From Phallusia mammillata (lineage: Eukaryota): a DNA stretch of 64,000 bases. The translations under genes and the position numbers were made by a program. The notes beneath the pieces are model-generated. The model had not been told where the DNA came from. It ran no database searches and saw nothing but the letters and a program-made list of their open reading frames with translations. This document shows, in pieces, positions 1-64,000 of this stretch; positions within the stretch are counted from its first letter, which is position 1; every line of letters starts with the position of its first letter. The stretch is from assembly GCA_965637545.1 (NCBI GenBank), contig OZ281494.1, positions 34,224,001 to 34,288,000 on the forward strand. The letters are read 5' to 3'.

Positions 1-839
1 CAAAATCAGTCGATGGATATACATAGAATATACATACATTTCGCCTAACTGACATCTTTAGTAAACAGTGACCACCAATGACCATGTTGTCTGTTGCAGG
101 GTCTGATACTGTTCAGCATAATCACTTTCTTTCAAGCTTTAAACTAATTTTAAGATGTTTTTGAACTTATATATAAAAGTTTTGGCTGTTTTGTAAGGGC
201 CTTTATCACTACATATAGAGATGTTGAAAACACATCAACAAACATAAGTTTGAAGTAGAGATTCCAGCAAATTAAGTTCTGTAGGAATAACTGTACATTG
301 TGCATGTCCGGTGAAATAATTTAATGATGTAGGACAGCAATAGCATAAGGTCTATAAAGAGCAAAATCGAAGAGTTTTTTTCTAATTTGTACAAAAACTC
401 AATTTAAATAAGATATTTAGGATACTTTTGAATATTATTTAGATGAAATATATTTGATTAAAAACAGTTGCAACACTGGTATTTACCTAAATTAGTAGAA
501 AGTCAAGGACTAAACATTTTAGCAAGGCAGCAATATGAGGTTACAGGACTGAATTGTTTTGTGAATGGGGACACACATCCTAATAACTGAGTAAAAATGC
601 TAGAAGGACGTGATATGGTCCACTGGTGCGCAAAGAAAACAGCGCCCTTGTCCGCCCCGAGCAGCCATACTAATTTCTTTACACGTCACGTCACAATACA
701 AAGGTTTCCCGCCGAAAAAATCCGCGCTAGTCAAACCGACTGGAAGCGAAAGATCGAACAAACAGACGCAACCTCTTACGCTCGGTCGTGCGCAAACGAC
801 GGTGGCGATAAGAAAGTCAAATATTAACCAGACTTTGTT

Positions 840-886
840 GGTTAGCTCTGCCGGTCTCGAGCCGGGAAGGACTAACCCTTAATAAT
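840..886 (+). other. GC-rich hairpin followed by TTAATAAT; possible Helentron or SINE 3' end
   Basis: GGTTAG (840-845) pairs with CTAACC (872-877) around CCGG-TCTCGAG-CCGG. It ends a GC-richer block starting near 600. Confidence 0.3.
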
Positions 887-2538
887 GCTGCCAGTCAGCC
901 TACAACTGTACTTTCAAGTACGGTGTAACTGCAGCTAGTTTTGACTTGATCCACCAATTGTGCCCTCCACTGTTTTGCTCTTCATAGCGTCTTAACGTTG
1001 CTCAGATATTTCCAAATTGGTGATTGTTCATGTGCAATTGTGTCGCTATGTTTTTTTTTTCTTCAAGCGAAATGAACTCAAATCAAAAGTTCGTTTTTAA
1101 AAACCTATTTTTAAAAACATGACAACGCTAAGACATTATTTTGAATGTATTTGTCACTAAAAATGGCTCCACCCATTACTGTAAAGTCGCAAATTTACGA
1201 TTTTTTGTGTTGTGTGTAACCATGTACGAGTGCGACAAGCTTATAAAGTTTGAGAACCGCTAATAATGATTTCAGCCAGGAATAGGGTTCTAAAACCATG
1301 AAAAATTGTCTATTTTTGATCACAATTTTCTGAAACTTTGGCGTAAATTTTACAATTACGACGTTAACGTTGAGTCCTACAGTTGATTTGTTTAGGTGTG
1401 TATTTTCTTACGTTTATAGTTTGTAGAAAAATATCGACTAACTATTCAAATTTCTTGAGGTAATGGAAATGTTAAACGTACGTTGACAAACTTAATACAA
1501 AGTAAGCTTTAAAACGATTTTCGGCGGTTAAGTTATACCAGTTTTAGATTAGAGCGAAATTCAGTGTATTGCTTTGGCATTGTCAATAACTGTGTGGAAA
1601 TTAAGTCAATAACTAGTAATGTTTTTGGCAACACTTTTAACAACTTAAGCAATGTTGTGTATTACAATCTTACAATGCAACACTCATTCAGGTTGTGGTT
1701 CTTTATGCAATACTGCATTCTGTATCTGTTTCAAAGAAAAAAAATCACAGTTACGAAGCATTGCAATATAGTTCAGAGCAGTTATGCCCCTAATCTTTCT
1801 GGGAATCGCTTCTAGGCAATCGGAAGTAATCGCTACAACGATTTCGTTCCGGTTAGGGAAGCTGTGGTGGAGTGGCGACAAGCACAATGACGCAAACATC
1901 ACAGCACATTGACTGTAGACACGCCTACAATGCTAAGCCTGGCACTGTCACAAAACTTTGTGGTTCACAGACAGAACCTTATGGAACAAGTTCTGCAATA
2001 TACAGTGTACAAATCTACAAGTGAAAAACTTTGGCACAAAATGAAAGTTGACTTTGCCTGTCCAAAATGTAGTTGGTCAATGTGAATGTTGACTTTGTTT
2101 AGTGATCTTAATAAATTAACAGCTTTCCTTAGATTAAATGCAACCACATTGTTCAGTCGGTGGAACCAAATGAATGTGTTATGTGCTGTTTTTGACCATT
2201 CAACAAGCAATGTATATTTTTGGCGGACAAAGGCATTTAACCAAAATGATATTTATGTTTTTCGCTATGGGAATGTACTGTGCATCTATTTTAACACAAA
2301 ATTATGTCACAATCCGTCCTTGATATCGATTATTTTAGCTTGCTAAATCGAACCACAACCCATTTTCTGTGTACCAGAGGTTCTCAACCGGGTTACTTTG
2401 ACCCCATGGTTTATATTAGTCAGCACGGAAATAAAAGTGTGCAAAGATAATGTTAAAAAATTGGAGCCATTTTTATCTCCAGAGCCTGGAAAAAGCAGGA
2501 GAAAACGGTTGAGAATCGCGAAAAATGCTTTACAATAC

Positions 2539-2755
2539 CTTGTAGTTGCCTAATACGGCTGTCAGCAGTTGAAGGGGCACTTGTAAAGCCGTAGTCTGGG
2601 TCGTCAAAAACATGGCTACCACTGCGGCCGCGCGGGGTATTGTGTGAAGAATAGCGACCGCCGGGTCGTCGGGGTGAAACGGGGTCATCAAAGGATTCCT
2701 CGTTCGAAATCGAGCTAGATCTCGAACTCCGCTGAGAAATTGCAGCTGCTTGCAT
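2539..2755 (-). CDS. SPTBN1: Beta-spectrin alternative first coding exon (short N-terminus)
   Basis: ATG at 2755, then 72 codons (MQAAAISQRSSRSSSIS...PSTADSRIRQLQ) plus 1 nt, then donor G|GTATTG at 2538 (phase 1). The ending SRIRQLQ parallels the recalled short N-terminus of human SPTBN1 (MELQRTSSISGPLSP...GRFKQLQ|DERE). The downstream CH1 exon is not in the window. Confidence 0.75.
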
Positions 2756-5700
2756 TTTCGCTAATCACTCTCTCTGTTTAATCCTTTCCGCCGTTTGGGC
2801 GTGAATTCCGGAAATAGTGATAGTAAATCCACTTTTGTAGGCACAGATTTTTGTGGTATTAATCCAATGTTATGAGCATACTAATCCCTACGTTTTAAGC
2901 AGCACAGAGGCGCTCATATATTTACACAGGTTATGATGTATTTGCTCTTGTGACCAACAAACGCCCTGGTTTGAACCAAAACACAGTTTTAAAGAACTAA
3001 CTGTTTGACAAAGACACAAAGTACGCTATGACGTCACAACCCAATCTGTGACGAAACAAAGTTGAGAAGCAATCGATTGTTTTGATTTAATAAAACACCG
3101 TACGGTACTGTAACCAGTAAAACGTTATGCAACTCACAACTGCTGTTGTTAATTCAAAGAAAATTTCGACAACTCACAGCTTTTCACTTGCTTAAGACAA
3201 CAGCCCCCATTTAAGCTCACCACTCTGCCTTAATCAACACAGAAAACCGCTTAAAGTCCGCTGAAGTTTAAACTGGTCATCACAGCGACAGGTGGCCGCA
3301 TAGCGAAAGTTTACAATTCGGATTGAAATGGAATTGGTGTTTGGAAAGTCGGGATTTTGCTGTCGGACAAAAACTAGCATGAAACAAGGATGGACATAAA
3401 GGTCTCTCTCTAAGCCCAAGAGCTCAAGTGCTATCCCGAGTGCCCTTGGTGAACGGTTTTGAATGCAGATACGAGCTTGCTAGTTGTTCTGTATTTTAAT
3501 TAGACGATATTGCGCCTGAAAAGTTGCTTACTGGCCAAAAGCAATTTTGGATAAATGGCACTTAATCGGTGGTTAACAAGTTTCAACTTTAAGAATGCCG
3601 AAAGAAAATTGCAAAAATACTGCTTGCTTTTTCAACACACAATTGGTTGGGATGTTTCCAATTGCACATTTTTATTTTGCAGCCGCACAGGACAAGCGAA
3701 ACGAAAGCGTCACTAACACAGTAAGGTTTTATCGATTAAACCACCGACCTCTGTATGACCTTGGCACGAACGCGCGCATTTTACAAATCCGGTTGTTTAT
3801 CAATCGTTAAACGTAAACATCGTTTTATACGAACGAACAAAGCAGTCCTGATACGTAAACTGGGTGCTAAACTTTACCTTAGTATTGGTGAGGTTACAGT
3901 AGCAAATTTAAACCTTATCATTTTTTATCCATTTGACAACAAAAATATCTAAAAGGGGCAGAAACATTTGGGTTTTGAAAGCTTAACAAATCCTTAAGCC
4001 ATCTCAAATCATCCATAACGTATCGTCATTTAACACATCATAGCTGCAAAAACTGGCCAAAACATGTCAGTACAGTACTAACCACAACCCAAGTACTGGC
4101 AAACAAATTGCAAGCTAGTCATGTTTTAAACCAACAACCAATAATGTTTACAAAAAGGTCGAAAATACATGACTTTCTAGGTTTTAATGAATCTTACTAC
4201 TAATCCTCAACTATCCACGGCTATAAAATTAATCAATAACATGTCTCACTAATCCTGCTACAACACAACAGCATCAGCAGCCTAAATAAGTTCTCTGCAA
4301 TCACAGGGACTGAGCCTACTTATCAATGGAGTCGCGGACCGTACACACCATAAAGTTGTACACATGCTTCAGCAAACCACGGCCATCGAAAAGCAATTAA
4401 CAGTTGCCAGTTTCCGCTACCTTACAACGCTCCTATTTCTCTCACGCAGTGCAAGGCCAGCTAGCTATATTGGCGCAACTCTAGCTCTCTAGAACCAGTT
4501 TTTCCTCCTTTGAAAGTGAGTTAGGTTGCGTATTTGCACTGAAATAGTGGCTATATGACACCTGTGCTCGTGTTACCAACGAAATTGCGAGAAAAATAGG
4601 AGTAATATGGGATTTACGATTCAACTTTTGGTTTGACGGTCTGTCGAACGCAGTAATAGCTGTGTTTTTTTTTCTTGCTGCAAACTTCGGCTTTTGTTGG
4701 GACAACTAGTTATTTGGTGCATAAGCATGTGCATGTTTGGTTACAATTTAAACATTAAACTTCAAGATTAACTTAAGAAAGTTTTTGGTAGATTTGTGAT
4801 GCAGACCCTGGCTTTACTATTCTTATACTAGCAAGAACTTGCATAAAAATCTTCGGGCAAAAAGGCTTGAACATAGTGTTTAAAGAAACTCATACATTGA
4901 TATTTACCAATTTTCCAAACACAAACTACACTTGTGTTGGCACCAGTCTGCACAACTAATTCAAAAATACCTGTTTTAAATCAGCACATAATATGCTTTT
5001 TGTGTTAAATTGGCATCTGTCTGGAAAACAATCCAATGTGGTAAATCACATTACAACATCAGTTGGTTGGTATTTACATGCTTTGTTTTCATGGAAAGTT
5101 AAAATTCAAACCTTTCACTGATTTTCAACTGTCCTAGCTGTACTTGCGTTCAAAGAGCTTTAAGGCAAATTAAACACTTTCAAATTGCTTGAAATTTCTA
5201 CATAACAGAGAAAACATAAAACCACAACTGCCGTAGGTTACATTTCTGTCTAACATAAACCACATTACATCCAACCATCCCGATTTGACCTCGCCTACAC
5301 AAACTACCCGACTTCAACCAATTGCATTCGTCGCTTCTATCCAGCAATAGTTGAACACAGTTGTTTCAATAATCACAAAATCGATTGAACGAGTTCGACA
5401 GTAACGAACAGATCGACGTGTATTGCGATTTCCGAACGCCCTGCCTTGCTCCATGCTGGCACAATTGAGTGAGAGAGGTTACAAAGAGCACAATGGCCGA
5501 CGTTTCCATACAAAACAAATAGCGGTTCACTCGTGAGAGCAATTCGGGTTCTGAGCGCTGTAAGAGCTGCTGGCCGTTCTTGGCTGTTCAGAATAATAGA
5601 CAAACGATTGTGAATTGAGTAAATAACAGGCTATTCATGCTGGAACTATTGTGGGGTAGTTTGGAGCAAATCTGAGGCTCTAGTGTGAAGATTGATCACG

Positions 5701-7094
5701 AGAAATGTAAAAGTTGGCGAAAGTGAAAACAATAGTGACAATTTAATTATCTGATCTTATTACAGGAAAACGAGTGGATAGGCACTCGCTTTTGCTGATT
5801 TAAAACGCTAACAGTTGTGACAGAAGAATATCAATTGCGACACCCTTTTTATAAATGGAAACGCCTATAAAAAGTGGGTCTTACAACCTTCCTTTATTTT
5901 TTGTTATACTTTGCAGTTCGCTACCTTAGTCCTTAAATCTAGTAGTTTGTCTGTTGCTAACAAAAGTTGCATGGATATTTTTTTCGTTTTACACACATTA
6001 CAGGTTCATTAAAACATCCGTAAAAAAAAACACCACGTTAGTAGTAACCTTTTGCGCTTTAAAACCATTGCAGCAAAATCCCAGTCTTTTTAATTATGAT
6101 GATAGAAATATATATTTCGCCAATTCGCTAAAATCCGTTCGTTATTCAACCTTTTTTGCATAACATGACACGAAGTGCAAATCACACACACACAAACACT
6201 CACGGTTCTCAAAACCCTAAAAATACGCATAACAAAGGCATTTTACAGGTCTGCAATCTAACAAAACGCAAGCACCACATGAATGGCGTTCAATCAAGAC
6301 ATATCTTTCCGTTGCTGTCCTTTTTCGACTAACAGGAGAGCCACACAAAATATATGGGAATACGTTTTCTTACAGACACAAGCAAAACGACAAAAAACAT
6401 TCAACATGTCTTCATCTCAACTCAAGCGGGTTTCCGAGCTAGCATACTTTAAGATCCTGCTATAATATTTAAATTAGTTTTAGGTTGCGAGACGTTTAGA
6501 ATCTGCACACTATGCTACGTAATTCGTTTGTTTGTTAAAAATGGCCCACCATCTTTTACTGCTTTTGCCTACGTTGTTAAACAGTAAAAATAACACACAT
6601 GATTTAAAACGTACGCCTATTTAGGTGCGCAAACGCTACTAATAAAAAATCACCTGTCGGAAGCCATCTTACTACGCCTGCCAAAAATCGTAGGAACACA
6701 ACATAACGCCTAACAAAAAATCTAGTTGTCGTTCACACACATATAGCAGCTAAGTCAGGTAGCCATCATTTTATTCAGCAACGCCCATCCTCACTAATAC
6801 AACATCTCGCCAATCAAATTCAGCGAAGCGCGAACGAGCTATTTAGAATCTTGAAATCAATGCCTTGTCACGTGACAGCGCCGGGTCAGTTACACAAAAG
6901 ACCTGCTTACGTAGCAGTGACGTCAACCACAACACTGGCACAGAAATTAAGGAATCTTGCAGTAGTAGCACCTGCTGAGAGGCTGAGCTATTGTGAAGTG
7001 GCTCGCGTGACGGTTGCTGACAAGAATATTCTGCTACTTTTGCATAAGTTTACTGCAATTTTGTGATCTATGGTAGTTCAACTTTTCATGATCA

Positions 7095-7300
7095 TACACA
7101 CAAGCTCCCTAAATGCACTGGGGATATATGTGAGCAACATTAAATGTTCACGCGGTTGCCACACATCAGTTAATGTGCAGCATAGATTTTTGTGTGTCTG
7201 GGCTTTCACACAAGCTCCCTAAGTACACTGAGGACCACTTTCAGCAACAGTGGATGTGAATTCTGTGGCCACATACAACTTATGCGCAGAAAAGATTTTC
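7095..7300 (+). repeat. Dispersed repeat with about 110-bp internal duplication; related copy at about 51470-51640
   Basis: ACACAAGCTCCCTAA..GTGAGCAACATTAAATG..GCCACACATCAG..GTGCAGCA recurs twice locally and again in a CCP110 intron. Confidence 0.55.
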
Positions 7301-8188
7301 ATGTCTACGCAATGCGTAACGATACTGGCCTGCTGCAGATTGTTCAGAATTGCCTGTAGCCTGTGCAAGCAGCGAGTATCTTTACACGCACAACAGAGGG
7401 ATTCGATGCAGCAATGTGATAAGCAACACAAAATCAATGTTTGCCACACGATAGACATATTGGTTTGTCATGGCCTGACAGAATTATAATAATATTGGAT
7501 TGCCCAAAAGCATTACATTCACCTGACACGCAGTTACGAATCAACTGAAAAAATACCAGTTCACATGTATAATAGACATAGAATGAATCAACATGAAAAA
7601 TGGCTCTATTTTGGCATTTAAGAAAATCGCAATTACCTCGTGAAGTCGCTGGAACGAATTGAATTTCCTTAAATTGGACTTTGACGTTTCCAACATAGAT
7701 CACCTAATTTCACAAAAGTAACTTTAAATTATCAACCAAAATAAAACGACATCACTTCGCCGGTGGTTAAGTTACGGAAAAACTGGTTAATGCGGATTTT
7801 TATTTCAATTCTATTTACGGTGCATTTCCAGCAGGTCACAAGCCCGCAATTTGCGTGGCGCGTTTCTGACTCCGTTACAAGCAAATTACAGTCAAATGCC
7901 CAACGGTCTCACAAAAATGCGCGTCCCTTTGCGTCCATGTTATCGATTCTCTAATTTTGACGGCAAGAGGAATGACAGCGGAGCTAACACAATATATATT
8001 GTTACCGTGACTAATTAATTTACAAAATAGTTCTGCACGAAAGAAAATGGTCCTGTATCTTTTCAACGATCTACAACGAAAGTAAAATATTCGCACTGTG
8101 GAATTAAATACGGGCCTTATTGAAAGATGACTTAACTGAACAGGATCTTAGGTCAAAATATTTAAGTAACGAGATGACATATTACATG

Positions 8189-8367
8189 CAGTAAACCTCG
8201 GTGAATTCAGGCACGTTTGAACCAATGTCCGAACTATACGAAGATCCGGGTTAACCGATGTCGATTAGTTAAAGCCTTACCACATTGCCAATCATTTGTA
8301 CCTTAAGTTTTGTCCGAATTAGGCGAATACCTGTATTAACCGAATCCGGTTTTACCCAGGTTTACTG
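8189..8367. mobile_element. Tc1/mariner (pogo/Tigger-like) MITE
   Basis: TIRs CAGTAAACCTCGGT / ACCCAGGTTTACTG (13/14). Right flank TA, left flank TG. Confidence 0.7.
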
Positions 8368-10239
8368 TACTTTAGTGCCAATTTCGTCCACAATTGCTTC
8401 ATGAAATTGATAACAAATCCGTACATACGCAATATTTTTAGGCAAGGTTTTCGGACAAAGTAACGATCAACATAAACAGTACACAGCTATGGGCTAACTC
8501 AAACCGTCTTCTAACAATTTTCAACATTAGTTGATCCTAAAACGAAGTGTGTAATGTAGCGGCTTTGCAAGCCTGAACTGGTGAAATATTAACTAATGGA
8601 GCAACGATAGAGTCGAACAATACAGGGCGTACAAAGCTCTCATATTCATTGCCACGTTTTTCTTCAAATTTTCAGCTGTAAAACCCCAGAGGCCTATTCA
8701 AGGTCGACTGGGGTAGATACAATTGACGCACTTTTTAAAGTTTAGTGAACATTGATGTTTTTATGTGACGGCTGTTCTCAAGGCTAGGGGTGACAGTGTT
8801 TTTACTGTGTTTTTAGTGGGAACTGGTTCCAAACAGGGACAAACTTAAATGCAATAGATGACTGTTGTGTTTCGCTTAAGAGCAAACTTATAATTGCATT
8901 TATGTACCTTTTTATACGAACAAAATAGCGGGCGGTAAAAACGGCCTACATCAAAGATATTGTGCAAATGCTGCTGCGCTTCTACTTCTTTTCACCTTTT
9001 TCAAGTTTTACAATCGATTTGCACTGTAGTAGCACGAGTCATAAGAAAACAAAACCATATAAATATAAAATACAAGACAAAACTAAAAACATTTTCGACA
9101 AGCATTATAGTAACAATATAAGTAACATAGCCTACTGATGACACCAGAAAAAAACATACAGAAATTGCCAAAATTGGAGGAACCCTGAATCAACGGAAAA
9201 AATTAAAGACTACAATAACTGTGCGACGAAAACACCTCGACTTTTAAACCGTAATCATTAATGCAAAATCACAGTAACAGTATAGACAGCTGCAAAGTTT
9301 AGAGTAAAATACACGCGCAAAAAAACCGTTGGCTTTAAACCAATGCCTAACCCATTTTGCACTATCATGGTCTATTTCAACACAACTAATACTCTATCTA
9401 CTAGAAAAACATGAACACTGCAATACCCTAACGAGACTCACATAAAATAACGGACAATAGTCGAAAAAAGGGCGTTAAACTGCGAAACGGGGGGTCTGGG
9501 GAAAATGTAATGATTAACCAGCGATAAAAAAACGCTGAGAATAAGCTGGGAGGTGTTGGTTCAAGTAGGAAAACGTCAACCTTCGGCCTATTGGAATCAA
9601 ACAACGCTGTGGTGAAGCGATCGATTATTAACGACTAACAGTAGTTTAGATTGCGCGGGATCATAACTATGACGTCATGATTTCTAATGTTCAAAGTTGG
9701 GGGGTTAATTGGGGGGCGAGTTTTTAAAAAGCGATTAAAGGTGTTTAAGCAACTAAGTCTGTTTTTACAGGCGTTTTTCGCCCAATATAAGCGACTTTAA
9801 TTCTATTATTGCAGCGTCATGCTTGCGTCGCTATGTAAATGTTGTCTTTGGCAATGTTGGAAAAACGTATAAAACATTGAAAGCGGTAATTAAAGAGAAG
9901 CGGGATGGAAAAATTGCTCCATTAGGATGAAAAAAGTTACAACAAAAATCACGACCTCCAATGAACACATTCTATAAGCGTTCGTGTTTTACTACGTTGC
10001 ATAAACTTATCTCAAAACGGCCTTTTGTAAAATAACAACTTTTTTTACACCCCAATCCTAATTCCACTTACCCACAGCAACGTAACTAATTGCAATGCGC
10101 TGTTTTCAGTATTTCATTTGCAGTGTTTGCATGTGTAAGGTTTACACAACGAGGTAGCCCGTAAAAAGTAGTCTCTAAAATAATATATTCTCATAAAGGT
10201 CAACCTTTTCTGAATAACAGTGTCTGCTCAGACTAATGA

Positions 10240-10295
10240 ATGTAAAGCCCCTATAAGATCCGACTGTGGTGAGATTCGAACCCATGACGAAAGAT
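10240..10295 (-). mobile_element. tRNA-derived SINE fragment (B box)
   Basis: Minus strand GTCATGGGTTCGAATCTCACCACAGTCGG. No complete cloverleaf. Confidence 0.45.
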
Positions 10296-11651
10296 TTTTG
10301 TTTTAATTTTCACATTTTGTGTCTCAACAGTAGTCAAAAACGCCAGAAACTAACAACCTAACCCAACCAAATACAAGCCACGTTTACGACAACGCCCCCA
10401 AGCGGATTGGGCTTAACCTTGACTGTAAAGTACATCCGTTGCTCCACCAACATAACTACTTCAAGTAGAACATTGAGAGCACTCGATTCAAAAGTTTCAA
10501 AGCCATACAAGTGGCGAGTACATGAACTGTAAAGTTGCACGAGCAACGATTTAAGCCAAGCAAAAGAACTTCGACGTTTTCTGGTTTTACGACAGAGTGT
10601 TTGTTACGCTTTAGGGCAATTATTATTTTTTTCAGACATTTTAGGCTTTGAACTATTTTTGCCTTAGGAAAATCATTCGTGGTTTGAATGAAAATTTAAA
10701 GAAGTACAAACTGTATTGAGTTGAAAAAGTCGCAACAAGACATGAAACTTTCACTACCTTTTTTCTTAAAATTCCTTTTTGTTCCCTAACTACAGGAATT
10801 GGAGGGGGAAATGATTGAAAAGTTCTGTACAATATTTTCAAACATCAGCCGATACACAAAGACATCGCAGCAAACTCCGTACATGCTTCGCAACTTTTCG
10901 GAGAATCAACTGAACAGCTTACAAAGAACTAAGGCTGCCGTAGAATTGACATTTTAATTATAGGGTTTAGTCGAGAGCTCCGTACTCTTCATTGAAAAGC
11001 CTTGTGCACAATGCAAACGATATATAATGCATTAGGAGGCAAGGCATTCACATTAAGGATACAAGCATGCTAATCTTTAATCGCATGTTGCACAAAAAGA
11101 TTATCTAACAGCAGGGGCAAAAAGTGGACATAAATTTGTCATCGGCAAATTAGTATATATGTGTGTTTTAGGGACAGAAAGTTAGTTGTTGTTGCAAAAT
11201 GTTTCTAGAAATGTTTTTTTCAGGGCATTGGGGTACGATTTACACAATTGTCTGTAAATATAAAAAATCTAATGTTTTACTGTACCTAGCACTTTCCTGT
11301 TGCGTCTTGCTTTGAATTAACATATTAATAGAATGAATGAGCCTGTTTCCTAAACTTGACAAACTAGAATGAATTGACTATGTGTAATTTCTCTTCATTG
11401 AGCTACATCGTTGTGGTAATAACCAGCATATATTTACCCATGAGAACATCGTACAAATGACAGTGATAATGTGGATGAATTCTAACGTGGTCTCAGGATG
11501 AATTCTAATGTATTCTTTGTTAACAAAATAGTTCCTCGCCGTGAATTAATAAATTCGAATTTTGTTCAACTCGTACTTTCACTGAGAATGTCCGAGTAGT
11601 GCGTATTAGCAAAGTTAAATGGGAAACATTGTTTTTTTATATTACGCTAAC

Positions 11652-12548
11652 CTGCGAGTGCCTTGATGCGATTCTGTTCGAACTGACGAGCTGAGCTGTT
11701 ATCCAAATCCTCATCGTCTTCATACTCGGCAGTATCCCACCTCTTATCAATATATTCCTCCATATCGTATCCCAGATCTTCGTTGCCATTATCAACTGCA
11801 GTCTTTTGCGCTGTTTGTCTAAAAAGTACGTGTTTAGAAAGAAGGATAGATGAAAAATGAAAAAAAAAACTGCTGACAGCGCGAATAAAAATACCAACAG
11901 TAAAATCCAACAGTAAAGCTGTAGAACATACAATTTAAAACATCTTGCAAAACCAAACAGTTTTGGTCAAGTCAAGGGAATGCACATTTCACCGATCTGT
12001 ATGATTAGTTCCAGCAGTTAACACCCGACGGTGCTTGCTGGGGCAAAATTTAAACAATGCTTTTCAATAATTGTTATAATTTAAATCCAGATTAAAGAAA
12101 CGAACGAATTGGTTAACTTTTAGCAGGTTGCAAATAGGCAGGACAATTTCCTCTACCAGGCTCTTGTCTTCAAACTGAGTTGTAAAGTTTTTAGGTTTTG
12201 GCCGGAATTCAAATCAAGGAACTGGCGACTTTTTGAGTAAAAATCGCTTTTACAAACCACACCTATACCTTTTGCTGCAAGTCTAACCCTATTTAACAAC
12301 GCTAAGACAAAAAAATCGACTTCTCAAATCCAACGAACATCAAAGACTTACGGGGAAACAGCAGAAGCTGCGTTAATCTCGAACTTTCTACTTTGTTGGA
12401 CTTCACCGGCCATCTTAGATCGCACAACTTGCTCCTCAACTCCACCAGATTCGGGAACTAAGTTGTTGAGGTCGTCACGTGCAACGTTGTCCAGCTGCGT
12501 CGAAACGCCACCACTCTGAAATGTGGTCGACTGCGAATAAGCGAACAT
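11652..12548 (-). CDS. SPTBN1: Beta-spectrin canonical N-terminal coding exons
   Basis: Exon 11818-11652 (acceptor tttttag, donor G|GTTAGC, phase 2 to phase 1) encodes ...YIDKRWDTAEYEDDEDLDNSSARQFEQNRIKALA, matching recalled human SPTBN1 NNRWDVDDWDNENSSARLFERSRIKALA|DERE. The preceding exon ends at 12352 (CC|GTAAGT, phase 2, in frame) and starts at ATG 12548, ATG 12413 or acceptor 12515. Symbol is nominal: probably a co-orthologue of vertebrate SPTB/SPTBN1/2/4. Confidence 0.88.
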
Positions 12549-12653
12549 GAATTGCGAGAATGCGGCTTCAGTTTGCTTTGGAATTTACAAGCCGCTTGGG
12601 AGTGCTTTGGTGGAAAGTTGAGCCGCAAAGCAACGGAAAATGTACAATACTAC

Positions 12654-12716
12654 CTGAGTGCTGCTGGTAAAATATTCTGATCCATCAGTGTAAGCGGGTT
12701 TGAAATTCCCGGCCAT
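12654..12716 (-). CDS. Candidate alternative first exon of beta-spectrin (MAGNFKPAYTDGSEYFTSSTQ)
   Basis: gttATGG start, 21 codons, donor CAG|GTAGTA (phase 0). Compatible with the phase-0 acceptor tttcag|AGT at 12515. Confidence 0.4.
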
Positions 12717-13245
12717 AACCCGACTTTTTGTTTGAAAGCCCGAACTTGGCCCGAATCGTTTTTTGTTTTAAAGCTCAAATAGACCCTTGAACTGTACGAA
12801 TTATACGATAAGTACGTTTTATACAACTCGGGTAGCAATTTTGATCTTAGTTAAGCTTTTTTAGTTATTTTGAACCCCCCAAATGTGCTAACTGTATCGA
12901 CACATTAGGGGCAGATACGTTGAAAAGTTTAAATGATTTTTTCACTTATGAAGCCGTAAGTTATATCGAGACGTATAAGTTAGAAGTTGGCAACGATTAT
13001 TACTAATTAATTTGTAGTTTGGAAGTCAACTGTCTCTCAATTTCTTTATCCCATAAAACATTTTGTCTCATGATAGAACGTGCCATGCTCAGTTTAACTT
13101 GCAGTGTATCTTAATGTTATCGATAAAAACGTTTTTACACAGACGTTTAGGACGTGTCAACATAGCATCCAAAAACATATAAATAACACATTTCTAATAA
13201 CAAAAAGTATACAAAGGTGTAATAAACATAAATTAAAACACTAAC

Positions 13246-13971
13246 TTGGCTTTGTCCAGTGAAATATTGTCCTTGGGAGATTTGAGTAGATGTAAAATGT
13301 GGTCCACCTTCAGTGGATGAGCTGACAGTATGAACTTGTCTGCTTACTGTTTTAGAAGATGAGTGGTAGTGTCTCACCGATGATTTTGTTTCGATCACTT
13401 GTCTATTAGATAGTTCCACCTGCAATAAAAACAGTTACTCATATAAATTGCAGAAATTTCTGAAGCAAAACTTCAATCTAAGTTGAAAAACTTAAATTGT
13501 TACATAAAAATTTAATAGAACATGAAAAAAGCGATTTAGAAAGAGACCAAAAGTGTAAAGAAAAAATTTGATTATTCTGACAATTTTGACTTGAAAGTTA
13601 TTTTTTCCTGAATCATTTCTTGCTCCTATATATTTTACCAAATATGCTAAAAACTTTAATCTGCATTGGAGAGTGTATAAATTAATTAGATTTGGCAAAA
13701 GTTATCATACACAAAAACCTGCAACATAATAAAACATGAAAAAAAAACAATTTAGAAAGAGACTAAAAAACGAGATTATTCAGACAACTTTGACTTAGAA
13801 GTTATTTTTTCCCATTTTATATTTTTTTTTCTTATATTTTTTCACCAAATATGATGAAGAATCAAGACTCACTGTTTGATAAATCGGATTCAGGGCTTGC
13901 AAGTGCTCTGAAGAAACATGATACGTCCCTCGAGGATTGCCTTGTTCGTCCAATTCCTGTGAAACCTGCTC
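13246..13971 (-). CDS. Two candidate upstream coding exons extending the beta-spectrin N-terminus
   Basis: 13971-13873 (attag|, EQVSQELDEQGNPRGTYHVSSEHLQALNPIYQT, |gtgagt) and 13419-13246 (ttgcag|, VELSNRQVIETKSS...GQYFTGQSQ, |gttagt). Both are phase 0/0, stop-free and in frame with the acceptor at 12515. Confidence 0.6.
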
Positions 13972-16900
13972 CTAATTAACACAACAGGTGCAATGAGACC
14001 TATTTCATCACTACAGAAAGCTTGGAAATTTATTATTGAGCATAAGCATATGAGTTACATGTTAGTAGGTTATATAATTTTAGAATTTTGCCAGTAAAAT
14101 CTCAGAAATTCACTGTTTTTTTCTATCAGGACACCTTAACAGGCACATTTACATGCGATTAAAGGTAGTTTTTAAGTTGAATGTCTTAAATAATGTAAAA
14201 ATGTATCGTACAACCCACATTCACTTCATTATAACACATAACTACTGGTTTAGGCTAAGATTGGTGAATGTCTCTACCATGGATTGAGTTACAATGTAAT
14301 CAAAATCCTTAATCTAGGTTTGTAAGAGCTAAAACAATAGCAAGCATAAACAGACATGCCTTTACAACATAATCACATCTAAACACAACTTCATTCAACA
14401 ACACCAATGCTTTGATGTTACACTACACACACTGATTTGTTCAAATCATCAAACCGCACCTGCGCTAAGACTTTCTAAGACAATCCTAACAATTTTATGT
14501 GGGCAATTTAAGCAGTTTTATGTTAATTTTTAAGACTAAATTTCAGTAACGTTGAGTTAAAGTTTAAATGGAAAACATATTTTTAACGAATTAAGACTGC
14601 GCCAATATACACTTAATGACGAATTAAAAACGTTTTTAATACTGCTTCCACAGTCTAATATTCTGCAAACGGCTACGAAAAAACGTTACTGCAAAAATGT
14701 CTGCACTATTTTTTTGCGTTTAACTGCTTAAAAACGCTAAAGTAAGTACAGCCAACTTGCTTGCGTTGACTTTCATTAACAAAAGACATGCAAATGTGCA
14801 AGGAAACGCGGTTGGAAAACTCAGTTAAGTGTTCCAATTAGGGTAATGGGTTTACTGCTGGAGAGAAGAGCTCTCAATTGCGGCTCGACTGGACGCCGTA
14901 AGGACGAGTTCATCTATCACAGTATTCCGGACTACAAAGCTATCACGCTGTCCAACGAATGCAAGGATTGACCAGAGCCACCCAGCGCTAAATGGTCGGT
15001 AAAAATGCAAATATTGGGATTAGAGTTGAGTGATAACAGTGTGTTACCAAATCGATTGTTTTCAATATTGATTTTATTGACAAACAATGTGTTTTTTCTG
15101 TCGTTTGTGGTTTAATATAAACTTATGCAGTTGTTGGCACGCGCGAGTAAAACTTTAATAAAACGTCCGAAATCGGCAAATTGTGGCGTAATTGGTCTTA
15201 AATGAAAATGTAGACTTCCATTATTCCTATTTCGTTTCTGAACGTTTAAGGTTTCTTCATGATAATGATTCCTTAACAATTATTTTCTATTTTATGGAGG
15301 GGCTCGGCGTAAAAAGCAAATAAACAAACAGATAAATTTTATGTCGGTCGAGCTACCATGCGCGAAGAACATAAATCATTGCTGTTCTGCCGAAAAGACG
15401 AAGTGTCAAGCCGCAAAAATAGCGGGTTTCAACGTGCAACCAACCTGAAACCAACCTTGTGTTTAAGTTAAACATTTTTGCTGAAACAAATAGTCGATTT
15501 TTGCGTTGTGTGTTAAAGAACACATGCACGAATTACGGGTTTGTTGCCATTAAACAAACCTCCACTTTACTTCGACAGAAACCTAAGAAGTTGAGTTGGG
15601 TTTATTTCGCGTGGTAAACGAAAACACAGCCACAATATCGCTCTAAAACAGTGGTTTTCAACCGTTTTTTTTCGGCGGCCCATTTTAGCAACGCGATCTT
15701 AATAATGACCCGCCTTAAAAAGTTCATCGTTTTTTTGACAATAACCAAATTAAAGTTTGATTTTATCCACAAAATGGTCTTAGCTTGCTAGTTATTACAT
15801 CTATTTTAATGCGCCTTGTCCAAACCGCGTAGCGTCTATTTTCCTATAGGCAAATAATTTTGCAGCTTCGATTTTTCTGCCAAATTTTGCTACTTCAATG
15901 AGGTTTCTACCCGACATGTAAGAAACAATATTGAATCTGTACGTGAAGTCAGGCAATAAAGCGTATCTTTCATCTCTCTACCTCGTACATCACTCACCGG
16001 GATCTCGTATTGGAAAAGAGCAAGTGACGACTGACGGGCATAAAATAGTATGTGGTACTGTATCAGGAAATCTCTGTATATCGTATTCAATACGATGCAA
16101 GGACATCAATTAAGGGTTAGGTATATTTATGTTTAACGTTTGATCCCAGAAAGTAAAGAACGCTGCTGCAAACTTGTAACGAGCGCAACTTGCAATATAG
16201 GTGTCAAATATATCAATTCCAAGGCGTTTAAAGTACTCACTCTTGACCAGAATGGTGAAACACCAACCTTATGGAATGTCAACCTATACAGTTTGAAATA
16301 TGTATGTCTGAGCTGTCATACAACATGCTAAATAACTTGGGGGGAAATGTAGCTGCATTGTCTGCTAGATTAGGAAATAAGGTAACTTCGAAAATACAAT
16401 TTTATGTTCACAAAGTGTCTTGAACGTGTGTTAATTCAAGCGTAAAGTCGTTGTCGCGCAGTAAAGCGTGTTATCGCAAAACAGTACAACTCCAGTTTGC
16501 CGCAATTTGAATTCACAGCGATTTGTTTTTGACTCAACAAACAACAGTCGCACACTGCCAACCGGACTATGTCGAATTCCCAAGTGCCTCGTATCTTGAA
16601 GCGGGAGTGGCCGACACGTCAATCACGAGATAAGCTCTCTGTGTGCTAACATGCTGAACTGTACCAAGAGGTTAAACGCCAACACACAAACGGAAAACTC
16701 GCAGTTAGGCTGTTGCAGAGGTCAACGCCAATTAACGCTACTCGCCCTTGTTATTACCTCGTCTTGTGACATCACACACTGGCATTGTCTAGTCAAGCAC
16801 GTGACTGAGATTGTTTATGTTTAAATGGCGCGAAAACAAGTAACTGAACTCTGCCACGAGGTAGTTAGTACCAGTCGTGCTAGAATAGGCGTAAATATGT

Positions 16901-19900
16901 ATTTTAAGGTTATTCATTCTAAACTTACAGTCGGTGAAACGTAAAATTATTGTATGGGTATGAATGCAATATGACTATCACGCCTTTATTTTCAATTTCG
17001 TTTCTCTTTATTGACTTTGGAAGTTATGTGTGGGGTAACTTTTTAAATGTGGCTGAGTTGACGTGTTTCGTTTTCAAGTTTTAGAAGATTAATCGTTTTT
17101 TGTTCAACTTTAGTTTACCGATGACAAACTAAGTAAAAAGAAATCGAAGATATTTAACAAAACAAAAGATCAAACTTAGCTTACTAAGACATAATATCTA
17201 TCTTAATAAAGTCAGGAACGCACAGATTAAAATGCAAAGGACAATGTCAAGGATTAGCGAAACAGCCTAGCGCTTTTTCTGTGCAAAGCCGCCATACAAA
17301 GACCCGCTGTGTTCGACCGCTTCAGTGGGCAAAAATCGAGCGACTACTTGCATCGATCCACGAAAGTATAGCAAACCTCTCCAGTCACGTGACTCTGGTC
17401 GCTTGCATTATTCATGCGCCTGTGTTACTGCATCAAGAACCCAGCAACTCAACTACCGCCTCTCCCAACTGTTGAATATATTTTGGGAGTGTGGCACAAG
17501 CTGTAGAAAATCTAACAGTTTAAACAACCATGTTTACCGTGAAATTCAAGCTTGGTAAACATTTGTGTTGCTACCATTTCTTTCACCAAGCGAAATACAC
17601 TGAACCCATAAACATTTCTTAGGCAAATCTAGATACATGTTTAGTCATGTAATATACCCTCTAAGAAATATTTTATAAAGGGCCATCACTACTCTGCTTG
17701 AAACATATTGTGGTAAAAAAACTACAAAAACTTATGTTTAGTTTTTTTTTAGATAAATAATTCAAAATCTATTTACAATTCTAAATTCAATTTGATACTT
17801 TTAATCAACAGCAAATAGCAAAAAATGTTCCACAGTATCAACGATACAATATGATTAATACTTCAATCTTTAGTGTATCTCATCTACTCTACTCCGCTGA
17901 TCAATTAATACAGGCTGCTGGAATTTTAAAAGGCCTTTAAAAATGGGCATATTACCAGTTTAATGACCAAAGCAAACAGCTCAATACCCTTTGCCTTCTA
18001 CATTGTTTAAATAAAATACCTAGCTACAGATTGGTTGCGGCCCAACACAAACACATAGTAACGCACATAATCACCTCCTGCTGGGCAATGCATGCACAAC
18101 ATTCAACACTCAGGTAAAAAAATGTGCAATTTTGATACATGGTATGGCAAAAAATAAATTACAGAACAACACCACTTATTAGTTTGATCAAAAGCAACAA
18201 TAAAAGAGAGATGGTATACAGTTAATTTTGCACTCATGATGACAACAGTAATTGTTGACAGTTTGCAATAAAATCTATATTATGTACAAGCCCTGCAATT
18301 ATGCACTTGGTTAAGCACTTGCCAAATGTTTTGAGTGTATCAAATGCCATCGAGGTATTAACACCATTTAGCTTAAACAAGACATATATACTATTGTTTC
18401 CTGCCTAACACAATTCAGGAAACGTCTACCAACCAATTGAGGAACAAATATAGGATATATATATTTTACATATGTATCATTCACATACACAACCAAGCAA
18501 GCAACAAATAAACAAGCACACCAAAAAATGTTTCTTTAGCCACCAATTAAAGCATGAAAACAAATTCTAACTTATTGCTCTTTGCCAATAAGTAAAAGTT
18601 GTTCCTTTGTTTTGCAGGTTATGTACATTTAAGCGACAAAAACAATGATGCATTTTTTGTTTACTACAATGAAGCAACATGTATTGTTTGTTTTTTTACT
18701 TACAAACTGCTCCATAATCTGTGATGAAATAAGATTCTTCAAAATAACTATAATTTATCACTAAAAATTTTTTATTTTACTTTGCTACAACAGGTAAACC
18801 GATATAACATCTTTATTGGGTATATAAATAAACAAAGAAATATATCAAACTTGTCATAAAATATAAAAATAAACAAAATATATATATTTATTAAAAATCT
18901 GAAAAAATAAGTAAAAAACAAACCTTTGGTTCAGCAGCCTTTCAAATGCAGTTTTTTCTTGTTAATTTGGAATTTTGTCAGCACAGACTAATATCCTAAC
19001 ATAAACAAAATAAAAAAAAATTAAAACAGATTGTGGAAGAAAATATTATTTACCTCAGCTTTTATTTTAACCGTACATATTTGGAACAGGAACAACAATT
19101 GTTATTTACAAAAACCGGAATAAATTGCTTTGCGTTATCATAAAGAAGCTAAATCTTTGCTTAGACAATTTAAGCAAACATTGGGTTTGGCATCTAGCCA
19201 CAAAACAAATAAAATCACTGGATGACCACTTTTAACTGTTGAGGCATTGTACACAAACCCAAGTGTACAATTCACTCCAAATTATTCTACTTTACAAGCA
19301 AAGAAACCACTAATTGCACCATTAATTTTATTTAATTTTGCAAGAAGTCAGAAACCAAACTGTTTGGCAGTATAAAATTGTGGCTGCAAAGTGTAATTTT
19401 TGAAGAAATATAACAATCATTATCAGTAAAGTGGTCCCTTGTGCACAAATAATTTCATAAACAGAAAAAGTGTGAAAATTTAACAGCAATAAAATTTTTT
19501 GTTCATATTGCGACCAAGCAAAAATTATTATAGACCTGAAATCCCTTTATTTATGGAAACATTTCACCAAAAATTGCTTAAAACTAAAGCTGTATTATGC
19601 TTTTTAAGCTTTAGCCTGAACCCTAAATGCTACTGCGCAGCGTGCACTTGCAGCAAAAACTCAATCTATAAAGTCTCTTAAAAAACTGATGTTTGTGTCA
19701 AAAAAAAACTAAAAATGCGATTTTTTTTTCTACCCCAGCATATAAACACGAACAAAATACTAAAATTCATCATTTAAAGTGTAGCAGATAATTCCAGACG
19801 AAAACTCATTATGCAGACGCCTCTTACAACAAGCACGCTACTCAACTCACGTCCATCAAATCAAATCTCACAACCTTTTGTCTATCAAGCGAACTCTTCA

Positions 19901-20594
19901 CTTATTTTTACCCGCCCAAAAACAACTGCATCAAAATGCCCCAACAGCACCGTCTAGCGGCACAAGTTTTTCCGGTTGCTGAGAACTTGCTTAGTTGCTT
20001 GCGTATTTAAATTTTAAAAACCGTAGTATATATGAGCATGATGTTTCTTCTGTAAAGTGCTTTACCCAAAAACAAAACTGTGACCTAAACTTTTAGTTCT
20101 TTATGACTTTCTAAACTTAAGCAACTATAGTTTACACACACGAGCAAAACTGATTTATTTTAATTGTATTATTTTGTTCACGTGAAACTTTACGCAACAA
20201 ACATAGTAACACTTTACGGTAATGTTACACTAAAAAGCGGAACAATTAAGTTGTTGTTGTTGTTTTTACTTTAGTAAAAATAATTACACAAAAGTGTTTT
20301 GAGAAAGACACAAGACAGGGTTCTGATACCTTCCAACTCAAGGAGGTTGTTGTATTGCGGCACCTCTCAAATATGTTATGTACCCTGCGTCAAAACAAGG
20401 CTTGTAATATCTTAGAGCAAACGGGGCCAACATGTTGTTAGTTATCACAGTTCAAATACGCAAACACGTCAGTACCGAAATGTTTCATAAATGTTGCAAA
20501 ACACGTGCAAGACAAGTTAAGATGGTTCATACAGGGGAGATGCATAAGGTAGGACAGCTTAATGCCAGTAAAATCTGTATGCAGACAATAAAGG

Positions 20595-20757
20595 CAGTGG
20601 TTCTCAACATTTTAAAGCATGCGGCGCAATAAAGAACTAAAACTTCCTTTCGCGGCACACTTCGCAAGTAAACATAACAAAAGTTGTTCAAAGAATGATA
20701 ATTTTCAACTTTATTATGATGGTTTAAGATGCCCGGCGCACAGTTTGAGAACCACTG
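20595..20757. mobile_element. hAT-type MITE
   Basis: TIRs CAGTGGTTCTCAA / TTGAGAACCACTG. Flanks share CAATAAAG, but the TSD register is off by one. Confidence 0.7.
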
Positions 20758-23220
20758 CAATAAAGTATCGCTTTTTGTGCTTGGAAGTGTTCTGGAATTG
20801 CGAAGAAAACATGTGTTACTGTAAAAGTGCAGTTGTTTGGTTGGTAGGTTGAATATTAGAGTGAGTATCATTTTCCACAAAAAAAAAACGTTTTAAGGTA
20901 AAACGTTTTTTTTTTTTCGATAACAAACTATATATAAAATGACGTTTATTTATACTAAACATTTCGTAAACAGTTTATGCCATTGTCTTAAAAATAAACA
21001 TTAGGAAAGCGAGAATGATCTCGTGAACAACAAATTGTGTGTAATTATGTAAATCTAATGGCTGTATTATGATTCTACCCTAAGCACGTTTGAAATTTAT
21101 TATGTAAAGAGGACGTAAATATCATTTAAGTTTGGGTATTAACTTTATTTGAATGTTTTGAGATTCTCCCTTTACCGTGTTTAAACGTGATGGTGTTGGA
21201 TTTATATTTGGACTTTGATTGAAAATGACGTTGCAAATAAAACAGGCTCATAAAAAGATTAATTCTGTTAGTGTAAAAATAGTGTATTTGGGGTAAAACG
21301 ATTAAGGTATGAGCAATTGCGTTTCCTTAAGGAATTGTACAAAGACTGTACATGTCTTTGACAAAACTATATGATTATGTGTATTTTTCTTTTTCCTATT
21401 AAATTTGCAGAAAGGTTGTGTTTATCATGTTGTTATTTATCAGCAATGGTTGTTTATGTTTAATTTTATACGTATTTTAAAACCGACTGCAAGCACAAAC
21501 AAACCAAGACAATAACGAAATCTTGTTTAACTTTGCGCTAATCGCCTAACTTCTTCTATCAAAACAAACAAATCAAGTCATTGAGCTAACACCGTTTGCA
21601 GATGGCCAACCGGTGGTGCTTACAAGTTCCGTGGATCGTAAGTCCAGGAGGTCTTTCTTGCCTTGTGACCTTCATTCACTACTTTATCTTCGATTAATGT
21701 TTGATTTTGACACTGGCCACCTTTCTCAGTGTTTGTATAGCTGTAAGGGAGATCCGCCAATCGTCATCGTTTCGCTACTCCATTAAGCAATACTACAGGC
21801 AGTTTATCTATTTGACAGGGTGCTTACTAATTGATAACATCTTAACTTTTGCCAGGCTCAAATCGGTAAACATAGGCTATAACGGGCCGTTTGAGTACGT
21901 CAAATGCTTTCAACGATACCAGTATAGCTTTTAAATATAGTGTGCTCAAACTATTCGATTTTGTATATTTTAACAAAAAAAAACATGTTAGAGTTCATGG
22001 AGAAAAATGGAGGCAAAGATTTTTGAGCTAAAAAAACTATAATTTTTACGACGTGAGCAGCTTAACGTACAACAAATTCTGTCAAAAATTTAGTGGAAAA
22101 ATAAATTTAAGTAATTTATATTTCTATGGTGTAGTGGTCACGCTCGATTGATTTTTTGTTTAAAGCTTAGAAAAGATTGCGGGCAAAACTTTTTTGTAAT
22201 CTTTGCTCGAAAGTGTTGTTTTAACTAGTTTATTTCAGTGTACTTGTTTGCAAGATGACAGCGGAAATAACTAAACCAAGTTTTTTTGTCTCCTTAGGCT
22301 CGCGCAGTTGCAGTAAAAAAGCGCACTCTAGAACGCCTTTTCTCCTTTTACCGCTGTTGGTTTGCGAAAAGTTCACCGGGTGACCGCTTACCGAATATGG
22401 GCGACATGCTTGGTTGGATCGCTGCTACCGCTGCACTGTATGGAAAAGTTTTCTCTCGCCATTACTTTAAGCTTGTTGTTTGCTTAATTTCGCAACGATT
22501 GGAAATAGTATCTGCGGTTTCCTTTATTTACTACTTTATTATTGAAATGTTTTGGTTTAATATTTGCATCCTAGGCAGTTTTATTATCAATTATGAGTTT
22601 AGAGAGAAAAGGGTTAATTTTAAAGTTAAAGGTATTAAGGCATAAATTAAACAATTAGCACGGCACAACTTAGCAATCCCAACCAAAGCACAAATGGATT
22701 TATATAATTGGTGCCTTAGGAAAGTAAAAGATTTGCTATGAAAACTAACAATTTACAGATGTTTCAAATAATTTAACCAATTTTTCAATCAAAATTTAAA
22801 TTTGTTAATCCTAAAGATTGTAACTTTGCATCCATTTTTGGGTTGTTTGGCGTTATTCATGTTTATGTTATGTATATAAGGTTTTATACCTTTGTATGAG
22901 TGTAATATGCAATGAAAAGCTGTACTTTCGGTGTACACAGAACAGATGAATTTAGTAGGGATTGTGGCTTAACCACAAGTGTTATGTGGTTTATAAATTT
23001 CCTGAAAAGGTACTTTTTCTAATTTTTAATTGATTTCAATGTTTCTTTATTGCAAGAAATTGTTGCACACAAGTAGTAGTTCTATAATGGTCAGTATTAG
23101 GTGGTGAACTGTTTATAAATTTAGGGTTAAAGTCCCAGGACTTTCTGTGCAGTAAACAGAGCGACGGAAATCAGCAACTGTTTCCAGCTCTAACATCTCC
23201 TGTGATTCAACAGAAGTTGT

Positions 23221-33548
<10,328 letters not shown>

Positions 33549-36480
33549 TAATCAACGCCAACACAAGCAAACTACCAACTCGAAAAAATCCAACCAACAG
33601 CGCCATCTGTCGAGATAGTCCACTGCGCATCCGCGTGGACCCCTCCGCTTTTTACTACAATGCAGTGTTAAGGAACTGTCCAATCTGCAAGCCCAAACTC
33701 GCACCACTGGCAACTGAACCCGGCTCATAACGTTAGCAAGGTCGCGTTGCATAAGGTTGTTGGCTTTTTCGTGTCCTTTTTATGTCTAGTGGCTTTTCCG
33801 TACCCATTTTTTTCTGTTCACGTATTATTTCTTTTTTGTCGTATTTTTTTTATTGCTCAACCTCGCGCCATGTTGTGTTCTCGGCTCCGTTTTTGTTTGT
33901 TTGAAGTAAGCCAAAAAGTTAAATGCCCACAAAGTTAGGCTTGTTGCGCCAAGGAGCAAAGTAGTAACTGCGAATGTAGTTTTCCTATCGCTGCTAGAAC
34001 AAAAATAGTATTCTACCAGCAATTCCTATCTGACCTCCTGCTTAAAATACGTGCAAATATTAAAAAAATAAGATTGGAGTATTTGTTTTTATTTTCGACC
34101 AATCACACAACGAGAATATGTCAGCTCAAAAACAGTATTTAAAAAAGCCTTTTTTTTTCATTTACGTCCACTTTTTTGTTGAACTTTGCCCTTTCCCCCG
34201 TTTCAAGACCCCCTTCGCTTTGTGTTTTTGCCAAACGCTGTAAACTGACTAACTCAGTACTTAAAAATCTGCAGTGAATACGTTTCAATTCAAAATAACT
34301 AGCAAGGTCGATTATGCAACAAAAGCGCACGTGATCCATGTATTCATCCGCACCAGTATCTAGTGCCATTCTGCAGGCGCAAATTTCATTACCTTTGATG
34401 TCAAGCCAAAATGCATGTTTGTTTGTGCTTAATTACCCTTAATCGCTACTCCTTACTTCATGCGTGTCAGTATCAAATGATTTTTTTTTGTGAGGAACGA
34501 ATTTAAACTGTGACGAAATTGGGCTTTTTTGTTCAGACTGGTTTAAATTACTCAGCATTAACGTTTTTCGGGCAAGTATTTTTCCTTTTGGGTTTTTACG
34601 AACATACTGTTTGCTTTTGTTTTCAACCGCTTTGGTATTCAGGTGAGTAGATCCCACAGTATTCTTATTTTTCGCCTTTCACACAAATTGCGTTGATCAG
34701 CCTGTGGGTACATGTCCAGAAAAATCCGGTTACTCGAAATGCCCTTTAATTGCATATACTGCATCCTGCAGCCGTTAATAATAACGAAACTATTCCGGTT
34801 TGTCGCAAGAAAAACATCCTTCTTTGACCATTATACCCTGCACCGGTTACGTAATAGTGTCCCAATTAAGTGGCAGAAATTCTCACATGGCATTGCAACT
34901 CAATTTCAACAAGGCCTAACTGTTTTGTTTTGGTCGAAAGAAGAAGTCACTTTACCTGTTAATACCGTGGTGCTTGTGCGTAAAGACCTGAAACTCTTAG
35001 ACTGTACAGAGTGATTTCATTCTAACGATTTTGGGTGCGTTTGTTAATTTTGGGGTAGTTGCTTGGACACTGTTTTGTTGCCTATGCTATTTTGTCATGC
35101 GGCGAATTAGTTGTATTTTCCAACGTTTTCAGTTGTAAACATTCTAAACTACAAAAAGTGTCGTTTTTTCCATTCAAATTGAAACTTCTTTTGATTTTCA
35201 AACCGATCAAATTCCTATAAAATAGGTCAATAAATTTGACTAACACGGTATATCCGTAAATTTACTGTTTTCAAAATGTGATTTTTGAATTACTGTTTAT
35301 TTTTTGCAAAACACTATTTTTGGAAAATTATTTTTTTGGAATTTTTAAAATTCGATGTTAGTCGCAAATTGCTAAAGTGGAACCGCTGGAAAATTGCTTT
35401 ACCTCATCAAATTGATTTCTGCAAAACTTTCGCATCCTGACATGAGATAATTTTCTTGTTTATGTTTATCGTTCAAATTGTTACGTTGTATTCGTTTTTG
35501 TCAGAGATTTGCTGCATTATTATCACTGCGCAAAAAACCTGTCACCCAATACCCTGAACTGATCAACTATCAGCATTTAATTTTTCTTTACTCATTGCTG
35601 TATTAAGCCTGACACACTGTGCATAGTAAACTGCTGCGAACGGTCACCACAAACAGAAAACTTCTTCCCTCCCACTAAATGTACCAAGGTGTGTCCGCTA
35701 GATGGGGTCGGTGAGCGTCATTTGAACACAACACTTGTATCTTTTCACCATTTTTTTATGCTTGTAAGCATCATATTTCGGGCGTGCGAGCAAATGTTCT
35801 TAATGTGGGGATGTACCCTAATTACCTACGCGCCAAATGACAATTTTTCATGTTCTTTCTTTGCTTTTTGCGTTCTTCTGTGGTTGCGGTTTTGTGATTT
35901 CGTGTTTTGCGACTTTTCAGCCATATCCGTGTAATTCTACTTAATTCACTTATCCTGATAGCATCGCACCTCACAACACTTATCTGACACAATATGTTAT
36001 GTGACAAACTGCAAAAAATCTCGAGGCCATCCACTTTCTGTTCAATGAAACTTGTGCAAAGTGCATACAGCGGTCGTTGCCCCTCAACCACTCCCCACCG
36101 GTGCCTTTTGTTTTTATCAAGCGCCGATTTTCGCCGGTGAACGATTGTTCGGCCCCAGTATCACTTGTGTGAGTCGCTTTTTGCTGCCATTACTCTTGTT
36201 ACTACCACTGATGTCGCATAGACTTATCGCCCGACACTTTTCTCTTTCTCTTTACCGGCCCGCGCCGTTCTTGTTGTGTGCATTTACGCCCCCTTTTCCC
36301 CATGCTAGTGTTTGTTCGAAAAATTTGCAAAAAAGTTCAAAAATACAAGCGAAAAAACGAATCTGTTTTCTTATCTGTAAAAGTTTACCTGTAATATTTT
36401 GTCAACATATACATTAATGCAATATAACACTTTGGAACACTATACAGGTAGTTATCTAATTAAAACCTTAAATGCCAGAG

Positions 36481-37306
36481 AACTTGGGTATATAGAATAC
36501 GACTTATTGCAGAACTAGGGTATATAGAATACGACTTATTGCAGAACTAGGGTACATAGAATACGACTTAGTGCAGAACTTGGGCATATAGAATACGACT
36601 TAGTGCAGAACTTGGGCATATAGAATACGACTTAGTGCAGAACTTGGTCATATAGAATACGACTTAGTGCAGAACTTGGGCATATAGAATACGACTTAGT
36701 GCAGAACTTGGGCATATAGAATACGACTTAGTGCAGAACTTGGGCATATAGAATACGACTTAGTGCAGAACTTGGGTATATAGAATACGACTTAGTGCAG
36801 AACTTGGGCATATAGAATACGACTTAGTGCAGAACTTGGGCATATAGAATACGACTTAGTGCAGAACTTGGGCATATAGAATACGACTTAGTGCAGAACT
36901 TGGTCATATAGAATACGACTTAGTGCAGAACTTGGGCATATAGAATACGACTTAGTGCAGAACTTGGGCATATAGAATACGACTTAGTGCAGAACTTGGG
37001 CATATAGAATACGACTTAGTGCAGAACTTGGGTATATAGAATACGACTTAGTGCAGAACTTGGGCATATAGAATACGACTTAGTGCAGAACTTGGGCATA
37101 TAGAATACGACTTAGTGCAGAACTTGGTCATATAGAATACGACTTAGTGCAGAACTTGGGTATATAGAATACGACTTAGTGCAGAACTTGGGCATATAGA
37201 ATACGACTTAGTGCAGAACTTGGGCATATAGAATACGACTTAGTGCAGAACTTGGGCATATAGAATACGACTTAGTGCAGAACTTGGGCATATAGAATAC
37301 GACTTA
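36481..37306. repeat. 32-bp minisatellite, 25 full units plus 1 partial
   Basis: Unit AACTTGGGCATATAGAATACGACTTAGTGCAG in direct head-to-tail tandem, no spacers. Variants GGTCA and GGGTA. The first three units are more diverged. Confidence 0.97.
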
Positions 37307-37972
37307 TAACACTGTTGGCGAATCTTACACTACATCTGCTTATAAAAGTTAAATTTAAAATCAAATAGTCAAATATATATATATTCATTTTAAAATTATT
37401 GTTACAAACAGTAAATTTTAGCAGTAACTTGTCCGCGCGTTTTAGTTTAAACGATGATTAATTTGGACATAAATAGTTGTTTTTAGTTGGTGTGTATTTT
37501 TAATCGTAAACTTAAAAAATGTCACTTCGATTTTGTACTGTAGCAGGACTGTTGCCAGTTCTTAACTTTTTTGATATTTGTCGAAGAGTTGAGTTTATTT
37601 CTCTTAGTTAAAGTAAACTTTACAATTGAACAGTAGCCAAGCTGAAAATAGCTGCGCAACGTTGCAACGGTAAGAGCGCAAAAAGTGGAAAGCACAATTG
37701 GTGTCTTAATGCTGTTGCTGGCAGAAACACATGTAATATCAACAAGATGTAAGTTTGGTTTTTCAAATCCAACTATACCTTACTAGCTAGCTGGATACCA
37801 CTTCATTCCCGTTAACATGGCTACGGCGAGTACTCCTGCGCTGACAAAAGCAGTTTTGTGACGATCTACATGAAATAATTCCTCCGCCACAATTAATTTA
37901 CTGGTAATTAAAAAAAGTTTACATAATCGAATGTTTTTATTGGACTGCACGTGTTTTTTCGTTTGTTGTAAC

Positions 37973-38331
37973 CAGAGTTTTAAACTGGCTTGAAAATCGA
38001 GTCCGAATCCGGCCCGAACCCGAAAGTACAAGCATGAAACCCAACCCGAACCCGAATCGTTTTTAAGTCCGTTCTGAAAGTTTGATTGACAGGCCTCAGC
38101 AAAGAGCAAAACAACAAACACAATGAACATTAATAGACAAATGTTCTTGAACAGGGCGTTTTAGGGCTGTTTGCGTTAGGTCAGCTCCAGCAACTGGCTA
38201 CTTAGCTGGTTAGATTTATTTAAAAAAAAATACTGACACAGAGAACAAAGTGGGGCCCGAATCAAGCCCGTTTTTTTTTTAAAGAAACCTAAGCCCGGCC
38301 CGAAAAAAGAAGGGTCCTACTTACAACTCTG
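37973..38331. mobile_element. hAT MITE upstream of the kinase gene
   Basis: TIRs CAGAGTTTTAA / TTACAACTCTG, perfect 8-bp TSD GTTGTAAC, subterminal CCCGAA repeats. A related fragment lies in reverse orientation at about 48680-48725. Confidence 0.82.
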
Positions 38332-38622
38332 GTTGTAACAAAGAACACCAAGAGCCTAACTGAACAATTGTAACCACGCCGAGACGACTGGGCTAATATT
38401 GAGTTAACGAAAGATGTTTTTTCGTAACGCTTCAAGTGAAAGAAATTCGGCGCTGCCACCGCATCCAGTCATGCGAATCTAGGGACAAAGCTAGTTTACG
38501 TCAAAGCACATGATCAGCTGCGAGAGGAACTAAGTTGAAACTTTGCTGAATAAAGGAGTGGTTGACAGTCTCAGTTCGCCAACTTTTAACAAAATCTTTA
38601 CTTCAAGTGACAAAAGTTGAAG

Positions 38623-41600
38623 ATGGCAAGTCAATCTAATGTAAGTCAGGTTTGTTAACAGTTGTTAATACTTGTAATAGTTTGTAATATGTTTCATTAG
38701 TTAACAAAAGGTGTTTGCATTCAGATGCGTGAATTTGATGCTGATGATATTCTGTGTGACCCAAAGTCAAGTATTGTGGGTTCTGGAAGTTTCGGAGTGG
38801 TTCTCGTCGGAAAACATAAATCACTCAACAAACTTGCTGTGAAAGTCATGGAATGCCATGGCGGGGAACAAACTAAAAAACGGTTTCAAAAATGGTGAGC
38901 TTGCTTAAAAGATAATGTACTACAGTATGTCAAACCTTTTGAAAATAACTCAACTTATCCATGCAGTACGTAACAAGCATGTAATTTAAACCCATTACGA
39001 TAAAACTTTTAGTTAAAACCAAATATTTTAGGCCTAATTTTATTTACAGTGCCATGGAAGAACTGGGTAAGCTGCAAACTGCCCAAACTGAACACGTAGT
39101 GAGGACATATGGCTGGTTGACGCTGTCGTGTGGCATGGGAATTGTCATGCAGTATTATGAAGGTGGTAACCTCAGAGATTTTCTTCTCAATGACGAAATC
39201 ACCAAAGGAATTCCACTCCGTCTTCGTCAGTTGGTCGAAACAGCGGACGGAATAGCTTTCATTCACAATTTGCCAGGTCACAAATTGGTTCATAACGACA
39301 TAAAACCAGAAAACATCTTGCTGACGAGAGATCTACACGCAAAATTGACAGATTTTGGCTCCGCAAAGCTTGCTGCTACAACTGGATCAACCACTGTTCG
39401 ACTTTCAGCAACTGGAGAAAAGGTTCAATTCACTGCTCTATACACCGCTCCAGAAAAACTTAAAAAAATTACCATGAAACCGAAAAGAGACCATGACGTG
39501 TATGGGTATGGCTTGGTAATCCATATGTCTCTTACTTGTGAAGAGCCTTATCCACCAACGGATGGAGTTGCATTGTTGAATGCCATCATCAACGGTGAGA
39601 GACCTGACTGTCATGCGATTGATGATTTGAAAGCAGGTCTCAATAACAACGACAAAGGAGCAGTCGAAGTGATGGAAGAAGAAATGAAAAGATGCTGGGA
39701 GCACGATCCAACAAAACGTCCAGATATAACTGAAGTTAGAGACAAATTTCAGAGTTTAGTTGACGCACAAAACCCAGCAGCGATTCTGGAACAAGTGACA
39801 AACGCTGTGAGGCAAATGGATTTAAAAGTTGAAAGACCAGCTGAGAATCAACGTGTTCCGATTCGCCAGTTTTCACCACGTCACCAAACATTTGTAACAG
39901 CACAAGGTATAAAGCGAATGTTGGTTGAATAACTAGACACAAAACTTTACAATATTTTTTTTAATTATTAACGTCCTTCCGTTTATAATGACACCATTTT
40001 CGTTATTCGTGCGTATGTACAACCGATGTTTGTTGATTGACAGATTTGAGCAGACCAGCAGTCAACATCGACCTTCCCAGCACATCACGTGACACGCCAG
40101 CAGGTCAAAGTTCACGACCACAACTGATGGAAACAGCACATGGCGTCACATCACCACAGGAACAAGGTATTTCAGTATCGCACACTTGTATTCATATCTC
40201 CCTTCCGAGATAAAGCTTGTTACGTATTTAAACCAAAAGCAAGGTCAAAATCTTTCCAATTAACCATGCCATGCAACTATCAATTTTTTGGACAGTATTA
40301 TTAACTTTCCCAAAACACCCCACGTTGTTTCAGAACAGCCTCGTTAAAAAATAAGTTAAAAACGGCGCAATTTAAAATGAACACCCAACAGCGGCAACAA
40401 ATTTTGGGGGTGACTGGCTGTTATAGGCCAGGGGTGGCCAACCCGCGGCTCGCAAGCCGCATGCGGCTCTTCGCCTGGTTTTATGCGGCTCTTACGTCGT
40501 TGTCGAAGTTTGGGGCCATTGTGTATATTTGGGTTACTATGTGGCGATCCGGTACAAAAATCGTTAAATTGAAAGTAAAGTTTTGACAATTTTGCTTTTG
40601 AACAAACTTATTATCGGTATGGCCACAAACCTTGCCTTAAAACTGCAAGTTTATGTGACAAATGGCATGATTATGATGGCATATATTTAATTGTGAACAA
40701 TAAATGGTTGCTCATTGTTGCGTACAATGCGAATGAGACACAAAGCAACAGCAATATTTACAATAAATGTGTTCCAAAGTAACCAATGCTTCTTTGTTTT
40801 TCGGGTTATGACGAACGTTATATTTTATCGGCAATTTGTCTTATGGGTTTGAATTGAGCGATTGTCGGTGGTGAATGCATTAATGACGTCGCAATGAATT
40901 TAGTTTCGCCACTTTGCACTTGGGGCACATGCGCGTTAGGTGTTTGGGGCGCGTGCGCCTTAGATGAAAAAACCGCAAGTTTTTTCAGCAGGGAAAATCT
41001 TTTAAATCAACAGTTTTTGTCAAGGTAGCCGTCAAATTGGCGGTGAAAAAAGATTTTAGCAATTCACCAGTGATGAATCTCACCGCAAGTTATTTATAGA
41101 ATGAGAAAAAGGGGTGTTTTAATTCATATGTTTTTGTTTGCTGGATTCGTTGAAATGAGAGTTTTATGTGAGAGATAGTGTTTGCACTGACCATTTATTG
41201 TTGAAAATGACTGGCCCGTGGTCTGTACAAGTCAAATTGTGTCATCTGGCTAAGCACAGGTCTCTGTGTGTGTGTGGAAGGGACGAACCATTTAACAAAT
41301 GTGCTTGTGTGTATAATGTGGCCCTTTGTGGTAACACAATAAAAAATATGGCTCTTAGGCTTCGACCGGTCGGCCACCCCTGATATAGGCAGTGGAATAA
41401 TAATAGTTTTTTTGTATTTGGGTCGATTGTGCGACATATTTTAGTCTTTTGGGAGATATTTGTAAGAAAAACATGCTTGACAAATTTAGGTGACGTCACT
41501 AGCACAGACCTAGATGAAATATTTCAACCCAAAAGTAAGTTTTCCTCGTTTGTTTTTTGTCGTGTTTCCGCGTGTTTTGTATATCAATGTACTTTTTTTT

Positions 41601-42359
41601 ATTTTGTCAGGTGGAAGTAACGAAAAGTCCCGGTTGGTTCAGAAATACGCCGATTCTGTGAAACGGGGAAAATACAACGAAGCAAATTTAATAAAACAGC
41701 AACTTTCAAGGTTAATCGAAGGTCAAGTCAAAACCACAGCAAATGAAATAAAAACTTTTGCTGTAAAACATCGAAATGCGAAGAAATTTAACGAGTCGAT
41801 CCTGTTCTGCCATATTGCATCAGATTTCTATGCAAAGCAACAAAGTCCCGATGACGCAGCGAGAGGTGTACAGGATTGTGGTTTGGAATTGAGTGAAACA
41901 AGCAAATCAATGTTGGAGAGTGACGTCACAAACAAATCCATTGTAGGCGACCACGTGATTTCCTTGTTTGCTGACATGCGTCACCAGATTCAAACTCTAC
42001 CACAAGTAGACGACAAAATTCGATGTGTATGTGAGGCCAGGTGTTTGAGTTGCATTGGAGTTGGCCTTCTGTTGATCGGATCGTATCAACTGATGGAAGA
42101 ACCTATCAGGGAAGGAATAAGTTTGTTGAAACGCAAGTTTGGAGATGGTGCAGCCAAATATCAAGTCTACGGTCACTTGTTGAACAACCTTGGACTGTAC
42201 TGTGAGTCAACCTCACGTTTTGAGGAGGCTGTGAAATATTCCACCGAAGCAATTGAAGCTTACAGAAAATCTGAGGATTTGACCGAGGAAGAGCGAAAGC
42301 GACTCATGGACAAGAGCCAAAGAAATTCGTGGAGACTCATGACATTACAGAAGCTATAA
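38623..42359 (+). CDS. RIPK-like (TKL group) Ser/Thr kinase with C-terminal TPR-like helical domain, about 638 aa
   Basis: Exons 38623-38640 (MASQSN; uncertain because exon 2 also begins with ATG), 38725-38894, 39050-39906, 40044-40166, 41611-42359, with phases 0/2/1/1 consistent. Kinase motifs GSGSFGVV, LAVK, HNDIKPEN, DFG, YTAPE, DVYGYG are intact. The C-terminus contains YGHLLNNLGLYCESTSRFEEAVKYSTEAIEAY (TPR-like). Confidence 0.88.
40429..41382. mobile_element. Non-autonomous hAT (Charlie-like) element in kinase intron 4
   Basis: TIRs CAGGGGTGGCCAACC / GGTCGGCCACCCCTG (14/15). 8-bp TSD TTATAGGC / ATATAGGC. No transposase ORF. Confidence 0.85.
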
Positions 42360-42446
42360 TATCAACATGAAATCACAGTTATGTATCTATGTTGATGGAA
42401 TTGATGATTCGTCAAACATTTAAGAAAATAACGACACATTATAGCC

Positions 42447-42853
42447 CAGCGGTTCTTAAACTGGGGTCCGCGGTTCTTTAGAGGTCCGTGAGGCAATTTT
42501 GGGAGGACCGCAAAAAGGTTGAAGTACCTGTATAATCTTATTGGCGTCAGTTTGTGCCAGTGAATTAGTGTAAATAAAAGTAAAATTGAAGATCGACCGT
42601 CTACATTGCTTAACAATAACCTTTAATGCATGACAACTAACAAAAACGCCATAATTGTTCGCGCACAATCGTAAAGCTTTTTTGCTGTCTTTGGATCATT
42701 GTTATGCGCAAGTTTGCACAACTAGCAAAAAATTCCTGCAACCAACCTCGTTTTGCTTAAATACACATTCAGGCTTAAAGACCGCGAGCCCTCGAAATAT
42801 AGGCAACAGGACCGTTTTGAAAAAAAAAATAGGAAAAAGTTTGAGAACTACTG
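42447..42853. mobile_element. hAT MITE just 3' of the kinase stop codon
   Basis: TIRs CAGCGGTTCTTAAACT / AGTTTGAGAACTACTG (13/16). TSD TTATAGCC / CTATAGCC. Confidence 0.78.
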
Positions 42854-45689
42854 CTATAGCCAAAGGTTTTTATTTGCCTTGCACACCAACTTTAAATTAC
42901 ATTGAAGTGAACAAATTAGGATTTTAACATTTTCGACTTGTGTATTGATTCGAAAAAGTTTAAATGTAAGCTTTGATGTGGTCAGCCACATCTTGCCTAC
43001 ATCCTACTCCCGACGTCACAGAAAGTCGTACGCTACGTGTTTGACATGAAAGCAAAATGTTTGCTACAAAGGCAAACAGTAGGGCTACACAACAGAATAG
43101 TTGTGTTTTAATGAATTCTATCAACAATTTACTGACTATTTGTCTAGAGTGGGAGAGACATTTTTTAAATAATAACAGAGATTTTAGTAATGGCGTAGTT
43201 TTAAAGATTCTGTGGTACTTTATTAAGCAGAGAAGATACGTTTTACGGGCCAAAACGTCAAATTAAAAATAAACTGCAGGAAACGCACACATTTTCAAGT
43301 TGTAGGCACACGATTGGTAATTACAGGTAACTTTTGCCACTCTGCTAAAAGAAATGGCATTTAAAGAGACAAAATGTCCCGGCAGGTTTTTTTTTGCTGA
43401 AATTGAACATAATTCCCGGTAAAGTAAACACTTCATACTGATGCCGACACCACATTCAGATATTATTGCGACAATGGTCTAAGGTAGGGCTGCCACTCAG
43501 AATTTGAAGATATCCAAAGGTTTACTTAGAAAAATCCCAAGATAATAATATTGAGTTAAATACACATACTTCTATGCACATTGGCTTTGTGCATAACGGA
43601 CGTATGTTATTACAATAAAACATATCGGTATTTCGATTTAATACCTAACTGTTACTGAAATATAAATATTTAATAGTTACCCGGGGTTACATCATACCAC
43701 GTTACGATGCTCAGAAAAAGAGGTTCTACAAAAAAAATATTTGTGTTAAAAGCTTTGAAACCGTCCCTTGGCTACTGCAAACAAATCCTGGAAAAATTAT
43801 ATCATATTTTTATTGAACCAAGGTTGAATGACGCGCGAAGCGCAATCTTCTGTAGAGAAAATTTAGGTATACCAACTTACCGTTAAAAAACACGTTGCAA
43901 CAATCTAATGCACAACCCAAGGTATGCAGATTTAACATGAATTCGCAGTAACTCAAAGTTTTACACATTCACTTTTAGGACTAGAGCAGACACTAATAAA
44001 CGCAAACCATGCGGCCTCGCACAGGGTAATTGCACCACAATGGAATCACGTCACAAAGTCATTGTTGCGTCAATAGCAATGCCAGGACGATCTTTCCGGC
44101 ACCCGTACATAACAGCTTGCACAACTAACAAAAGGCAAGAAATCCGACACCAGGTTTATAGCAAACCTGAATAAAATGCCTTGGTAGACTACAGTAACTA
44201 ATTTGCATTTTCCCGAGTTTTAAGCAAGCCTAAAATTGTTTTGAAAAAGTTAAAAATTTGACTTTTAGATTTCAATTGCCATATTGTTTCGTCTGGTTCT
44301 TTGGTAGCAGTTCAGAAAGCCAATTCGCCATGTTAGTAAGTTTCACGAAACAAACATTGTCTGCTCTGCTCTTGTTCAAACTGATTACTGTCCAAAGCTA
44401 GTTACATAATTCAACCATGAACAAACTGTTCGCGTATGAATATGCACAAGCCATTGAGGGTTTCATTGCAGTCAATTGTTACACAACAATCCTTTGTTGT
44501 ATCACAATATTCAAACGGCTTGTTTCCAAATTTTGGTGACTTAATCCTACGTTAAATGACATTTCGTTGTTCAAATACAGTTGTGTTGTGGGTCCCACTT
44601 TTGGAATAGACATCACCTGACAAAATTAAGATAGAACTGGAAGAGTGGCTTTCTGATATACTTCAACTTTATATATTCAATATGATATTTACCAATTTAC
44701 TATACACATTATTTGATCTACACATATGATTGTTTTTGTAAACAAAAACAAATGGGTCCCCACACGTGCGTTTGTGCGGATTTACAGTAAACAAATGTTG
44801 CGGTGATTTTTAGATTCTTAAGGACAAATTTTTAGAAAGCATTAACCCAACAATAAAAAAAATTGTTCGTATTTTTTGCACTATTATTGTCATCTAATTA
44901 CAAAAACATTAAAAAATGTAACAAATATGTAATTTAATCTCTTGCTTTGACCCAGATATTGTCGTCCAAGGTCGGGTTTTGAACACATTTTTTTTGGAAA
45001 GCTGTAACAGTTGTGTTACAGACACTTTAAATTAAAAAACACAAGTGTATACATAACAAATTGTTTTTCATTTAACTTTGTTTCGCAATACGAGTACCAT
45101 TGACCTGCAGTAACCTCTCAGGGTACACACGCCAAACGACTGTTTGACCTTTTGACTCTGTTTGCAATAGCACGCCGTCCTTAGTGTTCAACAATACCGT
45201 TAAGCCTAATTTATACATGCCTCAAGTATTAACTCCTAAATTGATTGTCAAAAAAAAAAAAAACGCTACGTTACGACGAAAGAAAGTTCTGAACTATGTT
45301 TGTAATACCGACTAGTTGACCTTAAGTAACCCGTGATCATGCGGCGGCCAACCTGACAACGAATATTTAAATTAAAAAAAAAACATTTATTTTGCAAAAA
45401 AGTCAAATCCATTTTTTAATGTTTACTTTGATTAACAAAATTTTGCTTGACATATACAAAACCGAAGCACGGTTATTAGGTTTAAATCACGTCAAAGGTG
45501 TAACTGTAAAACCTTCGCCAAAACCAAAAATTTGAGTGATAACTTTATAAAATGACATAGCATTGCTGTGCAAAACAGCAGATTTTAATCACTGAAACGA
45601 CGTCTCGTAAAACGTCTGTTCGAGGTCAAGCTGAGCCCTCCCGCTCTGCCCTATTATTCGTAAACGTACTCTCTTGGTACTTCTGCCTA

Positions 45690-46350
45690 CAGTGTTTTTC
45701 TTGACCAAACGAGCGTTAGACACATTTACGTTTCGGGGGCCTGTGGTTGAACCGCTGGGTCATTCGGGGTCAAACTTCTAGAGCAGGGGTGGGCAACCTG
45801 CGGCCCGCAGAGTCCAATCATTACTTATTTTTGAGCTGATTAATGTGCCTGCGGTGCTAGTTTTCTCCGATATGGAAAAATGTGGCTAGAATCAAACACG
45901 AATTATACTTGTAGTTCAGCATATTTGGTAAAAAACAAAGCAAAATCACTTTGTGTTCTGCACATGTGCGGCCCGCGATCCAATTTTGACATTTATAATT
46001 GGCCCTACAGTAACAATGGTTGCCCACCCTTGTTCTAGAGGATCAAGTTAAGATTGATAACTAACATATGTCCAAATTTGAATAAATTTAAAGCATTCCT
46101 TCTTTACCACACGAGCAATAAAACCAGCGTTAAAAATTTTACGTTTCGGGGACCTGTGGGTGAACCGCTGGGTCAATCGGGATCAAACTTTAGGAGGATC
46201 AAAATTGGATTATTAACTAACATCTCTGTAAATTAGAACAAAATTGAAGCACTCTTTCTTGACCAAACGCGTCTCACAAACAAGCGTTAGACAGAAAAAA
46301 ATACGGACAAAAACAATATGTGTCCCCTTCAGGGAAGGGGACCCATAATT
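45690..46350 (+). mobile_element. Helentron/HINE-like non-autonomous element with about 156-bp internal tandem units
   Basis: Two diverged units (ACGTTTCGGGG...GAACCGCTGGGTCA..CGGG.TCAAACTT at 45728 and 46141; 156-bp period once the nested MITE is removed) and a 3' hairpin GTCCCCTTC-AGG-GAAGGGGAC followed by CCATAATT. Family assignment is an inference. Confidence 0.45.
45784..46032. mobile_element. hAT (Charlie-like) MITE nested in another repeat
   Basis: TIRs CAGGGGTGGGCAACC / GGTTGCCCACCCTTG (14/15). Perfect 8-bp TSD TTCTAGAG. Confidence 0.88.
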
Positions 46351-46589
46351 ACCTGCTTAACTCGTTTCAACCGAACAAAATCTTTGTTTGGGGCAAATCA
46401 GAATATGTTTTGGTCTTGAACTACAAAAATATAGTCGACTTTAACAACTACAACAACACAAGTACACTGGAGAAAGACACAACAAGAAAGCCATAATATA
46501 TCGACGCGCCTAAAAACCAACACAAAAACGTGAAACTCGCACCCAAAAAGTTTTGGAACAGCTGTCATGAGGATTTCATCACATAATAG

Positions 46590-46810
46590 GGTAGAGCTGC
46601 TAACACTGAGCTTGGACTGGCCCCCGGCCTAAGAACTTTCGGTAGGTGACGCAAAACAGCATCGGCGTTTATGGTGCTGACTCAGCAATTTGGGTTTACG
46701 GTAAGAATAATTTGCTGAGTCAGCACTGTAAACGCCGATGCTCTTTTGCGCCACCTACCGAAAGTTCGTAGGCCGGGGGCCAGCCCAAGCTCAGTGTTAG
46801 TAGCTCTACT
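46590..46810. mobile_element. Mutator/foldback-like MITE (almost entirely inverted repeat)
   Basis: About 100-bp arms (46591-46690 and 46710-46809) with about 7 mismatches and a short loop. Exact 9-bp TSD ACATAATAG at 46581-46589 and 46811-46819. Confidence 0.85.
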
Positions 46811-47241
46811 ACATAATAGCAGCAAAAATGACTTTGGTGACAAGATTCGGACAAGCCTATGATTTGGTAATGCTTCTTGGAAAAGTTGTTTGGAGCAGCA
46901 ATATAAGAGATGATGGAATAATGATTGATACTTAGAAGGCAAACTGTTTTTTTTTACTACGTAGTCAATAGCTGTACAAAACGCGCAGAAAATTTTGTTT
47001 GAAGAGATATATTGTTTGTGATTTGCACTAAATCAGACAATCAGAACTTGTTTCTTACATTTACCCTGGATTTCAAACATAAGCTTACTTAAACACACAA
47101 AACCGTCAACGCTAAAATTAACAACCCTCTTTGAAATTTTCCCAAAAAAATCATGTCAAATTTACCGCCAGTCAAAAACCTTTGCGAACAAGTTTTAAAA
47201 AGTGGATACATTAACACAAAATATACAGATGTGGTGAGAGT

Positions 47242-50200
47242 TTATCGGATGCTTGGGGCCAGGTCGTTAACTCGATTTAAGTCAACGAGAGATTTGGCGC
47301 TTGCGTAAGGACTTTTGTTGCCTTTTTTCTTTTTCTCGTTTGGCTTCGACTGGGGTTTTCCCGTTTCGGGTTTCGCGCCGTTTTTCCAAATGTACGAGAT
47401 TTTGCTTTTTACCTAATAAAACACAAAATGGCGATCGGAATGTTTTTCAAAATAGTGTGAAATGAAACAAGTTTGTGATGTAACAACAAACTCACTTCTT
47501 TCGTGTGTGGTCCACTCGTCTTTAAACTTCTGAGGAAAGAAACAATTTCAATTGTTTTTGTCATGAAACATTTATGTAATATATTTCAACAATGCGCCCG
47601 GCCTATTTCGGCCGTCATAGCGAGTCAGTCGGTTACCAAGAATTTCCAATGCAAAAAGACTATTCACCATATGGAAAGCTAAAAAATCTAGCCTGCAGTG
47701 GGATTCGAACCCACGACAGGAGCCTATCCAGGGATGACGGACCGATCCAAATCATCAGTTGTGATTAAGTCTAACAATGTTACGTTTACATAAAAACAAC
47801 AGTTTAAACAATTCAATTTACCTTCGACTGTTTTCTGTTAAAGCTGGCTTCTTGATCATCCTGAAAAACAGAAACAGATCAATGCAAATCATCGAGCGAA
47901 TAAATGATAAGCTGCAGACAGTGCACACTGGTTCTCGATGCTTTTACATTGATACTGTAGCACTGAGCGGTCTTCATTTTGGTCCCCGAGTACTTGGCCA
48001 TTGTGAGCCAGTTTTCTCTGTGGTGTATGCCCAGTTGTGGCATCGCACAGAATAGGTGAGGATAGGGTTTCTCCCTGTTACTCCTAACAAAATGGAGTGC
48101 CGTTGGATGGCTACACTACCCAATACGGCCGATCTCTCGTCACCAGCAGCACTGATGAGACCTTATAGGCCAAAACAGTGTGCACTGTCTGCAGCTTAAC
48201 AACAAATTAAGTTTTAAATTGTTTTTTTAATTGTTAGTCTTTCACGTTGAAAGTCTGAGTCAAAGTAAAATTAACAAAATCGACATTGTTTATTCGAATC
48301 CACACACTTATTAGCAGTAACTTGAGTTAAAAAGGGCAACTTTAGTCAACCAACGGTTTGCCGGTTTAGTTTTTTTGCTAAATGCCACTCAATTTAAGTC
48401 ATTTACTCAGAAAAACTTTAGTAAAGCCATTTGCAAAGGTTAATTTAGGAACTGAAGTCATCCATGGGTCACTTAGGTTTGAGCACTCGCTTATTCTTAC
48501 CTCTCGACTTTTTTGCGTTGTAATGCCTTCAAAGTTGCTGATGAAAGACGATGTTCCTTCTGCGGTTTCTGAATCTGATTGTAACAAAATTTAATACCTT
48601 GAAATGAGTTTTAATCCAGTGCTTTGCAACCCCGAGTTCGGTAATACCACCAAGCACAACACACCAGAAGTGTAATTCGGGCCGGGATTAGGTTTCTTTT
48701 AAAAAAACGGCCTTGATTCGGGCCTGAATTTACACTCTTACACGAAAGTATTTTTTTAAACAAATTTAACCGGCTAAGTAACCATTTGCTGGACAATTTA
48801 GTCTGCGAAAGGTTATTTTGTGGCTAAAATTGTCCAAGGCCTGATAAACTAGACAAGCAGTGGTTTAACAAATATTCAGTGAACCAATGTACATAAAACC
48901 ACGATAATCAATTTGTAGTATAGTTACTTCAGTGATTTCGTCACCCACATGTAGTTGCTCTTTTCTGTCCAATTCGCGGGATTGTGAGATCATAATCATT
49001 CGTTCTTGTACTGTGCTGTCAAAAAACATCGCGTGGAATTCGAACATGGAAACGCGAAGCTGCAAAAATGAAAGAAATTCTGTTATTTGTTTGGCTGAGT
49101 CCATAGAATCAAAGTCACGCAGTTGTTGTAGGGTTAAGTCTTTCCCGAGGCAATAACATAGTGGTTTGTATATTTGTAATTATTGTTCTGCACCTGCAAA
49201 AACAGTCTGTCTAGTAATGTGGCATCCTGCATAGTTTTCATGTTTGTATCAGCGGTGATTTCCTCGCTCCGGATTGACAAGATTGTACGACTTGTGTCCT
49301 GAGCAGCAAAGGGAAAAAAGTCGATTTGGAGAAAGCTAAAGTGCGATTTAAAAACTTTTAACAAAGTGACAAAAAATTTTTGCAGAACTACTTTAAAAAA
49401 GCAAAAGATAAACGAAAAAGGAGAAAACAAAGTAAAAACATCAACAAGGCTGCTTCATGATGGACACACAACGCAAAACCTCAAAATTGTGTATTCATCA
49501 AAAAGGTTGAGAATCACTATTACATGGAACTCACCCTTATAGTTTTCATGATAGCTTGCACAGTTCTGCTCCCGAGCAGCTGACGTGTCAGGTGACCTTT
49601 AACCAGGGCAGATAATTTACACCATCTTTCATGCATCACTTTATTCTGTGAAGTTTCACATAAAATCAGATGCTATCGGTTTATTGAACGAGTAACAATA
49701 TATGAGTAATTTAGATTTTAAACAAAACAGATGTTATTGATGACCAGCAAGGCCAAATGTGCAACAAAACAATCATTTTTTTTTCAACAGCAATGGTTTT
49801 AAAGTCCATTATGGCTTTAAAATGTTGTTTATAAAATGAATCAAGTCACCTTTTATCACAAGAGGAATTGTACTTTTTGCAAAATCAATAAGTACAACAG
49901 CTTAAAATCTAAACTACTGATATGGTTAAAAACATTTTTGTTCGTGTAAAAAAGGGCCTTCTCTGCGTTCTCTTTGTAAACAAAATATATAATTTCATAA
50001 TGACTTACTGGTTTTGACAACAAAGCAGGGATCTCTGGTTTATTTGGGGTCATTTTTTCAGTAACAGTTTCCATCAAATGGTTGAGATTTATTCCCCCGA
50101 TATTTTCTACAGCATCCAGAAGTTCAGGGTTGCCCTGGAATAGTTCCTGTCAAATACATTAGTTTTATAAGGTTTGAGAAATAATAAAAAGCAGTCAAAG

Positions 50201-53200
50201 TGGGATGGACAAAAATTTTCTCCTAAATACCATGCTTGTAAAAGTATTTTGTCCTGTGTTTTCTAGCTGTACAACTGCACTAAAAAAGCAACAGGTTTGC
50301 AAACCTATTCAAATAAAAAAGCATAAAAACCTGGCTGCAAAAAAGCACAAATAACTGTTTTTTCAGGGACCTGTTGTAATTTCCGCAACTGTAGCTCATG
50401 TTGTCTTTGTAATTCCATCATTTCAAGTTTATGTTGTTCCTCCAAGTTTTTGCAGTACTGCTCCTTACTGACATTTGCTAAACAAAACAACACATTAAAA
50501 GTTTCAAAAAAAGCAACTTTCTCCCCAACTAACCTTTTTTTGAAGTCCGAGAATCTTTTGTTTTAAGTAGAGGTTGAGATGTTGTACTTTCCTCAGAATC
50601 CGATGGCATTTCAAGACGTCGCTTCACATCACGACCAAAAACGCTATCGTTATTTGTTTCAGAACGAATTTCATCATCAATATCAGTTGAGTAAATTCTG
50701 CAAAGTGCATGTTTGAATTACAACATACCATAATTACTTGACTGTAAGCAACATGTTGTGAATTAGGGAAAATAATGTGAGTCATTAATTCATATAAAAG
50801 GCAATTAAATGCAATTTAATTAACACTATGTGCAGTCAAAACAATATTGGCTTGACATTAAAAATGTACAATCAGTATGTTTAACAAAAATGTATAAGCT
50901 ATGGCCTACAATTGTAAATATATATACTACCATCAAATAAAAAGAATAACAATAATAACTAAACCACATTGTCATAAAAATTACAATACCCTGTAGTCTC
51001 CAAAAGAATTATATGTTTAGTTAATATTTCTAACATTAATTGGAATATAAACCATTGTTTTAAAGGGGTCTAAGAGCATGTGGTACTAGCAAATCATTAA
51101 CAATTTTATTCTATAATTTACATATTGTTTGCTACAGAACCAAGGTAGAATTTCAATTCAACTCACGTATGTTCCTCTCGTGAGTTTATGAGAAGGGGTG
51201 AGGGAGCATGTGTCGAATACGAATTGCTTCTGGTTCGACCTTCACATTGTCGTTGCAGCTTTACCAATGTTGCTGTTTCAGAAGGAGAAACTAAACAACC
51301 ATCACAGCTTTGTTAAGCTAAATAGTGTCACAAACGAAAAAAATTATATTTAGAAGACACAGTTATATTACCTGTTACATTGTGTTTGTCAAATTGTTCA
51401 GATATAGATTCGATATCTTCTGTGGTCTGCGGAGTCTGCAAAAACAAAAAAATGCAGAAATCAGCTTTTGTGAGCTCCCTGAACCACTGTGAGCAACATT
51501 AGATGTACATGCTGTGGCCACACACCAGTTTGTGAGCAACGTATATTTTTGTGTGTATGCCTACACACAAGCTCCTTGAGTACATTCAGTGGCCATAGAC
51601 CAGTTTATGTGCAGCACAGACTTTCATGTATTCTTTAAATACACTGGTGTACAACTAGGCGCACATTACTTGTAAGATGCAAACAGCAAACTACCTCCTT
51701 GCCAATAAAAAAACAGCAAAATTTTTGTACTAATTAAACCATAACATAAGTACAGTGTAAGTTACCTCTTCTGATTCAAGCACTAGCTGATATGATGATA
51801 TAAGTGCTATTGTTTCTGGGGTAACAGTGGAAATAGTTGGTCCATCTGCTGATGTTTCACCCCAGTTGAATTTTGGTGTCAACACAGGTGATATATTTTC
51901 CTGTACTGAATCGTCAGAAGAACTTGGTGATTCGGTTTGTTGCTTTGTTGCTAAATCGTCAGCTAACTGACTTCCGATAATTGTTAAAGCTTGGTTAATT
52001 TGCTCTGACGCAGTGCAAGACAAATCTAAGTTTTCATCGTTATCTGAGTTTACATTATTAGCTTTATTAGGGGTATTTGGAGTTACAATATTTAGTTCAT
52101 CTCCAGTTTTTGGTTTATCAGTTTCACTTGCAATGCTATGAATTGACCCTGAGTCGATTTGAAACGAGGCATACATTGTCAATTCGCTGCGCACTTCTTC
52201 TAAAACAGAGTCAACCATGGAATCAGCAATAGCATCAGTGTCCGAACAGTCATTGGCAGCAGAACCTTGTCGTATGTTGTCTGCATTTTCAACGCTCGGA
52301 GTATGAGAAACTGTTGACGATAATGATGTGTCATCCTCACGTGTTTTAGGGACGATTGTAGCCTGCGTGTTGTTCGCCCAAATATTTTCAGTAGTTGTGG
52401 ATGATGTTCCAGAAAGTGACGGTGCTGTAACAAAAATGAAATACAGTAAAGGCAACTACAGAGAATGCACTCAATCTTAGTCTGCCAGGCCTATGGAATG
52501 CATAATACCGAAACAAGTCTCTCAAGCATTACCATACATAGCAAGACAGCGGCTAAAAATATCTAGCGTACAATGATATATTTGATTCACAACAGGAGCC
52601 TTTCCTGGGCTGGTGCTTTACCAACTGAGCTACATAGACTCGGTGGTAAACCCGCTAAAAGCCACTAATGACTTATACAAAGTAGTTTTATATGAAGTAG
52701 ATTTAAAAATAATGCAGTCTTAATAAGGGATACAATGCATGTGTATGCATAGTAAGGCTTTATTACATAGTCAAAAGTAAACAATCCAAATATTCATTAT
52801 AGATATACTCGACAGCTATAAACATTAAATCTTTATGCAGACCAGCAATCAACATAAAATCATTTTTATATGCAGTACACCATAATCACAAATCAATCAT
52901 TCTCATGTATCAAGGCATAAAACTTCTAGCAGGTGGTGGGATTTTAATCATCAACAAAAGCTCAACCAGGGCTGGTATTCTACTATATTAGCCTCACAGG
53001 CTAGGTGGTGAGCCTGTTAAAAGTGAAATAACAAGTACAAGGCCCACAAAAGTCCAAGCAGTGTATAATGGAACTAACCTGCTTCATTTGGTTGCTCAGG
53101 CTTTGACTTTTCAGGCATCGTAAATGTGTCATTTAAACTGGAGTTTATTGATTTTTGCAGAAGGTTTTGCAAACTTTTACGATATGCTGTAGTCTGAAAA

Positions 53201-55849
53201 CTTCCATCAGAACCAGATGATGATGACGATATGGTTGAAGTATTGACTTCTTTTTCAGTAGATGTTTCAACTGTTTCTGGTTCTGCTGTTGTTTCGGGAC
53301 ATTCTGAGTTATCTGTGAACAAAGAGGTGCATATGTTTAAAACAGTGGTTTTCAATATTTTTATCATCATTAACCCTGACAGACAAATTTTATTGAGGAT
53401 CTTTTCCAAAAACTAAAATTGTTAACTATAGCACCATAAAAAAACACATTATGGACCAAAAAAGTGGTAATGTAATTACTCTCCACAAAGAGTAAAATTA
53501 TTGAATTATTTTTTTTAGGAAACCAAATTTATGGAGCTTGTCAGGCAATTGTATTTAATACTGACGTTTCAACATCCTATACAGGTCGCCTTCATCAGGG
53601 TAAATAAAACTGAATATGTGTAGTACAGTACACAATAAAAAAAGGAATTAAATGCAAGCACGTGCCACTATGACTAGGGATGGGTCGAGAACTCGGTACT
53701 GGGTATTGAACGATTTCAGTGGTATCGATACTCGTACTCGGTATCATAATTTTTTGCCTCAGTTATTGATACCAACACTTGATACCGAAGGCCGGTTTAC
53801 ACTGTAAGAATAGGGGCAACTTTTTGCCAATATTTGCTTAGGACAGAACAAAATAGGGAAAAACTTCTGCCAGGTTACGGATATTTTTTTCACTATCTTG
53901 TGGAGATTATATTTTTCTGCGCTTGTGTGTGCGTGCCTGTATCCCAGCCATGGCAGATAAATTAGCTAGTGATATACAACTAAATACAATACTATATTTA
54001 GGTACTCGGTAATCGATATCGAAGGTATATACATGTGGTACTCGTACTCGGTATTGGTACTCGCTTCAAAATCTGGTATCGTCCCATCACTAACTACAAC
54101 TACAATTAAACTACTAAGCGCATTTAGTGTTATGTACCCTAATAAAGGTGACCTGTATAGGGCGTCCAAGTGTCTGTATATAATACAATTTGCCAGAAGA
54201 GCTCTATAAATTTAATATCACGCCTGGCAACAACAGCTGATATATTTGATAGTTACCTTTTAAGGTGCATGCTGCTATGTTATCGTCTTCATATGATATC
54301 TTTTGAGTCTCATTAGTCTCATTAAGAACCAATTGATTTATCTTTATGTTATGGAGGTCGCTTTCTTCACATGTAGTACTGTTAGCCAGGGGAATTTTCG
54401 GGGAGCTTTCCTGACTTGATGATGGTGACGTTTCAGTTATCTAAAATAACACATCTTTTTATATTACACCAACCCTGTCATTTTAAAAAAACAAGATTGA
54501 TTGATAATTTTAAGCACATTTACGAACTGCCTACACTAGATAAACAATCGACAATATACATAAACAGCTTCATAGTATAAAATCAACAATTATGTGGAAT
54601 TATTTATATACTTACAGTAGCTAAGGCAAACATACACACATACTAGGATCAGCACTTCAGCGTTTATGCAGACCAAGCATCATGGGATACTCATTTATAG
54701 ATCATAAATGGGCACCAGACCCATTAATGGCATTTTACTGAATCAAGGTGGTCATCCAAGAATTCTCATGTCGCAATGCACAGGCTAGAAAAATCTAGCC
54801 ACGAGTGGGATCACCACTGGTGATTACCTAATTTAAAGCTGACATGTGCAGCATACAAGGCAATTGTAATTCATCTAACCATCTTTTGGCTGGCTCACCT
54901 CTGAGCCTGTGTAGCTCTGACCATGAGTCCCGCAAAGACTACTGTTGTGGGTTCGCATCCCACAGCAGGGAAGATTTTGATTGCCATACGGAAATGCTTC
55001 GGATATCGACTTAATTCAGTTTAACGCCTTCAATGAGCCTGGCTTACTTTGATTTATACATATCGACACCTTTAAGCTATAGGAACCAGGCAAACACTTA
55101 CATCAACAGTGGACAAAATTGCTTCAACTCTTGTTATCAGTTTAGTGCGCGAATGCTGACGCTTTTTTCTTTCTTTTTCAAGTGCTTTGGATCTGTAGGT
55201 CAACATTTCTGATCTTGCTGTTCCACACAGCTGCAAAATACATTGAAAAAATTACAAATCTAAAACCAAGACCATGGTAATGACAAAAGTATCAACAACA
55301 ACAATAAAACAAAACACAAGTGTGTCAATTTTTAGATCAAAAAGGGCAATTCAAAACAACTGTTAGTATTATTACCAATGGTGGAAGGATGGGTCGTTTG
55401 TAAAACACAATTGTGGACTGTTTCACAGCAGACCGGGGAGAATGACATCCACATGATGAATCAGAAATCCAGCTTGAGTTGCTGCTGTTTGTTGTTGACG
55501 AGCCATGACTTCGATCCAAACTACTGCCACTGATATCCTGAATATAGAAATACAATTACATCAATACAAATGTAACCTTTAATGTGTACAAGTCAATGTT
55601 CCGATTTTGACTTACTAATGTCTGATTACTAAGAACTTTATTATTGTTAGCTGACAAAAGAGTTAACTTCTCACACAAATGTTTAAAAAAACACTTGTAC
55701 AGTTTTGCCAGAAACATTTAAATTTATGTACCAAAACTTTATTAAGTAATTACCAGAAAAAATTCTGCAATTCTTACCCGTAATGAATCTGAAACAGGGC
55801 ATGCTGGTGGAGGCATTAACAGTTGATCTAAAATCTTCTCTATTTCCAT
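47242..55849 (-). CDS. CCP110: Centriolar coiled-coil protein 110 (CP110), about 893 aa
   Basis: Exons 55849-55778, 55537-55376, 55230-55102, 54440-54257, 53312-53079, 52424-51766, 51435-51372, 51290-51167, 50697-50534, 50477-50371, 50146-50009, 49645-49535, 49298-49194, 49059-48949, 48574-48501, 47860-47822, 47529-47496, 47412-47242 (2682 nt, frame-consistent). Blocks matching recalled human CP110: STIVFYKRPILPPL...KLITRVEAILSTV (SLIRFHGVAILSPL...ALLTRVQEILDNV), SLQNLLQKS, SALVKGHLTRQLL, QDATLLDRLFLQLRVSMFEFHAMFF, LSSATLKALQRKK. The first exon is the least certain. Confidence 0.88.
47600..47745 (-). mobile_element. tRNA-derived SINE fragment
   Basis: Minus strand GGCTCCTGTCGTGGGTTCGAATCCCACTGCAGGCTAGATTTTT contains a Pol III B box. 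Related fragments occur at 10.26, 52.6, 54.8 and 54.9 kb. Confidence 0.6.
47910..48196. mobile_element. TA-flanked MITE in a CCP110 intron
   Basis: Perfect 21-bp TIRs AGCTGCAGACAGTGCACACTG, with TA on both flanks. Confidence 0.75.
52550..52640 (-). mobile_element. tRNA-derived SINE fragment (A box)
   Basis: Minus strand GTAGCTCAGTTGGTAAAGCACCAGCCCAGGAAAGGCTCCTGTTGTG: an A box plus the same GGCTCCTGT segment as the 47.7-kb copy. B box decayed. Confidence 0.55.
53675..54092. mobile_element. hAT (Ac-like, TAGGG terminus) MITE in a CCP110 intron
   Basis: TIRs TAGGGATGGGTCGA / TCGTCCCATCACTA (12/14). TSD ACTATGAC / ACTACAAC. Many subterminal GGTACTCG/GGTATC motifs. Confidence 0.72.
54905..54975 (+). 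mobile_element. tRNA-derived SINE fragment
   Basis: TGTGTAGCTC...CTGTTGTGGGTTCGCATCCCACAGCAGG: partial A box and B box. Confidence 0.5.
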
Positions 55850-56642
55850 TTTTATTTAGGCCATTTATTAGCAAGTGTGCTTAATTTTCTGCACAAACAA
55901 CCAAAGTTAAAGCACCAATTTTTATTTGCTGTAAAGCTGTGTTTAAATGTTAAAAAGCTACTAAGCAGTTGGTCGTTGCAACGTCTCGAAATTCCAAAAC
56001 GACTCAAGTCAAAGCTAACAGTTTCATTCTTTCCCGCAACTGCCGCCATTCAACCGTTGGTTCGAATCAATTGTTTGCACAGATCGAAATCCTTAAAGGT
56101 GGTGCAAAGTTTAAAACGATCTTTCGCTGTAAACGCGACGTAAACAAATATAAAATAAGATAACATTTTTGATCAATCAGTCATTTATTTTTTTGGCTAG
56201 GAACTGCACAAATATTATCAAAAATCGAAAATAAATTCTTGTTTATTTTAGTGCTTTGCGTCTTTAAATAAAATGACGTCACAGTCATTCAACCGATAAA
56301 AAATTCACGCTTGAACGATTTAGTTCGTCAACACATCTCATTTGAAACGATTCGGTTGAAATTGAAAAACGGCTTGAGTTTATATTGTTGCAAGTCTTAA
56401 AAACAAATCAATAAAGTCGTATTTGTTTGTCAGAACTAAGACTTTAAACTAGAACTTGAGTTAAGTGGCGTGTTAAGTATGGTGGTAAGGTTTAGTACCA
56501 ACAAAGTGATTGGTTTAGCTTAAAGAAATCTAATGTTTTACAATAATATTTATTGTAATTTTATGATTCACGTTTTAATTTAGATTTGGTGTGTTAGTTT
56601 ATATGTTTTACTGTATTGTGCTGGACGCTTTAACGTTTTGTA
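55850..56642. promoter_or_regulatory. Putative bidirectional promoter between CCP110 and SCLT1
   Basis: 793 bp between the divergent ATGs. Contains a forkhead-type GTAAACAAATA (56140-56150) and a CRE palindrome TGACGTCA (56274-56281). The motifs are short and their function is inferred. Confidence 0.55.
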
Positions 56643-59600
56643 ATGGAAGAAAAATCTGCAATTGATGAGATAGTTTTTTTGCGACAAACTGTACATCGAC
56701 TAAATGCTGTGTTATCACAATATCAAGGAATTGATGCATTTTCTGCTGATCCAAGTGTAAGTTTCTATGAAATTTGTTGAATAAAGTTTTTTTTCAACCT
56801 TTTATTGCTGCTGTTCGAAATCTGAACTTACGTAAATGATGATACTACAACAATAAAAACATTTTCTTGTTTTTTTTCAATTTTTTTTATCAAAAAATTT
56901 TTTCATTTCATTTTATACCTTTTCATTTTGTTTTTAGAAAGCACATGAAGATTTGCCATCAGCGAAATGGCTTGCTGACCCAATAACTCTTTCACCCCTT
57001 ATTCATGAATACGATTCTCAACTTTCTGAATTGCATGCACAGCTTGAAAGACTTTCCCAAGAAAGCAAAGAATCTCATGCAAGACTGCAGGTGGTTTACA
57101 CATATCAGTGAATTTATTTGTTTTATTCCTGAATTGTCAGTTATTTAGGACAAGAGTTAGACTTAAGGTTTATCACAAAGCATGGTTAGGATGCAAGCAT
57201 AGACAATAACGATTTTTTAGACTGTGAACGAGGAAAACAAAAGACTCCATGCCGAATTACAAGAAGCAATTCAGCAACAGCTACATGACGTGGAAAGTTC
57301 AGGTAAAAAAAAACTTCAAAAATTTAAAATTTAGGCCTGAACGTGTCGCTAATTTGACCATGAAAAATGAAGCTTAAACCAATTTTACCCATTCTTACAA
57401 TATTTTGGCAGTGGTATGCTTGCTGTATATTTGAGTTATACAGTATATTTTGTACTTTTTCTAGAGCTAGGAAATCCACAAGATGATGTTATGCTTAAAA
57501 ACCTCCAGTCTCAACTGGAACTGGCCTACAGAGAGCGAGATGCAGCCATTGAAATGAACAAGGAGACAGTCCAGCTTCTTGACAAGTATGCAACAGATTA
57601 TGTTACTTTATGTTTCAATCTCTTTGGAATTTTGTAGTAAGATTTTTTTCTGCTATGTTTGGAAAAAAATCGTCCAATTTCAGTAAAGTTAAAACTTGCT
57701 GAAATTTAAAATCTAGTTTGTCACCAACGGATTTATGCGAACGTGAACATGTATACCAAAATATACATGTACTGACAGCCGTGAATTGATTAAAACTGTT
57801 TTGATGGACATTTAGCTTTAAAAACCTGAGTTTTATGGTATTAAACATATCACCAGACTGGTGGCCATATGCATCAGATTTTTTGTCTGCCTATTATGGA
57901 CAAATAATGCCAAAACAGGCACCTATGTGTCTCAATGTAGATGATGACATCATAAACAGTTAAGATTGATTCCAAATATCTTTTTTTAATTCCTCTCACC
58001 TATTAGAGAATAAAAAAGCACCAAACATTGATCCTAATTAATCAAAAACTTTTCCAGAATGAGGTTCGAGGGCAAAGCTGAGTTGTCTCACATAAAATCA
58101 CAGGAGAGAATTTTTAATGAAACCAAAGCAAGGAACGAACAACTTGAAGATGCCAACCTTAAAATGCAACAGACAATCGAAGTCATGCACAAGGAGAATC
58201 AGGCATTTGCCCTTGCCACCACACAACAAGTAAGTTTAGACATGTGTGATATCCACTACATGTGTCATACTGTCAAACTGTGGATGATTTTATGTCAATG
58301 TGGTAAACAACAAACTGCCAAGCATCACTACTATATGTTACATGTTTTAATTTTTAAATCATGGGCAAAACTAGACTGGAATCATGTAACTACAAGATAG
58401 TATTTTTCTAACATAAAAAACTGGGGGACTAAAATGTTTGCTAAATTAAAAAGACTATTTTTTATGACTAAAATTGGTTTTTGTTTTAGATGAATGAACT
58501 GAAACGTGTTCAAGAACAACAACGAGAATCAAAACTAAATCTTCGGCAAAGCAGCCAGCGTGAAGACGATTACAAGAAGATGGTTGACAGTTTGAAACAT
58601 CAAATTACAAGCCTGGTAATATTACCTGCATGAAAAACCCTGCTACTTTTACCTGATCAAGTTATTTGCCTCTGTTTATATATATATATAGCATTTTACT
58701 GTACCTAAATAAAGCTTGATCTCAATAAAAAGTTACAAGATAAACATCTGGTATTTGAACGGAAAACAAAGTACTTTTATTCTAATCGTTATGCAAACTA
58801 ATATAGCTATAGTTCTAGGCACAAAATTATTTTTTTTACGTAGTAACCATATGTTGGGTATGCGTCTTCAAGCATAGTCGTAAAAAAATCATTTCTCTAA
58901 TCACATAAAATTATTTGCCCTGTAAGTCCCGATTTTTTTTCAGCATGGACCTAAATTATCTCTGGCCCTAATGAAAAGTTATAAAAGACTATAAATAGAG
59001 GTTTTCCTTTTATTTGCACAAGTATTTTAACACATGTTACTTATTTCAATAGCTGTGTTGGTTGAGCCCTATTGTTCATAGCCACATGATTTTTTAATAA
59101 AAATGTTTTAGGATGAGGAACGAAAGACTTTGCAGCACAACGAAAGGATGAACTTGACAACGATACAACAACTGGAAAATTCTGTGGTTGAAACTGAAAG
59201 CAAACTAGCTCAAGCTTTACAGGTTGAAACATTTAAATGGTCGTGTTTTTGTTTTTTATGCTAATGAGATTTGGGTTGTACAGAAATGTCACAGATTTTT
59301 ATTGAGTTCCTATGCTGTACAAGTTTTGTCAATCATTCAATGTGGATTTAACATTTAATGTCAAGTCAGCGAATCCTGTTACTTAATAAAGCTTGAAAAC
59401 AAACATTATTTGAATTTAAAGTATTTGGAGGATTAAAAGGAAATGTATTTATGATGTAATAAATGGGGATTATCATAAAATGAAACTTTCAGTAATGGTA
59501 GGCATTGTATAATAGCATGTGTGATTAGTTGCAACTGAAATATTGCAAAAAACTTAGAATTGGTGGTCACACTGGTTTTTAAATAAACCTGTGCATGGGA

Positions 59601-62600
59601 TTTCATGAGTTCTCAAAACTGATTGCGTGTAGTAAAAAAAATTTACTGCATAAGTTTCATAAAAAATATGTTTGTCATTTTAAAGTTTTTTTTTAATCTG
59701 CGTTTCTGAAACAAATCGTTGCTATATCCAATGGTTTCCAAACCAAAATCCAAGTATAAAACAAGTATTCATACTTACTGCTTTTTATCTATAACACCTG
59801 CATTGTATTACAATGCATGTTTTGTTGCAGTACAACACAAATGCCCAGTCGCAAATTGATTCCCTTAAAATTCGCATCGTGGCACTGGAAAAAACGAACA
59901 GCGAGATTGAAGGAAAAGAGATGAACTACTTAATGCAGGTGGGTTACGAGCAAAAATAAAAACAAAAGCTACATACAAAAATCCTCTACTTTGTCAAACG
60001 AACTAATAGATAAAAACTGACAGAAAAGTGGGTAGATCCTTTCAGATTGTTACAAAAAATGTGTTTATCCTAAATTTATTTTTGTGGCTTTCTGTGTTTA
60101 TACAAAATTGGGCATTTTAGAGTTTAAGCTTTAGGTAAATTTAGCGCAAATTGAGTTATTTTAAATCCAATGACTGTGTTACAAAAGATACGAGAAAGTG
60201 CTCAGCTGCTCGACGACGCCCTGCTCGCTCGCGACTCAGCGCTCATCCGAGAAAAGCAGCGTCAGGAGGACGTAGAGAAGGCGTCGGTTGCCATGGAAAC
60301 GCTGGTGGATGAGGTGGCGGATAGGATCCGGAGCGAGGTGGACAAAGTGAACTCACAAACCGAAGTGAAGATTCAGCGATTGGTTCAAGAAATCGAAGTG
60401 AGATTTGATTTAATGAAATAAAAAAGTGGTAGATTTCTTTCTATGTATGCTTTCCAAACAGAAAGAAAGAGAAAAATATGTCCACCCCAGCAACATGGCG
60501 GGGGACATAGCAATTTTGGCTATGCAGATTACATAATGGATAATAAATCCCTTTCATATGATTGTTTTACAAAAACTTCGAGATTTATTTTCCTGCAGAC
60601 CTTAGAATTGGAGGCAGCCAACTTGAGATTGTAAGGGGAGGAGGAGGAGCTTGAATCTGTGATCCGACAGAGAAAGGAGGATCAGAATCAGCCGAGGTTG
60701 GAGGAGTTTCAACGGAGAACAATCAATGCTGAGAGAGCAAGAGACGACGCCTTGATAACAATACAGGTAGATCAGTTGTTTTCGAATTAAGTTTTGGCTT
60801 AAGGCTGGGTAAAACCTGCTTAAATAAATGAATAAATCAATACATATGACTTAAATTTATTGTAAAAACAATAATTCAGCACAATTTCTTCCCTAGTCAC
60901 TGGAAGATCGACTGAAGCGCTCCAGGATGGAGAGTGAAGACGAGAAGATGAGACTCCTCTCATCCAACCAATCCCTGGAGCAGAGGGTAAATCGGATTCA
61001 ACGTGAGATGGAGGAATCGCAACACGAACGACTTCATCTTCTCGAAACTGTCAATCAAAGCAAACATCATACACAGGTGGGCGTTGCCGATCGTTAACTG
61101 CATGTGATTGGTGGAAAAAGGGGCGTGGCGTTTGTTAAGAGCTACTTGTAGAAACGCGCCGTATTGTAGTTAAGAGACACTGATGGATTATAATAACAAA
61201 ATGAGTTAAAAATAAACATTTGTCTTTAGAAACTGGAAGCTGAGGCAAGGTCAGCTCGACTGAACGCTGCTAAGGAGTTTACAACGAGTAAAGACACCTT
61301 GGAACGAGAGAAGAAGCAACTGCAATGTCGGTTGAAGAGCGTGGATGATACAAACCGCAACAGTGTCCGTCAACTTCACAAAATGTTAGCTGACCAGCAA
61401 AGGATCAATGCCAGGTAGTTTGGGTTCAGGATTGTGCAATAACCATCTATTATTGCTTAACATTAATGGGATAAAGCGCAGTATCAGATAATTGTTGCGT
61501 ATAATCGAGTCAGTATTGCTCAATGTTTAATCGCAATTACTAGAGCCATTATTTTTTGACTTGTCAAAAAAAGTCTAAATTTTGTCAAAATTTTTGGAAT
61601 AGGTCAAAAATTGTCAAAATTCTTCACAAAGTCAAAATTTTGTACAAAGTTAAAATAGTTTACAAACTGCATTGTCATGGTGTTGTAGAGGTTGCACTGC
61701 CAGCAAACTATTCGTTTTACACCTTGTAGCTTACTTTATACTGTTGTAATTGGCCCATTGCCTACTTATTGTGAATCATAAACCATAAAGTGAGTGATGC
61801 TCAACACATCTCAAAACATGCAAAATTCTGGTAGGTCCCAAGTCATTTTACGGCAGCTGCAGGTTAGGTGCAGCTCTTGCTTCGGTTTTGCTTTAGGTAT
61901 TTCATGTATCTTTCGTTTAGACAAATGTATTGAATAATTTTCGTTGTGTCTTAGCTGCAGTTTTTTGACAGTGATTTTTAATTAGCTCATTTCCCTTTTC
62001 AGAACAGGCTAGGTCTGTGTTCAGATTTTTGCCCTTCTGTTAGACATTTGCTCTACAGATAGCCTACAGCCATATTTTAACTTTTTGTACGATAATGTGT
62101 AATTTAACTACTTGAATTTTTCATAGGTCAAAATTTTGTCAAAAAAACGTTTTTTAAAGTCAAAATTTTCAATTTGTAGGTCAAAATTTTTCTTTTTTAG
62201 GTCAAAAAATAATTGCCCTAGTAATTACCTAATGGATCATCAAGTCATGGCTCTTTGATGCAGAAGAAGACGCGGCTTAACAACGAATTGTTCGGTTTAA
62301 CGGCAACAATTGGGAAAGATCATGCCGCGCAGTGTTTGGACGAGCACAGTTGTTGATCTGCTTTCAAACACATCAAATCAACGCTTGTTTGTATGCATTT
62401 CAGGTGGAAGGAAGAAACGAAGAGCGCAGTGGAGAGATACGAAGACAAGATTAAAGATATCCAGTCTCAACTCGCACAGAACAGACGCAAATGTCACGAC
62501 CTCACCAACAAATTACAGGTTAACAAATCTCATCAACTTTGCATCTAATTAAACGAAAAATCGCAATGTCCTTCACGGGTGAAAGTAAAATGTCACTTAA

Positions 62601-63526
62601 AACAATGATAATGTTTGTGTTTCTAGAAAAAGGTTTTGCGCAAAATCTGCAATGAAATTCTTGACAATTAAAGTATTTGTGTTTTAATTTCTCTGGAATT
62701 TCTGTTTTAAATAACGTCAGTGTTTAAAAACGACCATCTTCATTTGAGTCTGTGGATATTTTTTCTCGCAGTGTCAGGAACTGAAGGCTCCTGAGATCAT
62801 GGTTGAAAACATACCACCGGTCCAGGAGAGCCACGTAAGCGTATATGTCATTGCCTCGTAATTTAACATCAGTAGTTTTGGTCGGTTTGCAGATAATCCC
62901 AACTTTTTTACCGAATTTGTCTACATCAGTAAAATAAAGTATAGTTTGGTGTGCTGTGTTGTATCGATTTCATAGAAGTATTATCAATTTACCAGTCAGT
63001 ATGCTTGCCACGAGTGTATTTTGAAAACCAACTAATAATGCGATTCATTCCCTGCAGGGGACACATTTTTATTTAGTCTGTATTTTTCTCCTATGATGTG
63101 TAATTGTAATCTATAGATTATTTTTCAAAGCAGGAGCATTTATTTGACGTTAAATTTACAACAGACGTACGATTATAGCGATATGCTCATTAAAACAAAC
63201 AAAAAAAAACAAATTGAAATTATGTAAACAGCAAATTGTTTATTTTAAGAAAAGCATTATCAGCTATTTTTGTCTTTGTTTGTTTTCTAAGTTATCAATC
63301 ACCATGTTATGATCCAAATGTTTTTATTCCAACTGACTTTGTATTATTTCAGGCCACAACACGAGCACAGTCGAGCAATGACCTTAAAATTCCTCAACTG
63401 GAAGAAACGAACCGCCAACTGCGAGCCAAGCTTCACACCACGGAATACAAACTGTTGAATGCGACACAAAAACTGGGCGATATTCAGGCTTTGCAGAACT
63501 CCTTTACTTTGCAAGATCTACACTAG
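56643..63526 (+). CDS. SCLT1: Sodium channel and clathrin linker 1 (centriole distal appendage protein); in-frame TAA at 60632-60634 in this copy
   Basis: Exons 56643-56756, 56938-57090, 57221-57302, 57465-57585, 58058-58229, 58490-58615, 59112-59222, 59831-59938, 60188-60397, 60599-60766, 60897-61076, 61230-61414, 62404-62518, 62772-62834, 63353-63526. Matches to recalled human SCLT1: IVFLRQTVHRLN, LSPLIHEYDSQL, NLQSQLELA, SAQLLDDALLARDSALIREKQRQEDVEK, DDTNRNSVRQLHKMLADQQRINARWKEETK. Confidence 0.88.
60287..60300. promoter_or_regulatory. Consensus RFX X-box (GTTGCCATGGAAAC) inside SCLT1 coding exon 9; second copy at 63918-63931
   Basis: Exact fit to GTHNYYATRRNAAC. It also encodes V-A-M-E-T, so it may be coincidental. 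Confidence 0.35.
61541..62220. mobile_element. hAT (TAGGG terminus) MITE in SCLT1 intron 12
   Basis: 20-bp TIRs (18/20), TSD GCAATTAC / GTAATTAC, arrays of GTCAAAA subterminal repeats at both ends. Confidence 0.78.
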
Positions 63527-63900
63527 CTTGTTTTATTGAGACTGTGGTGCATTGGAAGGCAAAGTTATGCCTCTATTACTGCGTTATGGTATTCAGTGCG
63601 TAAATGTTTATGGTGCATTTGGAAGCAATACGACGATCGTGGGAAAATACAGGCGAACATGATACAGCGTTATCAGCGTTGTACAGGAAAATTATGTGGT
63701 AATGGTTTCATAAATAGTTATATTTCAAAACTTACAATGGCTCTACATTAAAGTTTCTTGCATAATTGTGGGTGGAAATTTGTTCTTATATATTTAAGCC
63801 TGATTCTACAGATACTTAACAAAGTAAAAAATCCGATCAGAATTTTTGTGCTGATTACCACATTGATTTAAAGCCAACTATGTAGGCTAATAATAATAAT

Positions 63901-64000
63901 ACGTAGAGAAGGCGTCGGTTGCCATGGAAACGCTGGTGGATGAGGTGGCGGATAGGATCCGGAGCGAGGTGGACAAAGTGAACTCACAAGCCGAAGTGAA
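63901..64000 (+). pseudogene. SCLT1: Partial duplicate of SCLT1 starting within exon 9 (runs off the window edge)
   Basis: 63901-64000 is identical to 60270-60369 at 99 of 100 nt (A60359 vs G63990). It starts mid-exon, without a splice acceptor, directly after an (AAT)4 tract. Functional status unknown. Confidence 0.8.

What the first reader, a model, noticed from the sequence alone, without database searches (positions are those of the whole stretch)
2539..11818. Beta-spectrin has both vertebrate-type alternative N-termini, suggesting an ancient two-promoter design
Seen: two separate exons 9 kb apart both end in phase 1 with a G, one at ...NRIKALA-G|GT (11652) and one at ...SRIRQLQ-G|GT (2539), so either can complete the Asp codon of the shared CH1 exon (DERE...). 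Recalled knowledge: human SPTBN1 has this pair, ...RSRIKALA|DERE and MELQRTSSISGPLSP...GRFKQLQ|DERE. The short exon here also has SRSSSIS...PVSP near its start. Inference: this isoform switch, which changes the residues just ahead of the actin-binding CH1 domain, predates vertebrates. I do not know of this being described in an invertebrate chordate.
Basis: partly seen in the sequence, partly recalled or inferred. Interest (0 to 1): 0.75.

Follow-up and report, generated by a model that had tools for sequence, protein, structure and literature searches.

The report
Sea-squirt beta-spectrin alternative short N-terminus
A probable sea-squirt beta-spectrin gene really makes a second, short protein start that is spliced onto the actin-binding domain in place of the usual start, and this short start matches the one known from vertebrate SPTBN1, so the switch is most likely older than vertebrates.

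Summary
On the minus strand there are two coding exons that both end in phase 1 with a G followed by GT. The canonical exon (11818-11652) ends in NRIKALA. The short exon (2755-2539) has its own ATG and ends in SRIRQLQ.

Transcript contigs from three runs in two studies leave the genome exactly at 2539. They continue with letters that read D-E-R-E-A-V-Q-K-K-T, the start of the CH1 exon, which lies off the window. The short exon is therefore expressed and spliced as predicted.

The same exon is found in six other genomic contigs, with its own ATG, a RIRQLQ ending and a G|GT donor. It is under purifying selection. In three of these contigs it lies between the canonical exon and the CH/spectrin exons.

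Vertebrate short exons from the protein database end in NYNQLEGRFKQLQ plus G|GT. A profile-profile comparison with the tunicate-type exon gave P = 2.5e-4, and 0 of 400 column shuffles reached that score. Neither short exon resembles the long exon.

The "long" exon is not the first coding exon, because a conserved upstream exon (12530-12352) joins it in frame. A separate promoter is plausible but not shown, and spliced-leader trans-splicing remains open.

This is a new member of a known kind and of moderate interest. I did not find it noted elsewhere in this scan.

The parts
2539..2755 (-). Coding part of the short alternative N-terminal exon. ATG at 2755-2753, 72 codons, then a phase-1 G at 2539. 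The donor GT follows at 2538-2537.
   Evidence: Searches give the sequence and translation. One search shows contigs of three RNA runs leaving the genome at 2539 and continuing into DEREAVQKKT. Searches give six homologous exons and dN/dS of 0.05-0.14.
2756..2966 (-). 5' leader of the short-isoform transcript, about 211 nt, with two very short upstream ORFs. The transcript contigs end at 2966 (X1) and 2963 (X2) with no extra letters. An AG at 2967-2966 preceded by a pyrimidine-rich run could also be a splice or trans-splice acceptor.
   Evidence: table 8; sequence.
3029..3036 (.). Palindromic TGACGTCA (CRE-type site) about 66 nt upstream of the contig 5' ends. This is a weak hint of a promoter.
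   Evidence: There are six such sites in the 64 kb window, so chance is about 1-2% for this position. L004 has one 127 nt before its ATG; the other loci have none within 800 nt of theirs.
11652..11818 (-). Canonical ('long') N-terminal exon. It has a phase-2 acceptor, encodes QTAQKT...YIDKRWD...NSSARQFEQNRIKALA, and ends in a phase-1 G at 11652 followed by GT.
   Evidence: One search matches it to residues 18-49 of PDB 8IAH chain M and residues 22-52 of 6ANU chain f, ending at the last residue before CH1. Searches show the same exon in L004, L005 and L006.
12352..12530 (-). Upstream coding exon of the long isoform ('exon B'). It encodes ...LDNVARDDLNNL...SKMAGEVQQSRKFEINAASAVS and its donor CC|GTAAGT is in phase 2. 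The conserved Met at 12413-12411 is the probable canonical start codon.
   Evidence: It is conserved in L004, L005 and L006, with GTRAG donors in phase 2 in 4 of 4 genomes matching phase-2 acceptors of the long exon. There is no RNA evidence here.
12654..12716 (-). Candidate further upstream coding exon (ATG at 12716, 21 codons, phase-0 donor), in frame with exon B. This is unsupported beyond the sequence itself.
   Evidence: No counterpart was found in L004-L006.

Best explanation
The window holds the 5' end of a conventional beta-spectrin gene on the minus strand. The gene offers two mutually exclusive N-terminal coding modules to the same CH1 exon, which lies left of the window.

Module 1 (canonical) is encoded by at least two exons, 12530-12352 and 11818-11652. 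It ends in the conserved NSSAR-FE--RIKALA segment. In beta-III spectrin this segment forms the actin-contacting helix that continues into CH1 helix A.

Module 2 is a single exon (2966-2539) about 9 kb downstream, inside the first large intron. It has its own leader and ATG, and it encodes a 72-residue Ser/Arg/Pro-rich, probably disordered peptide that ends in SRIRQLQ.

Both modules end with a G in phase 1, so either completes the Asp codon of D-E-R-E. Splicing the long exon into the short exon would hit a stop after 11 codons, so the two are alternatives.

Shown here: the short module is transcribed, spliced to CH1 and conserved as coding sequence.

Inferred:
- It is the orthologue of the short first coding exon of vertebrate SPTBN1, so the switch dates back at least to the tunicate-vertebrate ancestor.
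- It is driven by its own start site near 2966.
- It changes or regulates actin binding by swapping the N-terminal helix for a variant (R-I-R-Q-L-Q in place of R-I-K-A-L-A) preceded by a phosphorylatable tail. All seven tunicate-type sequences carry a basic R-x-[RK]-S-G-S motif (R-x-R in six, R-P-K in P0004).
For: - Exon anatomy.
- Splice junction to DEREAVQKKT in X1, X2 and X7, from two studies.
- The contigs of X1 and X7 stop exactly 28 nt into CH1. A k=31 assembly graph would branch there if a second form sharing only the last 'AG' (such as the long exon ...GCAG) is present in the same runs. This is inference.
- Six homologous exons, P0002-P0007, each with its own ATG, a RIRQLQ ending and a G|GT donor.
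- Same-strand order exon B, long exon, short exon in L004, L005 and L006. CH and spectrin-repeat ORFs follow downstream in L005 and spectrin-repeat ORFs in L006; none was recorded for L004.
- Purifying selection: dN/dS 0.14 and 0.05 in the two closest pairs, with flanking DNA unalignable.
- A human SPTBN1-short specific peptide is published and was detected by mass spectrometry (PMC10382975).
- Vertebrate genomic ORFs P0010-P0022, including an icefish, end NYNQLEGRFKQLQ+G. The three loci I fetched have a G|GTAAG donor there.
- hhalign of tunicate against vertebrate short exons gave P = 2.5e-4 over 20 columns anchored at the exon end, with 0 of 400 column shuffles reaching it.
- P0003 against the published human 26-mer: 1 of 5000 shuffles reached the score.
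- Short against long exon is not significant: 7 of 120 and 35 of 120 shuffles.
- Functional context: beta-III residues S37-A52 form an actin-bound helix contiguous with CH1 from D53, and removing the N-terminus abolishes actin binding and function in flies (PMC8810934; PMC5676748).
Against: - Similarity to vertebrates is confined to about 20 residues. hhalign probability is only 43%, and the profile of the seven exons does not pick out the published 26-mer alone (493 of 3000 shuffles).
- The vertebrate gene layout (long exon, short exon, CH1) was not checked here, because no spectrin exon lies within 10 kb of the vertebrate short exons fetched.
- The junction from 11652 to CH1 was not observed directly, because the single reads call covered 1-6000 only.
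- There are no CAGE or 5' end data, so the promoter is unproven.
- No relative was found outside tunicate-like and vertebrate sequences. The searches could only see short ORFs that share exact words, so this says little either way.
- The organism's identity is taken from unchecked notes.
- The effect on actin binding is pure inference.
Confidence: 0.72

Rival explanations
1. Independent origin. Tunicates and vertebrates each evolved an intronic alternative start exon. The shared G-R-x-x-Q-L-Q ending reflects convergence, because the last residues must continue the helix into CH1.
For: The similarity is short and lies exactly where structural constraint is expected. The N-terminal two thirds differ: tunicates have RRSSLxRPRSGSHxFDDPDY and vertebrates have MELQ..PGPLSP. 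hhalign probability is only 43%.
Against: The exons share the same phase, the same final G, their own ATG and the same last three residues. They also share G at -7, D/E at -8 and an aromatic residue 12-14 residues before the end, and P0003 has YNYTQ where vertebrates have YNYNQ. The score beats 400 of 400 column shuffles. Neither short exon resembles the long exon, which is under the same helix constraint.
Confidence: 0.2
2. There is no second promoter. The short isoform's 5' end is made from the pre-mRNA of the upstream promoter, either by spliced-leader trans-splicing at the AG at 2967-2966 or by cis-splicing from an upstream non-coding exon that skips the long module.
For: A pyrimidine-rich run plus AG sits exactly where two contigs end (2966 and 2963). 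Spliced-leader trans-splicing is common in ascidians (established knowledge). Low-depth RNA contigs lie upstream at 3210-3409 and 3682-3863.
Against: The contigs carry no leader letters beyond 2966. A CRE lies 66 nt upstream. Three relatives have a conserved non-coding block with an identical TTTGCTTTGTATATA between the long and short exons. In L001 and L006 it lies 250-500 nt before the ATG and is better conserved than the leader or the intron.
Confidence: 0.3
3. The short exon is a non-functional by-product: a cryptic or 'poison' start exon, or a chance ORF, with no protein made.
For: The contigs have low depth (4-12) and there are two small upstream ORFs in the leader. There is no protein evidence in this organism.
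Against: The reading frame, ATG and donor phase are kept in seven genomes whose synonymous sites are saturated, with dN/dS of 0.05-0.14. The vertebrate counterpart is detected as protein.
Confidence: 0.03

Closest known systems
Human and vertebrate SPTBN1 short N-terminus (RefSeq 'isoform 2' type; 'SPTBN1-short')
   Same: Both are a single exon with its own ATG. Both end ...G-R-x-x-Q-L-Q plus a phase-1 G|GT and join the D-E-R-E start of CH1. Both are Ser/Pro-rich and probably disordered. The last 20 residues are significantly similar.
   Different: The tunicate exon is longer (50-72 residues against 36). It carries a conserved basic block, RRSSLxRPRSGSHxFDDPDY, that is absent from vertebrates, and it lacks MELQ and PGPLSP. 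In humans the short start is annotated together with a short C-terminus, which cannot be examined here. The vertebrate exon layout and promoter are from my knowledge of public annotation and were not tested here.
Canonical beta-spectrin N-terminus, the actin-binding helix ahead of CH1 (beta-III S37-A52, PDB 6ANU; erythroid beta, PDB 8IAH)
   Same: The long exon matches it and ends at the same residue before CH1. The short exon keeps the R-I-[KR]-x-L-x pattern in the last six residues.
   Different: The short exon replaces the NSSARLFE part and everything upstream. Overall it shows no significant similarity to the long exon.
Alternative first coding exons in other spectrin-superfamily genes (dystrophin Dp427 brain/muscle/Purkinje first exons; utrophin A/B)
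   Same: Tissue-specific promoters give unique short N-terminal peptides ahead of a shared tandem-CH actin-binding domain (established knowledge).
   Different: Those are different genes with unrelated peptides. Promoter use is documented there but not here.

Membership tests
Conventional beta-spectrin gene (5' end) | Conserved N-terminal segment ...RWD...NSSAR-FE--RIKALA ending directly before CH1 | tested here: met
   One search matches it to 8IAH chain M residues 18-49 (E = 6e-4) and 6ANU chain f residues 22-52. Searches show the same exon in three related loci.
Conventional beta-spectrin gene (5' end) | Tandem CH domains and spectrin repeats follow | tested here: inconclusive
   These lie off the window. 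Only the first 28 nt of CH1 (DEREAVQKKT) are seen, in RNA contigs. In related locus L005 the CH and spectrin-repeat Pfam hits follow the short exon; in L006 spectrin-repeat hits follow.
SPTBN1-type short alternative N-terminus | Separate exon with its own ATG that ends ...QLQ plus a phase-1 G before GT | tested here: met
   Window. Related loci L001 and L002. Vertebrate loci L007-L009.
SPTBN1-type short alternative N-terminus | Spliced directly to the CH1 exon (D-E-R-E...) | tested here: met
   loose ends at 2539 in X1, X2 and X7, from two studies.
SPTBN1-type short alternative N-terminus | Sequence homology to the vertebrate exon | tested here: met
   hhalign P = 2.5e-4 with 0 of 400 shuffles reaching it. 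P0003 against the published human peptide: 1 of 5000 shuffles. Only the last ~20 residues are involved; the N-terminal part is not significant.
SPTBN1-type short alternative N-terminus | Lies between the canonical N-terminal exon and the CH1 exon | tested here: met
   Window: 11652 upstream of 2755, with CH1 off the window. L004, L005 and L006. The vertebrate side was not testable because introns exceed 10 kb.
SPTBN1-type short alternative N-terminus | Driven by its own promoter | tested here: inconclusive
   Contig 5' ends lie at 2963-2966, a CRE lies at 3036-3029, and relatives have a conserved TATA-like block. There are no 5'-end data and trans-splicing is not excluded.

The most novel reading that the evidence does not exclude
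The QLQ-type start is an ancient switch, at least as old as the tunicate-vertebrate ancestor and older than the duplications that gave the vertebrate beta-spectrin paralogues. It exchanges the actin-contacting N-terminal helix of beta-spectrin for a variant helix behind a phosphorylatable disordered tail, and so gives cells a regulated, lower- or differently-tuned actin attachment. The little-studied human SPTBN1 short start would then be a conserved functional module rather than an annotation curiosity.
Probability: 0.45. Interest if true: 0.6.

Novelty: new member of a known kind. Interest (0 to 1): 0.45.

Why it matters
The residues just ahead of CH1 are needed for beta-spectrin to bind actin and to function in vivo (PMC8810934, PMC5676748). 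The alternative start of SPTBN1, which replaces exactly these residues, has hardly been studied.

If the alternative has been kept under purifying selection in both tunicates and vertebrates, it has a function worth testing. Ascidian embryos, with one beta-spectrin gene and easy reporter and knock-down assays, would be a simple system for that test.

The work also corrects the gene model: the canonical N-terminus is split over at least two exons here.

Tried and rejected
- A CH1 exon inside the window (1-2538): none.
- phmmer of the 72-residue peptide against 1.84 billion representatives. It returned only two true relatives and one spurious repeat protein, P0001, which matched through a repeated DDPVSP.
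- Word searches with the 3- and 7-sequence profiles found six relatives and no full-length spectrin, because only proteins of 40-126 residues could be seen.
- A scan of metagenome contigs found nothing.
- Paper searches for the human N-terminal peptide found one paper. Searches for run accessions, for tunicate beta-spectrin isoforms, for unc-70 N-terminal variants and for an SPTBN1 alternative promoter found nothing relevant.
- The idea that the short exon is a duplicate of the long exon's 3' end is not supported.
- The conserved block of L001, L005 and L006 was not found in the window.
- Rfam found nothing in the window.
- Pfam found nothing on exon B or on the exon candidate at 13246-13419.
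- The organisms behind L001-L006 could not be identified.
- P0010-P0013 have the human-type exon sequence and may come from human or other mammalian samples. I did not fetch or compare their contigs and left them out of the vertebrate alignment.
Full report
**1. What is in the sequence**

Read on the minus strand, the window shows an ATG at 2755-2753 followed by 72 codons. These begin MQAAAISQRSSRSSSIS, contain PVSP and end SRIRQLQ. A single G follows at 2539, then GTATTG.

Nine kilobases upstream, an exon begins after a pyrimidine tract and AG (first base 11818). It encodes QTAQKT...YIDKRWD...NSSARQFEQNRIKALA and again ends in a single G (11652) followed by GT.

No CH1-like ORF lies between 1 and 2538. 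The coordinates and phases in the finding are correct.

**2. Is the short exon used?**

Ten public runs of one organism, from three studies, hold the stretch 2480-2900. I laid four runs on window 1-6000.

- X5 is a DNA run. It has about 100-fold depth in every bin and its contigs are colinear with the genome across 2278-2983.
- X1 and X2 (study P1) and X7 (study P3) have contigs only over 2539-2966, 2539-2963 and 2539-2858.
- At 2539 each of these contigs runs on with 23-28 letters that do not fit the genome.
- Reverse-complemented, those letters read AT GAG CGT GAA GCT GTA CAG AAG AAA AC.
- With the G of 2539 this gives Asp-Glu-Arg-Glu-Ala-Val-Gln-Lys-Lys-Thr. This is the start of the CH1 exon, as seen in full in related locus L005 (DEREAVQKKTFTKWVNSHL).

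It also shows that these runs contain RNA.

In X1 and X7 the overhang is exactly 28 nt. A k=31 assembly graph would break there if another molecule that shares only the final 'AG' with the short exon enters the same CH1 exon. The long exon ends ...GCAG, so this fits co-expression of the long form. Unspliced pre-mRNA would give the same pattern, so I count it only as consistent.

**3. Conservation**

phmmer against 1.84 billion representatives found two tiny genomic ORFs. Two word searches with profiles brought the total to six, P0002-P0007.

- All six start with Met.
- All share a block close to RRSSLxRPRSGSHxFDDPDY.
- All end ADGRIRQLQ followed by G.
- In L001 and L002, where I read the DNA, the G|GT donor sits at the same position.

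In the three long contigs, tblastn with the window's peptides places the canonical exon (...NSSARLFERSRIKALA, G|GT) 1.3-4 kb upstream of the short exon on the same strand. ORFs with CH and spectrin-repeat Pfam hits follow downstream in L005, and spectrin-repeat hits follow in L006.

Synonymous sites are saturated in most pairs, while non-synonymous differences stay at 11-41%. In the two closest pairs dN/dS is 0.14 and 0.05. Between L001 and L006 the coding exon aligns but the leader and the intron do not. The exon is therefore a conserved coding exon.

**4. Is it the vertebrate short N-terminus?**

A proteomics paper prints the peptide TSSISGPLSPAYTGQVPYNYNQLEGR as specific to human 'SPTBN1-short' and detects it by mass spectrometry (PMC10382975).

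A word search with a 40-residue query returned 13 short genomic ORFs.

- Four of them reproduce the quoted human start exactly up to QLQ.
- The others are variants. One is from the icefish Chaenocephalus aceratus.
- All end NYNQLEGRFKQLQ, and all but the icefish ORF (which stops at QLQ) continue with G.
- In the icefish locus and in two further non-human loci the DNA reads ...CAA G|GTAAG.

I aligned six clearly non-human sequences (A3) and compared them with the seven tunicate-type sequences (A2).

- hhalign aligned the last 20 columns of both, end to end, with P = 2.5e-4 and probability 43%.
- None of 400 column-shuffled versions of A3 reached the score (real 22.5; shuffles mean 8.3, maximum 21.3). 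The reversed alignment scored 9.3.
- P0003 has AYNYTQADGRIRQLQ. Against the published human 26-mer it beat all but 1 of 5000 shuffles.
- Neither short exon is significantly similar to the long exon: 7 of 120 and 35 of 120 shuffles. This argues against two independent duplications of the long exon.

Taken with the identical phase, final G, own ATG and position, common descent is the best reading. I put it at about 0.75-0.8.

I could not check the vertebrate exon order, because no spectrin exon lies within 10 kb of the short exon in the vertebrate loci. That part rests on public annotation as I know it.

**5. Corrections to the gene model**

The long exon is not a first exon.

- In all four genomes it begins with an acceptor in phase 2, and the coding sequence is conserved right up to it.
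- An exon 0.1-0.9 kb upstream (window 12530-12352) is conserved in all four genomes. It reads ...RD..NN[LI]...M-x(9)-FEI[NS]AAS...
- This upstream exon ends with GTAAGT or GTGAG exactly in phase 2 in 4 of 4 genomes.
- The in-frame stop that follows is simply part of the donor.
- A conserved Met (12413-12411) stands nine residues before FEIN. From memory, vertebrate beta-spectrins have Met-x10-[IL]EIQ, so this Met is probably the canonical start. This comparison was not tool-checked.
- Residues upstream of that Met are also conserved and open, so a longer extension is possible.
- Further Ser/Thr/Gln-rich exon candidates at 12716-12654 and 13420-13246 have no support outside the window.

I had no reads call left to test any of this.

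**6. Promoter or not**

Evidence for a separate start site:
- Two contigs end within 3 nt of each other (2966 and 2963) and carry no foreign letters.
- A palindromic TGACGTCA lies 66 nt upstream. There are six such sites in the window, so this is a weak hint.
- L001, L006 and L005 share a colinear non-coding block between the long and short exons, with an identical TTTGCTTTGTATATA. In L001 and L006 this block is better conserved than the exon itself.
- The window lacks this block.

Evidence against:
- 2967-2966 is an AG behind a pyrimidine-rich run.
- Ascidians use spliced-leader trans-splicing widely.

So 'two promoters' is plausible (about 0.6) but not shown.

Joining the long exon to an acceptor at 2965 would give a stop after 11 codons. 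The two modules are therefore alternatives in any case.

**7. How it probably works**

In beta-III spectrin, residues S37-A52 (...SSARLFERSRIKALA) form a helix that lies on actin and continues into CH1 helix A from D53. Removing the N-terminus abolishes actin binding, and the truncated protein cannot rescue flies (PMC8810934; PMC5676748).

The exon boundary here falls exactly at that A|D border. The short exon therefore exchanges the whole actin-contacting N-terminal segment. It keeps only an R-I-[KR]-x-L-x pattern and adds a Ser/Arg/Pro-rich tail. In all seven tunicate-type sequences that tail carries R-x-[RK]-S-G-S, a consensus for basophilic kinases.

That this tunes or regulates actin binding is inference and was not tested.

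**8. Organism and limits**

- Other agents' notes call this genome a sea squirt, and one names Phallusia mammillata. I could not verify this.
- I could not identify the organisms behind L001-L006.
- P0010-P0013 may derive from human or other mammalian samples. I did not fetch or compare their contigs.

**9. Verdict**

This is a real, expressed and conserved alternative N-terminus of a probably tunicate beta-spectrin, and most likely the orthologue of the vertebrate SPTBN1 short start.

- The kind is known in vertebrates. Its presence, conservation and age outside vertebrates appear undescribed in the papers searched, although automatic gene models may already contain it.
- I score it as a new member of a known kind, with interest 0.45.

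Noticed in passing
window 12352-12530 (-), with L004 5037-5162, L005 7155-7262, L006 8351-8485: A conserved coding exon lies upstream of the 'long' exon, with phase-2 GTRAG donors in 4 of 4 genomes and a conserved Met. The canonical N-terminus is therefore split by an intron here, and it may carry an extra N-terminal extension, because residues upstream of the Met are also conserved.
   Followed up: partly
window 12654-12716 and 13246-13420 (-): Further exon-like segments with good splice sites encode Ser/Thr/Gln-rich peptides with a recurring [YH]FT..[ST]Q motif, in frame with exon B. No counterpart was found in the related loci and there is no Pfam match.
   Followed up: partly
L001 173-426, L006 9491-9743, L005 8838-8982: A conserved non-coding block lies between the long and short exons and includes an identical TTTGCTTTGTATATA. 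It is 81% identical between L001 and L006, where the neighbouring leader and intron do not align. It is a candidate promoter of the short isoform and is absent from the window.
   Followed up: partly
window 800-1200: The DNA run X5 shows about 20-fold excess depth (about 2300 against about 100), with many loose ends at 919-980. This is a repeated element inside the spectrin intron.
   Followed up: no
window 3210-3409 and 3682-3863: Two low-depth contigs of RNA run X1 lie upstream of the short exon's leader, with no joint to it. They could be unspliced pre-mRNA of the long isoform or an upstream start.
   Followed up: no
window 39054-42359 (+): An ORF with a protein kinase domain (Pfam E = 1e-28) is followed by an ORF with a weak TPR hit. 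It is already noted by the scan as a separate finding (s1-394865).
   Followed up: no
P0021 and P0022 (fish short exons): The icefish form (P0022) and the similar P0021 (source species unknown) are 56-65 residues long, with an inserted Ser/Pro-rich stretch, against 36 residues in the other vertebrate forms. The middle of the exon is therefore length-variable in vertebrates too.
   Followed up: no

What the first reader, a model, noticed from the sequence alone, without database searches (positions are those of the whole stretch)
38623..42359. Non-RD RIPK-like kinase fused to a TPR-like helical domain: candidate lineage-specific immune or cell-death signalling protein
Seen: an intact catalytic kinase whose catalytic loop is HND rather than HRD, a 41-codon Ser/Thr/Pro-rich linker exon, and a single-exon about 250-aa helical domain with TPR-like segments (EARCLSCIGVGLLLIGSYQLMEEPIREGISLLK; YGHLLNNLGLYCESTSRFEEAVKYSTEAIEAYRK). 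Established: RIP kinases normally carry death domain, CARD, RHIM or ankyrin tails, and non-RD kinases (IRAK1, RIPK1, plant PRR kinases) are enriched in innate recognition. Inference: TPR acting as sensor or scaffold is a non-vertebrate architecture. Its two very large exons (857 and 749 nt) contrast with the small-exon neighbours, and it sits between conserved genes, which suggests a modular, recently inserted member of an expanded family.
Basis: partly seen in the sequence, partly recalled or inferred. Interest (0 to 1): 0.75.

Follow-up and report, generated by a model that had tools for sequence, protein, structure and literature searches.

The report
Sea-squirt RIPK-like kinase with TPR tail
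This is an intact gene for an active-looking protein kinase, most like the human inflammation and cell-death kinase RIPK1, joined to a helical TPR docking domain found so far only in sea squirts; I found no paper on the combination, and its role in immunity is a guess.

Summary
Five exons with GT..AG borders (38623-42359, + strand) give one 638-aa frame. It comprises a complete kinase with an HND catalytic loop, a 41-codon Ser/Thr/Pro-rich linker exon, and a 248-aa C-terminal domain on one 749-nt exon.

The kinase scores best against RIPK1, then RIPK4, RIPK3 and RIPK2, well above IRAK4. No tree was built.

The C-terminal domain folds with pLDDT 97 into 11 helices. It matches Pins/LGN and kinesin-light-chain TPR domains. 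It belongs to a family of about 100 sequence clusters, and every named member is ascidian (Ciona, Phallusia, Styela, Clavelina). The domain is almost always C-terminal.

Two Phallusia cDNAs also join a kinase tail to this domain. A third carries the same kinase with SH3 instead, and a fourth puts the domain behind a transmembrane receptor-like protein. The parts are therefore modular.

Spliced contigs from probable RNA runs and raised DNA depth over the exons point to several close, expressed paralogues.

Best reading: a cytosolic RIPK-like kinase recruited through a peptide-binding TPR tail. An immune or cell-death role, and "recent insertion", remain untested. The scan has already noted this family elsewhere in this genome.

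The parts
38623..38640 (+). Exon 1: start codon and 6 codons (MASQSN)
   Evidence: GT donor follows. The Phallusia relative P0187 begins its homologous part with MASTNE. A contig of run X5 continues upstream of 38729 with letters like this exon (table 7). The ATG at 38725 is a possible alternative start.
38725..38894 (+). Exon 2: glycine loop GSGSFG and the beta-3 lysine (AVKV) of the kinase
   Evidence: Weak Pkinase hit at profile positions 4-41. AG/GT borders. A contig of X1 joins 38891 to 39054 (table 8).
39050..39906 (+). Exon 3 (857 nt): the rest of the kinase domain and a conserved extension after it
   Evidence: PK_Tyr_Ser-Thr 1e-28. RIPK1 is the best solved match. 34-40% identical to P0153-P0155 and 42% to P0187.
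39291..39299 (+). Catalytic loop His-Asn-Asp (non-RD)
   Evidence: Read. Relatives read HGD, HGD, NGD and HQD. RIPK1 reads HKD in the alignment.
39351..39359 (+). DFG motif
   Evidence: Read. Invariant among the four aligned kinases.
39855..39878 (+). Conserved motif after the kinase, VPIRQFSP (consensus [VIL]P[LI]xxF)
   Evidence: P270, F274 and F281 are invariant in alignment A2. The same motif occurs in Phallusia P0002, P0166 and P0187. Its function is unknown.
40044..40166 (+). Exon 4: 41-codon Ser/Thr/Pro/Gln-rich linker, phase 1 on both sides
   Evidence: Composition. Contigs in X1 and X2 join 39906 to about 40044 (tables 5 and 8). No Pfam hit.
40429..41382 (.). High-copy transposon-like element with terminal inverted repeats, inside intron 4 (not part of the protein)
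   Evidence: 15-nt inverted termini. DNA depth is 100-500 times that of the neighbouring unique intron (table 2).
41611..42359 (+). Exon 5 (749 nt): 248-aa TPR-type helical domain and the stop codon
   Evidence: AlphaFold2 pLDDT 97.4 with 11 helices. Foldseek finds Pins/LGN and KLC TPR domains at probability 1.0 and TM 0.5-0.6. VIA-align Z 14-16 to TPR proteins. The family profile hits KLC1 at 7e-22. 64 of 94 family members hit TPR_12.

Best explanation
The locus is one intact, transcribed gene of a sea squirt. It encodes a cytosolic, catalytically competent serine/threonine kinase of the RIPK1-4 kind, with a non-RD (HND) catalytic loop. A conserved short extension and a disordered linker tie the kinase to a C-terminal solenoid of about five TPR-type helical hairpins. 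That domain is of the LGN/kinesin-light-chain type, which binds short peptides in its groove.

I infer that the tail is a docking module. It would take the place of the death domain, CARD, RHIM or ankyrin tails of vertebrate RIP kinases and bring the kinase to partner proteins. Candidate partners include membrane receptor-like proteins that end in the same domain.

Shown here: the gene structure, the kind of kinase, the fold, the restriction of named relatives to ascidians, and the modular use of the domain. Inferred: peptide docking and recruitment. Guessed by analogy: a role in innate immune or cell-death signalling.
For: - Gene model with canonical borders and one open frame.
- All catalytic motifs are present.
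- The best solved relatives are RIPK1 (89 bits), RIPK4 (84), RIPK3 (75) and RIPK2 (62), against IRAK4 at 57. A four-sequence profile gives RIPK1 137, RIPK4 118, RIPK2 116, RIPK3 99 and IRAK4 97.
- The complete kinase domain of relative P0187 passes 1e-20 only for RIPK1, RIPK4 and RIPK2.
- The TPR fold rests.
- The domain family has 102 clusters at E<=1e-10. It is C-terminal in 90 of 93 matched domains; the other three are the internal copies of P0001. Named members are only Ciona, Phallusia, Styela and Clavelina.
- The kinase-TPR join is seen in Phallusia cDNAs P0002 and P0166.
- The receptor-like P0151 has a cysteine-rich ectodomain, a transmembrane helix and the same tail. Its TPR is 68% identical to that of kinase-linked P0166.
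- Spliced contigs exist in two probable RNA runs.
Against: - No functional or expression-in-context data exist.
- The window's own TPR stays below Pfam's cut-offs (19.5 against 30.1 bits).
- The RNA-type contigs differ from the window by 2-10%, so they may come from alleles or close paralogues rather than this copy. The runs are only guessed to be RNA.
- The exon 4 to exon 5 joint is seen only indirectly (table 5c).
- Four TPR exons of unnamed species have no kinase exon within 8-10 kb upstream, and no annotated Ciona, Styela or Clavelina member I saw carries a kinase. The fusion may therefore be confined to part of the ascidians.
- No phylogeny was run.
Confidence: 0.7

Rival explanations
1. 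Self-regulated kinase. The TPR tail binds the conserved [VIL]P[LI]xxF motif just after the kinase domain of the same molecule, or of a second copy. This would hold the kinase off, or dimerise it, until a competing ligand arrives.
For: The motif is invariant in its key residues across distant relatives and lies one flexible linker away from a peptide-binding type of fold. In the model of P0002 the motif region has pLDDT 60-72, against 38 for the linker behind it.
Against: The motif is also kept in P0187, which has SH3 and no TPR. The model gave no contact information, so docking was not seen. The motif may simply pack on the kinase.
Confidence: 0.15
2. Direct sensor kinase. The variable TPR domain itself recognises a microbial or danger ligand, as TPR sensors of STAND/NLR-like proteins or IFIT proteins do. 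Ligand binding would then switch on the RIPK-like kinase.
For: The family is large, divergent and lineage-restricted, with 27% mean column identity across 94 domains. Close paralogues exist. Non-RD kinases are enriched in innate recognition (established knowledge: Dardick and Ronald 2006).
Against: There is no evidence of ligand, induction or diversifying selection. The domain has only about five repeats. It also occurs as the cytoplasmic tail of a membrane protein, which fits an adaptor better than a sensor.
Confidence: 0.12
3. A non-immune cell-biological kinase. LGN/Pins and kinesin light chains work in polarity and transport, and by analogy the tail would target the kinase to cytoskeletal or trafficking complexes in development.
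For: The nearest solved folds are Pins/LGN and KLC1/2. A paralogue carries SH3, a general adaptor domain.
Against: Fold similarity of TPR solenoids says little about function (notes). Rapidly expanding lineage-specific families are unusual for core cell biology. The kinase is closest to RIPK1.
Confidence: 0.1
4. Two genes or a decaying copy. The TPR exon would be a separate small gene starting at the ATG of 41514, like the 246-300-aa TPR-only proteins annotated in Styela and Clavelina. Alternatively, this copy is a silent recent duplicate.
For: An ATG-initiated 281-aa ORF covers the exon. TPR-only proteins are annotated in other ascidians. No contig matched this copy exactly across a joint.
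Against: The residues before 41611 are translated polypyrimidine tract. The phases match across all four introns and the frame is intact. A contig with the same depth as the exon 3-4 joint continues at 41612 (table 5c). Phallusia cDNAs carry kinase tail and TPR in one frame.
Confidence: 0.05

Closest known systems
Vertebrate RIPK1 (and RIPK2-4): TKL-group receptor-interacting kinases
   Same: N-terminal kinase domain with the highest scores to RIPK1. No arginine before the catalytic aspartate, as in RIPK1 (HKD). A long flexible intermediate region is followed by a C-terminal protein-interaction module.
   Different: No death domain, RHIM, CARD or ankyrin repeats. The tail is a TPR solenoid. 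Orthology to any one vertebrate RIPK was not tested. Identity to RIPK1 is modest, as the scores show.
Amphioxus RIPK1-5-like expansion with assorted extra domains (PMC9573974)
   Same: A lineage-specific expansion of RIPK-like kinases in an invertebrate chordate, with domains swapped in. That paper lists LRR, DEATH, SH3, ZU5 and Zalpha. An SH3-bearing paralogue exists here too (P0187).
   Different: That paper did not sample tunicates and lists no TPR partner (no occurrence of 'tunicate', 'Ciona' or 'TPR'). The TPR module here has named relatives only in ascidians.
'RIPK1 without death domain' reported for Urochordata (statement in PMC11507063)
   Same: The literature already notes RIPK1-like genes in urochordates that lack the death domain, and a 'Ci-RIPK2' in Ciona.
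   Different: No C-terminal TPR domain, no family expansion and no receptor-like proteins with the same tail are described there.
LGN/Pins and kinesin light chain TPR domains (Pfam TPR_12 type)
   Same: The best structural and profile matches. There is a conserved YGxLLNNLG helix of the TPR_12 kind. Such domains hold extended peptides in the concave groove (established knowledge).
   Different: About 5 hairpins instead of 6-8. The first 135 residues have no sequence match to any Pfam TPR model. Sequence identity to the solved domains is 13-17%.

Membership tests
RIP kinase family (RIPK1-4 branch of the TKL group) | Kinase domain more similar to RIPK1-4 than to other kinase families | tested here: met
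   RIPK1, RIPK4, RIPK2 and RIPK3 fill the top ranks, 20-40 bits above IRAK4. For P0187 no other family passes 1e-20. This is a ranking of scores, not a tree.
RIP kinase family (RIPK1-4 branch of the TKL group) | Kinase domain at the N-terminus, followed by an intermediate region and a C-terminal interaction module | tested here: met
   kinase at residues about 15-300, linker about 300-390, TPR 391-638.
RIP kinase family (RIPK1-4 branch of the TKL group) | C-terminal death domain, RHIM, CARD or ankyrin repeats | tested here: not met
   A Pfam scan of all exon products finds none of these. The tail is TPR-type.
RIP kinase family (RIPK1-4 branch of the TKL group) | Placement inside the RIPK clade in a phylogeny with IRAK, MLK, TAK1 and LRRK outgroups | not tested
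Non-RD kinases | No arginine directly before the catalytic aspartate, with the other catalytic residues intact | tested here: met
   HND at 39291-39299. GSGSFG, AVK, DFG and APE are present.
Tetratricopeptide repeat (TPR) superfamily, TPR_12 / KLC-LGN type | Pfam TPR model matched above the curated cut-off | tested here: inconclusive
   The window's copy scores 19.5 bits against a cut-off of 30.1. Of 94 family members, 64 match TPR_12 at E<=0.001, and P0001, P0034 and P0073 exceed a cut-off.
Tetratricopeptide repeat (TPR) superfamily, TPR_12 / KLC-LGN type | Stack of antiparallel helix pairs forming a right-handed solenoid, superposable on solved TPR domains | tested here: met
   pLDDT 97.4 with 11 helices. 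Foldseek probability 1.0 to Pins, LGN, KLC1/2 and sNASP. Z 13.8-16.1 to TONSOKU, Pins, LGN and the designed CTPR.
Tetratricopeptide repeat (TPR) superfamily, TPR_12 / KLC-LGN type | Binds a peptide ligand in the concave groove | not testable with these tools
   The model tool gives no coordinates or contacts.

The most novel reading that the evidence does not exclude
In ascidians this TPR domain would act as a dedicated signalling connector, doing the job that death-fold, TIR and RHIM modules do in vertebrates. Membrane receptor-like proteins and RIPK-like kinases that carry matched TPR tails would find each other through those tails, or through a shared ligand. The expanded, divergent family would then form many parallel receptor-kinase channels of an innate recognition system that has not been described.
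Probability: 0.2. Interest if true: 0.8.

Novelty: new variant of a known kind. Interest (0 to 1): 0.55.

Why it matters
RIP kinases sit at the decision point between inflammation and cell death in vertebrates, and their origin outside vertebrates is unclear. Tunicates are the closest living relatives of vertebrates. Published surveys either skip them or note only 'RIPK1 without a death domain'.

A multi-copy tunicate family joins a RIPK1-like, non-RD kinase to a lineage-specific TPR docking domain. The same domain occurs on a membrane receptor-like protein. Together these give a concrete, testable candidate for how these animals wire a receptor to a RIPK-type kinase without death-fold or RHIM modules. 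If the immune link fails, it remains an ordinary example of domain shuffling in a fast-evolving kinase family.

Tried and rejected
1. Whole-protein searches and a whole-protein fold were left out. The spliced 638-aa product has no reference and long sequences may not be typed, so domains were searched apart.
2. The word-index searches were weak for this family. The kinase exon found only three close relatives. A Phallusia TPR region found only its own paralogue. P0166 added only P0187.
3. I looked for a TPR exon downstream of related kinase exons on metagenome contigs (L001-L006). None was found, but at most 3.3 kb of downstream sequence was available.
4. I looked for a kinase exon within 8-10 kb upstream of four TPR exons of unnamed species (L007-L015). 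None was found.
5. An exact look-up of the exon-5 ORF in public assemblies found nothing on record.
6. I folded Phallusia P0002 (kinase tail, motif, linker, TPR) to see whether the conserved motif docks on the TPR. The only signal is a middling pLDDT for the motif and no contacts are available, so the test is inconclusive.
7. Linker exon homology to Phallusia linkers is not above shuffled controls.
8. Pfam scans of the presumed CP110 exons gave no hit.
9. A first Pfam and comparison call on locus ORFs failed because the called genes there are not simple ORFs.
10. Rejected: an MLK/MAP3K identity, which is the source's name for P0187. Only RIPK1, RIPK4 and RIPK2 pass 1e-20.
11. Rejected: a retrogene origin. 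The intron between the exon 2 and exon 3 homologues is kept in distant relatives.
Full report
**Gene model.** On the + strand, five exons join into a 1917-nt frame of 638 codons ending at the TAA of 42357-42359. The exons are 38623-38640, 38725-38894, 39050-39906, 40044-40166 and 41611-42359, each bounded by AG and GT. The two big exons are the only ORFs longer than 250 aa in the whole 64-kb window. The window holds no second copy and no N.

**Kinase.** Exon 3 matches Pfam PK_Tyr_Ser-Thr (1e-28) and Pkinase (7e-28). Exon 2 supplies the glycine loop and the beta-3 lysine.
- All catalytic motifs are present: GSGSFG, AVK, the alpha-C glutamate, HND-IKPEN, DFG and APE.
- The loop lacks the arginine before the catalytic aspartate. 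The relatives read HGD, HGD, NGD and HQD. Human RIPK1 reads HKD at the same place in the printed alignment.
- Against all solved structures the exon scores RIPK1 89 bits, RIPK4 84, RIPK3 75, RIPK2 62 and IRAK4 57.
- A profile of the window plus three relatives gives RIPK1 137, RIPK4 118, RIPK2 116, RIPK3 99 and IRAK4 97.
- The complete kinase domain of the Phallusia relative P0187 passes 1e-20 only for RIPK1, RIPK4 and RIPK2.

So 'RIPK-like' is supported by score ranking. I could not build a tree, because no reference kinases could be obtained.

A stretch after the kinase domain, ending in [VIL]P[LI]xxF (VPIRQF at 39855-39872), is conserved in all relatives.

**C-terminal domain.**
- Alone, the 248 residues of exon 5 give only sub-threshold TPR hits (TPR_12 19.5 bits) and weak matches to kinesin light chain.
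- The exhaustive search found 423 relatives at E<=0.001 and 102 at E<=1e-10.
- Ninety-three domains cover most of the query. Ninety of them end within 50 residues of the protein's C-terminus. The exceptions are the internal copies of one Ciona protein that carries the domain in tandem.
- Of 94 aligned members, 64 match TPR_12, and some exceed Pfam's cut-off.
- The family profile hits KLC1 at 7e-22 over profile positions 137-215.
- AlphaFold2 on this alignment gives pLDDT 97.4 and pTM 0.92, with 11 helices.
- Foldseek's best matches are Pins, LGN, KLC1/2 and sNASP (probability 1.0, TM 0.5-0.6). The Foldseek-independent search returns only TPR and 14-3-3-like proteins, with Z up to 16.1.

The tail is therefore a real TPR-type solenoid of about five hairpins plus a cap. 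It is of the kind that holds peptides in its groove (established knowledge for LGN and KLC).

**Distribution and modularity.** Every family member that carries a name is from an ascidian: Ciona intestinalis, Phallusia mammillata, Styela clava or Clavelina lepadiformis. All are 'uncharacterized'. The rest are unnamed contigs. This is my own evidence that the window comes from a sea squirt; I did not identify the species.
- Two Phallusia cDNAs (P0002, P0166) begin with the last 34 residues of this kinase, then the conserved motif, a linker and the TPR domain. The fusion therefore exists in a second species.
- P0187 of Phallusia has the same kinase: 42% identity, the same MAS... start, an HQD loop and the same motif. 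It carries SH3 and no TPR.
- P0151 of Phallusia has a cysteine-rich ectodomain with a weak Sushi hit, one strong transmembrane helix and the TPR domain as its cytoplasmic tail.
- P0151's TPR is 68% identical to that of kinase-linked P0166. The two kinase-linked tails are only 37% alike. Either the module has moved between gene types, or receptor and kinase tails are kept alike.
- Four TPR exons of unnamed species have no kinase exon within 8-10 kb upstream.
- No annotated Ciona, Styela or Clavelina member that I saw holds a kinase. The fusion may be confined to part of the ascidians.

**Transcription, splicing and copy number (one reads call).** Contigs of runs X1 and X2 (kind guessed as RNA) skip intron 2 (38891 to 39054) and intron 3 (39906 to about 40044).
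- In X2, a piece with the same depth as the exon 3-4 contig starts at 41612. This fits the exon 4-5 joint but is indirect.
- These contigs differ from the window by 2-10%. They may stem from alleles or close paralogues.
- In the DNA-type run X7, contigs identical to the window have depth about 270-520. Bins that lie in unique intron sum to 350-450. Exon bins sum to about 2,000-15,000.
- The tool warns that such sums are no copy number. Still, mismatched contigs of normal depth over the exons show that several copies at 90% identity or more exist.
- The intron positions are shared with relatives only 34-40% identical. The gene is therefore not a retrocopy.

**Context.** Upstream on the same strand lie exons of a Trf4/TENT4-type nucleotidyltransferase. 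I could not confirm CP110 with Pfam. Intron 4 carries a 954-nt element with 15-nt inverted termini and very high genomic depth. I could not test synteny in other ascidians, so 'recently inserted' stays open.

**Mechanism.** Most likely (0.7 for the molecular picture) this is a soluble, active RIPK-like kinase whose TPR tail docks it onto partner proteins. The immune or cell-death role is an analogy from three things: RIPK1-4, non-RD kinases in general, and the fast, lineage-restricted expansion.

Rivals are self-inhibition through the conserved motif, direct ligand sensing by the TPR, a non-immune cell-biological role, and two separate genes or a silent copy. A fold of P0002 meant to test motif docking was inconclusive.

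**Literature.** Full-text searches for ascidian or Ciona with RIPK and TPR found no description.
- PMC9573974 documents an amphioxus RIPK-like expansion with LRR, DEATH, SH3, ZU5 and Zalpha partners. It did not sample tunicates and never mentions TPR.
- PMC11507063 notes urochordate 'RIPK1' genes without a death domain, and a Ciona 'RIPK2'.

Hence this is a new variant of a known kind, not a new kind.

**Earlier notes of this scan.** The scan had already flagged kinase-TPR genes of this family at other places in the same genome. From those notes I took three leads: sea squirt, receptor-like proteins with the same tail, and an SH3 variant. I checked them on public proteins as described above.

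**Not done.** I made no search or fold of the spliced full-length protein, because no reference exists for it. I also made no kinase tree, no genome-wide census and no synteny comparison.

Noticed in passing
window 40429-41382 (also 45784-46032 and 26351): A 954-nt element in intron 4 has 15-nt terminal inverted repeats CAGGGGTGGCCAACC. Its depth in DNA contigs is 100-500 times that of the flanking unique sequence, and it also appears in the probable RNA contigs. A shorter pair of the same termini lies 250 nt apart at 45784-46032. It looks like a very abundant MITE-type transposon family.
   Followed up: partly
P0187 (Phallusia mammillata, 768 aa): This protein has the same kinase subfamily, N-terminus and post-kinase motif, but its long linker ends in an SH3 domain instead of TPR. 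Its source names it a MAP3K, while its kinase passes 1e-20 only for RIPK1, RIPK4 and RIPK2.
   Followed up: partly
P0151 / P0003 versus P0166 (Phallusia mammillata): A type-I membrane receptor-like protein ends in a TPR domain 68% identical to that of a kinase-linked paralogue. Two kinase-linked tails are only 37% alike. Either the module was recently swapped or receptor and kinase tails are matched. Chimeric transcript assembly is not excluded.
   Followed up: partly
P0001 (Ciona intestinalis XP_026692798.1, 1277 aa): This protein carries the TPR domain in tandem: four matched stretches, three of them near full length. It is either a true repeat protein or a gene model that merges tandem genes.
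   Followed up: no
window 27248-27466 and 28349-28645 (+): Exons of a Trf4/TENT4-type non-canonical poly(A) polymerase. They hit the MTPAP-like central domain at 27 bits, and the best solved match is yeast Trf4 (3nyb).
   Followed up: partly
window 39820-39906 and the relatives' equivalent: A conserved helix plus a [VIL]P[LI]xxF motif directly follows the kinase domain in all family members, whatever tail they carry. It has no Pfam match and no known function.
   Followed up: partly
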